This document shows positions 1 to 64,000 of a stretch of DNA of 64,000 bases, one piece after another (within the stretch, counting starts at the first letter, position 1; each line of letters opens with the position of its first letter). Source of the DNA: Octopus vulgaris (taxonomy: Eukaryota). The notes under the pieces are model-generated. The model saw only the letters and a list, made by a program, of their open reading frames with translations. It had not been told where the DNA came from and made no database searches. The stretch is from contig OX597819.1 in the NCBI GenBank assembly GCA_951406725.2, positions 120,962,001 to 121,026,000 of the forward strand, written 5' to 3'. Position numbers and translations under genes: made by a program.

Positions 1-669
1 CTCCGAAAAAATGTAACTTAAAAAATAAAAATACTCTCTGCGCCATTTATTGATTATGTCTTCTGTGATAGAATCGCCGCCTCTAAATCTATATGATTTC
101 AGCAGGATTTCTTCTCGGAGAAAAATATCATCTCTCTGCGGAAATCTTTATTTCACAGAAACACACTACCTCAATTACTTGGGGAAAAGCCGAAACCTCT
201 GCTCCTATAGGACTAAAAGGCAGGCCCCAGTGCATTTGCTGATGTGTGTTGAGGCTTGCCAACGGAAAATTTATTTAATATAAGCACGCGAGGCTTAACA
301 AAGAAGTGCTCATTTATTTTTAATATTTTATTCCATACCAGAATGATATATTCTACGTTTGTTGTCTCTGAGATACACTTGTCTTTATTCTGTTTATATG
401 TAACAATACAGAATGCGGAGCTCGAAGTCAAATCAGTAGTCAACAAGATACAGTGGTTCGGCTTCAGTTCGCCTCTCAGTAGCAGATACCACGTCGGCTA
501 TTTGTGGCCAAGGGGGAATGTCTGCTCTTAATTCTACATGAAACATGATACAATGCATTGTGAGATGTGCTTTGAAGCGTGGTATGTAAGTATTAATTAA
601 GTTTGGTGTGTATGTGTGTATATGTGTATGTATAAATACATGTTTATACGTATATATATATTCTTTTAT

Positions 670-830
670 TCTTTTCTTTGTTTCAGTAATTTACTGCGGC
701 CATGCTGGAGCACCGCCTTCAATCGAACAAATCGGCCCCAGGATTTATTTTTGTAAGCCTAGTACTTATTCTGTCGGTCTCTTTTTCCAGACCGCTAGAT
801 TACGGGGACGTAAACACACTAACATCGGTT
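670..830 (-). mobile_element. tRNA-derived SINE family A, 3' half
   Basis: Reverse complement of the tail ...gtttacgtccccgtaacttagcgg...ggcggtgctccagcatggccgcagtcaaatgactgaaaca seen in full copies at 14078, 29811 and 39125. Confidence 0.85.
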
Positions 831-834
831 GTAT

Positions 835-882
835 GTACATATATATACATATCTATGTTCATATATATAAACACATACGTAC

Positions 883-977
<95 letters not shown>
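835..977. repeat. (TA)n microsatellite
   Basis: Direct reading; one of dozens of such tracts. Confidence 0.95.
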
Positions 978-979
<2 letters not shown>

Positions 980-1299
980 GAAATAGAAAATGCTGACAAA
1001 ATAATTTAATAAGGGAGAGTGTATTTAATTAGGTGAAAGTTCTTTTTACCGGTTGCGCATTTATTATGCTTATCAAAAGATATTTTGAGTGAGATATAGT
1101 TCCTTTTGATTGATTTTTTTCTCTTATCTGGTAAGAGAAAAAATCTGTAAGAGAAAAAATCAATCAGAAAGGAACTCTATCTCACTCAAAATATCTTTTG
1201 ATAAGCATAACAAATACACAACCGGTAAAAAGAACTTTCACCTAATTAAATACACTCTCCCTTACTTAAATTATTTTGTCAGCATTTTCTTCATTTCCT
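978..1299. repeat. Fold-back inverted repeat (~140-bp arms), probably derived from a Penelope-like element
   Basis: agaaaatgctgacaaaataattt...gattgattttttt is mirrored by aaaaaatcaatc...aaattattttgtcagcattttct; each arm carries a hammerhead-like motif. Confidence 0.85.
1042..1080 (-). ncRNA. Minimal hammerhead-like motif, U3-A8 core, degenerate (GCAA for GAAA)
   Basis: Minus strand tctt-TTGATAA-gcat aataa atgc-GCAA-ccgg-TA-aaaag; a more degenerate mirror copy lies at 1194-1232 (+). Confidence 0.5.
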
Positions 1300-1348
1300 T
1301 TTTTTTTTTATATATTACAACTCGTGTTCCACATCTCCTTTTTTAAAC

Positions 1349-1379
<31 letters not shown>

Positions 1380-1384
1380 TATCA

Positions 1385-1530
1385 TAGGTAAAAATGCTAA
1401 AAAATTCTTATAAAAAACATTTCAGTACCGGTTTCGGTCATTCATTGAGACTTTTTCAACTGTTGAAAAGTGTCAAAATCTGAAACCGGTACTGAAATGA
1501 TTATTATAAAATTATTTCAGCATTTTCTAC
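1385..1530. repeat. Palindrome centred at 1461, formed by two inverted copies of the hammerhead family seen at 18031
   Basis: ttcagtaccggtttc (1421-1435) vs gaaaccggtactgaa (1482-1496); ttttcaac-t-gttgaaaa at the centre; outer arms match 18065-18110. Confidence 0.8.
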
Positions 1531-1545
1531 ATTGACATTTTTTTC

Positions 1546-1728
1546 CATAGATCGCTAGCCACTACACATTCTTTATTTTCTCTCCTTGTCTCCTACTGTG
1601 TTCCTTACTGTGGAAGAGCGTATGCTCGAAACGTTAAAGACGTTTTCACTTCCCGAGCGTTATACTAATACATCTCTTTGTTGTCTATACCACCTGTCTT
1701 CGTCTTTTGTTTTTTTGCAAATTCTCCC
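1546..1728 (+). mobile_element. Short hammerhead-bearing repeat family H1 (Penelope-like terminal repeat derivative)
   Basis: CTGTGGA-a-gagc gtat gctc-GAAA-cgt-t-aaag at 1608-1639; homologous to copies at 14867, 15183, 17585, 30400, 40773, 45327 and 45602. Confidence 0.75.
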
Positions 1729-2068
1729 TCTCTCGCTCTCTCCCTTTCTGTATATATATATATATGTGTGTCTGTATGTATATATATAGTACACACACAC
1801 ACATATAAATGAGCTTTCTAAAAGTTTAATGGGGATGTCCCGTCAAACACAGAATCTGAGAGAATACACACTAGACTTTAAAAGTTTGTAGGTACGTGCC
1901 ACTTCGTTATACAAATAAAATATACTATGACGTCTGCTAAATGTTTTATAAATTAGTACCATTTCTCACCGCGTCAGCGTGCTTGTTACAATATTTTGTT
2001 ATGGTTATTTCTACAGACACTCTTTAGAACCTAATGATAGCACTAATTTTTGCTACAACGTTTCGTAT

Positions 2069-2220
2069 CGAGACGTCAGATGTAAGAAAGCAAATGAGAT
2101 CTGAGATCAAAATGGATTACACGGATCCTGGTGAAGGGCAATGACTCCCAAAATATGGCATATACGCTCATAACCCACTTTTGTCACCGATCTCATTGTT
2201 TGTTTACGTCTGATGTCTCG
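2069..2220. repeat. Imperfect inverted repeat (~50-bp arms) with a degenerate hammerhead-like loop
   Basis: cgagacgtcagatgtaag...aatgagatc pairs with gatctcattg...ttacgtctgatgtctcg; the loop reads ctggtga-aggg caatgact ccc-aaaa. Confidence 0.65.
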
Positions 2221-2322
2221 GCTAGTTTATATAGAGTATCTGTAGAAGCAACTTTAAAAACAATACCACACGAAACCGACTTCAGCTTTATATTCCGCAA
2301 TATAATAGGGCTTGTCAATAAC

Positions 2323-3343
2323 ACAGCGAGCTGGTAGAAACATCAGCACGCCAGGCGAAACACTTTGTGATATTTCGTCTGTGTTTATGTTCTGAGTTCA
2401 AATTCCGCCGAGGTCGACTTTGCCTTTCATCTTTTCGGGGTTGATGATTTAAGCAACAGTTGCGTACTGGGGTCGATCTAGTGGACTGGTTCCCTACCCC
2501 AAAATTTTGGGTCTTGTGCCTAGAGTAGAAATGAATATTAAAGGCGGCGAGCTAGCAGAAACGTTAGCACGCCGGGCGAAATACTTAGCGCTATTTCATC
2601 TGCCGCTACGTTCTGAGTTCAAATTCCGCCGAGGTCGACTTTGCCTTTCATCCTTTCGGGGTCGTTACATTAAGTACCAGTTACGCACTGGCCTCGATGT
2701 AATCGACTTAATCTGTTTGTTTGTCCTCCTGTGTTTAGCCCCTTGTGGCTAGTAAATAAATAGGTATTTCGTCTGTCTTTACGTTCTGAATTCAAATCCG
2801 CGGTCGACTTTACCTTTCATCATTTCGGGGTCGATAAATTAAGTAATTGTTGCGTACAGGGGTCGATCTAATCGACTGGCTCCCGCCCCCACTAAAAATA
2901 TTTCGGTACTTGCACCTAGAGTAGAAAATATTCAACAAAAACGCGGCGAGCTGGCAGAAACGGTAGCACGCGGGGTGAAATGCTTAGCGGTATTTCGTCT
3001 GCCGTTACGTTCTGAGTTCAAATTCCGCCGAGGTCGACTTTGCCTTTCATCCTTTCGGGGTCGATAAAAATAAGTACCAGTTACGCACTGGGGTCGATAT
3101 AATCGACTTAATACCTATGTCTGTCCTTGTTTGTCCCCTCTATGTTTAGCCCCTTGTGGGTAATAAAGAAATAGGTATTTCGTCTGGCATTATGCTCTGA
3201 ATTGAAATTCTGCCGAGGTCGACTTTGCCTTTCATCCTTTTGGGTCACTAACTGAAGTACCAGTTGCATACAAGGGCCGATCTAATCGACTGGCTCCATC
3301 CCCCAAAATTTTGGACCTTGTGCATAGAGTAGAAAAGCATATT
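2323..3343 (+). mobile_element. Head-to-tail chain of three SINE family B copies, two of them internally dimeric
   Basis: Heads (g)gcgagct(g/a)g(c/t)agaaac at ~2323, 2541 and 2942; the B-box unit gagttcaaattccgccgaggtcgactttgcc recurs five times. Confidence 0.9.
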
Positions 3344-4366
3344 AATGAATTCCATTTAAATTTTGGATGACTGATGCAGATTTTGACAAGTAAAAAATCT
3401 ACGCGTTTCACAAAGAACGTGAGGTCAGTCATATAATCTTAATATCATTAAAGATTTTTAGGGTGGTATTTTGTTATTCAAACACAATATAATATCTTAG
3501 TATCGTATAATTAATTTAAAAAGAAACATTTTGACCCATATATCTTAAAATGAAACCCATCATCACGGAACACATTTCGTTTTCTGCAAACATGTTGCCT
3601 TCGTGAAAGCGTATTTCGGAGAATAATCGGGCAGTAAAGTAATCCAGAGTCTGAATTTGTTAAGGTAACTTACATAATAAAGGCAAAAAAATCACGTGAT
3701 GTCAAACTTCATTTATGTGAATATACATGCGCGTATGTCTACATATGTGGGACTGCGTGTCTACATATGAATAATGCAAAACATCTAAATATCACAGAAA
3801 GAGCATAATCTACGAATACAGATATTAAAATAATATAATGTGGATTCATTTACATATATTCTCGGAGATGTAGCGAGTATGCATATATTACAAACCTTTG
3901 TAACTTTCTGGTCGTTTGCCTGCATTTCGTTTCTTTTAACAAAGTACAGAATAACATCGTTCTACCATAAATTTGATATATATATATATATGTTTACATA
4001 TAAGATTTTATATACAAAATATGAGTGTATATATATGCATGTTTATATGTTCGTATGTATATGTATATATATGTATGTATATGTATATATGTATGTGTTA
4101 TATATTATATGTATGTATATACTATGTATAACGTGTGTGTGTGTTTTCTCTTATATCATATATCAAATATCTTTATGCGTCCCACGAAGACCCATCTATA
4201 TGCGCATTCCGATTATTTGACATATGAATGCAAATGTGTTCAAACATAAATCTATCCATTTTTATTAGAGTTATATTTATTTATCTGGTTATTTTGTAAT
4301 GAACCCCATGCAGTACTGACAGAGAAACACAGATAGGCGTGTATATATATATACATGTGTATATAC

Positions 4367-4413
<47 letters not shown>

Positions 4414-4505
4414 CATATATGCATATATATATATGTATATGTATATATATGCATCTATATATATATACATACGTGTATATACATATATCTATATATTCAT
4501 ATATA

Positions 4506-4553
<48 letters not shown>

Positions 4554-4719
4554 TATATATGTGCATATATATATATATATACATATATATCTGCATATAT
4601 ATGCATATATATATATTTATGTACACACACATATATATATACATATATATGTATGTATGTATATATATATATGCGCATATGTGCGTATTTATATATGTAT
4701 ACATATGTGTGTGTGTATG

Positions 4720-5094
4720 TGGCGAGAGAGTGAATGTGGGAGAGTGATAGGGGATGACAAAGAGATTGAGAGATTGAGAAAGGGGGAGACGATTAGTAAG
4801 ACAGAATTTGTGACATTGAGAAATGGAGCGAGAAAGAGCATGAGATGTATAAAGAGATGGAGAAAATGAAACCTTGTGAGAGACAGTGAGAGAGTGTATG
4901 TAAGTGTCCGAAGGAAAGAGAGAAAGAGAGAGAGAGAGACGGAGGGAGAGAGAGAGAGAAAGAAAGATTTGGTAAGGTAGAGCAAACACAGAAAGGTGAT
5001 ATTAGACTGAGAGGGATTTTAAACTTTGAGATAAGTAATTTGTTAAGGCTAGAGAGAGAGAGAGGTGTTAGACTGTGGAATAAGAAAGTTTAAT

Positions 5095-5132
<38 letters not shown>

Positions 5133-5400
5133 GGACAAAGAAAGAGAGAGAGACTGGAAGTGTTAGACCGTGAGAAGGACGATGAGATACACAAAGATAA
5201 ACAAGGATAAAGCGAGCGACAGAGACAGAGATAGATATATATATATATAGAGAGAGAGAGGGGGAGAGGAAGAGAGGGAGAGAGAGAAGGAGAGAGAGAA
5301 GGAGAGAGAAAAGGTTGAATAGGTAGAAAGAAAATCACACTGAATAAGAAAGAAAGAAAGATAAAGAGAGAGAGCGAACGAATGAAGGGTAAGATAAAAC
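4720..5400. repeat. (GA)n / purine-rich low-complexity tract
   Basis: Direct reading. Confidence 0.9.
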
Positions 5401-5508
5401 GATGAAAATAAAATATAAAAGTTTAAACATCATATATCTATGTATAAATATATATCGCATTTTGTTTCTCTCATCTTATCCGGCTCTGTTCTCTACCCCT
5501 GCCTCTCA

Positions 5509-5550
<42 letters not shown>

Positions 5551-5648
5551 TGCTTTTATATATATATATGAATACAAATGTGTACATATATATATATATA
5601 TGTATATATATACATATATATATGTATATATCTATATCTATCTATTTA

Positions 5649-5725
<77 letters not shown>

Positions 5726-6261
5726 GTGTGCGTGCATATGTATACGTGGGAGAGAGAAAAACATAAAATAGGGAACATGACACATCTCACTTTTGATGAT
5801 GAGAATTTTCAAAAAATTCCTGTTAATAAAAACGGTAAAAATCAGGTAATTTTGAGAATATTCCAGAAACACAAAGAACAAGAAAAAAACAAAAAAAAAC
5901 TAAAAGAAACGAAAAAAGAGCTTTCCACTTCTTCATTGTGTCTCTCCCTCTACTTCTCCTCCTATAATTTTCCTTTGTGGCAATTTTTGACAATTTTACG
6001 TTTTTACTTCTCCATCTCACTTTATGCATATCTAGCTCTGGTTTCTCAAATTTATTTGTTTGGGATCTCCGTCCTACATCCGTATATCTTCATATGCATA
6101 TGAATAAGTTGAGCATATATATAACTATATAAACTAACTGATGGACAGATATTGATGGACCATATGCATGTATCTTTATATGCATACAGACACATATATA
6201 AATACATAAGCATTATCCATTCTGCAACATTATATTACAAACACACACACACACACAAATG

Positions 6262-6292
<31 letters not shown>

Positions 6293-6559
6293 CTACATAT
6301 ATATACATATATATATACATGCATATATAGACACACACATGTATATACATAAGCGCACTCGCTCACATATATGTATCATAAAACTTGTATTTTACATATA
6401 AGTGTAATTGTATAATTATACGCATATATTCACATATACAGAAGCAAGTATGTATATTTATGGAAACACATACGCATATATACTTAAGCGCACACACACA
6501 CACATATAAATATATATATAAATTTATTATATATATTATATATATATATGTATGTATGT

Positions 6560-6633
<74 letters not shown>

Positions 6634-6895
6634 TGTATATCGGGAGAAAGAGACAGACAGAGAAAGTGATATAGAGATTGTCCTAAAGTATCACTCCATT
6701 CGCTTCCATTTCTCTGTATCTCCGGAAATCTTAATAGAAATGGTAATGTTTATATATACTTAAAACGAATGACCTCCTGAAATATGCATAATTTATGCAA
6801 CAAGAGAAACAAATAAGCAAAACGCAAAGACACAAAGCAAAAAATAATAAAAAAACAACACACCGGTACGCACAGAGACACATAAACACACATTC

Positions 6896-6932
<37 letters not shown>

Positions 6933-7253
6933 GATATATAAGTAGGTACATATATACATGCATATCCGGTGTTGAAGTCCTAATGATACCCAAATAATAG
7001 GGTTCTTGATATACAAAATATACATATATGTAAATATAGGAATATGTGGGTCTCTAAATATTTATATATACGAATGTGTAGCTATTTATAGATATAAATT
7101 GTTTGCGCTTGTGAAGATATATGTATATATACATACATACATACATACATATATATATATGTAAACAGAAAGATACATATACAAATATGTATATACATAA
7201 TTTTGTATTTTTATAGGTATGTATGTATGTATGTATGTGTATATATACACACA

Positions 7254-7317
<64 letters not shown>

Positions 7318-7360
7318 AGGATCGAATGTAATACAACTACGAACATGTAAATATTTATAT

Positions 7361-7426
<66 letters not shown>

Positions 7427-7510
7427 TATGCATGTTTGTACGCTCATAATTATCTATCTATCGATATCTATAAATATATATGTGCATACATATATGTGTA
7501 TGTATCTATG

Positions 7511-7566
<56 letters not shown>

Positions 7567-7844
7567 TGAGTATAAATAAATGTAGAGATTGCTGTTATAC
7601 GAATAGTTGTACAAATAATTGAAGTGGAAATTGCAGCTTCTTGTTAGCCATTTTCACTCGCAACATCGGTGATATACCAGAGGCTACATGGAATGGCGAT
7701 TGTACATGATGTCACGCAGGAGATTGAACTCAGGTTCTCGTAGTAACGAGTGCAAGTGCTGAACCGTTCGGCCATAGTATGCGTAAGCTTCATAATAATG
7801 ATGTAGATAAAAAATTCAGCAGCAAACAGCAGCAACAACATACT

Positions 7845-7988
<144 letters not shown>

Positions 7989-8764
7989 CTTAATGAGCTC
8001 TTTTATTCGCTCCGTTGTTTCACTTTACATTTCAAACGTAGAAGACTATCTTAATTTAAGTTATTTGTATCGTTTATCATGAAGCTGAGCGCTGAAATCT
8101 TCATTTATATATATATTATGGGTTGTGTGCTTGTGTGAGTGTGTGTCTGTAAAGATTTACTGATTATGTAATTTACATTAGGCATCTAATTATCACACGT
8201 ACATAAAGTATTGTTACTCATACATATATATTTATACATAAGGAAGGTTTATCTGCTTCTTAGATTGAAAATAATGAACAACCTTAATCGGTATTCGAGC
8301 CTTATCGTGTTCTCATCAGAACCAATATCCAGATAGATAAGCAGCCAATCTCTTTATACATTTAACAAAAACTGTAGCTATATAGAAGTTGAGTTATTTA
8401 TTTGCGTACCGTTTTAAACACCTTATTTAATGTCAGGATACTATCAACGGAGATCCGCTTCCGCACCGTTACAACGTATCGTATATGTAACCCATGTAGT
8501 GGATACAGAAACAGGACAAGTTCTAGCACAGGACAAGTTCTTGTAAATCATCATTGTTCGACCGGTGTCGAGACAATGGAATTTACTATGTTACGCCAGA
8601 CTTCACGGCCCATCATAGCATTACGGAGGTCCTGCTGCTGGATGCCTATATCCCTGGAGATTACATCAGGGTAGGGGAGTGTGCGCCCTCTGGTATCGCG
8701 AGCAGATGGCTTCCAGTGGAGAAGAGTAGAAATTACCTCTTTTTCAGCTCTACAACAATGTCCT

Positions 8765-9120
8765 TAAATATGGTTTCTGATTACAAATATCTTGGGTCAT
8801 ACATATCATCATCTGAAAAAGATTTTCTATCTAGAAAGTGTATTGCCTGGTCAGCCTGTAATGATATGCATAAGATCTGGACATCAAATCTTCGTAGAGA
8901 TTTCAAACTCAAAATCTTCAAAGCCACAGTCGAAACAATTCTATAATATGGCTCAGAAAGCTGGACGTTATCAAAGAAGCTTGAGAGGCGCTTGGATGGA
9001 ACTTCACCCGCCTCCTTATGATAGCTCAAAATCTCTCGTGGAAGCGTCATCCAACCAAAGTACAAATATATGGGAAACTACCACCTGTATCATCTCTTTT
9101 GAAAGGTAGAAGAGTCTAGT
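8765..9120 (+). pseudogene. RTE-clade LINE reverse-transcriptase C-terminal fragment (stops, frameshift)
   Basis: DYKYLGSYISSSEKDFLSRKCIAWSACNDMHKIW...IFKATVETIL*YGSESWTL matches the YLGS...LLYGSETWTL signature of RTE-type RTs. Confidence 0.85.
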
Positions 9121-9369
9121 TCTTGTAAAAACAAATGGAGAAAAGAGACAACTTTATTTTAAAAATCACCTTACATTTATTGATGATGGAACTTCCAGCT
9201 TGAAAACTGCGATTAAAGTTTCCTATCTTCGGACAAAATGTTAGGAAAATTGATAAATTTGAACAAGAGAACAATAAATGCAAGTGGAAGACGAAACTAA
9301 AATAAAATGAAATGAAAGATTGATGAGATATCGTTAATCATAAATGTTCCTTAAATGTATATCTTGGCG

Positions 9370-9610
9370 CGAGAGGCAGTATTAATACGGAGGGATAGCA
9401 TTTGTTCCCACTTGAGCGTGGATTTTCTGTTAGAGATATAAGAGAAACTCTCATACAGGCTTTTGGTGCAAAATGCACGCTTGTGTTAGAAACAATCTGA
9501 CGATATAAACCAGAGTGCCTTTTGCACCGAAAGCCTGAATGAGGGTTTCATTTGTGGTATCTTTCGTAGTAAAGTTAGTTCAAGCAGAACCTCCACGTTC
9601 GGGTGTGATT
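9370..9610. mobile_element. Degenerate inverted-repeat (MITE-like) element, same family as 54795-55320
   Basis: caggcttttggtgcaaaatgcac / gtgccttttgcaccgaaagcctg; shares aggcttttggtgca and ctccacgttcgg with 54878-54950. Confidence 0.55.
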
Positions 9611-10029
9611 AAATATTACTTCTAAGTTCTACAAATCGTAAAAAAGTTAAAAGTCATTTACATTCACGTATTACAAGAGTAAATTATTAGATGTTTAGCC
9701 TAGAACCGTAGAAGATTTTCGGTAAAGAAAATAAGAGGGAAATGTCTGAGAAATAAAAAGGGAAAATAATGCCGCTACCATTCGCTCCCTCATACTTTTA
9801 TTATAATATACTTCTTATATTTTTGTATTATTGTTTTGCAAAGCGAGCATTGCAAAACAAAATTACAAAAATATATGAAGGAAAGTGGGTGGAATAGGAC
9901 ATGGCAATACAAATAGAATGAAAAGCTACAGAAGAACCATGTCGAAAATTATATGCAATATCGTCATAAGGAACACACACACGGAAATAAGAGAGAGTGT
10001 AAGAGATAGAGAGAGTGAGAGAGAGAAGT

Positions 10030-10252
10030 TCATTGAGTGTGTGGATGCAGGTGTCTTCAAAACAAAACTGGATCTCTTCTCATTAAGGATTCCTGATGAG
10101 CCTACCTCATGGCAGGAAACACAGATGAGAGCTACAGCATCCAACTCCCTCATTCACCAAATGCTGTATATCAAAGGATGTTTCAAATAACGAAAATGTA
10201 GCAAAGCCAATGGTGCTGCCCCAGCATGGCCGCAAGCTGAAATTAGTCAAAG
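10030..10252 (+). mobile_element. L2/CR1-group LINE 3' terminal fragment
   Basis: Peptide VFKTKLDLFSLRIPDEP...ASNSLIHQ resembles the FK..LD..L..IPD.P end of L2/CR1-group ORF2; 3' UTR ggtgctgccccagcatggccgca. Confidence 0.65.
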
Positions 10253-10359
10253 AGTTATATATAGAGAGAGAGATATACAAGCATGCATACACGTCTATTG
10301 ACCAGTTATATATAACCTGACCATTGCTGACATTCACTTGTTTCTAGAACTCTTTAGAC

Positions 10360-10650
10360 CAGTGGTTCTCAACCAGGGACCATAGAAGACTTTTAGGGGT
10401 CCACATAACAAAATAATTAACTGGAGATCCACAATAGTATTTTAAGGGCCCCTTGGAAAGTTTTGCTTTAGATGTACGTATTGGTATGTCTTGCAAGAAA
10501 CAGCTGGGTTTCTTTCTCTAACATTTTATATTGTTCCACCTACACAAGGGAATGTGTGAAAAGCAAAATAGGAATTTTGAAAGAAGTTTGTACAGGATTA
10601 GTTTTTAAGTTCAGTGTATAAAAATTGAATCAATGGGAGATCCATGTTTA
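10360..10650 (+). mobile_element. hAT (Charlie-like) non-autonomous element, left end only
   Basis: Starts cagtggttctcaacc (typical hAT TIR) after the 8-mer ctttagac; right TIR not found. Confidence 0.5.
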
Positions 10651-11561
10651 AAATTTTGCGATGCATATTTTGATTTATAATAATGTTGCAACTATTTAGA
10701 CTTATACAAATAAGAAGATAGAAAATCCGTCTCTCAATTTTAAGCAATCATAATTTTAGCTTCATATTAAGAAACTTTTACAAGTAACGAGAGCGACTAA
10801 CGCTATTTCTGTAACCACCCTAACTATGAAGAGGCGAAAAGACAAGAATAGTGCTAGTTATTTAGAAGTGTTGTCGGAAGTTACTCTAAATTCCAAATAT
10901 ATCTGAAAAGTCCTGATGAAAATCTTTTGAGTTATCAGTGTGAGTTAGAAACTGTAATAATATAACTTTATTAATTAGCGGTATTCAAAGAGCTTTGAAG
11001 CCAGACAGTATTTTTCTATTTCTCGTATTTTTCTTTTACTCTCTTTTTCTTATCTCTTTTACTTTCTCTCAAACGCACTTCTGTATTTTAATATTTGTTT
11101 ATTAAACATGTCAATGGCTTGCTTTTTATGAATGTCTTAAATCTCATTCACTCGCTGTTAAGCTAAAGCACATTATATCTTTCATTACGTATCTCTTTTA
11201 TGCTATTTTCGTACTATCCAAACACATTTTCGACATTTTTATCTTTTGTTTCTGTTGCATATTTTGCATTAACGGTTTCCTGTTTGAATACTTCCACACA
11301 CGACCTACTCACAAACAGAACGCAAACGCACGCACAGGCATGTGTTTCTTGTTTGTATATTTTCCGCCATACTTTTTGCGCAAAGGCCATGCTGTCAAAC
11401 ATATTACTTTTTCAAGAAAGCTCAGTCTATCAGTGTGAAGTAGTGAGGTTCTGGTTGTAGTTCACTACTCTTTGAATCGAAATATACTTCCTTAGGTTAC
11501 CAGAATACCCCAACAAAGTTGAGAAAATCTCTCTATCTCTCTCTCTCTCCCTACCTGGCTG

Positions 11562-11774
<213 letters not shown>

Positions 11775-11815
11775 AACCTGTCATTTTATGCATATATATA
11801 TATGCATATCTATCT

Positions 11816-12045
11816 GGCGGCGAGCTGGTAGAAACGTTAGCACGCCGGGCGAAATGCGTAACCGTATTTCGTCTGCCGTTACGTTCTAGGTTCAAATTCC
11901 ACCGAGGTCGACTTTGCTTTTCATCCTTTCGGGGTCGATAAATTAAGTACCAGTTACGCACTGGGGTTGATGCAATCGACTTAATCCGTTTGTCTGTCCT
12001 TGTTTGTCCCCTCTGTGTTCAGCCCCTTGTGGGTAGTAAAAAATA
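11816..12045 (+). mobile_element. SINE family B monomer
   Basis: ggcggcgagctggtagaaacgttagcacgccgggcgaaat...ggttcaaattcc...agccccttgtgggtagtaaa. Confidence 0.9.
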
Positions 12046-12053
12046 TATCTTTG

Positions 12054-12094
<41 letters not shown>

Positions 12095-13597
12095 ATGTAT
12101 GTATGTATATATATATATATATATATATATCATTGTATGTATATATATATATATATAAACATGTATGTTTGAATGGATGTATGGACGGATGTATACGGAT
12201 GCATGTATATCTGATTGTATGCACGTAAATTTGCCCTATATACATTTAGAATGATATTAAAACTACGCAAAAATATTTAATCCTGATTTGAATATAAACA
12301 AAATATCAATAATGGAAAAGAAAAACAACAGTCAAAGTCAACAACAGCAACAAAAAACTATACTACCACCAAGACCCTTATTTCCCTTCGTGACGTCATT
12401 GCATTTTTCTAATGTATAGTGTAACGTTTCGTGCGTTCTATGATCTTATGTCTTATCACATATTCTGCCTGCTTGCATTTTATCGCGGATATTTGAATGC
12501 CATTTTATGTTCTTAATTGTTTATAATTTGTGAATCTATATATGTATATCGTTAGATATTGATATTAGAATAGATATATCTATGCATGTAAGTATGTTTG
12601 TATGCATATATACATGTATGTATGCATGTTTGTATTTATGTATGTATATATTTGTCAGCGGGTGTACGTACTTACATATTCATATATGTCTAGGTTTGTA
12701 TATATATATATGTTTTTGTGTATATACAGTTATCTATGTATTGAGATTTGTGAAAATTGTTACATATGTTTATATCCTTACAATTTTAAAATCAAGAGCA
12801 TTGTTTTTCATTTACAATACGTTTATCATTCTAAAATACCGTAAATACGTTTCTACCAGTCATGAGATGAGAGTGAAAAAAGAACAAAAAAAAAATTCAT
12901 ACACAATGTTGAAATCTATTTAATATTTGTCACAATTATTTTCCTCCCGTTGTTTAAATTTTTTAAAACTTTCCTTTCTTTTTATCGTTTTGTTTCCATA
13001 ATCATTCTTCCTCATACGTTAATTTGTGTTTTAAAAAATCTCATTATTTCATTTAAGTATACATTTTTTTTGTTCCTCTGCTTTTCAAACATTTTAATTT
13101 TGAAGATTGTGTGTGTGTGTTTGTTAGTTTTTTCGACGAGTATTTCTCAGTCTTCTATCACGATTATTTTTATCAGCTTCACTTTGTTAAGGTTTCCTCT
13201 TCCCGTTATTGGCTTAATTTTAGCTAATTTTTTTACTATTATTATTTTTCTTCGAAATATTAATATATTCCTTATCAGTATTCATGTTTCAATTGTATTT
13301 AACCTCATTTTCATTTGATGGGTAGTAGCACATTTTTATCGTTTATCCTTTATTTGTTTCAATCACTAGGCCAAGCTGGAGTAACGCTTTGAAGAGTTTT
13401 AGACGAACGAATCGACTCAGTACCTAATTTTTTACAGCGTGGCACTTATTCAATCGAATAGCTATGATACGGGGACGGAAACAAACCAACACTGTTTTTC
13501 AGGTAACAAACACAAAGACACACATACCTATATATATCTGTCTGTCTCTTGTCACCTCTCTCTCTCTATATATATATGTATATTATATATGTATATA

Positions 13598-13663
<66 letters not shown>

Positions 13664-13667
<4 letters not shown>

Positions 13668-14010
13668 AATAATTGAATGAATTATCTTATTAAGGATAAT
13701 TCGAAAGATAACCGATACCTGGGTAGCAAATTCACATCAGAAAGAACACGGTTGAAGCTACGTCCCTAGGGCATAGACTACGTGTCTTCGTGCGGAAATT
13801 TGTATGTTTATTTTTAAATTATAAGTATATGAAAGAATGGAGTTAAACGACTAGTTAACAAATATACTTTATTCTCGACATATGTTTCGAAGGCTGCATA
13901 TTCCTAATTCCGAAGGAATATGGAGTACATTATGCAGATTTCTCGTCAAGAAAATCAAGGAACTTATGTCGACATCAAAATGCACAAAAACTTTTAGCTG
14001 ACCGCTCTCA
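13664..14010 (-). mobile_element. Hammerhead-bearing repeat family H2 flanked by (TA)n
   Basis: Homologous to 44982-45186; contains the ribozyme motif at 13871-13955. Confidence 0.7.
13871..13955 (-). ncRNA. Type-I hammerhead motif with long stem II and GUC cleavage triplet
   Basis: attttc-TTGACGA-gaaatctgcata...tatgcagccttc-GAAA-catatg-TC-gagaat: 6-bp stem I with one G-U, palindromic stem III ACATATGT. Confidence 0.7.
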
Positions 14011-14019
14011 ATACTTATA

Positions 14020-14067
<48 letters not shown>

Positions 14068-14077
14068 ATATATATTT

Positions 14078-14485
14078 GCAGGAGTGGCTGTGTTAAGTAG
14101 TTTGCTTACCAACCATATGGTTCCGGGTTCAGTCCCACTGCGTGGCCTCTTGGGCAAGTGTCTTCTACTATAGCCTCGGGCCGACCAAAGCCTTGTGAGT
14201 GGAATTGGTAGGCAGAAACTGAAAGAAGCCCGTCGGATATATGTATATATGTGTATGTGTATGTGTGTGTATATGTTTATCTGTTTGTCCCCACCCCAAC
14301 ATCGCTTGACAACCGATGCTGGTGTGTTTACGTTCCAGTAACTTAGCGGTTCGGCAAAAGATATCCATAGGTTAAGTAATAGGCTTACAAAGAATAAGTC
14401 CTGGGGTAGATTTGCTCGACTAAAGGCGGTGATCCAGCATGGCCACAGACAAAAAGCTGACACAAGTAAAAGAGTAAAAGAGAGA
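14078..14485 (+). mobile_element. SINE family A, full length
   Basis: A box tggctgtg, B box ggttcagtccc, internal (TA/TG)n tract, tail ggcggtgatccagcatggcc...gtaaaagagtaaaaga. Confidence 0.9.
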
Positions 14486-14791
14486 GAGTAATACACACAC
14501 ACACATAGTAGATATAGACACAGACACAGACATACACGTATATATGCATATTTAATTTCCTCCCGATATTTTCATAAAAGCAAGGTTAGATAGACGCTCA
14601 GTGGAATAGCGTGACTTTGACGGAAGTCTGAAGAAGTGCCTCTCCAATGCCTAAAACCGTACATATTACGTAATGTTTCTTTCAGAATTTTCGCGTGAAC
14701 TGGCGTTGCAAAAGAAGACGGTACGGAAACGTGTAAATAAAAAGTGCAAATGAATTTTCTTTGTCTTCTTCTCTTCATTGGATTACACACA

Positions 14792-14866
<75 letters not shown>

Positions 14867-14867
<1 letters not shown>

Positions 14868-15030
14868 GTGAGAATTTACAAAAAAACAAAAGACGAAGAC
14901 GGTGTGGAAACAACAAAAAGATGTATTAGTTTAACATTCGGGAAGTGAGAAAATCTTTTACGTTTCAAGCCTACGCTCTTCGACAGAAAGGAGAGAAAAT
15001 AGAGAAAGGTATAGCGTCTAGCGATCTATC
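14867..15030 (-). mobile_element. Family H1 copy
   Basis: Minus strand cttt-CTGTCGA-a-gagc gtag gctt-GAAA-cgt-a-aaag at 14954-14990; the 3' end abuts (TA)n. Confidence 0.75.
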
Positions 15031-15067
15031 TATCTCCCTCTCTATCTATTTATCTATGTTATCTATA

Positions 15068-15138
<71 letters not shown>

Positions 15139-15155
15139 ATATCTATCTATCTATC

Positions 15156-15182
<27 letters not shown>

Positions 15183-15186
<4 letters not shown>

Positions 15187-15330
15187 GAAATTTGTAAAAA
15201 AAGCAAGAGACGAAGATAGGTGTATGGACAACAAGCCGATGTATCAGTCTGATGCTCGGGAAAATTAAAAAATCTTTTAAGTTTCGAGCAGACGCTCGTC
15301 AACAGAAAGGAATAAGAGAAAATAAATAGA
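15183..15330 (-). mobile_element. Family H1 copy, diverged
   Basis: tttcgagcagacgctcgtcaacagaaagg on the + strand; the 3' end abuts (TA)n. Confidence 0.65.
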
Positions 15331-16189
15331 GAGAATGAAAAAAAACTAGAACATTTAACGGTGAAGCATGGCGAATGATTAGAAAAAATGTTTGAAAGAA
15401 GAGGTTGAAAGAAAGGGAGATAATAAAGTGCGGATGATCCCAAATGAAAGTTCGCGTGTGTGTGTGTCTGTAAGTCAGAATTGTGTGTGTGAATGTATAA
15501 GTGTGTGTGTGTGTGTGTATGTGTGAACAAACAGTGTCCATGTGTATGGTGTATATATGTGGGCGTAAGTTAACATTGTATTTGTATGTAGCGTGTGTTA
15601 ATACGTGTTGTGTGTGTATGTATATATATAGACTGTGTTCAGGCGTTATGTGCTTGTGCGGGTGTGGGAGGGTGCTAGATGATGTGTGGTGTATGTACTG
15701 TATTACACTCACAAGGCATTGTTCTGCCCGGGGCTGTTGTGGGTGAAATTTGCCCAAAATACCGTACAGCAGAACTGAACACTCAAACCACGTGCTACAA
15801 TGCGAGCTTCTTAATCCTCATACTCATGACTTCGCATATGACCAGAATATAAACATGATGAAAATACAAAAATGTATATTTTGTATTACATATAGGAGAT
15901 ATAGGAGAGAGCCAATCAGATACAAACATTTCGGTAAAGATAGGCAATCACACATCAACTCCAATGGAACAGGATTGTAACAAAAGAAGTTTCTTTGCAT
16001 GACTGTTTGTTGTTTTGGAGACAATATACCCATGAATTTTTTTTTAGTGGTTAGCTGTGACTCGAGAATGATTTGGTTGATATTTCTAGCAGGCTGAATG
16101 CTTTCATTAACGCTATCTCGTTGATTGGTTGATTGGTAAGACGTTTTTGCATTGATAGAGGAGTGAGGTAATTATCTTTTATCTTTTGC

Positions 16190-16512
16190 ATGGCACGTTG
16201 GGCACGTGTCTTCTGCTATAACCTCTTGCCGACCGAAACCTTGTTAGTGGATTTGCCAGACGGAAACTGAAAGAAGCCCGTCATGTATATATGTACGCAT
16301 TTATGCGTGTCTTTGTGTCTGTGTTTGCGCCACCATCGCTTGACAACAGATATTCGTGTTTTTACGTGCCCGTAACTTAGCGATTTGTCAGAAGGCACTG
16401 ATAGAATAAGTACCAACCTTACAACGAAAAATTTCTGGAGTTGATTTCTTCGACCAAAAGGCTCTGCTCCAGCCTGGCTCCAGTCAAATGACTGAAACAA
16501 GTAAAGAAATAA
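16190..16512 (+). mobile_element. SINE family A, diverged and 5'-truncated
   Basis: gacggaaactgaaagaagcccgtc...cagtcaaatgactgaaacaagtaaaga. Confidence 0.8.
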
Positions 16513-17088
16513 GCAAGAATATTCCCCTCTCAAATTCACTGACAATGCAGCTGTTTTTCGAAGCCCAGTAAAAGAACGCGAAACGTTGGACCCCCACCCC
16601 AGCCTGATCTTTCACGACACCCTTAAATGCAGGCACTTTTCAGTACCTACTCGCATATAAACACATAAATACAAGCACAGCACATTCGCAGACATATTGT
16701 TTTGTATAAATACACCTGTGGGTATTTCACCGTGCATGTACACCTGTAAATATGCGAAAACTTTGGTGATTCTACCTAAGATCTAAAAATATAAAGTATA
16801 TGGAGAGAATGTAAGTTAATCCAAATGTTTATGCATATGAAATGTTATCTTTTAATATGAACACTTTGAATTCTTGCTGTAAAGGTGGGGCGGGTATTTA
16901 AGGCATCTGAGGCGGGTGTTGCAGAATATCTGAAATTGAGAAGGAATTTAGAAAATACCACTGAAGAACTACACGTTGAAGCTTAGAAACCTGTTGTATA
17001 TATTTATTACTCCGCTTAAAGACTGCATTTATAACGAGAGAGAGAGAGAGAGAGAAAGTATGTGTGAGAGAATGTATATGTGTATGTA

Positions 17089-17128
<40 letters not shown>

Positions 17129-17584
17129 TGCACCGAGATGGAGAGAGAGGGAGTGAGGTGTAAGAGTTATGGAAAAGGCGATTGTTACAAGTATTAAAGT
17201 TTTAAGTGTAACAGAAGGGGGAAAACAGCAAAAGCAAAAATTCCGATGGATCGATACTGACACGTAAACATACGAAAGCTTGCACAAATATACACGTAGA
17301 CACGTGCATACATACATATATACATGCATACATGCACACACGTACACACACACACGTGCATGTGCATACATATAATTTAATATAAAGAGTATTTGAACTC
17401 GAGTAACTGGAAAACAATATACAGCAAATATATCTTTGTTGATCTCACTTATAATAGAACATTAAATCACACACACACACGCGCGCACACACACAGATAT
17501 ATGCATATTTCTTCCGGTCATTTCAACATATTAAACCCTTAATCCCTACACATTCTTTCCTCTCTCCATTTTTCGTTGTCTGTC

Positions 17585-17729
17585 AGCATTTTTTTCCCTC
17601 TCATCCCTTTCTAACGAAGAGTGTAGGCTCGAAATATTCACGACTTTTCCATCATTCCCGAGCTTTAAGCTAATACACCTGCTAGTTGTTCCCTACCTTT
17701 CTAAGTCTTTTGGTTTCTGCACATTTGAA

Positions 17730-17732
<3 letters not shown>
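17585..17732 (+). mobile_element. Family H1 copy, diverged
   Basis: cttt-ctaacga-a-gagt gtag gctc-gaaa; ends on (TA)n. Confidence 0.6.
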
Positions 17733-17765
<33 letters not shown>

Positions 17766-18030
17766 TCCTGAATTGAACTGCGACTGCCAGCCGCCACTGA
17801 CCATTCAAAATACGACCATCAGGGCACTCCCAAATTCTCCCACCCCCTTTCCTCATCAGCCTTCTTCCTCTACTACCCTACCAAGAACTCACAACGACCT
17901 CCAACACACAAGTGCAAACAAGGGAGTCAGAGAAAGGCAGAATGCCACTTATATCTGAACACTACTATAGAAATATTCCTTTAAAAAAACTTTTCTTCTA
18001 ATTTTTCTAAATTTAATTATTTAATCGTTA

Positions 18031-18068
18031 CAGTTGAAAAGGTCTCAAAATGACCGAAACCGGTACTG
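18031..18068 (+). ncRNA. Minimal type-I hammerhead motif with U3-A8 core
   Basis: cag-TTGAAAA-ggtc tcaaaat gacc-GAAA-ccgg-TA-ctg: paired stems I and II, palindromic stem III ACCGGT. Confidence 0.7.
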
Positions 18069-18271
18069 AAAGATTCACTATAAAATTATCTTAGCATTTT
18101 CTATTTTTGACTTGTTTTTTCATATATATATATATAGTAGTTGCCTTCTGGCTGCTATTTTTAGCCTACCGGTGGTACCTGTAGCACACTTAGTTATTAG
18201 TTAACAATTTGTTTTTACCTCATGATATTTTTTACGCATGCTATGCCACATGATATTACTGTATGCTATAA

Positions 18272-18524
18272 TCTTAACATATAAATCCGTTCTGTCTGTT
18301 TGTGCGTTTATAACTCATGTATTGTTCATCCGATCGCGCTGAAATTTTAAACATGGATACATGAGAGAGCGTATGCATGTTGCTTAGTCGAATTAGCCCA
18401 TAATTTACTCCACAAACGTTGCCAATGCTGCACTTTCTCATATCACCTGTTTCAACATAACTGTAATACATTATATGCAAACTAAGCTATTTTAATCCAG
18501 AGCAGCACCCGGTATCTCTGCTAG
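18272..18524 (+). mobile_element. Non-autonomous Helitron, diverged
   Basis: 5' TC after A, ctgtctgtt run near the 5' end, degenerate 3' hairpin and CTAG followed by T; similar organisation to 51597-52053. Confidence 0.6.
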
Positions 18525-18541
18525 TATCCTTATATATATTT

Positions 18542-18755
<214 letters not shown>

Positions 18756-20467
18756 TACATATATATGAATTCATATTCATACCAATAATAATTGGAGCAC
18801 TAGGTTTTGGTTAGTAAATGCTTAAAGAAGAATCTGGATAAACTGGGATTTTCAGGAAGTGACCGGTTAATTTGTACATTACAACGCTAATCTGTGAGTG
18901 GAACAGTAAAAATTTGCAAGACTTTTCTTAAGTTTCGAATGTGAATTTATTTGTGTTAACTACATCCCAAAGAGAGACCCTTGTGTCTTTGTTGGAAACC
19001 GGTTCCCTACTTAGTGTAAGATTTATAACAATTGAAAAGTAGAAGAGACATATATACGTACATACATAATTTGCTGTTCCATTATTGGTTTGGATCAACA
19101 GATTTTTACTTCAATATTCATGTGGACCGAGCTTTTAAAAATAAAATATACCATATAATTTAACTCATACGTTGAGCAATGCAGTCGTCGCCACCACAAT
19201 TATCATAAGTACAAACAAACGCTGTCACACAAACAAATACACACCATCAGCTGCAGCATCACCATTTACCATTATCTTCTCTTTTGTTCACTCTTCGTCT
19301 TTTTTTTTTTCCTTTCAATCTGATTTTCTCTCTTTCTCTTTTCGCACATGTTTTGTCTCTATTTCGCTCATATGAATGCTTATATGAATGCTAATCGCTT
19401 CTCTCCTTCACCCTCTCTCTCTCTATGTATCTTTCTAAATTCTTTCCTTCCTCTGTATCTTTCTAAATTCCTTCCTTCCTCTGTATCTTTCTCCATGCAC
19501 CATTATCAACACCAACATCCTCGTGGCTGCCCTCGCCACCCCCAATAGAATTACTGAGCTGTTTTATTATTATTCTGTTCACTAACTATTGTGTCTTTTC
19601 CTAATACAATAAATAGTTAGTTAGTGAGATATGTAAGAATGTATGCATGTCTGAATGTAAGTATGTTTGTATGTATGTATGTATATTTGTATGTATGTAT
19701 GTACGTCATTGTTCAGTTTTATTTCAAGATTTCTTGCCAATAGAGAAAGAGCCGGTTTCTAACCCAGATCCAAGGCTCCTTCATTGGAATTTCAAAATCA
19801 AGAAGGTATATTTGTATGTATGTATGTATGTATGTATATGTGCCGATATATGTTTTGTTTTGTGCATGTATGTATGCATGTATGTATATAATATGCACTT
19901 ATGTATATATGCAGCATTTGGAACCAGTGCATGTGCAGATTTGTACGTTTTGTTTTATGTATGTATTGTAATGCATATAATTGCATATCTAAACATGTTC
20001 ATATATATTCAAATGATAAACGTCTGGAAAGATTTACAGATTTGTACAATTCCAGCGATGGCATGGATCTGTAGTCTTCGAACCAGCTTTCTATATGTAT
20101 ATATGCATGTATGTATGTATTTATATATGTATGTATGTAGGTAGCTAGGTTGGTAGAAACGTACTATTATATTTACATTGAGTTCATTTTGTGAGTACGT
20201 ATGTGCGTGAGCCTGTAGCCTTAAATTTCTAAATAACTTTAAGGTTTTAGATGTTTTCCTACCCAGAGGACTTATTCGAAATTGAGTATATATATATACT
20301 TTGGGTATGGTAGATGAGTTCAACAAAAATTTAGATTCACAGAGTAGCTTCTATGCTGGAGTGAACGCAGCAGGTTCTTTGTCTATCTCATCAACTTCTG
20401 GGAGATTTTAGGTATAATTATACTAATGTGTCCATCTATTCTAATTTAAATGAATTCTATGTCTTTG

Positions 20468-20554
20468 TGCAGTTGAGGATTCCTCTGCATTTTACATTGA
20501 TGTAATGAGTGCATTGTTCAATTAAATGGAGTGGCATGAAACGGTCGTACTGCA
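20468..20554 (+). ncRNA. Hammerhead motif, family H3
   Basis: tgcag-TTGAGGA-ttcct...ggcat-GAAA-cggtcg-TA-ctgca; about 30 nt downstream is (TA)n; homologous to 26475-26558. Confidence 0.65.
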
Positions 20555-20585
20555 TTACCTGTGGATATCCTTGTTGTTTATTTTG

Positions 20586-20656
<71 letters not shown>

Positions 20657-20783
20657 TATATATGAAGCTATGTATATGTATATACATACATTTGTATATA
20701 TGTATATATGTGTACATAGATATATATATATGTTTAGGTAGATAAATTGATTGACAGATAGATAGGTACAGATATACAAATTT

Positions 20784-20835
<52 letters not shown>

Positions 20836-21884
20836 TTGGTGAGAGCATAAATTTGGACGTCATAACAATTTCACATTTAAAATGTATATCTTCTAAAGGT
20901 TAATTGTTTAAAGACATCATGGAAAATAGACTGCGACCTGTTGTTTCATTATTTCACAGTAAAATATCTTTGTATATTCGAATTATTTATATTTCATCCA
21001 CTGAAATCAGACACATCATATTTATATAATCTTAAAATATATGTTAAATTTTATAAGCTAGAATTAATCCGTAAAAAAATTAAATTACATTTGAAATTAA
21101 ATTTATCTATGAACTATTTCATTCAAAATATGTCCACTGCAATGGCGTATATAAAACTTGCAACGCTTGTGAAGTTCTGGAAAAAATTCTTGTAGATATT
21201 CAGTTATATCCTGAATCTAATTAGGTAAATTACTCAATCAATTATATATAATCTGATTTACTTGAATATACAAATTCGTTTGCAAGTCTCTATAAAATAA
21301 AGCTGATATAATTTTACAATTAATAATTTATTTTAAAATTATTAATCAGTGACAATTGTTTGGTTTTATGTTTCTTTCTCTTACGGTTTTTGATTGACAA
21401 CAAAAAATGGAGATTTAAATGTGTCTAATTGTTTTATCCGTTTCTAATAGTAGAAATAATATTACATAAAATTTAAATTTTAGAATAAATCTTATATGTG
21501 GATTTTAATGACCCTTATGCATGTGAGTGTGTACGTGCATACATACATACATACATACATACATACAAACATACATATATACATATATATATTTATTAAC
21601 ATACATATGTTTATGTGTATGTTTGTATATATATGTAAGTCTAATTATATATATATGTGTGAATGTATATGTGTATGTGAGTGGTCGGATGTGTGTTTGT
21701 GTGCTTCAGAATACGCTTGTATGCATACATACATATATAAAAATCCATATATATGAATACACGTATTCATGTGCTTCTATCCTTGTATCTCTCTTTGGTC
21801 TGTGTACATATATTCTCTATATATCATATATATCTATATTCATCTACCCCTCTTTATACAGATATTTATATCTATCTATATCTA

Positions 21885-21925
<41 letters not shown>

Positions 21926-21929
21926 GCGT

Positions 21930-21974
<45 letters not shown>

Positions 21975-22195
21975 TCTATCTTATATATATAGATAGATGG
22001 CTAGATAGATAGAGAGATATACACTCACACACATATATATGTCTTTGAGTGTGGAATGCATAAATTAATTTTAACATTCCTATTTGAAAAAATCAGAGAA
22101 AGAAAGTAATGGTAACTCAACAGTATTTATTAGAAAACATACGTAAACACAAAATCTTAGAAGTGTTCTATTAGTAGCACACAACCAAGCAACCA

Positions 22196-22247
<52 letters not shown>

Positions 22248-22268
22248 ACACATACTCTTACACACACA

Positions 22269-22321
<53 letters not shown>

Positions 22322-22602
22322 TGATTACCATTTGTTTCATATTTTACAGAATCATTTGACTGCAATAACTCTCGAGACATCTGAAGAATTCAAAACTGAC
22401 CTTTCAGTGTTCTTCTCTTCGAAACCGAATGAAGTTTTTTTCACTAATGGGATTAAAAAGCTGTCGAGTAGCTGAAAAGATATCATAGATAATCACGGAA
22501 ACTACATTGGTTATTAAGCTTCATAAAAATGTAAGATTTGCTCACTTGTTTTCCATAATTTAATATCCGAACATTACTTATGAGATGACCTGATACACAC
22601 AC

Positions 22603-22656
<54 letters not shown>

Positions 22657-25600
22657 GCACGCATGCATCATACAAGAACGTTGGCCTTATGGGTTCTTTC
22701 CTCTGCTGAGAGTTTCTCAATCGTAGGAGATGACTCTATCTTGCATTTCCGGTACTTTTTCTTTTTTTTTTTCTTGATTTTTCCATTGAATCCGTTTGCC
22801 AATCCTTTGCAGCTATATTTTCTGTAATGTCAAATTTTTATCATACGGGACTTGCAATCTTTTACAAAGAATTTTAATGCTTGCGTCTTTTACAATTGTA
22901 CGTGAAGTAATCATTGATGTCAATGTCTGTTTATGAAAAAAAAATAAAACAAGGACAAATAGGCTTCATTCTATTTGTGACAACATTTGACAATGACGAA
23001 AATAAAGTTGACGACAACGTAATCGAGATTGACGATAAGGAAAGTGAGCTTCACTTTGATGAAATTGAAATTGATACTGATGAGGATGCGGTTGAGAGTT
23101 TGAGGGATAAACTCTGTATATTAGTGTTTCAGAATAAAGAACATTAACGGAATAACAGAACATAAACTTGTCCCTGTTATAGCAGTTTCATATTTTATAG
23201 ACACTATAACTTAGGAGGTTACGCTACGAGTGAAAGTTTTCAATTAAATTTACCAAACTATGTACAAAACAGTTAAGTTCAGGAACACATAATCAATGCT
23301 TAGAAAATGAAAAGAAGGAAAGCAAGATCAGGCATATTAAAGAATGTAATGTTTGGTATTAATTAATGTTAGTAACTAAGTGTAACTAACCAATGATGGG
23401 AGATAACTCCGGACCGGCTTGGTTGTTTTGTTTCTTTTTCAGAAATCTTTAGACAATTACAGGAATATTGTAACTTCTAATTTATTAACATTCGAATCCC
23501 TGAATAGACACGCATGTAATTATTTATGGGTATAGTGTAGAATAAATACATTAATGGATAAATTAGATTATTCTGGGACATTATGGCAATATCCGTATGA
23601 TAATAAGATAGTTAAGTGGATAAAGGCATACGCAATACTTAGAAGATTAAACAGCCCCACAGTAAGACGAGTTACGCGTGTAAAAAAAAATCCTATTATT
23701 TGATGACTAAATAGTATAATTATCTCAACAAATTCTGCAGACAAATACAGACCAAATTCTCTCGGTATTAGCTTTCTATGCAATCATTCTTATTATCTGT
23801 TTGTCGCGTGGGGAGATTAAAGAGTTCAGGTAAAAAGTAGATAAAGATATTGTTAATTTAAGAAATAATTGAAATGTAGGATGAAAACGCTGTTGCTTGT
23901 GATTGGCAGGAGACTAGTGTATGCTTTGAATAGAGCTAGTAGGTTTTGTTATCCTTTTTCTCGAGTTCAAGTTAACGCTGAGATAGCTTTTAAACGTTTG
24001 ACATTGTTGGTCATAAAAACATATTCATCATAAGTGCAGCCATTATTAATACATTCGTATTATATAGGCAAGATGGCATATATTACTACATTCAAAATCT
24101 CATACATGTATAGACAAAAATTATATATTTTCATGTGTCTACATGTGGGTTTGTGTGTATTAATGATAAAAATTCTATATACGTGCTTGTATACACCCAC
24201 ACAGGTTCATTGTATTTATAAAGTCGTTAAGATTGTATATTTTGGGAGTTAGCAGTTGAATTATATCACAGCTCGGCCCCATGATAGCTAAACATAAATA
24301 CATACATATATCTATATATACATACATACACATATATACATAAACATATACAAATATATAAGTGTATTATACCTCTATATTATATACATACCTATATGTG
24401 AATTTATGTGTGTCTGTATACATGAATGTATGTTCAAGTATATACAAATGTATTGTTATTTGTATCAAAAAGCTTGTTCATTATATTTCAGCATTACTTA
24501 TATATAATCTAAAAAAGCACCCACAAAAAATCAGGTGATACAAGCAACATCTAACTTTAATAATCACTGAGTTTATTCAAAGTATTCACGATAGTAAATG
24601 CTTGTGTATAGCGTGCAATAACTAGCGTTGGCGTTCGACATTATATCCAGACGTAAGGCTAAAAATTAATTAAGTATTTATTGTAGTCTACAGGTTAAAC
24701 TTCACTACTTAGTGAAACTTATCGAAACCAAAGATTATGCATCCACAAGTGTTTGTGTTCGTATGCGTGTAAATGATGCGCGCTATCTGCTTGGTTTCAA
24801 TGTTCTACTTTGAAGCTAATAGACTTCAGGTTTCACTTTGAAAAAACAAAAACAAAAAAAAAGCCAGTGGCAATGTTTATCACATAAACTTTATAGAATA
24901 TCATTTTTTTTTATTTAATAGACATTCTCAGATAGAATTCAATGCTTTGTATAGGTAAGAAGCGTAGACATTATACAGCTATGTATTAAATATGCTCCGA
25001 TAGAGACGGATGCGCATCACTAGGATGATGTAGAAACATTTAGATTAAGATTTTTACATAATAAATTAAATTTAAAATTACTGTAAAAGATACGTATTTT
25101 TTTTTTCAATACATCGCAGAAACAAGTAATTAAATATTAGAAAACAAGTGAAAACAAAGTTCTTTTCGTTTCTTTCTTCTTCTTTCTCTTTTGTTCTTTT
25201 TCACATTGCTGAAAAGAAACCATAGCAAATTGAAGAACAGGTTTCGATTTCAGTTGAAATGTAGAAATTTTTGCGTTCAGCACTGGAGAACTGTATTTCT
25301 TTGCGGCTATACAAGAACCATATGTATGTGTATGCTAGAGTCTGCAACGATGTTTGGAGTAAAAGTTATATGGTATACAGGTGGATTTGAGTTCGTCCCC
25401 TGTTTAATTGTAACCAAATGTTCGATACACATCATATGTATATATTATAAATATATTATTCAAAATAGTTTGGTTCGGTTCTGTGCTACTTCCCGCGTTT
25501 CCAGAAGTCTGGAGGAGTTGGGCTTAGGTTAAAGCCCTGAGTAATTTGAAGTAGCAGGGAACCAAATAAATTCGTTTTAAATAATACATGTAACACCTAC

Positions 25601-25764
25601 TAAATGTGGTGAGTGTCTTTTCCTTTCGTTTGCCCATACACTATTATATGTATATGTACTTTACTTTATACTTTGATAGGTTTCGGCCATTATTGGCCCA
25701 GGCCATGTCTAACTTAATAGCACCACCTGGTGTATATATATATATTTTTATTTTATTTTCTTTT

Positions 25765-25831
25765 TTATTTTATTTAGTTTCAGCTCACAAGCTGTGGCCA
25801 TGCTAGGGCACCGCCATTTTGCTGGGGCACC

Positions 25832-25835
<4 letters not shown>
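25765..25835 (-). mobile_element. Isolated LINE/SINE 3' tail
   Basis: Minus strand ggcggtgccctagcatggccacagcttgtgagctgaaactaaataaa, matching the 3' end at 10210-10250 and the family A tail. Confidence 0.6.
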
Positions 25836-25885
<50 letters not shown>

Positions 25886-25988
25886 CATATATACAAATAT
25901 ACTAATAATTTTTTACATATACACATATATACACATATATATATACATATACATACATTCATATGCATACATACATACTTACATACAT

Positions 25989-26046
<58 letters not shown>

Positions 26047-26074
26047 CTGAGTGGCACTAAAGAAATAAATATTT

Positions 26075-26293
26075 AAGTCGGCGTGCTGGGAGAGTCATTA
26101 GCCCGCTTGACAAAATGTTTAGCGGTATTTCGCCGATCGCTACGTTTTGAGTTCAAATTCCGCCGAGGTACAACTTTTGCTATCGTCCTTTCGGGGACGG
26201 TAAATTAAATACCAGTGAAACACTGTTATCAATATAAACAACTAGCCCCCTCCCACAAAACGTGAGGCCTTTTGCTGCCGCTAAAAAGGATTA
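26075..26293 (+). mobile_element. SINE family B, diverged
   Basis: gagttcaaattccgccgagg...ttcgggg. Confidence 0.8.
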
Positions 26294-26394
26294 TTTTTTA
26301 TATTTATATTTTCACACACACACACATATATATATTCATTTATTCATTCATTCATTCATACATACATACATACATACATACATACATACATACA

Positions 26395-26426
<32 letters not shown>

Positions 26427-26474
26427 CATATATATATATAATCAAAGTAAGCAACATGAATATCTTCGATAATT

Positions 26475-26558
26475 TGGTACGATCGTTTCATGCTACATCA
26501 TTTTATTAAACGTTGTAAGTATTATATCAGTTTTAAAATGTTGAGCAATCTTCAGCCA
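26475..26558 (-). ncRNA. Hammerhead motif, family H3, canonical CUGAAGA core
   Basis: tgg-CTGAAGA-ttgctcaacatttta...taaaatgatgtagcat-GAAA-cgatcg-TA-cca; palindromic stem III ACGATCGT. Confidence 0.7.
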
Positions 26559-26698
26559 TTCATAGGGGTTTTCCATCAATACATATACTTATTTCCATGT
26601 CCATTGCTAACATTATAAAGAGGGTAGATATACAGACAGAGAGCTTGATTTGATTGTTAAGAACATTATAGCGTTAGAATTTATCTTCTGAATATATA

Positions 26699-28637
26699 TG
26701 ACTGACCAGGCAGTTCCCGTTGGGCTTCCCAAGAAGAAGAAACACAAGCCCTGGGTGACGAAGAAGGTTAAACGAGAACGTCGACTCAGAGATATTGCTT
26801 GGGCTGAATTCAAAAATCTGGATTCGACTGCAGCTTTTGAGGTGTACAAAACTCAACGAGACCGAGCCGTGAAAATTGAAAACGAAGAACGCTTCAGTTA
26901 TGAATACAAAATCGCGGCAAATGCCAGTAGCAATCCAAAAACCTTCTTTGCCCATGTCCATCGGAATTCCCGCTTGAACAACCAGATTGCAACGTTGGTA
27001 GACTCAATAGGCGTAATGAGGACCCGTATCAACAGAGTCAATTATTTGCCGAGGCTTTTTCAACTATTTTCAAACAAGATGATGGTCGTGAACCCCCTCC
27101 ATTTGATAGATCGGTACCTCCAATGCCTAGATTGGTCATCACGCGGGACGAAGTCAAACGTGTTATTCAAGGCCTCGATGTCAACAAGGGTCACGGCCCT
27201 GACGGCATACACCCACGGGTTATCAAAGCGTTGGCTCTGGTCATCTGCGAGCCCTTAACACGTCTATTCAATATGTCATTGGCGACGGGTGTTATACCTG
27301 CGGACTGGAGAACAGCGATAATCTGCCCAATTTTCAAGAAAGGGAGCCGCGAAGACCCGCTTAACTACCGACCGGTTTCCCTTACATCAATAATCAGCAA
27401 GATGTTCGAAACCATCCTTAAGAAAAGTATGATGCTCCACCTCCAAAACACAGCCTCTATCTCTGATTCCCAACACGGCTTCGTGCCGAAGGGATCATGC
27501 TTGACCAACTTACTGGTAATGGAAGATTTGGTGACGCGCATCCTCGATGATAGTGATGCTGTTGACATCGTTTTATTGGACTTTGCCAAAGCTTTTGACT
27601 CGGTAAACCACCGCCTATTACTTGTCAAGCTTCAAGCATATAGTTTCCATCCGGATATTGTACAATGGGTTGGTGCCTTCCTCTCAGATCGCTCCTTCCA
27701 AGTCCAAGTTAATGGTTCGCGGTCCGACGTCTCCAGTGCGAGCAGTGGCGTGCCTCAAGGTTGAGTGCTTGGGCCCTTATTGTTCTTAGTCTTCATAAAT
27801 GACTTGCCCGACGACCTCACGCAACACACCCTTCTATTTGCCGACGATATCAAACTGGTCGCTCCTCGCGGTGATATAGAGGATCTTCGTCGATGCCTCC
27901 ACCAAATTTGGAAGTGGTCTAACAAATGGGACCTGTGTCTAAACGTGTCAAAGTGCTGTCATCTGCCTGTTGGCTCTCCTCCTGCAACTCAACTTGATTA
28001 CGAGCCGGGTCGTCCGCTGCTGGAGAGGACCGACCAGGTAAAGGACCTGGGTATCTTGGTGGATTCCTCCTTTTCGCGTTCGGCCCAGTGCGTCCATGCT
28101 GCCAACAAAGCACGCGGAATTCTGTTCTTGATTCGACGGTCATTCGGATTGCTCACAGGAGCCATATTCCTACCACTCTATGTCACGCTGGTGAGACCCA
28201 TATTGGAGTACGGGATTCAAGCCTCTTCTCCTTATCTCCTCAAAGACATACAGCATCTCGAAAGAGTCCAGAAGCTGGCTACCCGCATGGTTCATGGTCT
28301 CAAAAATTTGTCCTATGAAGAAAGGCTGAGGACGCTCGACCTTTATTCTCTTGAAAAACGCCGCCGCCGTGGTGATCTCATTCTCGCCCACAACATCATA
28401 AGCGGAAAGTGTAACCTCTCGAAAGAGCTGTTCTTCACTCCTGCTCCAGAGCGTCGGCTGCGGGATCATTCCGAAAAGCTCTACCTGCGACGATTTCATC
28501 TCAATCGAAGGAGAGGAGCTTTCTCCGTCCGGGTTGCGGATCCGTGGAACAAGCTGCCAGACGAGATGGTGAAGATGCCGACGACCGCTTTGTTCAAAGC
28601 CTCCCTGGACCTCAAGTGGCCTGAACTCTTTACATGA
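26699..28637 (+). pseudogene. CR1 ORF2 reverse transcriptase, disrupted
   Basis: Frameshift near 27020, in-frame TGA at 27762-27764 inside GVPQG[S]VLGP; endonuclease domain absent. Confidence 0.9.
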
Positions 28638-28722
28638 ACACCACCCTGTACTTAACTCCATGTCCCCCCTACATGGCCTTGCTATTTGCTTTTCAGCCAA
28701 ATTAACTAACTAACTAACTAAC
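26699..28722 (+). mobile_element. CR1-clade LINE, 5'-truncated, with (TAAC)n tail
   Basis: RT motifs GPDGI, NYRPVSLTS, QHGF, DFAKAFDSV, GVPQG, FADD, DLG; short 3' UTR with ccatgt/acatgg hairpin; TA runs on both flanks. Confidence 0.95.
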
Positions 28723-28974
28723 ATATATATATATATATATTCAACTTAGGACGAAAATAAACAAAGTTTTTTTTAGAAGTGTTGAGATGTATTGAAAGAC
28801 AGAATTAAGTTTTTTCTCAAACACGTGATAATGCTAATAAAAGCGTAATCAGGATAAATTATCCATACATTGCTGGAAAATAGGTTACCGGCCAGCCATG
28901 AGACTGTGATTACGCGTCAAGTGCTTTATTTTTAAGCTAAACTGCCCAGTAACGAATTCTTCTGCAAATTTAGA

Positions 28975-29115
28975 AGCTTGGTGTGTTTACGTCCCCCGTA
29001 ACTTGGCGGTTCGGCAAAAGGCACCGATAGAATAAGTACCAGGCTTACAAAAAATGAGTAGTGGGGTTGATTTCTTCGACTAAAGGCGGTGCACCAGCAT
29101 GGCCACAGTCAAAGA
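28975..29115 (+). mobile_element. SINE family A, 3' half
   Basis: ggtgtgtttacgtccccgtaactt...ggcggtgcaccagcatggccacagtcaaa. Confidence 0.85.
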
Positions 29116-29508
29116 ACCTGATTGTTAAGGTTAAGAAACTCAGTGTGGGGTAGGTGCGAGAGGCCGGATTTGGCGTTTGAACATAAAAGTGGTAGATTAT
29201 TCGAGCCAGATATAATCGGTTTCAATGATCAAGGGGTAAATTCGTCTGTAAATCCTCCGTTTGATCACCTACGGTTTCTTTCTCTGCGTTCCCTTCATTC
29301 AAACACTATCCTCCATTCTCTTTTTGATTCGCATCTGAAGATTTTCTGTTCATTTGGGACTCATGCTATATCTTCCTTTATGTTCTTTGTACCATGCAGA
29401 AGTTCACGAGTGCGCGCACACACGCATACACACACACGTGTGTGTGTGTGTGTGTGTGTATTGAGGGGAAACTAACAGTAGTTAACGAAGTTGTTTTTAG
29501 TCGGCAAA

Positions 29509-29546
<38 letters not shown>

Positions 29547-29554
29547 AAAATTCT

Positions 29555-29715
29555 TTGATTCTTTCATTTGTTTCAGTCATTTGACTGCGGCCATGCTGGA
29601 AAACATCACCTTTAGTCGAACAAATTGACACCAGGACTTATTATTTGTAAGCCTAGTACTTATTCTAGCTGTCCCTTTTGCCGAACCGCTAGGGTACAGG
29701 GACGTAAACACACAA

Positions 29716-29752
<37 letters not shown>

Positions 29753-29766
29753 ACACATATATATAT

Positions 29767-29813
<47 letters not shown>

Positions 29814-30388
29814 CGCAGGAGTGGCTGTGTGGTAAGTAGCTTGCTAACCAACCACATGGGTCCGGGTTCAGTCCCACTAGGTGGCATCTTGGGCAAGTGT
29901 CTTCTACTATAGCACCGGGCCGACCAAAGCCTTGTGAGTGGATTTGGTAGACGGAAACTGAAAGAAGCCTGTCGTATATATATATATATATATGTATGTA
30001 TGTGTGTGTATATGCTTGGGTGTCTGTGTTTGTCCCTCTAGCATTGCTTGACAACCGATGCTGGTGTGTTTACGTCCCCGTCACTTAGCGATTCGGCAAA
30101 AGAGAACGGTAGAATAAGTACTAGGCTTACAAAGAATAAGTTCCGGGGTCAATTTGCTCGACTAAAGGCGGTGCTCCAGCATGACCGCATTCAAATGACT
30201 GAAACAAATAAAAGAGTAAAGAGTATATATACGACAAGCTTCTTTCAGTTTCCGTCTTCAGTTTCCAAATCCACTCACAAGGCTTTGGTCGGCCTGAGGT
30301 CATAGTAGAAGATACTTGCCTAATGTGCCAGGCAGTGTGATTGAACTCGGAACCGTGTGGTTAGTAAGCAAGCCACTTAGCACATAGA
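29555..30388. mobile_element. Nested SINE A: minus-strand copy split by a full plus-strand copy (29811-30224)
   Basis: Minus-strand tail at 29555-29715 and minus-strand head at 30230-30388 flank an intact + copy starting ggcgcaggagtggctgtgtgg. Confidence 0.85.
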
Positions 30389-30399
30389 CAATAGATGAG

Positions 30400-30545
30400 G
30401 TTTATAGAAAGACAAAAAGACGAAGACAGGTGTATGAGCAACAAGCAACTGAATTATTTTGGCGCTCAGGTAAAATGAAAAAGTCTTTTATATTGCGAAT
30501 GTCCGCCATTCAAAAGAAAGGAATAAGAGAAAATAATCAGAGAGA
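30400..30545 (-). mobile_element. Family H1 copy, highly diverged
   Basis: aaaagacgaagacaggtgt...gcgctcagg...agtctttta...agaaaggaataagagaaaat. Confidence 0.55.
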
Positions 30546-30665
30546 ATTAAATACTGATGAATTTATACATATGTGTGTGTGTGTGTGTGTGTGTGAGTCT
30601 GAGTATTTGTGTGTGTGTGTGAGTCTGAGTATTTGTGTGTGTGTGTGTATGTATGTATGTATATA

Positions 30666-30757
<92 letters not shown>

Positions 30758-30833
30758 TAGATAGATAAATTTTCGGAAGGAGATAAAAGTCCAAGGGTGT
30801 GAATGATTTTAGAACATTTATAAACAGAAGGTC

Positions 30834-30878
30834 TTAGACCTGTTTCCGGTATATATTATATATCCCTTCATCGGAAAC
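30834..30878 (-). ncRNA. Degenerate hammerhead-like motif
   Basis: ttt-CCGATGA-agggatatataatatataccg-GAAA-cagg-TC; weak stem I. Confidence 0.35.
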
Positions 30879-31269
30879 GGTGTGAGAAAATGGTTTCGCA
30901 ATAGTTATTTTTCGATAAGATATGAAATAGAGGAATGAAAATAGACGTGAGATATGCAAAGGTATTGCATCTGTAGATCCATTATTTAGGCAGAATGGTA
31001 TACATATAAGATTCCAGTACCTTGTGAGTAAGTTCATATATGTATTATATATTACGCGTTTCTCTGTTCTTCTCATTGTTCGAAAAAAGTTCGTTACTAT
31101 ATTTTTGTTTATATGTTTTCACTTCTCATTGTGTTCAACGTTTTTTTTTTATGTCCTGTACCCATATATATATGTATATATACATACATATATTTGTAGG
31201 TATGTACATATATGTATGTATATATCCATATATTTATATATTATTTATATTATATATATATATATATCT

Positions 31270-31678
31270 TTACTCTTTTACTTGTTACAGTCATTTGACT
31301 GCGGCCATGCTTGAGCACCGCCTTTAGTAGAGCAAATCGACCCCGGGACTTATTCTTTGTAAGCCCAGTACTTATTCTATCGGTCTCTTTTGCCGAACCG
31401 CTAAGTTACGGGGACGTAAACACACCAGCATCGGTTGTCAAGCAATGCTAGGGGGACAACCACAGACACACAAACACACACATACATACATACATATATA
31501 TATATATGTATACATATATACGACAGGCTTCTTTCAGTTTCCGTCTACCAAATCCACTCACAAGGCATTGGTCGGCCCGGGGCTATAGCAGAAGACACTT
31601 GCCCAAGATGCCACGCAGTGGGACTGAACCCGGAACCATGTGGCTGGTTAGCAAGCTACTTACCACCCAGCCACTCCT
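31270..31678 (-). mobile_element. SINE family A, full length
   Basis: Reverse complement of the 39125-39530 copy, nearly identical. Confidence 0.92.
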
Positions 31679-31746
31679 ATGTATGTATGTATGTATGTAT
31701 GTATGTATGTATGTATGTATGTATGTATGTATATATACATACATAA

Positions 31747-31943
31747 TGTGACCTCGTGTGTACCGTTGGCGATTTGTTTTCCTCTGTCTTCCCTTCTCTG
31801 GATCTTTCCTTCTCCTATGTTTCCGACGAAGAGCTCCGCTCGAAACGTTAAACCCTCCTTCTTTCCTTCTTTCCTGAGCGTCCAATAGTACTATATTTGT
31901 TCCACGTCCTCGCGTTGTTGTGTTTTCTTGTTTGGATTAACTT

Positions 31944-31945
<2 letters not shown>
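31747..31945 (+). mobile_element. H1-related hammerhead-bearing element (motif at 31819-31853)
   Basis: gttt-CCGACGA-a-gagc tcc gctc-GAAA-cgt-t-aaac; downstream tcctgagcg shared with H1; ends on (TA)n. Confidence 0.7.
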
Positions 31946-31983
<38 letters not shown>

Positions 31984-34900
31984 CGTAAATGTCGAACGAT
32001 TAAAGTGGGTGTTCACCTCCGCATTGGTGGATATAATTTCTTTATTTGTGAATTAAGGCTACCATTGGTTTCATGTTAAGAAAAGTAAGAAAATATCCCG
32101 GTGTCTTAGCAACTTATCAAACCGACCTCATAGTGAAAGATGTTTTCTCCCGTATGTATATATGTGTATGTGTCTGTGTGTGAATAGGTGTGTCTCTCTG
32201 TGTGCATGGACATATATTTGCGAACGTGCACGTGTATGGATATGCCTATACAAACATATATATGAATTTATGCAGCTATTCACGTATGTATATTTGCATG
32301 TAAGAACGCTTACCTGTTTGGATGTTATGTATGTCGTATATGTGCAAATATACCTGTTAACTTGTAGAATGCGCACAGTGAGCATATGCGAGTGTATATG
32401 TTTCTGAAGAATATGATGCATTGCGATTTGCGTGTGCCTATGTGCTTGAGTATCTCTGTGTAGTAGTGTGGGAGTATGTAGGAGTTTGTTAATATGTATG
32501 TCTACGTACGTGTATATGTTCACATGTGCGTTAAAAGAAACGGAGAGAAGGTATATTGGTGAATAGATAATAAATATAGATATAAGGTATAGATAGAAGA
32601 TTATGATAAAATTATAGATATAAATATAGATAGGGATATAGATTTTGGATTGTGAGGCCGCTGAGTTCTTTAGCTCTGTAAATATACACACATAGATAGC
32701 GATCACCGAAACTGAAGTAGCAGCTTTGATATTTAGAAATAGAAAAATCAGATAATATTTCCTATATCTTGAAATGGAAAACGCAAACACGTATATATGA
32801 AACTTTGCTTCATCCACACTGTGCTCTAAAATAACTGGAAGAACGGTGAAGTCACTGTTATTGTGTTTCATATTGTGAAATATTTCTATGTGAAAATTCG
32901 AATGCGTAGTGATTGCGCCTGGTCGTCCGGTCTGCCAATAGGAAACGCAACATTACGGTCGTGTGTTCGATCCGTAACCATAGGATAGGTCGTGTTTTTG
33001 ACCAAAAGGTTTCATTTCACGTTTGTCCTAGTCTGCTCAGGTGAAAACGAACAGACTAGAGCTGAAATTGAGAGCGAGTTACAACTGGTGATGAAATATA
33101 TGCTAAGTTATTTATACGCCATAGAAACTGAAATAACCTCCTTAAGACTAACGATTGACCTAAAGCCTACATGAATATTGAATAACGATGGTGAAGATTT
33201 ACTCATCATGAAACCGGTTACTCATGTCAAAATGAGTCACCTGTGGTAGAGGCTTACTCATACGAAGAATAGATGTTAATGGTAAAGATATTCTCATTTC
33301 AAAAGAGATACTTTTGATGGAGATGTACTCATGTTAAATGTTTTTGCTGCTGCTGTTGTTGTTGTTGTTGTTTAGCATTGTGTTTAACATAAAATAATCA
33401 GTTTACTGTTAAAGGTGTTCCATCCATGACTGCTCCGATAAATATTTTCATATAACATTTAGAACTACATCGTCCAATATGACATCTTCCATTCTTGTAA
33501 CATGCTAGGGTGTACCTCGGTATTTAAGTCAGTAAGGCGTAATTTAAGAGAGATTCGACTACTCTCTCTGATAGGGGGAGCAATTACACAGAAGATTCCT
33601 CGTTTACTAGGGCCAGCTAGGTTATTGTTTGCGAGACAGCAAAGATGTGAGGAGAGAGATTTTTAAGACCACGCATCAAAATGTTGTTCGATTTATAACG
33701 ATCATGTGAAGAAAAGACAATGAGGGTATCACCATGTGTTCTCCCTAAGTAGATACTTTAGGTGGCCGCTCTTGCTGCTAGAAATAGTGACCGAATCTCC
33801 CAAGCACCAAAACAATAGATAACGTAGTCTGCTGTACAGTGTTAGGAAAATCAGGATGGACATTCAGAAATCATACTGAGGCCTTGATGTTAAAACCTTA
33901 GCAGCTCTGTATACGACACGTTTCAGGAATGCTGGATAATCGAAGGCTAAGAATTGAACTGAATAGTGAAAACTTCATTGACCACAGTGATGGAGGAGTG
34001 CCAAAAAAAATCTATAAAAATGCAAACAAAGAGTAATCTTTTGGTTCCCACCACAGTGAAAAAACGATAGGCACCGGATGTGACACTATACATATCCAAC
34101 AAGTGACATATTATTCAGTAGTCCTCGTGCAAGTCCGACAATGCTTATACGACAACATTTGAGGAAGAAACCTCAAAAGAATTCTTATTTTTGCTATAGC
34201 TGGGTTTCGCTATGCGTCATTGGTAGCGCTAAACACCAGCCACTCTGCTCCCGGCGGTATCAGCTGCCTTCGAGAATCTTCGTTCACGAAGCCAAGGAAT
34301 GATACTATGGGAATATATCTATAGACATAGGCGCGTTTGCGCGAGTGCTTCAGTGTGTGTCTGCATGTGTGTTTGTGCGTATTTGGATGTGTGCGATGGC
34401 ATATGTTTCTGTATAAGTCATGTACATTATCTCTCCCATTTTATGTTTCGGAATGCAGGCTTATCTACTTCAAACTACACCTCACAGTTCAAATAGGTGA
34501 TACGTTGGGCTACGTTGTTCTTGAGAGACAAACGACTACGAATTTCCCACTCGGAGCGCCATTGATCATATGTCGGGTGGATCACAGCTGATATGAGGAT
34601 ATATACCGAGGACCACAACAACAGCATATATACAATCGCAGACACACGTAATATACATATATATCCATCCATACATACATGCGTATATTCATACATATAT
34701 TTATATATACACACTTACGCACACACTCACACAAATACATACATACATACATACATACATACATACATACATACATAATAGAGAACCTGACGCAGATACC
34801 GGTATGGAAGGCAATGTGAAAAGAACGTTTCGAGGTTAAACACTTCTTCACAAAAGTTACTCAGAAGCAAGAAAAAAGCACGAGATTATTTATAATGTAT

Positions 34901-35260
34901 GCATTTTTTATAAAAGATTTATGAGCATAATTAGGGCGTATGCATTTAAAACTGAGTTTCAAACTGCCTTCTGTTCTCATTCATTGAAAGAAAAGATAAA
35001 GATTTATAACAGAATAACATATAGCTTTGTTACTTGTAAGTTAACTCTCACGTAGAATATATATATATAAATCTTGACTTTATTTATGAACGTATAACAA
35101 TGTCCAACTTCCATAATAATCTAATTTCATCGACTCATCCGTATTTGTTTCGACGTTCGTATGCAGCATCAGGTATATGTACATACGTATTCGGATATTC
35201 AAATTTACATACATTCAAATACATGTTCTTATGGAGTGATGCTGTATACATCTCTGTGTG

Positions 35261-35312
<52 letters not shown>

Positions 35313-35407
35313 CGTTCATGCATATATTCACACATATACGTATATATGTATAAATATATAGGCAGAAATATATATATATATATGTAGCATATATGTAATA
35401 TATATAC

Positions 35408-35446
<39 letters not shown>

Positions 35447-35691
35447 CTATATATCTATATAAATACCTACATATACAGAAACTGTGTGTATATATATAAA
35501 TTTATATATGTAATTATGTATATGAATATCGCAGACATATCCATTACTCATAAATATGTATGTGTTTATAAATATAATGTATATATGTATTTGTGCATGT
35601 ATACATACCCAAACATATCTATCAATATATATATGTATATTTATCTATATATATAATTGTGTTTGTATGTACACATGCTTACAAACATACA

Positions 35692-35726
<35 letters not shown>

Positions 35727-37452
35727 TTATTTATCTATATATGTATGTGTTTTTATGTATGCATGTATGTATATATTAAAGTATGTATACTGTAAATATG
35801 TAAGTTTCCGCGTATGTATATATGAATGTTGTCTGGCGTCAGTTCTATAATGAGTATTATCTGAATAATTAAGGAGGAGATAAGACGAGTGTTAAAGAGA
35901 AAATATAGAGATCTTGGAAACTTCTAAAGTATGTAGTAGATAACGTAATCGTGCGTGGCGATGTTTGTGCTTGTAGGAGGAGAGAAACGAAGACTAGAGC
36001 TGATAGCGCAAAGACAGATAAAGTCGAACAAAGAACATTCTTTCGAGAAGAATTCAGAAACAGGAATCAAACAAACCAAGCCAACAACCAAAAATGTAAA
36101 CTAGTAATATTTAGGAGATTTTTCCAGACATTCAGGAGGCTAAGATTTACATGTTGTGACATACCCAACTGGGAGATTATTGAGGAAGATATTTGACGAT
36201 AACTAAGAGGGTGTTGATAATGAGTACAAGAAATAGGAAATTGAATGCCAATTTATTCAGGGAATTTTCGTTGTTTTTTTCCTCTTTCTCTGATGTAGGG
36301 CTGGGATCTGACCGAATCTTTAGACTGGTTCCTATTACTGTACGGCGTCATACATTATTTTATATCTCGTATGATATGTTTTTTCTATAAGTTAATCGTG
36401 CCATTAATCGCCTTAAACTTCATGAGCAGAGATAATCATTTGTAATACTACTGAAGTATCTAGATAATCGTCATGATCATCATGACAATTATCATCATAA
36501 TCATGAATCCTTAGGCTATTACTGTCCCATGTCTTAAGACCAATAAGGCCGGTTACCCAGTTACCCACTGAACGGGAAGCCAGACCGTCGCAGAGCCATT
36601 GATTTGAAGGTGAATGGAGCGACATGAAATTAAATGATTTGCTCAAGGAGATACTACGAACTGCCCGATCAGGGAATTGAAACTACAATCTTCGACACTG
36701 TGTGCAACATCCTAATCACTAGGTCACGTGTCTTGACATATGCTGGATAAGCCGCTGATATAACGTGGGCAATATAAGGTTTTTACAGAATCTATACTTC
36801 TCAAAAGCTAACGATGCATTCCTGTGGTGTAAAAAATATCATTCACACAACAAAAGACGATTGGAAAATATCTGTTCGAGAGAGAGAGAAAGCGAGAGAG
36901 AAAGGAAGAGAGGGATTGAGGGAGAGAGAGACAAAGAGAGAAGGAGTGAGTGAGAGAGAGTGAGAGAGAGACGGAGAGAGATTGTGACAAATGACGAAGC
37001 TGCTGCTAATAGGGAAAAAAGGAAAATTGTTAAGAAAGAAATCAAAATATGAATGTTGTTCATCGGCAAGAATATTTTGCAGAAGCTAGAAGAAAAGAAC
37101 ATGAGTGATCAGAATCCATAAGATTTCCTAGGAATTTTTTAAAGGAAGGATTCGAAAGGGAACAATTACGGAGTGGGGAGATGTTTATGGCTAAGTATTG
37201 TAACGAAAAGTCAGCGGTAGAATTTCTCCGGGCCCTGCTAATCAATATTAATGTTCGGGTATCTTGAAAAAGCTGTTTCCTCTAATTTTATTATAGGCAA
37301 GTGAGGCGTGGACAACTACGAAGAGGATAGTGCATCGATTGGCTACGACGCAAAGGGCCATGGAACGATCAATGCTAGGAACATCTTTACGAGAGCAGAC
37401 TTAATATCTGATAATTCGAAGTCGAAGCAGAGTGAACGATGTGATTGCAGTA

Positions 37453-37671
37453 CACTAATGCCTCGACTATCGCGGGTGTTACGTTCCAAAACCCCACCTC
37501 GCGATAGGTGAAAATCCGCGAATTAGAAACAGTACTGTATTGTATATTTTTAAAAAATTATTTTTATAATTTGTATATATTTATTTTATTATAAATGCAA
37601 AACAACACCACAGAGTTATTGACATAAACTTAAATAATAAGCCGCGATAGCGGTATGGCGAGAGATTACTT
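37453..37671. mobile_element. Tigger/pogo-like MITE
   Basis: Degenerate TIRs TA-cactaatgcctcg... / ...gcgagagattactt-TA. Confidence 0.6.
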
Positions 37672-38244
37672 TATACCAAAAAGCCCAAGTTCCGCTACAC
37701 CGGACATGTCACAAGGTTCAGAGACAACAGGAGAACCCGTGCAATTGTCGAGTGGTATTCAGTCGAGAACAGTTCATGCCCTGAATGCGGGTGATCCTGA
37801 TAGGAATTGGCATGACGTGTAAAAGATACATACTCTCCAGCTAATATTTTTAGAGTGGTGAGTTTACACTTAAACGCAATGGCTCAGTTAACCTCTGCAC
37901 TTGCACATCCTGAGAACCTGAGAATCAGAAGAAGGGGATGGAACATCATCTCAATTTACTAGAAGTTACTCTATGCTGAGTCTTCTAACGAAAAGAATTA
38001 ATTGGGCCAATTTAGAATGGTATTATACCTGGTGCAATTTATCTGAATACTCTACAATAATCTTCCAGGACAAGTATTCAAGAATACCTCAAAGACGGGG
38101 AACTTTATTTCCACTAAAATTGAATCTCACGCTACCGTAGTACACTTATAGAGCCTAAATTGGTGTGATTTCGCTAGGAAGGGTTGGACGGTGAGCTTCA
38201 GTACAATACCCTGCATGTTCACTGCTCTTCACACCACTAGATAT

Positions 38245-38985
38245 TGGGATGGGAATATTTTTATATGATAACATTTACAGTACAAAACCGACATCAGTTA
38301 CAGAAATAAGGGTAAGCATTGAAAAAATATGTTCAAAAACAAGGAAGGAAATAGTTACTGATACTTGCGATTGGATTGCATCAGTTATCAGCAGGGAAAA
38401 AACAAGAACCATCATACATTCGAAAACAAAGAACTCAAAATATACGTTTTTCTAATTTTAGCACAAGGTCAACCTTTTCGGGAAAGGAGCTAAGTCAATG
38501 ACATGGACCTTGTAATTCTTTTCTCAACCCCGAAAGAAGTCAACCTCCGGGAAATTTGAATATAGAATACAAAGGCGGACGAAATATTGCTGAATAGTTT
38601 GCCCGACGTGCAAACGGTACTGCCAACTCGCCTCCTTAAAATATGGGTTCCAAATTTTGACACACGGCCAGCAATTTCGGGAGATAAGTTAAATCGATTA
38701 CATCGAACCAAACTACTCAACTGGTCCTTATTTTATTGATCCTGAAATGATAATGGACAAGGTCGACTTCGCCGGCATTTGAACTAAGAACGTAAGGACG
38801 CAGGAAATGCCACTACGCAATTTTCCCTGTGTGCAAATGAATCTGCTAGCACGCAGTCTTACATTGAAAAAATATTAAAATCTTTCTCTGTCGATTCTAT
38901 AAAATTACTCAAATAAAATGTATTTTAATACACACTGGTTTTATATACATTTAATATCTGTGTACAGTTTTGGGGACACCTTATA
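38245..38985 (+). mobile_element. Tc1/mariner remnant interrupted by diverged minus-strand SINE B copies (~38455-38862)
   Basis: Peptide LYDNIYSTKPTSVTEIRVSIEKIC resembles a Tc1/mariner transposase C-terminus; terminal ttttggggacacctta resembles a TIR. Confidence 0.45.
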
Positions 38986-39032
38986 TATCTTTATGTGTTT
39001 GTGTGTACTTGTATGCAAATAAGTATATTAAT

Positions 39033-39120
39033 GCTGTTATAATTAATGTATATGGAGTTATAGATGTATTTACATATATATACTCACATCTATAACTCCA
39101 TATACATAAATTATAACAGC
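39033..39120. repeat. Hairpin with 35-bp arms (1 mismatch) abutting a SINE head
   Basis: gctgttataattaatgtatatggagttatagatgt / acatctataactccatatacataaattataacagc. Confidence 0.9.
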
Positions 39121-39124
39121 GTTT

Positions 39125-39530
39125 AGGAGTGGCTGTGTGGTAAGTAGCTTGCTAAACAACCACATGGTTCCGGGTTCAGTCCCACTGCGTGGCATCTTGG
39201 GCGAGTGTCTTCTGCTATAGCCCCGGGCCGACCAATGCCTTGTGAGTGGATTTGGTAGACGGAAAATGATAGAAGCCTGTCGTATATATGTATATATATA
39301 TATATGTATGTGTGTGTGTTTGTGTGTCTGTGTTTGTCCCCCTAGCATTGCTTGACAACCGATGCTGGTGTGTTTACGTCCCCGTCACTTAGCTGTTCGG
39401 CAAAAGAGACTGATAGAATAAGTACTTGGGCTTACAAAGAATAAGTCCCGGGGTCGATTTGCTCGACTAAAGGCGGTGCTCCAGCATGGCCACAGTCAAA
39501 TGACTGAAACAAGTAAAAGAGTAAAAGAGT
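39125..39530 (+). mobile_element. SINE family A, full length
   Basis: A and B boxes, internal microsatellite, gtaaaagagtaaaagagt tail. Confidence 0.92.
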
Positions 39531-39604
39531 ATATATATATATATTTCGTTTTTGAATTTGGTTTGCAAGATTCTTTATATGAGTTCGTGTGTTGAAGCAT
39601 ACTC

Positions 39605-39830
39605 TGTTTTGTCTGGGGAGAGTCATTTTCTTTTTGTGTCTTATAATGTAACGCACTCACCTGTAAAATTTCCAGTTACTTTTTTAAATATAGTCTTAAA
39701 ACGATTGGAAATGTTGCAAGACGCAACCAAAATTTTAGGAAAGTAAAAATAAGGAATAAGTGGAAATTTTACCGGTAAGTGTGTTAAATTTTAAGGCACA
39801 AAAAGAAAATGACTCTCCCCAGACAAAACA

Positions 39831-39832
<2 letters not shown>
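39605..39832. repeat. Inverted repeat (~75-bp arms) enclosing a degenerate hammerhead-like motif
   Basis: ctgttttgtctggggagagtcattttctttttgtg / cacaaaaagaaaatgactctccccagacaaaacag; interior ttggaaa-tgttgc aagac gcaac-caaa; related sequence at 48145-48195. Confidence 0.8.
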
Positions 39833-39875
<43 letters not shown>

Positions 39876-40208
39876 TATGTAAATGCATGTATATATGTGT
39901 GTAAATTTACATGTGTGTATGTAGATATATATTTAAAATATTAGTATATATATATATATATAAGTATATACATATGAGGAGAGAGATGGAGAAAGAGAGA
40001 GGATAAGACAAAGGATGAGAGGGAGACCGAAGGAAAGAGAGAGTATAGAGAGTGTGAGATAGCGAGAGAAAGCACCTTGTTGCATTAGATTGCATCACTA
40101 CATGTCTATATAAGAAATTATTAAGATAAAATTTTACTGATGTAAAACAGAGATATATTGAGCAAAGTATAAGAGTAAAATGTAAACTGGTACACTTTCA
40201 AATGTCTG

Positions 40209-40347
<139 letters not shown>

Positions 40348-40664
40348 CTATGTATGTATGTATTTATGTATGTATGTATATTTATATATATATATAAAGA
40401 GAGAGGGGGAGTGAGACAAAGAGAGAAGCGGGGAGAAACAGCTAGAGAGATAGATATATGGATACATAGATGGATAGATAAATAGATGGATAGATACAGA
40501 GATGTGAAGAAACGTATTCAGATACAAGACAATATCTCAATATATATAAGACGATAATCTACATCTCAATTTGTAGTTATCCATATATAATCCTGCATAT
40601 TCAAATACATACATACATACATACAAACATACATACATACATGCATACTTACATACATACATAC

Positions 40665-40701
<37 letters not shown>

Positions 40702-40712
40702 AATGAGATATG

Positions 40713-40772
<60 letters not shown>

Positions 40773-40776
<4 letters not shown>

Positions 40777-40977
40777 AGAATTTACGAAAAAAAAACAAAA
40801 GACGAAGACAGGTGGTGTACAAAACAAACAGATGTATTAGTATAACGCTCAGGAATTGAAAAACTCTTTTACGTTTCGAGCCTACGCTCTTCTACAGAAA
40901 GGGACACAGAAAAAACAAGGAGAGAAACAAGGAGAGAAAAAATGTGTGTAGTGGCTAACGATCTATCATGGCGACCC
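40773..40977 (-). mobile_element. Family H1 copy, well preserved (motif at 40865-40901)
   Basis: cttt-CTGTAGA-a-gagc gtag gctc-GAAA-cgt-a-aaag; 3' end directly on (TA)n. Confidence 0.8.
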
Positions 40978-41314
40978 ATATATATAAATATATATACAAC
41001 ACACTTATACATATGGAATAATGCGATACATATCAAACACACGCATACTTCTATAATACAGCTTAATGAAATACTCCATAAATATAATAAATATCTGGCT
41101 TAGTGATTAGGTATTTTAAGTTAAATTCCTGTACCGGGTGCTGTGCTCTTGAACGAAGCAGTTCATTTCAAGTAGCTCCCCTCCATACAGATGTCAAAAG
41201 TGAGAAATTTTACGACGGTAGTGAGTCCCGTCCAGATGAGTGTTATATGAATGAACTAGTGGAACGGGACGGGCCTTTGATCCTTTTGATATACGATGTA
41301 CATACATACATACA

Positions 41315-41452
<138 letters not shown>

Positions 41453-41454
41453 TA

Positions 41455-41855
41455 TAATAATAAGAGTAAATAATTTGCTTGACCGCATACCGAAAAATAA
41501 TATATATGAAATATATATTCAATATGTTTATAATCCAGAAACATGATGTTCACAGATAACCACCAGACTTCGTCTTCGATATCTATTCCTTCTGTTTTGC
41601 ATATGTGAATTACAGGGTTTGTCGTGCCCGGAGTCCCACTTTGATAGAAATAAGCATTCTTGACTGCTATTTCTATTTTTTCGGTATGCGGTCAAGCAAC
41701 CTGTTGCCTGTCCCTTTTTCTTATATACAATATATATACTGAACTTTACAGAAGTTCCTGCCGGTAATCGGCTATATTTACATACCGAATTCTACCAGTA
41801 AATAATTGTGGTTTCTTTAAAAACCTTTATAGAAATTATTTACTCTTATTATTAT
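41455..41855. repeat. Element with nested inverted repeats between (TA)n tracts
   Basis: ataataataagagtaaataattt / aaattatttactcttattattat and ttgcttgaccgcataccgaaaaa / tttttcggtatgcggtcaagcaa. Confidence 0.75.
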
Positions 41856-42047
41856 ATACATATATATATATATATATGTATATGTAAATTTTATACCATT
41901 TTTATATAAGGACAAGATCTAGCTTCATTGCACCAGCAGGAGCAACAGCAGCATCAACAACATCAACAGAAGTAGTAGTTGTAGCAGTACTATGTAATGC
42001 ATGCGTTAGATGGTATTTTTCTTGCGTCATTATTATTTAACAATATC

Positions 42048-42440
42048 AAGGCGGCGTGCTGGCAGAAACGTTAGCACGGCGGGCGAAATGCTTAGCGGTA
42101 TTTCGTCTGCCGTTACGTTCTGAGTTCAAATTCCGCCGAGGTCGACTTTGCCTTTCATCCTTTCGGGGCTGATAAATTAAGTACCAGTTACGCACTGGGG
42201 TCAATGTAATCTTCTTAATCTGCTTGTCTGTCCTTGTTTGTCCCCTCTGTGTTTAGCCCCTTGTGCGTAGTAAAGAAATAGGTATTCCGTCTGCTGCTAT
42301 GTTCTGAGTTCAAATTCCGCCGAGGTCAACTTTGCCTTTCAACTTTTCGGGGTCAATAAATTAAGTAGCAGTTACGCACTGGGATCGATGTAATCCTTGT
42401 TTGTCCCCTCTATATTTAGCCCCTTCTGGGCAATAAGGAA
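42048..42440 (+). mobile_element. SINE family B, dimeric form
   Basis: Head plus two gagttcaaattccgccgagg units. Confidence 0.9.
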
Positions 42441-42607
42441 AAAAAGAGAAGCTTGCCTCCTAACCTTCCGGACTCAGTCCAACTGCGACGTTGGGCAAAT
42501 GTCTTTTACTATAGCATAGGTCCGACCAAAAACCTTCTGAGTGGATTTGTTAGACGGAAACAGAAAGAAACTCGTTACATATATAAACACACACACATAA
42601 ATATATG

Positions 42608-42646
<39 letters not shown>

Positions 42647-42905
42647 TTATATATATTTACATATATATAATTAGGGTAGATTTTAATACTATTAATTAAT
42701 GCTAATGTAAACCATACTTCAAGATTTTATAGTCCGAGGACCATAAAATGTTGAAGTATGGAGTTAATTGCTCTATTTTGACTCCTTTCATTTGTTTTGC
42801 TCGCATACATCCTAGCGTTTGCTAAAATTTTGAAGGACATATTCCACGTAGAAAGGCGATTTGGCGTATTCTAGCATGGTAGGAATCCATCTTGGTGGCT
42901 ATTTC

Positions 42906-42969
<64 letters not shown>

Positions 42970-42976
<7 letters not shown>

Positions 42977-43490
42977 GTATGGGATTCAAGCCTCTTCTCC
43001 TTATCTCCTCAAAGACATACAGCACCTCGAAAGAGTCCAGAGGCTGGCTACCCGCATGGTTCATGGTCTCAAAAATTTGTCCTACGAAGAAAGGCTGAGG
43101 ACGCTCGACCTTTGTTCTCTTGAAAAACGCCGCCGCCGTGGTGATCTCATTCTCGCCCACAACATCATAAGCGGGAAGTGTAACCTCTCGAAAGAGCTGT
43201 TCTTCTCTCCTGCTCCGGAGCGTCGGCTGCGGGGTCATTCCGAAAAGCTCTACCTGCGACGATTTCATCTCAATCGAAGGAGAGGAGCTTTCTCCGTCCG
43301 GGTTGCGGATCCGTGGAACAAGCTGCCAGACGAGATGGTGAAGATGCCGACGACCGCTTTGTTCAAAGCCTCCCTGGACCTCAAGTGGCCTGAACTCTTT
43401 ACATGAACACCACCCTGTACTTAACTCCATGTCCCCCTACATGGCCTTGCTATTTGCTTTTGAGCCAAATTAACTAACTAACTAACTAAC
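42970..43490 (+). mobile_element. Second CR1 copy, 3'-most ~520 bp
   Basis: Nearly identical to 28201-28722 (ILEYGIQASSPY...KWPELFT*, same UTR and (TAAC)n); embedded in (TA)n. Confidence 0.95.
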
Positions 43491-43494
43491 TGAC

Positions 43495-43539
<45 letters not shown>

Positions 43540-43643
43540 GAATACAATATAACCTAACATTTAAGATATATGCCTATATACATTACGGAGATGTACATGC
43601 ATAGCAAGTGTCCTGATCTGAAATCGTGTGCTGGAGCAAAAAC

Positions 43644-43868
43644 CATTGCACCGTGGAAGGTGCTTATAAGCCACATTAAAAACACACAAAAACGGTCACA
43701 TTCACTTCAACACTTAAGTATAAATTTGCCAAAATATTTTCGCCGCTTTTGAGACCGCAAACTGTTCACTGACAAAATATTTTTTGCAAATAAATTTAAA
43801 TGTTAAAGTGAATCTAACGGTTTTTGTATGTCTTTAAATGGCTTATAAACACCTTCCACGCCGCAATT
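43644..43868. repeat. Diverged inverted repeat (~90-bp arms) with a central hammerhead motif
   Basis: cgtggaaggtgcttataagcca / tggcttataaacaccttccacg. Confidence 0.8.
43725..43776 (-). ncRNA. Minimal hammerhead motif with inverted G3-C8 core
   Basis: tttgtca-GTGAACA-gtttgc ggtctcaaaa gcggc-GAAA-atat-TT-tggcaaa: 7-bp stem I with one G-U, palindromic stem III. Confidence 0.6.
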
Positions 43869-44126
43869 GTAGTTATATATATATGTATTTATGTATATAT
43901 GTTAGGTACAAAAAATTCAGGGTGAATACTTGATAACTGTAAGCACCTGTATATGCCAGTTAGTGGTGTAGGTGATAGGGTATATTTATAACATACATGT
44001 TACATCAATTATGCATTGATATAAATTGTCCAATAAAGCCAGAAACATATGTACCGCTAAATCCTTTGTGTTCTGTTTTTCTTTTGATAAATATGTATAT
44101 ATATATATATTTATGTATGTATGTAT

Positions 44127-44189
<63 letters not shown>

Positions 44190-44741
44190 CATATATACAC
44201 ACGTGCGTATGTATGCATGTATAATAGATAGGATATGAGGCAACATTTAACATTTCTAGAAACTTTAGCTTTTATCAGTGTCTAATACTTCGGAATCTAA
44301 CATACAACACCCACCTGATTGATATGACTTTTACTAAGCATATCTGCTTTTTTTTTTCTTTTGAAAAAATTTTTTTTTGCAATTTATATCTTACTTTATT
44401 TATGGTTTTTACATTCGTATTGTAATTTTTTTCTACATGTGCTACTACGCTTCGTTTCTGTGCTAATGTTCTTTGTTAATATGAAGTATTTTTTTTTCTT
44501 TATCATCTTAATTACATGATAACGGTTAGGCGATAAGGGCTCCGCGATAAGGTTTATACAATAATGGTTGCATGATAATGCTTACACGATAAGAAGTTGA
44601 AAGTTAAAATGGATTAGACATTTTTACGTTTTCCAGTTAATGTTTTGTATGTTTTCTAGCTCTTTTTATTGATATTTATATGTTTATTTACTAATATATT
44701 TATTCCTAAAATTTCGTTCGAAACACTATATAAGATTTTAA

Positions 44742-44968
44742 ACTTCTAGATTTTGGGTAACCACAGAAGATTTTACTGCTTGTCATACAGAATCATCCAC
44801 AAAGCCTATGTTATTAGTAAAATACAATAGTTTTTAGTTCTAGAATTTGGGTAACCACAGAAGATTCAACTGTCTCTCCTTCAGGTGCATTTATAATGCC
44901 TGTTATTTGTTAAATACAGTAGTTGTTAATGCGTAGATTTTGGGGGTATCACAGAAGATTCTTATTGC
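44742..44968 (+). repeat. Diverged ~94-bp tandem repeat, about 2.4 units
   Basis: taga(a/t)tttggg...cacagaagatt recurs at ~44747, 44841 and 44934. Confidence 0.8.
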
Positions 44969-44981
44969 CGTATATATATAT

Positions 44982-45225
44982 GTTTAAGTAGTTGAATGAA
45001 TTATCCTAGTATGGATAATTCGGTTAACCGATACCCGGGTAGCAAATTTACGTCAGAAAGCACGGTAGAAGCTACATGCCAAGGGCAGAAATCACGTGCT
45101 TACGTGTGGAAATTTGTGTGTTTTTTTACTATAGATAAATGAAAGAATGGAGTCGAACGACGATTTAACAAAATTCATTTATTCTCCGATTTTGTTAAAT
45201 CGTCGTTCGACTCCATTCTTTCATT

Positions 45226-45228
<3 letters not shown>
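44982..45228 (-). mobile_element. Family H2 copy ending in a perfect 40-bp hairpin
   Basis: Homologous to 13664-13876; arms 45135-45174 and 45189-45228 are exact reverse complements. Confidence 0.85.
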
Positions 45229-45297
<69 letters not shown>

Positions 45298-45326
45298 GTA
45301 TATATATATATATATATGTATATATA

Positions 45327-45506
45327 TGTTTTTTTTCTCTGTGTATCTTTCTGTTGAAGAGCGTAGGCTCGAAACGTTAAAGACTTGTTTTATTTATATT
45401 TCCTGAGCGCCATACTAATACAATTGTTTGTTTGTTTTCCACCTGCCTTCGTCTTTTGTCTATTTTCATAAAGCTTCCCGTTATATATATATATACATAT
45501 ATATAC

Positions 45507-45540
<34 letters not shown>

Positions 45541-45830
45541 GTGTGTATATATGTATATATATATATATGTATATATATATATGTATATATATGTATATAT
45601 GTATATAACGGGAAGCTTTATGAAAATAGACAAAAGACGAAGGCAGGTGGAAAACAAGCAAACAATTGTATTAGTATGGCGCTCAGGAAATATAAATAAA
45701 ACAAGTCTTTAACGTTTCGAGGCTACGCTCTTCAACAGAAAGATACACAGAGAAAAAAACAACACAGAAAGAAGGAGAGAAAAAATGCGTGCAGTAACTA
45801 ACGAATCAACATGGCGATCTGATTTCGGCC
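45327..45830. mobile_element. Tail-to-tail pair of H1 copies around a (TA)n core
   Basis: 45327-45487 and 45602-45761 are reverse complements with about 2 substitutions; hammerhead motifs at 45346-45383 (+) and 45706-45743 (-). Confidence 0.9.
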
Positions 45831-46084
45831 AGTAGTCAAAGATCAAACATGAGACGCGAGAGCGAAATTAGGGGAGATAATAGGGTTGAATGACCTACTC
45901 CAACATAAGGGTGTGTGTGTGTGTGTGTGTGTATGAGAGAGTATTAGTGCGTATGAGAGGTCTGGACGTGTGTATGTATAGGGTTGGTGTATGTATTAGT
46001 ATGTATTAGTATGTATTAGTTGGTGTATGTATTAGTATGGCACATCATATATGATGTGATGTGTAAAGTCGTGTGGTGTAGTGT

Positions 46085-46290
46085 GGAGAGAGGAGAAGAG
46101 GGGGAGGAGAGGAGGGGGAGGGGGAGAGGAGGGGGAGAAGGAAGGGGGTGGAGGAGGAAGGAGGAAAGAGGGAGAGGTGGAGAGGGGGAGAGAGAAGGGG
46201 AGTGAGGGAGCAGAGGGAAGGGGAAGAGGGAAGGAGGGAGGGAGAAAGAGGGAAGAAGGGAAGGGGAGTAGGGGTGAAAGGATGAAGGAC
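46085..46290 (+). repeat. G-rich polypurine tract
   Basis: About 200 nt of almost pure G/A with many GGG-GGGG runs. Confidence 0.85.
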
Positions 46291-46295
46291 TGAAG

Positions 46296-46384
<89 letters not shown>

Positions 46385-46789
46385 TATATATATATCTAAA
46401 TGCAGAAGCATTTGTGATATCTATGCTATTAGTTCAATACAATATATTTTTGTTCGTAGTGACTAAGATATCGCGAAAGATATCACATACATGCTATTTA
46501 ATTTCAGCAAGGTGGATTAACAAACACGATAATACTGTGGGTCTTCAGTACTTTTGAACTCAATATAGTTACACCCAAAATATACTTAGCAGTATAAACA
46601 TTTCCTTACCTCTTTGCAATAGAAAGCTGTTAGTAGGTTGTTGTTTCTACGCTATCCGCAAACAGTTAGATCTCGCTGTTATTTTTTGAACACTTGTCAC
46701 CTGAAAGCCACATCAAAATTCTTCTCAACTACGGTTTAGTATGCTGAACCATTTCAGCTGCACCCTCCCATACCTCCACCCCTTTTCAA

Positions 46790-47565
46790 CTTGTGATGAA
46801 CTCAGTGAAGTGTGTCTGTTCTCGGATTGGTCTTCAAGTGAATCATCGAAAGGCTGAAGTAATCCAATCATCGTTCCCATTCTCATCTCCGCCTCAGCCC
46901 GTTTTTCTTGATGTTGCTCCTCTACCGCAAGCGGACTCATTCTGCTATCTTGGAACCACGACCTCTAACACTGGATCCCTTGACGGGGGAATACTCCGTC
47001 GGATCGACCTGGCCTCTGTATCTTTCGGGAAACTCAGTGAACGAATCTTTCAGAACAAGAAACTTAGTGCCAATACAAAAATTTCCGTTTATCGATCTGT
47101 TTATGTATCAGTCTCCTGTATGAGTCTGAGTGATTGACACTTTATCGGCGCCAGATCATACAACTGGAAATGTTCCATAACAGATCGCTCCAACGTTTCC
47201 TGGGTCTCATGCGGAAGGAGAATATGACTCACACCAAAACCCTCCTCAAGGCTGAGATCATACTACGGCATGCATCCTTCAGCCTCTACTCCACTGGGTT
47301 GGCTGTGTAATTCGTATGGTGGGTATGGTCCTCTTCAGTCAGATTAAGACTGGAAGTAGGCCTCATAGACGTCCACAGTTTTGTTTTCATGATCCTCGTA
47401 AGTGGTCTCTCTCACATAGTGTCTCTTCCAAATTGTTGGGGCTTCTGGCTGTTAATCGCAAGACATGGAAGTCCATGCGTGATACCAGGGTAGCGCACTT
47501 GAAAGCCAAACGCAGAAGACTCCTTCGAGAGAGGAGACGTCATCATCAACCCACTGCGACTGTTG
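46790..47565 (+). pseudogene. RTE-clade LINE RT C-terminal fragment, old
   Basis: IGLQVNHRKAEVI...FCYLGTT...RRIDLASVSFGKL...TKISVYRS; downstream frames contain MVLFSQIKTGSRPHRRP. Confidence 0.8.
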
Positions 47566-47774
47566 TTCGGTGTTAATTTCAGTGCCTTGAGGGCTACAGT
47601 ATCTTGTATTGATCTTGTCAGTCACGCCAGAGGTGCAGCAGCATAGCCGTAGTTCAATGACTGAAACAAAGAGAAAGTTATAAATACGTTGCAATAGACT
47701 TCTATATAAAACTATTGCGCCATTTTTATAAGCTCCGTTATTTATAGAAAATATCTTCAAACCTATCCTAAAAT

Positions 47775-48110
47775 TGTCGTGGCACTCCGTCGGTTACAAC
47801 GACGAGGGTTCCAGTTGTTCTGATCAACGGAACAGCCTGCTCGTGAAATTAACGTGCAAGTGGCTGAGCACTCCACATGCACGTGTACCCTTAACGTAGT
47901 TCTCGGGGAGATTCAGCGTGACACAGAGTGTGACAAGGCCGGCCCTTTGAAATACAGGTACAACAGAAAGAGGAAGAAAGAGTTAGAGCGAATTGTGGAG
48001 CTTTAAATGTTTTGGCTCAATAAACACTCACAATGCACGGTCTGGGATTCGAAACCGCGATCCTACGACCGCGAGTCCGCTGCTCTAACCACTGGGCCGT
48101 TGCGCATCCA
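47775..48110 (-). mobile_element. tRNA-derived SINE, family D
   Basis: Minus-strand head ggcccagtggttagagcagcggactcgcggtcgtaggatcgcggtttcgaatccc (A and B boxes) followed by a GC-rich body. The body's 3' boundary is inferred. Confidence 0.75.
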
Positions 48111-48228
48111 CCATACTTAAGTGGATTTATAAAAATCATAGGAAATATGTTGTCTAGGGAGAGTCATATTCTTTTTGTGCCTTATAATTTAACACAGGAA
48201 ATTTGTTTGTACAGTTCTATATGCCCAC

Positions 48229-48466
48229 GGGCGTATGGCGTAGTTGTTGAGAGCGCGGGCTACTAACCCCAAGATTCCGAGTTCGACTCCAACCAGTGAC
48301 CTGAATAATAATAATAACAATACTAATAACAACAACAGGAATGAGAACCCAGGTTCGAAATTTCCCCAAGACACCTGATAAAGGCTGGAGGGTATATCAG
48401 CAGAAACATTGTGTTAACAACAAAGACGAGGACAAATATCCGTTATATGTAAATAATGTACATAAT
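48229..48466 (+). mobile_element. tRNA-headed SINE-like element with (AAT)n linker and hammerhead-like tail
   Basis: A box tggcgtagttg (48236), B box gagttcgactcc (48279), then acac-CTGATAA-a-ggctg...cagca-GAAA-cat-t-gtgt (48371-48414). Confidence 0.65.
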
Positions 48467-48847
48467 GCAAAGTCAGCAGTGTTCCAGAATGACAGATCGA
48501 TTCCAACCAGAGTGTTTCCACAGTTTGCGTCAATCAATTTCCAGTTGGAAGGATTATATATGTCTGACGCAAGTAATAATATAACACATATGATCAACAT
48601 GCTACGCTGCACGGGATCGAACCCGGCAACCAATTATTGCGAAACTAGCACATTAACCGTTCGGTCTCACATGCATACATGACCAACGCAAACACAAAAC
48701 ACTCACACACATACACGCACACGTGGTCACACACACGCACACACATGCCGCACATACAAATATAAATACACGCACAAGTAAACAGGAACGCAGACTAGTA
48801 TACTTCTATAGCGATGTGTGTGTGTGCGTGTATATATATGCACATTG

Positions 48848-48910
<63 letters not shown>

Positions 48911-48922
48911 TATATATGTATT

Positions 48923-48958
<36 letters not shown>

Positions 48959-49073
48959 ATATGTATATATATGTATATGTATATATGTGTATATATATAT
49001 ACATATATATATATATTTATATACATATATATGTATATGTGTGTCTATGTGTGTACGCATAAATAAATGCATT

Positions 49074-49136
<63 letters not shown>

Positions 49137-49705
49137 CATATACATGTGCATATAAATTAATGTAAGTATATATATATTTATATATATTTGTCGGTATACA
49201 GGTATTCACGTATGCATATGTACAAGTACGTACATCGTGAATGCATGTGCTTACGTACGTAACTACGTTCATTCACAGGTACGCGAATGTGTTTGCCGGA
49301 TTGCTTGTATATATATTCAATATATCAAGACACAGACACTCACACAGACACACACACCCGTTTGAACACAAACAAAATGCTACACTTACCTGATCCAAAC
49401 GCAATGGAGATAATTTACTTGGCTTGATCTTATCTCCTCATGGCAATAAACAACATAAAACTACATACGTAAATATATGAAGGCAAGCGTGTGTCTCACT
49501 GTCTACCTGTATTTTCTCTGTGTGTACATATATTGATTGTATTAATTGCAGTTACATGTACACATATATTAATGAACACATTCGATATATATATATATAC
49601 TTATATACTTATATAAAGACACACACAATAAGTATATATGTATATTTATATATACATATATACGTCATATATATTTGTCAGCATATATATATAAATGATA
49701 TATTG

Positions 49706-49763
<58 letters not shown>

Positions 49764-49833
49764 CTGTATGTATGTGTGTGTAACAAAAATATAAATTTGT
49801 GAATGTTTATATGTATATGTACATGAACATGTA

Positions 49834-49866
<33 letters not shown>

Positions 49867-49946
49867 TATATATATATATATATATATATACATATACATA
49901 CATATATATATCTATTATGTATATGCATATATATACGTATATATAT

Positions 49947-49978
<32 letters not shown>

Positions 49979-50635
49979 CATATAAATATATATAGAAACA
50001 TACATACATATATATATATATACATATATATATAAATATATATATATATGTATATATATATATACACATATATATTCACATACATACAGCCATTTATAGT
50101 GTGCATTAATGTACAGAAGTATACCCAATTCCCTTGCGTATACACAAATCTAGAGTATGATCTAACTCTACATATTAATGAACCAACGACTTTCAAATAA
50201 TAAGTACATATACTCTCTGTTTCTTCTTACTTTCCACCCAAACATCATACACCGCTACCCCTTTATCTATCATTTTCTTTCTTCACCCCCTATACTCTGC
50301 TTATCGCTTTACTTATATTCCTTAAAAATCTTCGCGATCTCCTTAATCAAGGAACACACAAACACACAAACACAAACATACATATATACATACACATAGG
50401 CATATGCTGCTTATAACATGTAGCTCTAATTCATTCGACGACTGTCGAATTCGCATCCACTCAATTAAGATCAAGTGACACTTACTTTCTCAAGGTTGTT
50501 CGGCGCAAAATTTGAGATTTTAGATAAAAGGGGAAAAAAAAACGTTCGTGTTTTAACCTCGACTATGCAGGCAAACATAGTACGTACATACATACATACA
50601 TTTTGGCACACACACATGCACGGACGCACACACAC

Positions 50636-50720
<85 letters not shown>

Positions 50721-50886
50721 TTATATTTACATATATATACTTATATGCATATATTTATTTACATATATGTATGTTATATATATATATATATATATATTTA
50801 CACACACACACACATACACGCATAGATATATATATATGCATATGTATGCATATATGTACATATACTTATATATAAATACATTTATG

Positions 50887-50953
<67 letters not shown>

Positions 50954-50982
50954 GTATATTTGCACGTATGTACGTATATATA

Positions 50983-51028
<46 letters not shown>

Positions 51029-51324
51029 AATGTATTTATATAAGTATGTAGGTAAGTATTCATTCACACAGAAACAGAGATCAATTTTTCAGTATTTCGT
51101 AATTGCTTCTCACTAAATTATTGATAATGTTTAGTAATGTGGCAACAGGCACTCAGACATCACATGACGTAATACAGAAACGTCTTTAAACCAAAGGAGG
51201 GGCCAACAAACGAGTCGCTTCTTGTCCACTTGATTTGCTAGAAATAGCAACCAACCACGTCTTCTCCAATCATATCCTACTTAATTAGATAAAAATGGAT
51301 GAGGATAATGGATATATATCTTTT

Positions 51325-51520
51325 ATTTCGTAGTTGTTTCAGTTATTTGACTGCGGCCATGCTGGAGCATCAGTCAGAGAAATTTTACTCGAACAAATCT
51401 TCGCCAGGATTTATTTCTTTTAAGTACTCATTCTATCGGTCTCTATTGCCGACCCACTGAGTCACAAGTGCGTAAACACACTAACACGGGTTGTCAAGCG
51501 GTGCGGGGTGTGACAAAGCA
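51325..51520 (-). mobile_element. SINE family A 3' half (matching head at 52735-52850)
   Basis: gtttcagttatttgactgcggccatgctggagca...gtaaacacactaacacgggttgtcaagcg. Confidence 0.75.
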
Positions 51521-51536
51521 AATACTCATAGATACA

Positions 51537-51596
<60 letters not shown>

Positions 51597-51597
<1 letters not shown>

Positions 51598-52053
51598 TAG
51601 CAGCATAGCCCGGCGTTGCCCGGGTATGTAAAAGCCCCTAGAAGGCAACGACTAATCCCAATCTAGTCCTTTCCCTCTAGGGAACGAAGGCGCATGTGTA
51701 GGTTGCAATGTCTTCTCTTCACTGGAATACTTCTGTGTATACGATGTTCCTAGCTGTCCCTTTGGGCGAAAACATGAAGACATCATTGCGCCTCCCAACG
51801 CTTGAACAGCCCACGTACAGCCCCAAAAATGTGTTGTATATAAAAAGCTTAGATTCTCGACCCCATGTCGAATTTATCGATTTTTTCAGAACTGGAGGAA
51901 CTTTTGAAACTTTTCGCTGCGTTAGTTTTGAATTATGACATTGGGCTATGTGTGTGTCATGTTTCATCAGAATCGGTTGAAAGCCGCGGTCAGGGTGAGG
52001 GTACAACGTGACAGACACACAGACAGACAAACTGCCGTTTATATAGAGAGAGA
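51597..52053 (-). mobile_element. Non-autonomous Helitron
   Basis: Minus strand starts TC and ends with hairpin cccgg-gcaacg-ccggg then CTAG; inserted between A and T of a (TA)n tract. Confidence 0.85.
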
Positions 52054-52088
52054 TATATATATTTATATATATATATATATATATACCA

Positions 52089-52720
52089 ATTTCTTTACTA
52101 CCCACAAGGGGCTAAACACAGAGAGGACAAACAAGGGCAGACAAAACGGATTAAGCCGATTATATCGACCCCAGTGCGTAACTGGTCCTTAATTTATCGA
52201 CCTCGAAAGGATAAAAGGCAAAGTTGACTTCGGCGGAATTTGAACTCAGAACGTAGCAGCAGACGAAATACCGCTAAGCATTTCGCCCGGCGTGCTAACG
52301 TTTCTGCCAGCTCATACCAGCTTAAAAGCTGTCCCATCGGAGAGGCTTTTAAGCTTGTACGTAGCTTTTAAGCAACTAACCACGAATGAGAACATCTGCA
52401 AACAGATCTCTGGCTTGTTTTGGAGAATTTTGGAGGAAGCAATTGCTTCCTCCAGAGTCATATCCCAATGATGATCATATTCGTTACAAAAAATCATTTC
52501 TTTATTGCCCAGAAAGGGCTAAACATAGAGAGGACAAACCATGACAGACAAAGGGATTAAGTCGATTACCAGTGCGAAACTTGTACTTTATTTATCGACC
52601 CCGAAAGGATGAACTGCAAAGTCGACCTCGGCGGAATTTGAACTCAGGACGTAACGAAAGACGAAATACCCCCTAAGCATTTCGCCCGGCGCCCTAAAGT
52701 GTCTGCCAGCTCGCCGCCTC
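52089..52720 (-). mobile_element. Two SINE family B copies (52089-52313 and 52496-52720)
   Basis: Reverse complements of the family B head and B-box unit. Confidence 0.88.
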
Positions 52721-53149
52721 TTATATATTTAAGGCGGGATTTTTTTCAGTTTCCGCCTACCAATTCCTCTCGCATGGCCTTGGTAATCCCGAGGCTTTAG
52801 TAGAAGACACTTGTCCAAGTTCCACGCAGTGGGACTGAACCCGGAACCAAATGTCTATATAACCTAACTTTTAATCTTCCATATACTATACTATAATATG
52901 CAACTATGCTTTTAATCTTCCCTGTGTTTTATTCATGAGGCTGCGGCAATGTTGGAGCAGTTGATCCGTGTACTCATTTTAATACTGATAGTAATTTTTA
53001 GGCTTTCCTGCCACAGCCGCAAGACCATATATATGAAGTATGTGAATTTAACCATCATTGGTTGCGAAACTGTAAGCGACAAACATGAATACAAAAATGC
53101 ACACGTTTTCTACCAGAAACAAACAGACGTGAATTCATTACAAATAGGT

Positions 53150-53800
53150 TCTCTCTCTCTCTCTAACCGCTCAGTCGAAGTCGACTCTCGGTCATTCGTT
53201 GGATCAGTGTTATCCAGTCAGTTCTATCCTGGGCCGCTTCTTTCAGATTGGCTATGTCCATTCCGGTATCCCTCTTGTTGGTGTCAAGCCAGCGAGTTCT
53301 TGGTCGGCCTCTTCCTCTCTTGCCACAGACCATTCCGAGCATGATGTCCTTCTCCAGGGATTTTCTCCGCATAATATGACCGAAATATGCCAATCTATGC
53401 TTGGTGATCCTAGCTTCTAGCGACATTTTCGGCTAGATCTGGTTAAGAACTTCTCCATTGGTGAGCCGCGCTGTCCATGGAATCCGTAAAAGTCTTCTCC
53501 AACACCAAAGCTCGAATGCATTAATTCTCTTCTAGTCAGCTTTCTTTAGTGTCCGGGAGTCGCATCCATATGTTGCCATTGGGAAGACAATTGCATTCAC
53601 CAATCTGCATTTGGTAGCGAGTCTGATGTTTCTACTCTTCCAGACCCTGCTCATGCTGACCATTGCCTCTCTGCCTAGTACTATCCGCCGCGTTATTTCT
53701 GGAGTGCAGTCACCATCTCGATTTATTTTGATGCCAAGGAAGATGAAACCATCAACCACTTCAATCTCTTCATTATCGATCTTGATAAATAGGTTCAGTT
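53150..53800 (-). pseudogene. BovB-like RTE LINE 3' fragment with (GA)n tail
   Basis: FIFLG...VFPMATYGCDSRTLKKAD*KRINAFELWCWRRLLRIPWTAR...YFGHIMRRKSLEKDIMLG...GRPRTRWLD; two in-frame stops, frame otherwise continuous. Confidence 0.9.
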
Positions 53801-54224
53801 TAGCTAAATTGATCTAGAATGAGATTCCGATGTATTTATCGAGATATCTCGAGGTTACAAAGAAAAAGCGAAAGCAGTGAAATGTGAATCGTAAAGGAAT
53901 AAAGTTTCAGGATTGAAACGAATCATAAGGAACCGTTAAGTTCTTAGTAAATTAGGTCTTTTGACGGATAAAGTTGCGTGTTTCAAACAATGGATTCGGT
54001 TGTGGTTCAGTATTTTGGATGCGATGTCATTTTTGCGATATTGCTTCATACAGAACACATAGGTACACACACACACATACACACACATACATACACACAC
54101 ACACATACACACACACAGGAGCACGCTCAGGAGCACGCACACACACACACACACATACATGCATTATGTGCGTGCGTGTGTAAATAGAGAGAAGGGGAGG
54201 GAGGGACTGGAGAGGGAGATATAC

Positions 54225-54290
54225 AGATAGGCCGATAGACAGATAAATAGATAGATAGACAGACAAACAGACAGACAGACAATCAGACAT

Positions 54291-54379
<89 letters not shown>

Positions 54380-54392
54380 GGATGGATGGATG

Positions 54393-54459
<67 letters not shown>

Positions 54460-54550
54460 GGATGGATAGATAGGTGGCAGGTGAGTGGGGGGGTATGTAG
54501 GTAGTAGGCAGGCAGGTAGGTAGGTAGGTAGGCAAATTGGTAGGTAGGTA
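54225..54550. repeat. Compound (GACA)/(GATA)/(GGAT)/(GGTA)n microsatellite
   Basis: Direct reading. Confidence 0.95.
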
Positions 54551-54794
54551 GTTGGGGATATATTCAAGGAGCTTTTGCGGAGTATTCTTCGTCTACCAAA
54601 TCACTCATTAGAGAACTTACTTCCCGGTGTAAGTAGATTTCTGGCCGAAGATGTCGCGCTGGAGTCCTGAAGAAAGAAATACGTGGTTCCAAAGTGAACT
54701 TCTTCAGAAGTCGGGAAGGTCTGTATTTCAAAAAATTATGACAAAACTGTATCATAATTCTGATCTGCCATTGTGCTGACTATAGGCAAAACCT

Positions 54795-55320
54795 TAACAA
54801 TCCCGAGGGAGTATTTATTCCCACTTAAAGATGGATGTTTTGTTCGAATAAACTTTCCTGTGGTAGATTCCACGAGAAGGCTTTTGGTGCAGAATGCACG
54901 CTTGTTTATATCGCCAGGGGTGATAAATCCCCATCAACTCCACGTTCGGTATTAATATTCCCTCTGTCGTTAATATATATATTTTTTTAAGAAATGGCTA
55001 ATCGCGACACCAATCCCTGTTTAGAACTGATTTTCTATGTATCTCACGGGGAGAGATGAGTCGCTGATATAATTAGCGGTTGAGCGCCAATCACCGATAA
55101 GATCAACGAAGGTCAAAATCACGTGATCTGATGGTGTCTGTGCTGGTGTTTGTGAGGAGTTGTCTCCCCGTTGGCGATATAAACAAACAAGCTTGCATTC
55201 TGCGCCAAAAGCCTCTGGAAGAGTTTCTCTCACTGGATCTACCCCATTAAATCTTGTTCCAACATAACATCCATGTTTAAATACGAATAAATACTTTCCC
55301 ATCGGTATTGGTACCGCCTC
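54795..55320. mobile_element. MITE-like element with long diverged inverted arms
   Basis: aggcttttggtgcagaatgcacgcttgtttatatcgcca / tggcgatataaac...gcttgcattctgcgccaaaagcct; agtatttattc / gaataaatact. Confidence 0.65.
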
Positions 55321-55374
55321 TGTTACTATTATGTATATTTATTAACGATCTTCGCGAATTCTTTTCTTTACATA

Positions 55375-55705
55375 GGCGCAGGGCGGCTGTGTGGTAAGAA
55401 GCTTATTTCCCAAACAAATGGTTCACAGTCCAGTCCCACTGGGTGGCAACTTGGGCAAGTATCTTCTACTATGGCCTCGGGCCGACCAAAGCCTTTTGAG
55501 TGGGTTTGGTACACGGAAACTGAAGTAATCCCGCCATAAACACTACAAGAACTGGAGATTGTTTTAGCTGAAGAAGGGACAACATTTCTTTTCGGCAAAA
55601 GAGTATTAAGCTTACAAAGAATATGCCCTGGGATCGATTTGTTCGACTAAAGGCGGTGCTCCAGCGTGGCCGCAGTCAAATCACTGAAACAAATAAAGAA
55701 ATAAA
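55375..55705 (+). mobile_element. SINE family A, diverged
   Basis: ggcgcagggcggctgtgtggtaag...ggcggtgctccagcgtggccgcagtcaaa. Confidence 0.85.
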
Positions 55706-55823
55706 ATAAAAACAAAATTATGTGTTTGTGTGTGTGTGTGAGAAAGAGGCTTTTCCTCCTCCATATGGGCCAGCAGGTTTTGGGAAACCTCAAGTAATCC
55801 CCCAAACCGGCCCTCTCCATTTC

Positions 55824-55878
<55 letters not shown>

Positions 55879-57449
55879 TTAGAGAGAAACCACTATGGGG
55901 ACACCCTTATGCTAGAAATAGAACCGCTACGGACTCACCACTAAAAATGTTCTCAAGAACAAATTAGCAAAACAACCAAAACATATCGAGCAAGACAAAA
56001 GAAAAAATAATAAAAATAAGTATTATTCGTATACATGTTTCACTATCAACAAATTACGTAATTGTCCGTAGGTCATCGGTACGACTATCCAGGTGAATAT
56101 AATTTGTAGGACTGCATACTAGGACGACCGCACAAAGTCAGACTTGTAAAACAGTCTTACCCATTACACTCGTGGCTACTATTTCAAATGTCCTTGTCTT
56201 GGCACGCTAAATTACCGGAAAAACTGATGCTGCAGATAATACTTTACTACAGCGGCCTTTGCCGGTTAGAGAACTTATTAGTTTAATTTTAAGTAAATCG
56301 ATGTTAATAAAATTAATATCTAATTTCTCACCCTCATTTTAAATTTCTATATATATATTGGTGTATATTTATGGGTTTTCTGGGAAATATCTTCTCGTCA
56401 GAGACATGGAATTACTAATTATAATCGATGCTACTCTAAAATCACAATTAAGGAGTTAATCCAGGAGTTCTTTCCATTCCCAAGCAGTATTGTTTTAGTA
56501 TAATTTATATAATTATATATAATTAGTGGCAATATAATTTAGTGGCAATATGAAGCAGCTTATAGCAACAGCGCTCCTTGAAGCTGGGTTAAAGAAGAAT
56601 ACCAACGAAAGACCCTTTTGTATAGAGCAAACGTATCCTTAAACTACAAGCGAATGTGTAACATGGCACTCACGGAAATCCCGTTTAAGATACGTCATAA
56701 CCAACACATGCATTCGTTTAAATTTAGGTAAAGAATGATCTTCACTCCCCCTTGTCGATAGGCCTACATAACAAAGAACAGCAGAATGAACTACATTTCT
56801 GTATGTTGAAGTATCATTAGTTTTTTTTTTTTTATGTGGCAACTGTCGAACTAACAAACGTTCGAGGAATTTCATTTCCTTTAGAGTTGGAGACACAAAT
56901 ACTCAGAGATTTCTTTGGAATGCCAAATGTTTTTCGAAACATATAAAATAGCGTATTTTATTAAAAGAATCCGCAGCCCATTGAATGTGATGACGTAATC
57001 AAATAAATAGCTGTTAGAGATAGTAACGTTACGAAATTTAACTTCTAAATTATCAATTCAATTTTGATAAAGTCTGCTTCGTGTGTGTTAAATGATCTTT
57101 CTGCATGCACAAGAATATAATACGTTAATTTTATATGCCATCCAGAAATTCGTATAAAAATACACAAACAGATACACACATATATATATATACAAAAACA
57201 CGAATACACACATATATAAAGAGGGTGAGAGAGGTAAGAGAGTAGGAAAAGAGACAAATGCAGATAGGTAGATGTACATACATATCCGTCTATACAAAGA
57301 GAGACATGTCTGTAAATGTGCACGTATATTTGTGTCTGTATGCGTGTGTGTGTGTGCATGTGAGTGTATGTATATACATAATACATACATATATATGTAT
57401 ATACATATATATACGTACATACACATATATAAATGTTTATACATGGATG

Positions 57450-57482
<33 letters not shown>

Positions 57483-57932
57483 GTATGTATATATGTATAT
57501 ATATGTGTGTATGTGTATATCAGTTCAAAGATATATGTGTATGTATATATAATTAGGAACACGCGTACACACACACATATGTATGCATATGTATGTATTC
57601 TTGTATATGTATATACGCACATATATACTTATATAGGTAGATTGATACATAGATAGATAAGTGGGAGAGATAGATATATTCATTATAAATATTGTAGATG
57701 TATGCAAATATGTATACGTATATAAGAACACAGATATATACACCCACACATATACACACACACAGACACACAGACACACACACACATACACGTGCATATA
57801 TTTACAAACGAACGCATGCGCATGAATTAAATGATCAGCACAGCAACAGCTCCAAGCAATCATATTCATTTAATACACTTCTCTACCTATACATCAATTT
57901 ACATCTATATATATGTTTATATATACATACAT

Positions 57933-57965
<33 letters not shown>

Positions 57966-58012
57966 GACATATACATACATATATATAAAGACACGAATAT
58001 ATATATATATAA

Positions 58013-58081
<69 letters not shown>

Positions 58082-58818
58082 TATATATGTTTGTTCCAAT
58101 GTAGATATGTGTGTATGTACCCATGTATCTGTATATATATGTCCATATATATATGTGTGTGTATGTGTGCATGTATGTTCTACTCCAAGAATTAATCGAA
58201 TGCTGACAATGATCTAACGAAATATCAGATATACTGGTTATATATAACATTGCATGTGCAGATACCAATTCTTCATGATATTAATTCATGGTATCACCAA
58301 AGTATATCTACTGAATGTAGCCATATTGGCGCATGATGTTATCTCATATAGAATTTATATACGTATTTAGATATATGTTTATCTAATATGGGAAATATGC
58401 ATTTAGATATCAGTTTATCTAATATACGATATATATATATATATATGTGTGTATGTGCTTGTGTGTGAACGTGTGTACGAGTGTGTACGTGTACGTATAT
58501 ATATATATGGTTAGATAACGGTTTATCGGATATACAAAATATGCATTTAGATATGTGGAGATATCTTACAATACACTAAAGTAAGAGAAAGGAAAATAGT
58601 CAGGGGAATTAATAGTGTTCTGTGCCAGTTAACAAATTATAGACAGGTTCCATGGTAATGCGTAGATGTGTAGATATGTGTATGTATATTGGCGCACGTG
58701 TGTGCATATATATATATATATATATGTGTGTGTCTGTGTGTGTATGTGTGTATTTATGTATATGTAAATATGTACGTATATGCATTTTCATGCGTATATT
58801 AGTGAGTATATATGTATG

Positions 58819-58869
<51 letters not shown>

Positions 58870-59027
58870 GTACAAGGTCATAATGCGTATGTGTGTAGAT
58901 AGTTATTTTTATACCATGTACTTGCGTATGTATATATGTATATGAATATGTATGTATATATATATATGTATGTATTTATGTATATATATATATATACATA
59001 CATATATATATACATACATTTATATTC

Positions 59028-59058
<31 letters not shown>

Positions 59059-59751
59059 CATACATTTATATTCATATATATATATGCGTGTGTGTGTCTG
59101 TGTGTGTGTATGTATGTATCAGTGTGCACTTCGTACAAATACCTATAGGTATGCATGTATGAATGTGTGCATATATAAATATATATGTGTCTATGTGTGC
59201 ATGTCTAAGTGTGTATGTATAATACGGGTGTGTTAGAGTTAAGTGAAGAGGGTGGAGGGGTAGACTAAATATGATTTTCTTCTGTTCTCATATTTGAGTC
59301 GACGTGCGATGAGGTTGTCTTTTGGATCTACGTGTGTTGTGCAGACTTGTTAGAAAACAACACTCTCATACTAACACACACAGACGATTATACATACATA
59401 CACACACACATATATATATATATATATATGCATCTGCGTGTGTTTGTATCGGTATATGTGTTACTATGGTTTGTGTTGTGCAAAATGCGTAATGTCATTT
59501 CAATATTTTTGCAATACAGATAGCTCTTACCTTGAGCAAATCTTGCATATAAGAAAGTTTTAAGAGTACGTGGCCAGCAATTAGATGTTGATAATATATT
59601 TTTATATTTACATTTTGTGATTGTGGAGGAACACAGTACAAATTACGCAGATAGAAATACAATTTGTAGGTTGGTTGAGCAGCTATGACGATAAATAACA
59701 TCATTTTTTTAAACACTAAAATAGGAATAAACAGTAAATATAAGCTGTGGA

Positions 59752-60428
59752 AGTGGATGTGTGCGGCTTAGAGGTTAAGGTGTTGGACTCATGATCGTAA
59801 GATTGTGGTTTCGATTCCTGGACTGGGCGACGCATTGTGTTCTTGAGGAAAACATTTTATTTCACGTTGCTCCAGTCCACTCAGCTGGCAAAAATGAATA
59901 ACCTTGCGATAAATCGGTGTGCGAAATTTCTTTTCCTGCGAGAGTTCCGGACCGCAGTGATTAACTCATTTGCATACAGCCAATCAGAGCTGCCCTTGGC
60001 CTTGTTATCAAGTTAACAAACACACTCTACCAAGTAAACTCAAGACGAAGAACGGTGATGTAAGTCGATCGATCGCCAAGTTATGCCTGATTTTAGAAGA
60101 AGACAAGTAATTAGATAGATTTGCATCTATATAGGATTTTGTTAGGGTCCTATATGGGGAAAATGTGGATGGGATAAATGTGAAAAACACAAATAGCTAC
60201 GCAGCCATGGATGAAGCAAGAACAAGAACAACAAGCATTATTAAAAGAGAAAAGAAGCATGGTCCTTCCTTAACCAAGTGACCTTATCTTATCGCCTATC
60301 ACCTGTTATGCGCTGATAAATTTGTTTGATAGCTGAGTTCTTGCTGTATGCAAATGAGTTCATAACTGGGGTCTGGAACTCTCGTGAGAAAAAAATTTCC
60401 GCGACCGGCGTCTCGTTCAGGTGGGGAA
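59752..60428 (+). mobile_element. tRNA-derived SINE family C interrupted by a MITE
   Basis: Matches 63072-63255 on both sides of the 59921-60402 insertion. Confidence 0.8.
59921..60402. mobile_element. Mutator-like MITE (~70-bp TIRs, probable 9-bp TSD)
   Basis: gcgaaattt...cgagagttcc...aactcatttgcatacagc / gctgtatgcaaatgagtt...ggaactctcg...aaatttccgc; flanks aatcggtgt / gaccggcgt correspond to a single gactggcgt in the uninterrupted copy. Confidence 0.75.
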
Positions 60429-60447
60429 TATATATATATACGCCATT

Positions 60448-60680
60448 AAGGCGGCGAGCTGGCAGAAACGTTAGCACACCGGGCAAAATGCGTGGTAGTA
60501 TTTCGTCTGCCGTTACGTTCTGAGTTCAAATACCGCCGAGGTCGACTTTGCCTTTCATATTTTCGGGGTCGATTAAATAAGTACCAGTTACGCACTGGGG
60601 TCGATGTAATCGACTTAATCCCTCTGTCTGTCCTTGTTTGTCCCCTTTGTGTTTAGCCCCTTGTGGGTAGTAAAGAAATA
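60448..60680 (+). mobile_element. SINE family B monomer
   Basis: aaggcggcgagctggcagaaacgttagc...gtagtaaagaaata. Confidence 0.9.
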
Positions 60681-60698
60681 TATATATATATATATATA

Positions 60699-61075
60699 CA
60701 CTACCGTCAGAAATTAATTAGCACCCTTGATTTGCTCTTCACTCAAGGTATGTGCTGTCACCTAGTGGCTATATCTCGAACTATTGCTTTGTTGCGAGTT
60801 CACTGTTGCGCAGAACGATGACGTAACTTTGTTTGCAGAGCAGTTTGAGAGTCTACAGCCTTATGATGTTGACATAGCAGTGCAACAACTTGGAGTGCGG
60901 ATGCAGACAAATCTTCCTTTGTTTAATAGATATAGGTAGCGCCTCGCAAGGACCGAAATCACACCATACTAAGTTTTCTCATCGCGTAAGACGTTTTGAA
61001 AAGCTCATAGGTTAATTGATTTAACCTATTTAATGTAGAAATTTGAGAAGTGCTAATTAATTTCTGACGCACGTG
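60699..61075. mobile_element. Tc1/mariner-type MITE
   Basis: TA-cactaccgtcagaaattaattagcac ... gtgctaattaatttctgacgcacgtg-TA. Confidence 0.85.
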
Positions 61076-61919
61076 TATATACGCCATTGAAACCGAGAAT
61101 CCGGCCCTCATGAACCTGACGTGGTTCGTGAAGGAAATTTTTATTTCTTTAATTATAAGCTGTATAAGCAAAATTAGGGTTTCAAATTTTGTCACATGAC
61201 CAGCAGTTTTCGAGAAAATGATTAAGTCCAGTAAATCCACCCCTGGTTCTGCTGGTTCTTATTTATCGACAGCGAGAAGATAAAGGAGAAAGTCGAGCTG
61301 GGAGGAAGATGAAATCAGAACACAAAGTACGAGAAAAACTAACGCTAGGCACTTTCTAAGTTGTGTTACCGATTCTGCCATTTCATCACCTTTTAGAAGC
61401 AAAATAGCGATGACAAATATCCTTTCCATAAGGAGCACAAGCCCTATAATTTGGGAATTAGGGGGCAAGTATGTCGTTTCAAACCCAGGACTAAACTGGT
61501 AGTGTGTAGCAATTTTCTTTACTACACCTGTGAGTGACGACCCTGCCTGACACGCATCCAGGGCTCAGCTATCTCCGGCTGACAGTACCCGGTATGGGCC
61601 CCTATCCAGGGTTACTGAAAAGAAACAACCTTCAAAGAAATCCGGAGTGGAGTCCTCCGTAGTCGGTTTAGTGTTGGACTCGACACTCTTCCGGCAGCTC
61701 CTGCTACCAACCTGGTGCCAAACGTAATGCCCTGCACTCCTTTGGACTACGTCAGCAAGGTCGAGAGAGGAATCCTGACGATTGGGCTACCCAGGATTTT
61801 CTTACATCTAGCCCAGGCCTGTGCAAAACTGGAGAAGAAACTGGGGAGAAAATTTCAGTGTTGAATAACTCCATTGTCTCCCGAGACAAAAGGATGCCAA
61901 CAGCAACAACAAAATCAAC

Positions 61920-62535
61920 GCAATTGGTACTTTGTTTATCGACCCCGAAATGATCAAAAGCAAATCGACCCCGTCGGAATTTGAACTCAGAACGTAATGA
62001 CGGACAAAATGCCTCTAAGGGGTCAATGTAATTGAACAACTCACCTCTCAGAAATTGCTGGCCTTGTGTCAAAATTGGAAATCAGCCTGTTAGCACGCCG
62101 GATAGAATGCTTAGTTGCATTTCGGCTGTTCTTACGTTCTGGGTTCATATTCCACCGAAGTCGACTTTATCCCTCATCTTTTCGGAGTTGAGAAAATAGG
62201 TACCAGTTGAACACTGGTGGTGGTGGTGGTAAGGTGGTGAGGGGTCAATGTAATCAACTTAGACCATCCCCCGAAATTGCTGGCCTTGTGCTAAAATTTG
62301 AAACCAATAATTTGATAAAATAAGATGGTAAGCTGGCAGAATCGTTAGCACGCCAGGCAGAATGATTAATGACATTTCGACAGTCTTTACGTTCTGAGTT
62401 CAAATTCCACCGAGGTTAACTTTATATTTCAACCTTCCGGAATCGATAAAATAATTACCATTTGAGCATTTGGATCAATGTTATTGATTTATGCCTTCCA
62501 TCGAACTTGCTGGCCTTGTGCAAAAATTTGAAGCC
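61920..62535. mobile_element. Cluster of diverged SINE B copies in both orientations
   Basis: ggaatttgaactcagaacgtaa (-) and ttacgttctgagttcaaattcc (+) units, tails gctggccttgtgc. Confidence 0.75.
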
Positions 62536-62748
62536 ACTATTTTCATAAACTTCACGGTCTATAACGTCAACACAGAACTGCCTCTTCAAGTGAATTCTGC
62601 TCACCAAATGTTAATTCTAAACCGTAAAACAATGAATAGACATCAGTCCACTACATTCGAAGAAGCAAATTTTTTCTCACTTCCCTTATTGTATCTAGAT
62701 TTTGTCCAACATAACAATGATGCCGAACCGGAATCTTAAGCTAAAATC

Positions 62749-63017
62749 ACTTTGGAGCAATGATTGTTTGCCAACATATCATGGTAGTCCTGGTTTAGGA
62801 CGAATGTTGCTGTAATTTAGCCCCAGGAGACATCGTCTCCAGCTAGCTGTACGACACGATCTGTGTCCTTATATTTTCGAACAAGAGAATTTAGCACCCC
62901 AACTCAGCTCAAAGCAATATCTGTGTATTGGAAATCGTGATGGGGCTAAATTATAGCAACATTCTTCCTAAACCAGGACTGCCATGTTATGTTGGCAAAC
63001 AGTCTTTACTACAAAGT
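62749..63017. mobile_element. MITE-like element with >=61-bp inverted arms
   Basis: 62765-62825 and 62941-63001 are reverse complements with about 4 mismatches. Confidence 0.8.
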
Positions 63018-63071
63018 ACTGTTGCTGAATATCTCCCGTTGTGAGATTTAAAAACAGTAATTTTCTAAAAG

Positions 63072-63325
63072 TGGAGGCGCGTGGCTTAGTGGCTAGGGTG
63101 TCAGCATCGAGATCGTAAGATTGTGGTTTCGATTCCTGGACCGGGCGACGCGTTGTGTTCTTGAGCAAAACACTTCATTTCACTTCGCTCCAGTCCACCC
63201 AGCTGGCAAAAATGAGTAACGCTGCGATGGACTGGCGTCCCGTCCAGTTGGGGAACACTTCCCCACTGAAACCGGGAAACCGGGTCCATGAGCCTGGCTA
63301 GGCTTTAAAAGGACGCATTTATTCA
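63072..63325 (+). mobile_element. tRNA-derived SINE family C, full length
   Basis: A box tggcttagtgg, B box ggtttcgattcc, body ttgagcaaaacactt...gcgatggactggcgtcccgtccag. Confidence 0.85.
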
Positions 63326-64000
63326 TTTCAATTTTCTAAAAACACTTTATATTTCGTTTTTGCATTCGGTTTGCTATGTACTTAATGAGAACATCTGTGT
63401 TGAGGCATATTTTTCTGTATCTCGAGAGTGTCCTTGTACTAATAATAAATATACTCACTGGTTGTACTACTTATATTACTATTAGTCAATTTGCTTACAT
63501 TTACTAATTAACTAATCGATTGTTTCAATAATTGTTCAGTCTACTGATCAACCTTTTACGTTTGTCAAAATCATTTCGTCGCCTTCTGCGATCTGATCAA
63601 TGACCTACCATCTCGACACCAGGTCGGTTTGTCTCTTCCCTAGTTTAAAAGTTTGCTTGGCTCTTGTTTATTTAAAGACTCAATTATGCTGTTCTGACTA
63701 TAACAATATATTCTATTTGTCACCTTTTAGATCTGTTAAAGCTATTCATCTAGTAAACAATGTAACTTTACCTAGTTGTACATCTTGTTTGGTTTTCATG
63801 GGTTCGTATTCTTGTACCGTATATTTCTTTGGTATATACATATATTGACACAAACGTTATGCCACGCTCAATTTTCTTGTTTGCTGCAAGGAGGAGGCTC
63901 TTATTTTCAAGACTAAGACAGAAAAAATATGTATTCTTTCTCAAATGGTTTGTCAATCAATATAACGTTGACTGTTATTCTTCTCTTTATAATCATCCTT

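Follow-up and report, generated by a model that had tools for sequence, protein, structure and literature searches.

The hairpin at positions 44982-45228 of the window, the whole 64,000-nucleotide stretch of Octopus vulgaris DNA analysed here, belongs to an element family whose insertions normally consist of two arms placed head to head. Judged by sequence motifs, it represents the 3′ end of a Penelope-like retroelement (PLE) of Hydra-like type. The outer ends of the two arms are fixed, the arms share sequence variants, and at this locus the long arm ends at the predicted cut of a hammerhead ribozyme and is followed by two extra bases. The favoured reading, with a probability of about 0.55, is that the (TA)n ends of a target prime at two fixed sites of the element RNA, that the two cDNAs are joined, and that the long arm stopped here at the end of a hammerhead-cut RNA. 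A sequence-only reading had taken the locus for a fossil of ribozyme cleavage, in which reverse transcription ran to the cut end and then switched onto its own cDNA; that interpretation is partly supported. Taken singly, the hairpin locus is a real feature, but an ordinary one.

The hairpin locus and its element

The features of the hairpin locus and of a longer copy in the window are collected in Table 1. Element positions are counted from 0 (45186), the base with which the predicted 3′ cleavage product begins; positive positions run into the ribozyme, on the RNA 5′ side, and negative positions lie on the RNA 3′ side. The element RNA corresponds to the minus strand of the window at 44980..45186. 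S1-S4 are subfamily labels of this analysis, and L numbers denote loci.

Table 1. Coordinates of the hairpin insertion and of the longer element copy in the window
Feature	Position	Strand	Basis or detail
Longer single-arm copy, subfamily S4, element positions about -212 to +136	13664..14011	-	97% to S4
Predicted core of a type I hammerhead in the longer copy	13877..13949	-	Core UUGACGA for CUGAUGA; GAAAC-AUAU-GUC
Short (TA)n flank; putative long-arm priming site	44971..44981	.	Sequence
Arm A, the long arm, covering -206 to 0 of the element	44980..45186	-	97% to subfamily S1
Arm-A segment pairing with arm B, positions -51 to -12	45135..45174	+	Exact arm match
Two extra bases CG, matching neither arm	45187..45188	.	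Locus L138; MH -2; partner end -12
Short inverted arm B, positions -12 to -51	45189..45228	+	Exact arm match
(TA)n-rich tract; putative arm-B priming site	45229..45329	.	Sequence

The paired segments are perfect inverted complements over 40 bp, with zero mismatches and a 14-nt loop, and the TA tract follows directly, as had been described. Arm A begins at the same outer element position (-206) as most copies. It ends exactly at the predicted hammerhead cut and is followed by CG, with no microhomology at the join. Arm B starts 12 nt back, so that the last 12 nt of arm A are not copied, and its outer end (-51) is the second fixed end of the element family. The earlier description of a turn, within 2-3 nt, into an inverted copy of the preceding bases is right about the 2-nt gap and overlooked the skipped 12 nt. 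At 44728-44960, just upstream of the insertion, sit three degenerate tandem units of 94 bp.

The sequence-only reading had aligned the hairpin copy with 13664-13876; the alignment is recovered at 79% identity and stops at 45186. The two copies belong to different subfamilies, S1 and S4. Close copies of the hairpin copy (97-99% over an 87-nt query) continue with GAC, the complement of GUC, as the earlier reading had noted for the longer copy, and the register of the cut is therefore correct. Beside the longer copy lies a repeat (14080-14235) that we take to be tRNA-like and SINE-looking.

The cut in the longer copy is predicted between 13877 and 13876. The hammerhead and cut position claimed earlier are found again, in the longer copy and family-wide. 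Among 147 motif copies from the fetched loci, the common form has CUGAUGA, a long stem II with a 6-bp base, GAAAC-AUAU-GUC, and a stem I of 4-6 bp with an extension beyond an internal loop. Changes between subfamilies preserve pairing. A search of the window against Rfam yielded no hammerhead among the matches listed (150 of 300), only microsatellite-driven miRNA matches. Metazoan PLE hammerheads are recognised by CUGANGA and GAAA in the core, by stems I and II together with a short stem III and its palindromic loop, and by an NUH cut (PMC4209133). The octopus motif has the core, the stems and the predicted NUH cut of this type I form and shares the 1-bp stem III with palindromic loop, a form that requires dimers and cleaves poorly in vitro (PMC4209133).

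Arms of this family number in the thousands across the genome. A single 29-mer matches exactly at 396 places in the 2.8-Gb assembly, and looser patterns reveal several subfamilies. Several near-intact ORFs of 690-934 aa are present among L445-L464, with a long Asn-rich linker replacing the usual Zn-finger linker. They lie on the ribozyme strand, carry YRDD and a C-terminal IYQC..YIG..E..N region (motifs by eye), and represent a single ORF with RT as well as a GIY-YIG-type C-terminal endonuclease, continuous with the 3′ end. Pfam gave no relevant match for the two ORF fragments searched. A partial-tandem pseudo-LTR (pLTR) lies directly upstream of the ORF in 6 of 20 long loci (L445, L446, L449, L450, L457 and L460), and an inverted 5′-truncated copy with two alternative ends is found at 48 of 85 loci. 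All three features are those expected of EN+ PLEs.

Features of the Hydra clade are shared in part. DKT occurs in the N-terminal part (L445, L446, L449-L452, L454-L456 and L464), CxxC and CxH surround the conserved endonuclease E and N, and insertion is into (TA)n. Of the strings called B-arm flanks, 75 of 107 end in (TA)n, a few 'other' rows in this count being misfiled A arms; A-arm flanks are likewise (TA)n. The RWK motif reads RWL in L446, L449, L450 and L451, and CxCX5C has left no trace before the endonuclease in any long ORF, where the linker is Asn-rich. Because of these two departures, the family is not placed inside the Hydra clade.

A second, different element lies next to the hairpin insertion, as a 98.7% inverted pair (45331-45485 and 45604-45758) with a hammerhead-like motif. 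Its TA-rich tract is central, not outside, and seven further related pieces occur in the window. It is probably another PLE family.

Two arms with fixed outer ends

The architecture sample consists of the first 100 of the 396 29-mer matches, picked blind to sequence beyond the anchor; after removal of 4 duplicates it comprises 85 loci. These contain 48 A+B head-to-head pairs, 1 A+A pair, 15 A arms only, 19 B arms only and 2 other arrangements. The two-armed insertion is the normal form of the family. Arm A has its outer end at about -206/-201 and arm B at about -56/-51, about 150 nt apart. The long arm that bears the ORF may be either arm (L446 and L464 versus L447, L460 and L461). Ends of arm A in the start zone of arm B (-59 to -57) account for 5 of 95 partner ends.

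At 275 of 292 polymorphic sites the two arms of a pair carry the same base, where about 170 would be expected at random; this points to a single RNA, or a single source copy, as the origin of both. They diverge by 3.4% on average (242 of 7120 sites). This divergence is unlike an assembly artefact, and so is the fact that 48 of 85 loci repeat the layout with both of its outer ends. A fold-back read or a mis-join beside a microsatellite might be suspected at a hairpin flanked by TA tracts, but is very improbable here.

The earlier proposal that reverse transcription was primed next to the TA tract is supported. In the favoured reading, the endonuclease would cut a (TA)n site, and each 3′ end of the cut site would prime at one of two internal sites, both arms being copied from one RNA or from RNAs of one source copy. 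At the hairpin locus, arm A would have run off the cleaved 5′ end (0) and received the untemplated CG, and would then have jumped to, or been end-joined with, the 3′ end of the sister cDNA (B, ending at -12). Across the family, microhomology would usually mediate the joining of cDNA 3′ ends, which would in some cases follow a run-off that adds extra bases, and most templates would be uncleaved and continue towards a likely transcription start at +153.

The switch of reverse transcription onto its own cDNA fails as a mechanism for the family. Arm B outruns arm A in 33 of 48 pairs, and in 13 of the 48 arm A ends before arm B begins, leaving no overlap; B therefore cannot generally be a copy of A's cDNA. 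A version confined to single loci would have one cDNA reach the cleaved 5′ end, prime itself, copy 40 nt back and then join the TA tract. Such a snap-back would account for an arm B that is identical to arm A and wholly within it; B is no longer than A in 15 of 48 pairs, and R2 is known to form such junctions occasionally (PMC11331408). But arm B of the hairpin stops at the second fixed end of the family, as do the arms in the 33 of 48 pairs that a snap-back cannot produce, and base pairing is absent at the turn. Rare variants are mostly unshared between arms (24 shared, 213 not), a weak and little informative point against it, most unshared ones being later mutations. Snap-back is improbable overall; it could still apply to the hairpin copy because B lies inside A, and nothing here requires it.

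The perfection of the hairpin arms had been read as a sign of a recent event. This was rejected: 27 of 71 arm pairs are identical over the same stretch (-51 to -13), and perfect arms hold no age information.

Three further observations concern single insertions or their flanks. At L057 (the same place as L183), a 20-nt insert between the arms matches the start of the element ORF, which suggests that the template RNA ran past the -206 start into the ORF. The flank opens with (AG)n or (ATAG)n runs repeating the arm's first bases in 13 of 107 B-arm flanks (L010, L018, L027, L028, L043, L075, L114, L441; L020, L097, L164, L270, L287). These runs look like telomerase-like RT stutter at the start site, and some of the flanking microsatellite may be RT-made. 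One short hairpin insertion is present at three places in a 190-kb stretch (L258, L260 and L261), as either a segmental duplication or an assembly repeat.

Arm ends at the predicted cut and upstream of it

Arms breaking between -16 and +17 were selected with patterns blind to position, covering 100 of 139, 100 of 144 and 74 of 74 matches, and all 116 for S3. Left out were 15 S1, 5 S2 and 7 S4 rows (by eye indels or later ends), the last 51 listed S2 rows (by eye one end at 0, with 1-nt microhomology) and 26 S3 rows, among which inspection by eye shows one or two clean ends at 0. Of the 193 + 88 matches, 41 forward-resuming ones and 3 segmental duplicates were dropped, and 3 loci from a targeted search were kept out. 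The resulting set holds 207 ends with an identified partner within ±16. A first, loosely anchored pattern (1242 matches) mixed subfamilies and is excluded from the counts.

Raw ends within this range form no sharp peak at the cut: 10 lie at 0, 15 at +7, 14 at -11 and 13 at -6. Weighted ends number 11.9 at 0, 11.0 at -6 and 10.1 at -14, with a mean of 6.4. Ends occur at every position from -17 to +17, and the first blind sample, of 118 arms, contains no stop at 0. Most joins carry 2-4 nt of microhomology. More ends lie left than right of the cut (114 versus 75), a difference confounded by short B arms. A sharp breakpoint peak at GUC, which would have supported the sequence-only reading, is thus missing; the sharp peak lies at +153/+154 instead.

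This spread of ends suits the simplest alternative, in which the same two cDNAs are joined and arm A stopped at the cut by chance, as truncations do elsewhere. Against it stand the ends that lack microhomology. Within ±16, 10 of 77 such ends lie at 0, versus 2.6 expected after correction for base composition (p 3e-4; p 1e-3 with one double locus counted once), the microhomology-free criterion having been chosen after the first sample had been seen. The excess is present in both samples: in S1/S2/S4, 7 of 51 clean ends lie at 0 (p 0.002), and in S3, where the replication is borderline, 3 of 26 do (p 0.06). All 10 ends at 0 lack microhomology, versus 67 of 197 elsewhere. About a quarter of the clean ends at 0 are expected as background even so; cleavage would account for the other three quarters or so, provided that the excess is real.

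A control at +12, which is also a C|G step, gives 30 matches genome-wide versus 40 at the cut. Taking the first 30 of the 40 cut matches and all 30 at +12, microhomology is absent from 18 of the 21 ends identified at the cut and from 10 of 23 at +12 (p 0.005). The cut set counts four loci twice; by events the figure is 14 of 17. The last bases are copied again after the end in 5 of 29 cases at the cut, 0 of 29 at +12 and 8 of 44 at other positions, which is suggestive only.

Short hairpins supply the second line of evidence against a chance stop. Among 110 with both arms past -9 (by eye), five have both arms exactly at 0, with 1, 1, 2, 2 or 5 extra nt; away from 0, there is a single symmetric clean join at each of -2, -3, -6 and -7. 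Double ends at 0 with 1-2 nt between them are sterically impossible as an intramolecular fold-back. Nine further events have one arm at 0, and in eight of these the partner ends at or short of 0. The hairpin had been called a single instance, and at least 14 insertion events among the short hairpins have an arm end at 0 (by eye). Near-symmetric clean partners accompany 5 of 10 ends at 0 and 11 of 182 elsewhere. The TCGA palindrome at the cut renders several joins ambiguous, and four hairpins symmetric about it are left uncounted. In at least four events with an end at 0 (L468, L478, L486 and L173), the partner arm runs past the cut, and one cleaved RNA therefore cannot yield those.

Cleavage would in any case be rare. 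A stop at the cut with a next base other than G is found in 9 of 1038 arms matching a 23-mer (about 0.9%; 57 matches, of which 55 distinct ones were checked, plus 981). Most templates are therefore uncleaved, and the low number also suits a chance stop. The clean-end excess and the five double ends modestly support rare in-vivo cleavage family-wide. The run-off at a ribozyme-cleaved 5′ end proposed earlier accordingly keeps a modest excess of clean ends and loses its sharp peak; for the hairpin copy itself, the excess is no proof of cleavage. On balance, a chance stop is a tentative alternative, less probable than the stop at a cut RNA. That the genome records PLE hammerhead cutting in vivo with the 3′ product still inserted (about 1% of arms), and also inverted repeats arising from double priming at two fixed internal sites of one RNA and from cDNA-cDNA joining, stands at roughly even odds.

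The pile-up at +153/+154 was counted on loci pooled from all searches up to that point. Of 82 arms reaching +144, 17 end at +153, 8 at +154 and 2 in the next seven positions, and 31 continue. It often involves both arms (e.g., L051, L100, L114, L129, L142, L151 and L176). The site is presumably initiator-like, and we take a palindrome about 35-40 nt upstream to be a CRE. The position is likely the pLTR transcription start. Two other explanations were rejected: a second hammerhead at +153 has no CUGANGA upstream (by eye), and a cap-templated extra C, which follows 8 of the 17 ends at +153, is explained by the partner arm in nearly all cases.

Comparison with known systems

In twin priming of L1, the second strand of the target starts synthesis at an internal site of the RNA, which produces an inversion; the second site is variable and the arms barely overlap. 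In the octopus family both sites are fixed and the arms overlap widely.

The insertion structure, the ribozyme and two start sites are already known for PLEs. EN+ PLE insertions are drawn with an inverted copy and a one-sided tail of 30-40 bp (Craig et al., PMC8557442). The octopus family shares with them partial-tandem pLTRs, an inverted 5′-truncated copy adjoining the upstream end, a tail at one end, a hammerhead in the pLTR and (TA)n targets, but its fixed ends lie about 150 nt apart instead of 30-40. Its likeness to the Hydra clade of that paper, drawn from motifs alone, covers the single ORF, the C-terminal endonuclease, DKT, CxxC/CxH around E/N, (TA)n and a canonical hammerhead; RWK and CxCX5C there contrast with RWL and an Asn-rich linker here. 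The passages of PMC8557442 drawn on here contain no statistics on breakpoints and describe as open how the inverted structure arises.

The Penelope/Poseidon protein cuts and extends both strands in vitro, with two internal starts matching genomic ends (PMC11167929). Poseidon PAc of the green anole (Frangieh et al., PMC11167929) thus shares with the octopus family two internal starts, extension of both strands, AT-rich targets and mostly uncleaved RNA. In PAc, the starts are 111-118 nt into the ORF and are separated by roughly the length of a tail, whereas one octopus start lies about 35 nt before the ATG of the ORF and the other about 150 nt further upstream. In PMC11167929, no RNA-seq reads end at the cut of its element, and cleavage is dispensable for insertion; PAc thus gives no in-vivo sign of cleavage there, unlike the modest signal in the octopus family.

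For R2, untemplated bases at genomic junctions mark run-off at a 5′ end made by an HDV-like ribozyme (Eickbush et al., PMC3774820). The octopus family shares this junction signature of a run-off end with untemplated bases, but in R2 it marks full-length copies, whereas here it is found in about 1% of arms and with a different ribozyme.

A search of the open-access literature found no report of arm ends at a PLE hammerhead cut or of double priming for PLE inversions. The role of the PLE hammerhead and the origin of the inverted repeats are called open in PMC8557442, PMC4209133 and PMC11167929. Short two-armed insertions of the octopus family number in the thousands and carry three fixed landmarks, namely two RT starts and one likely RNA start; with the ribozyme cut as a faint fourth, both questions become testable. 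The value of the system lies in its modest family-level signal, not in the single locus.
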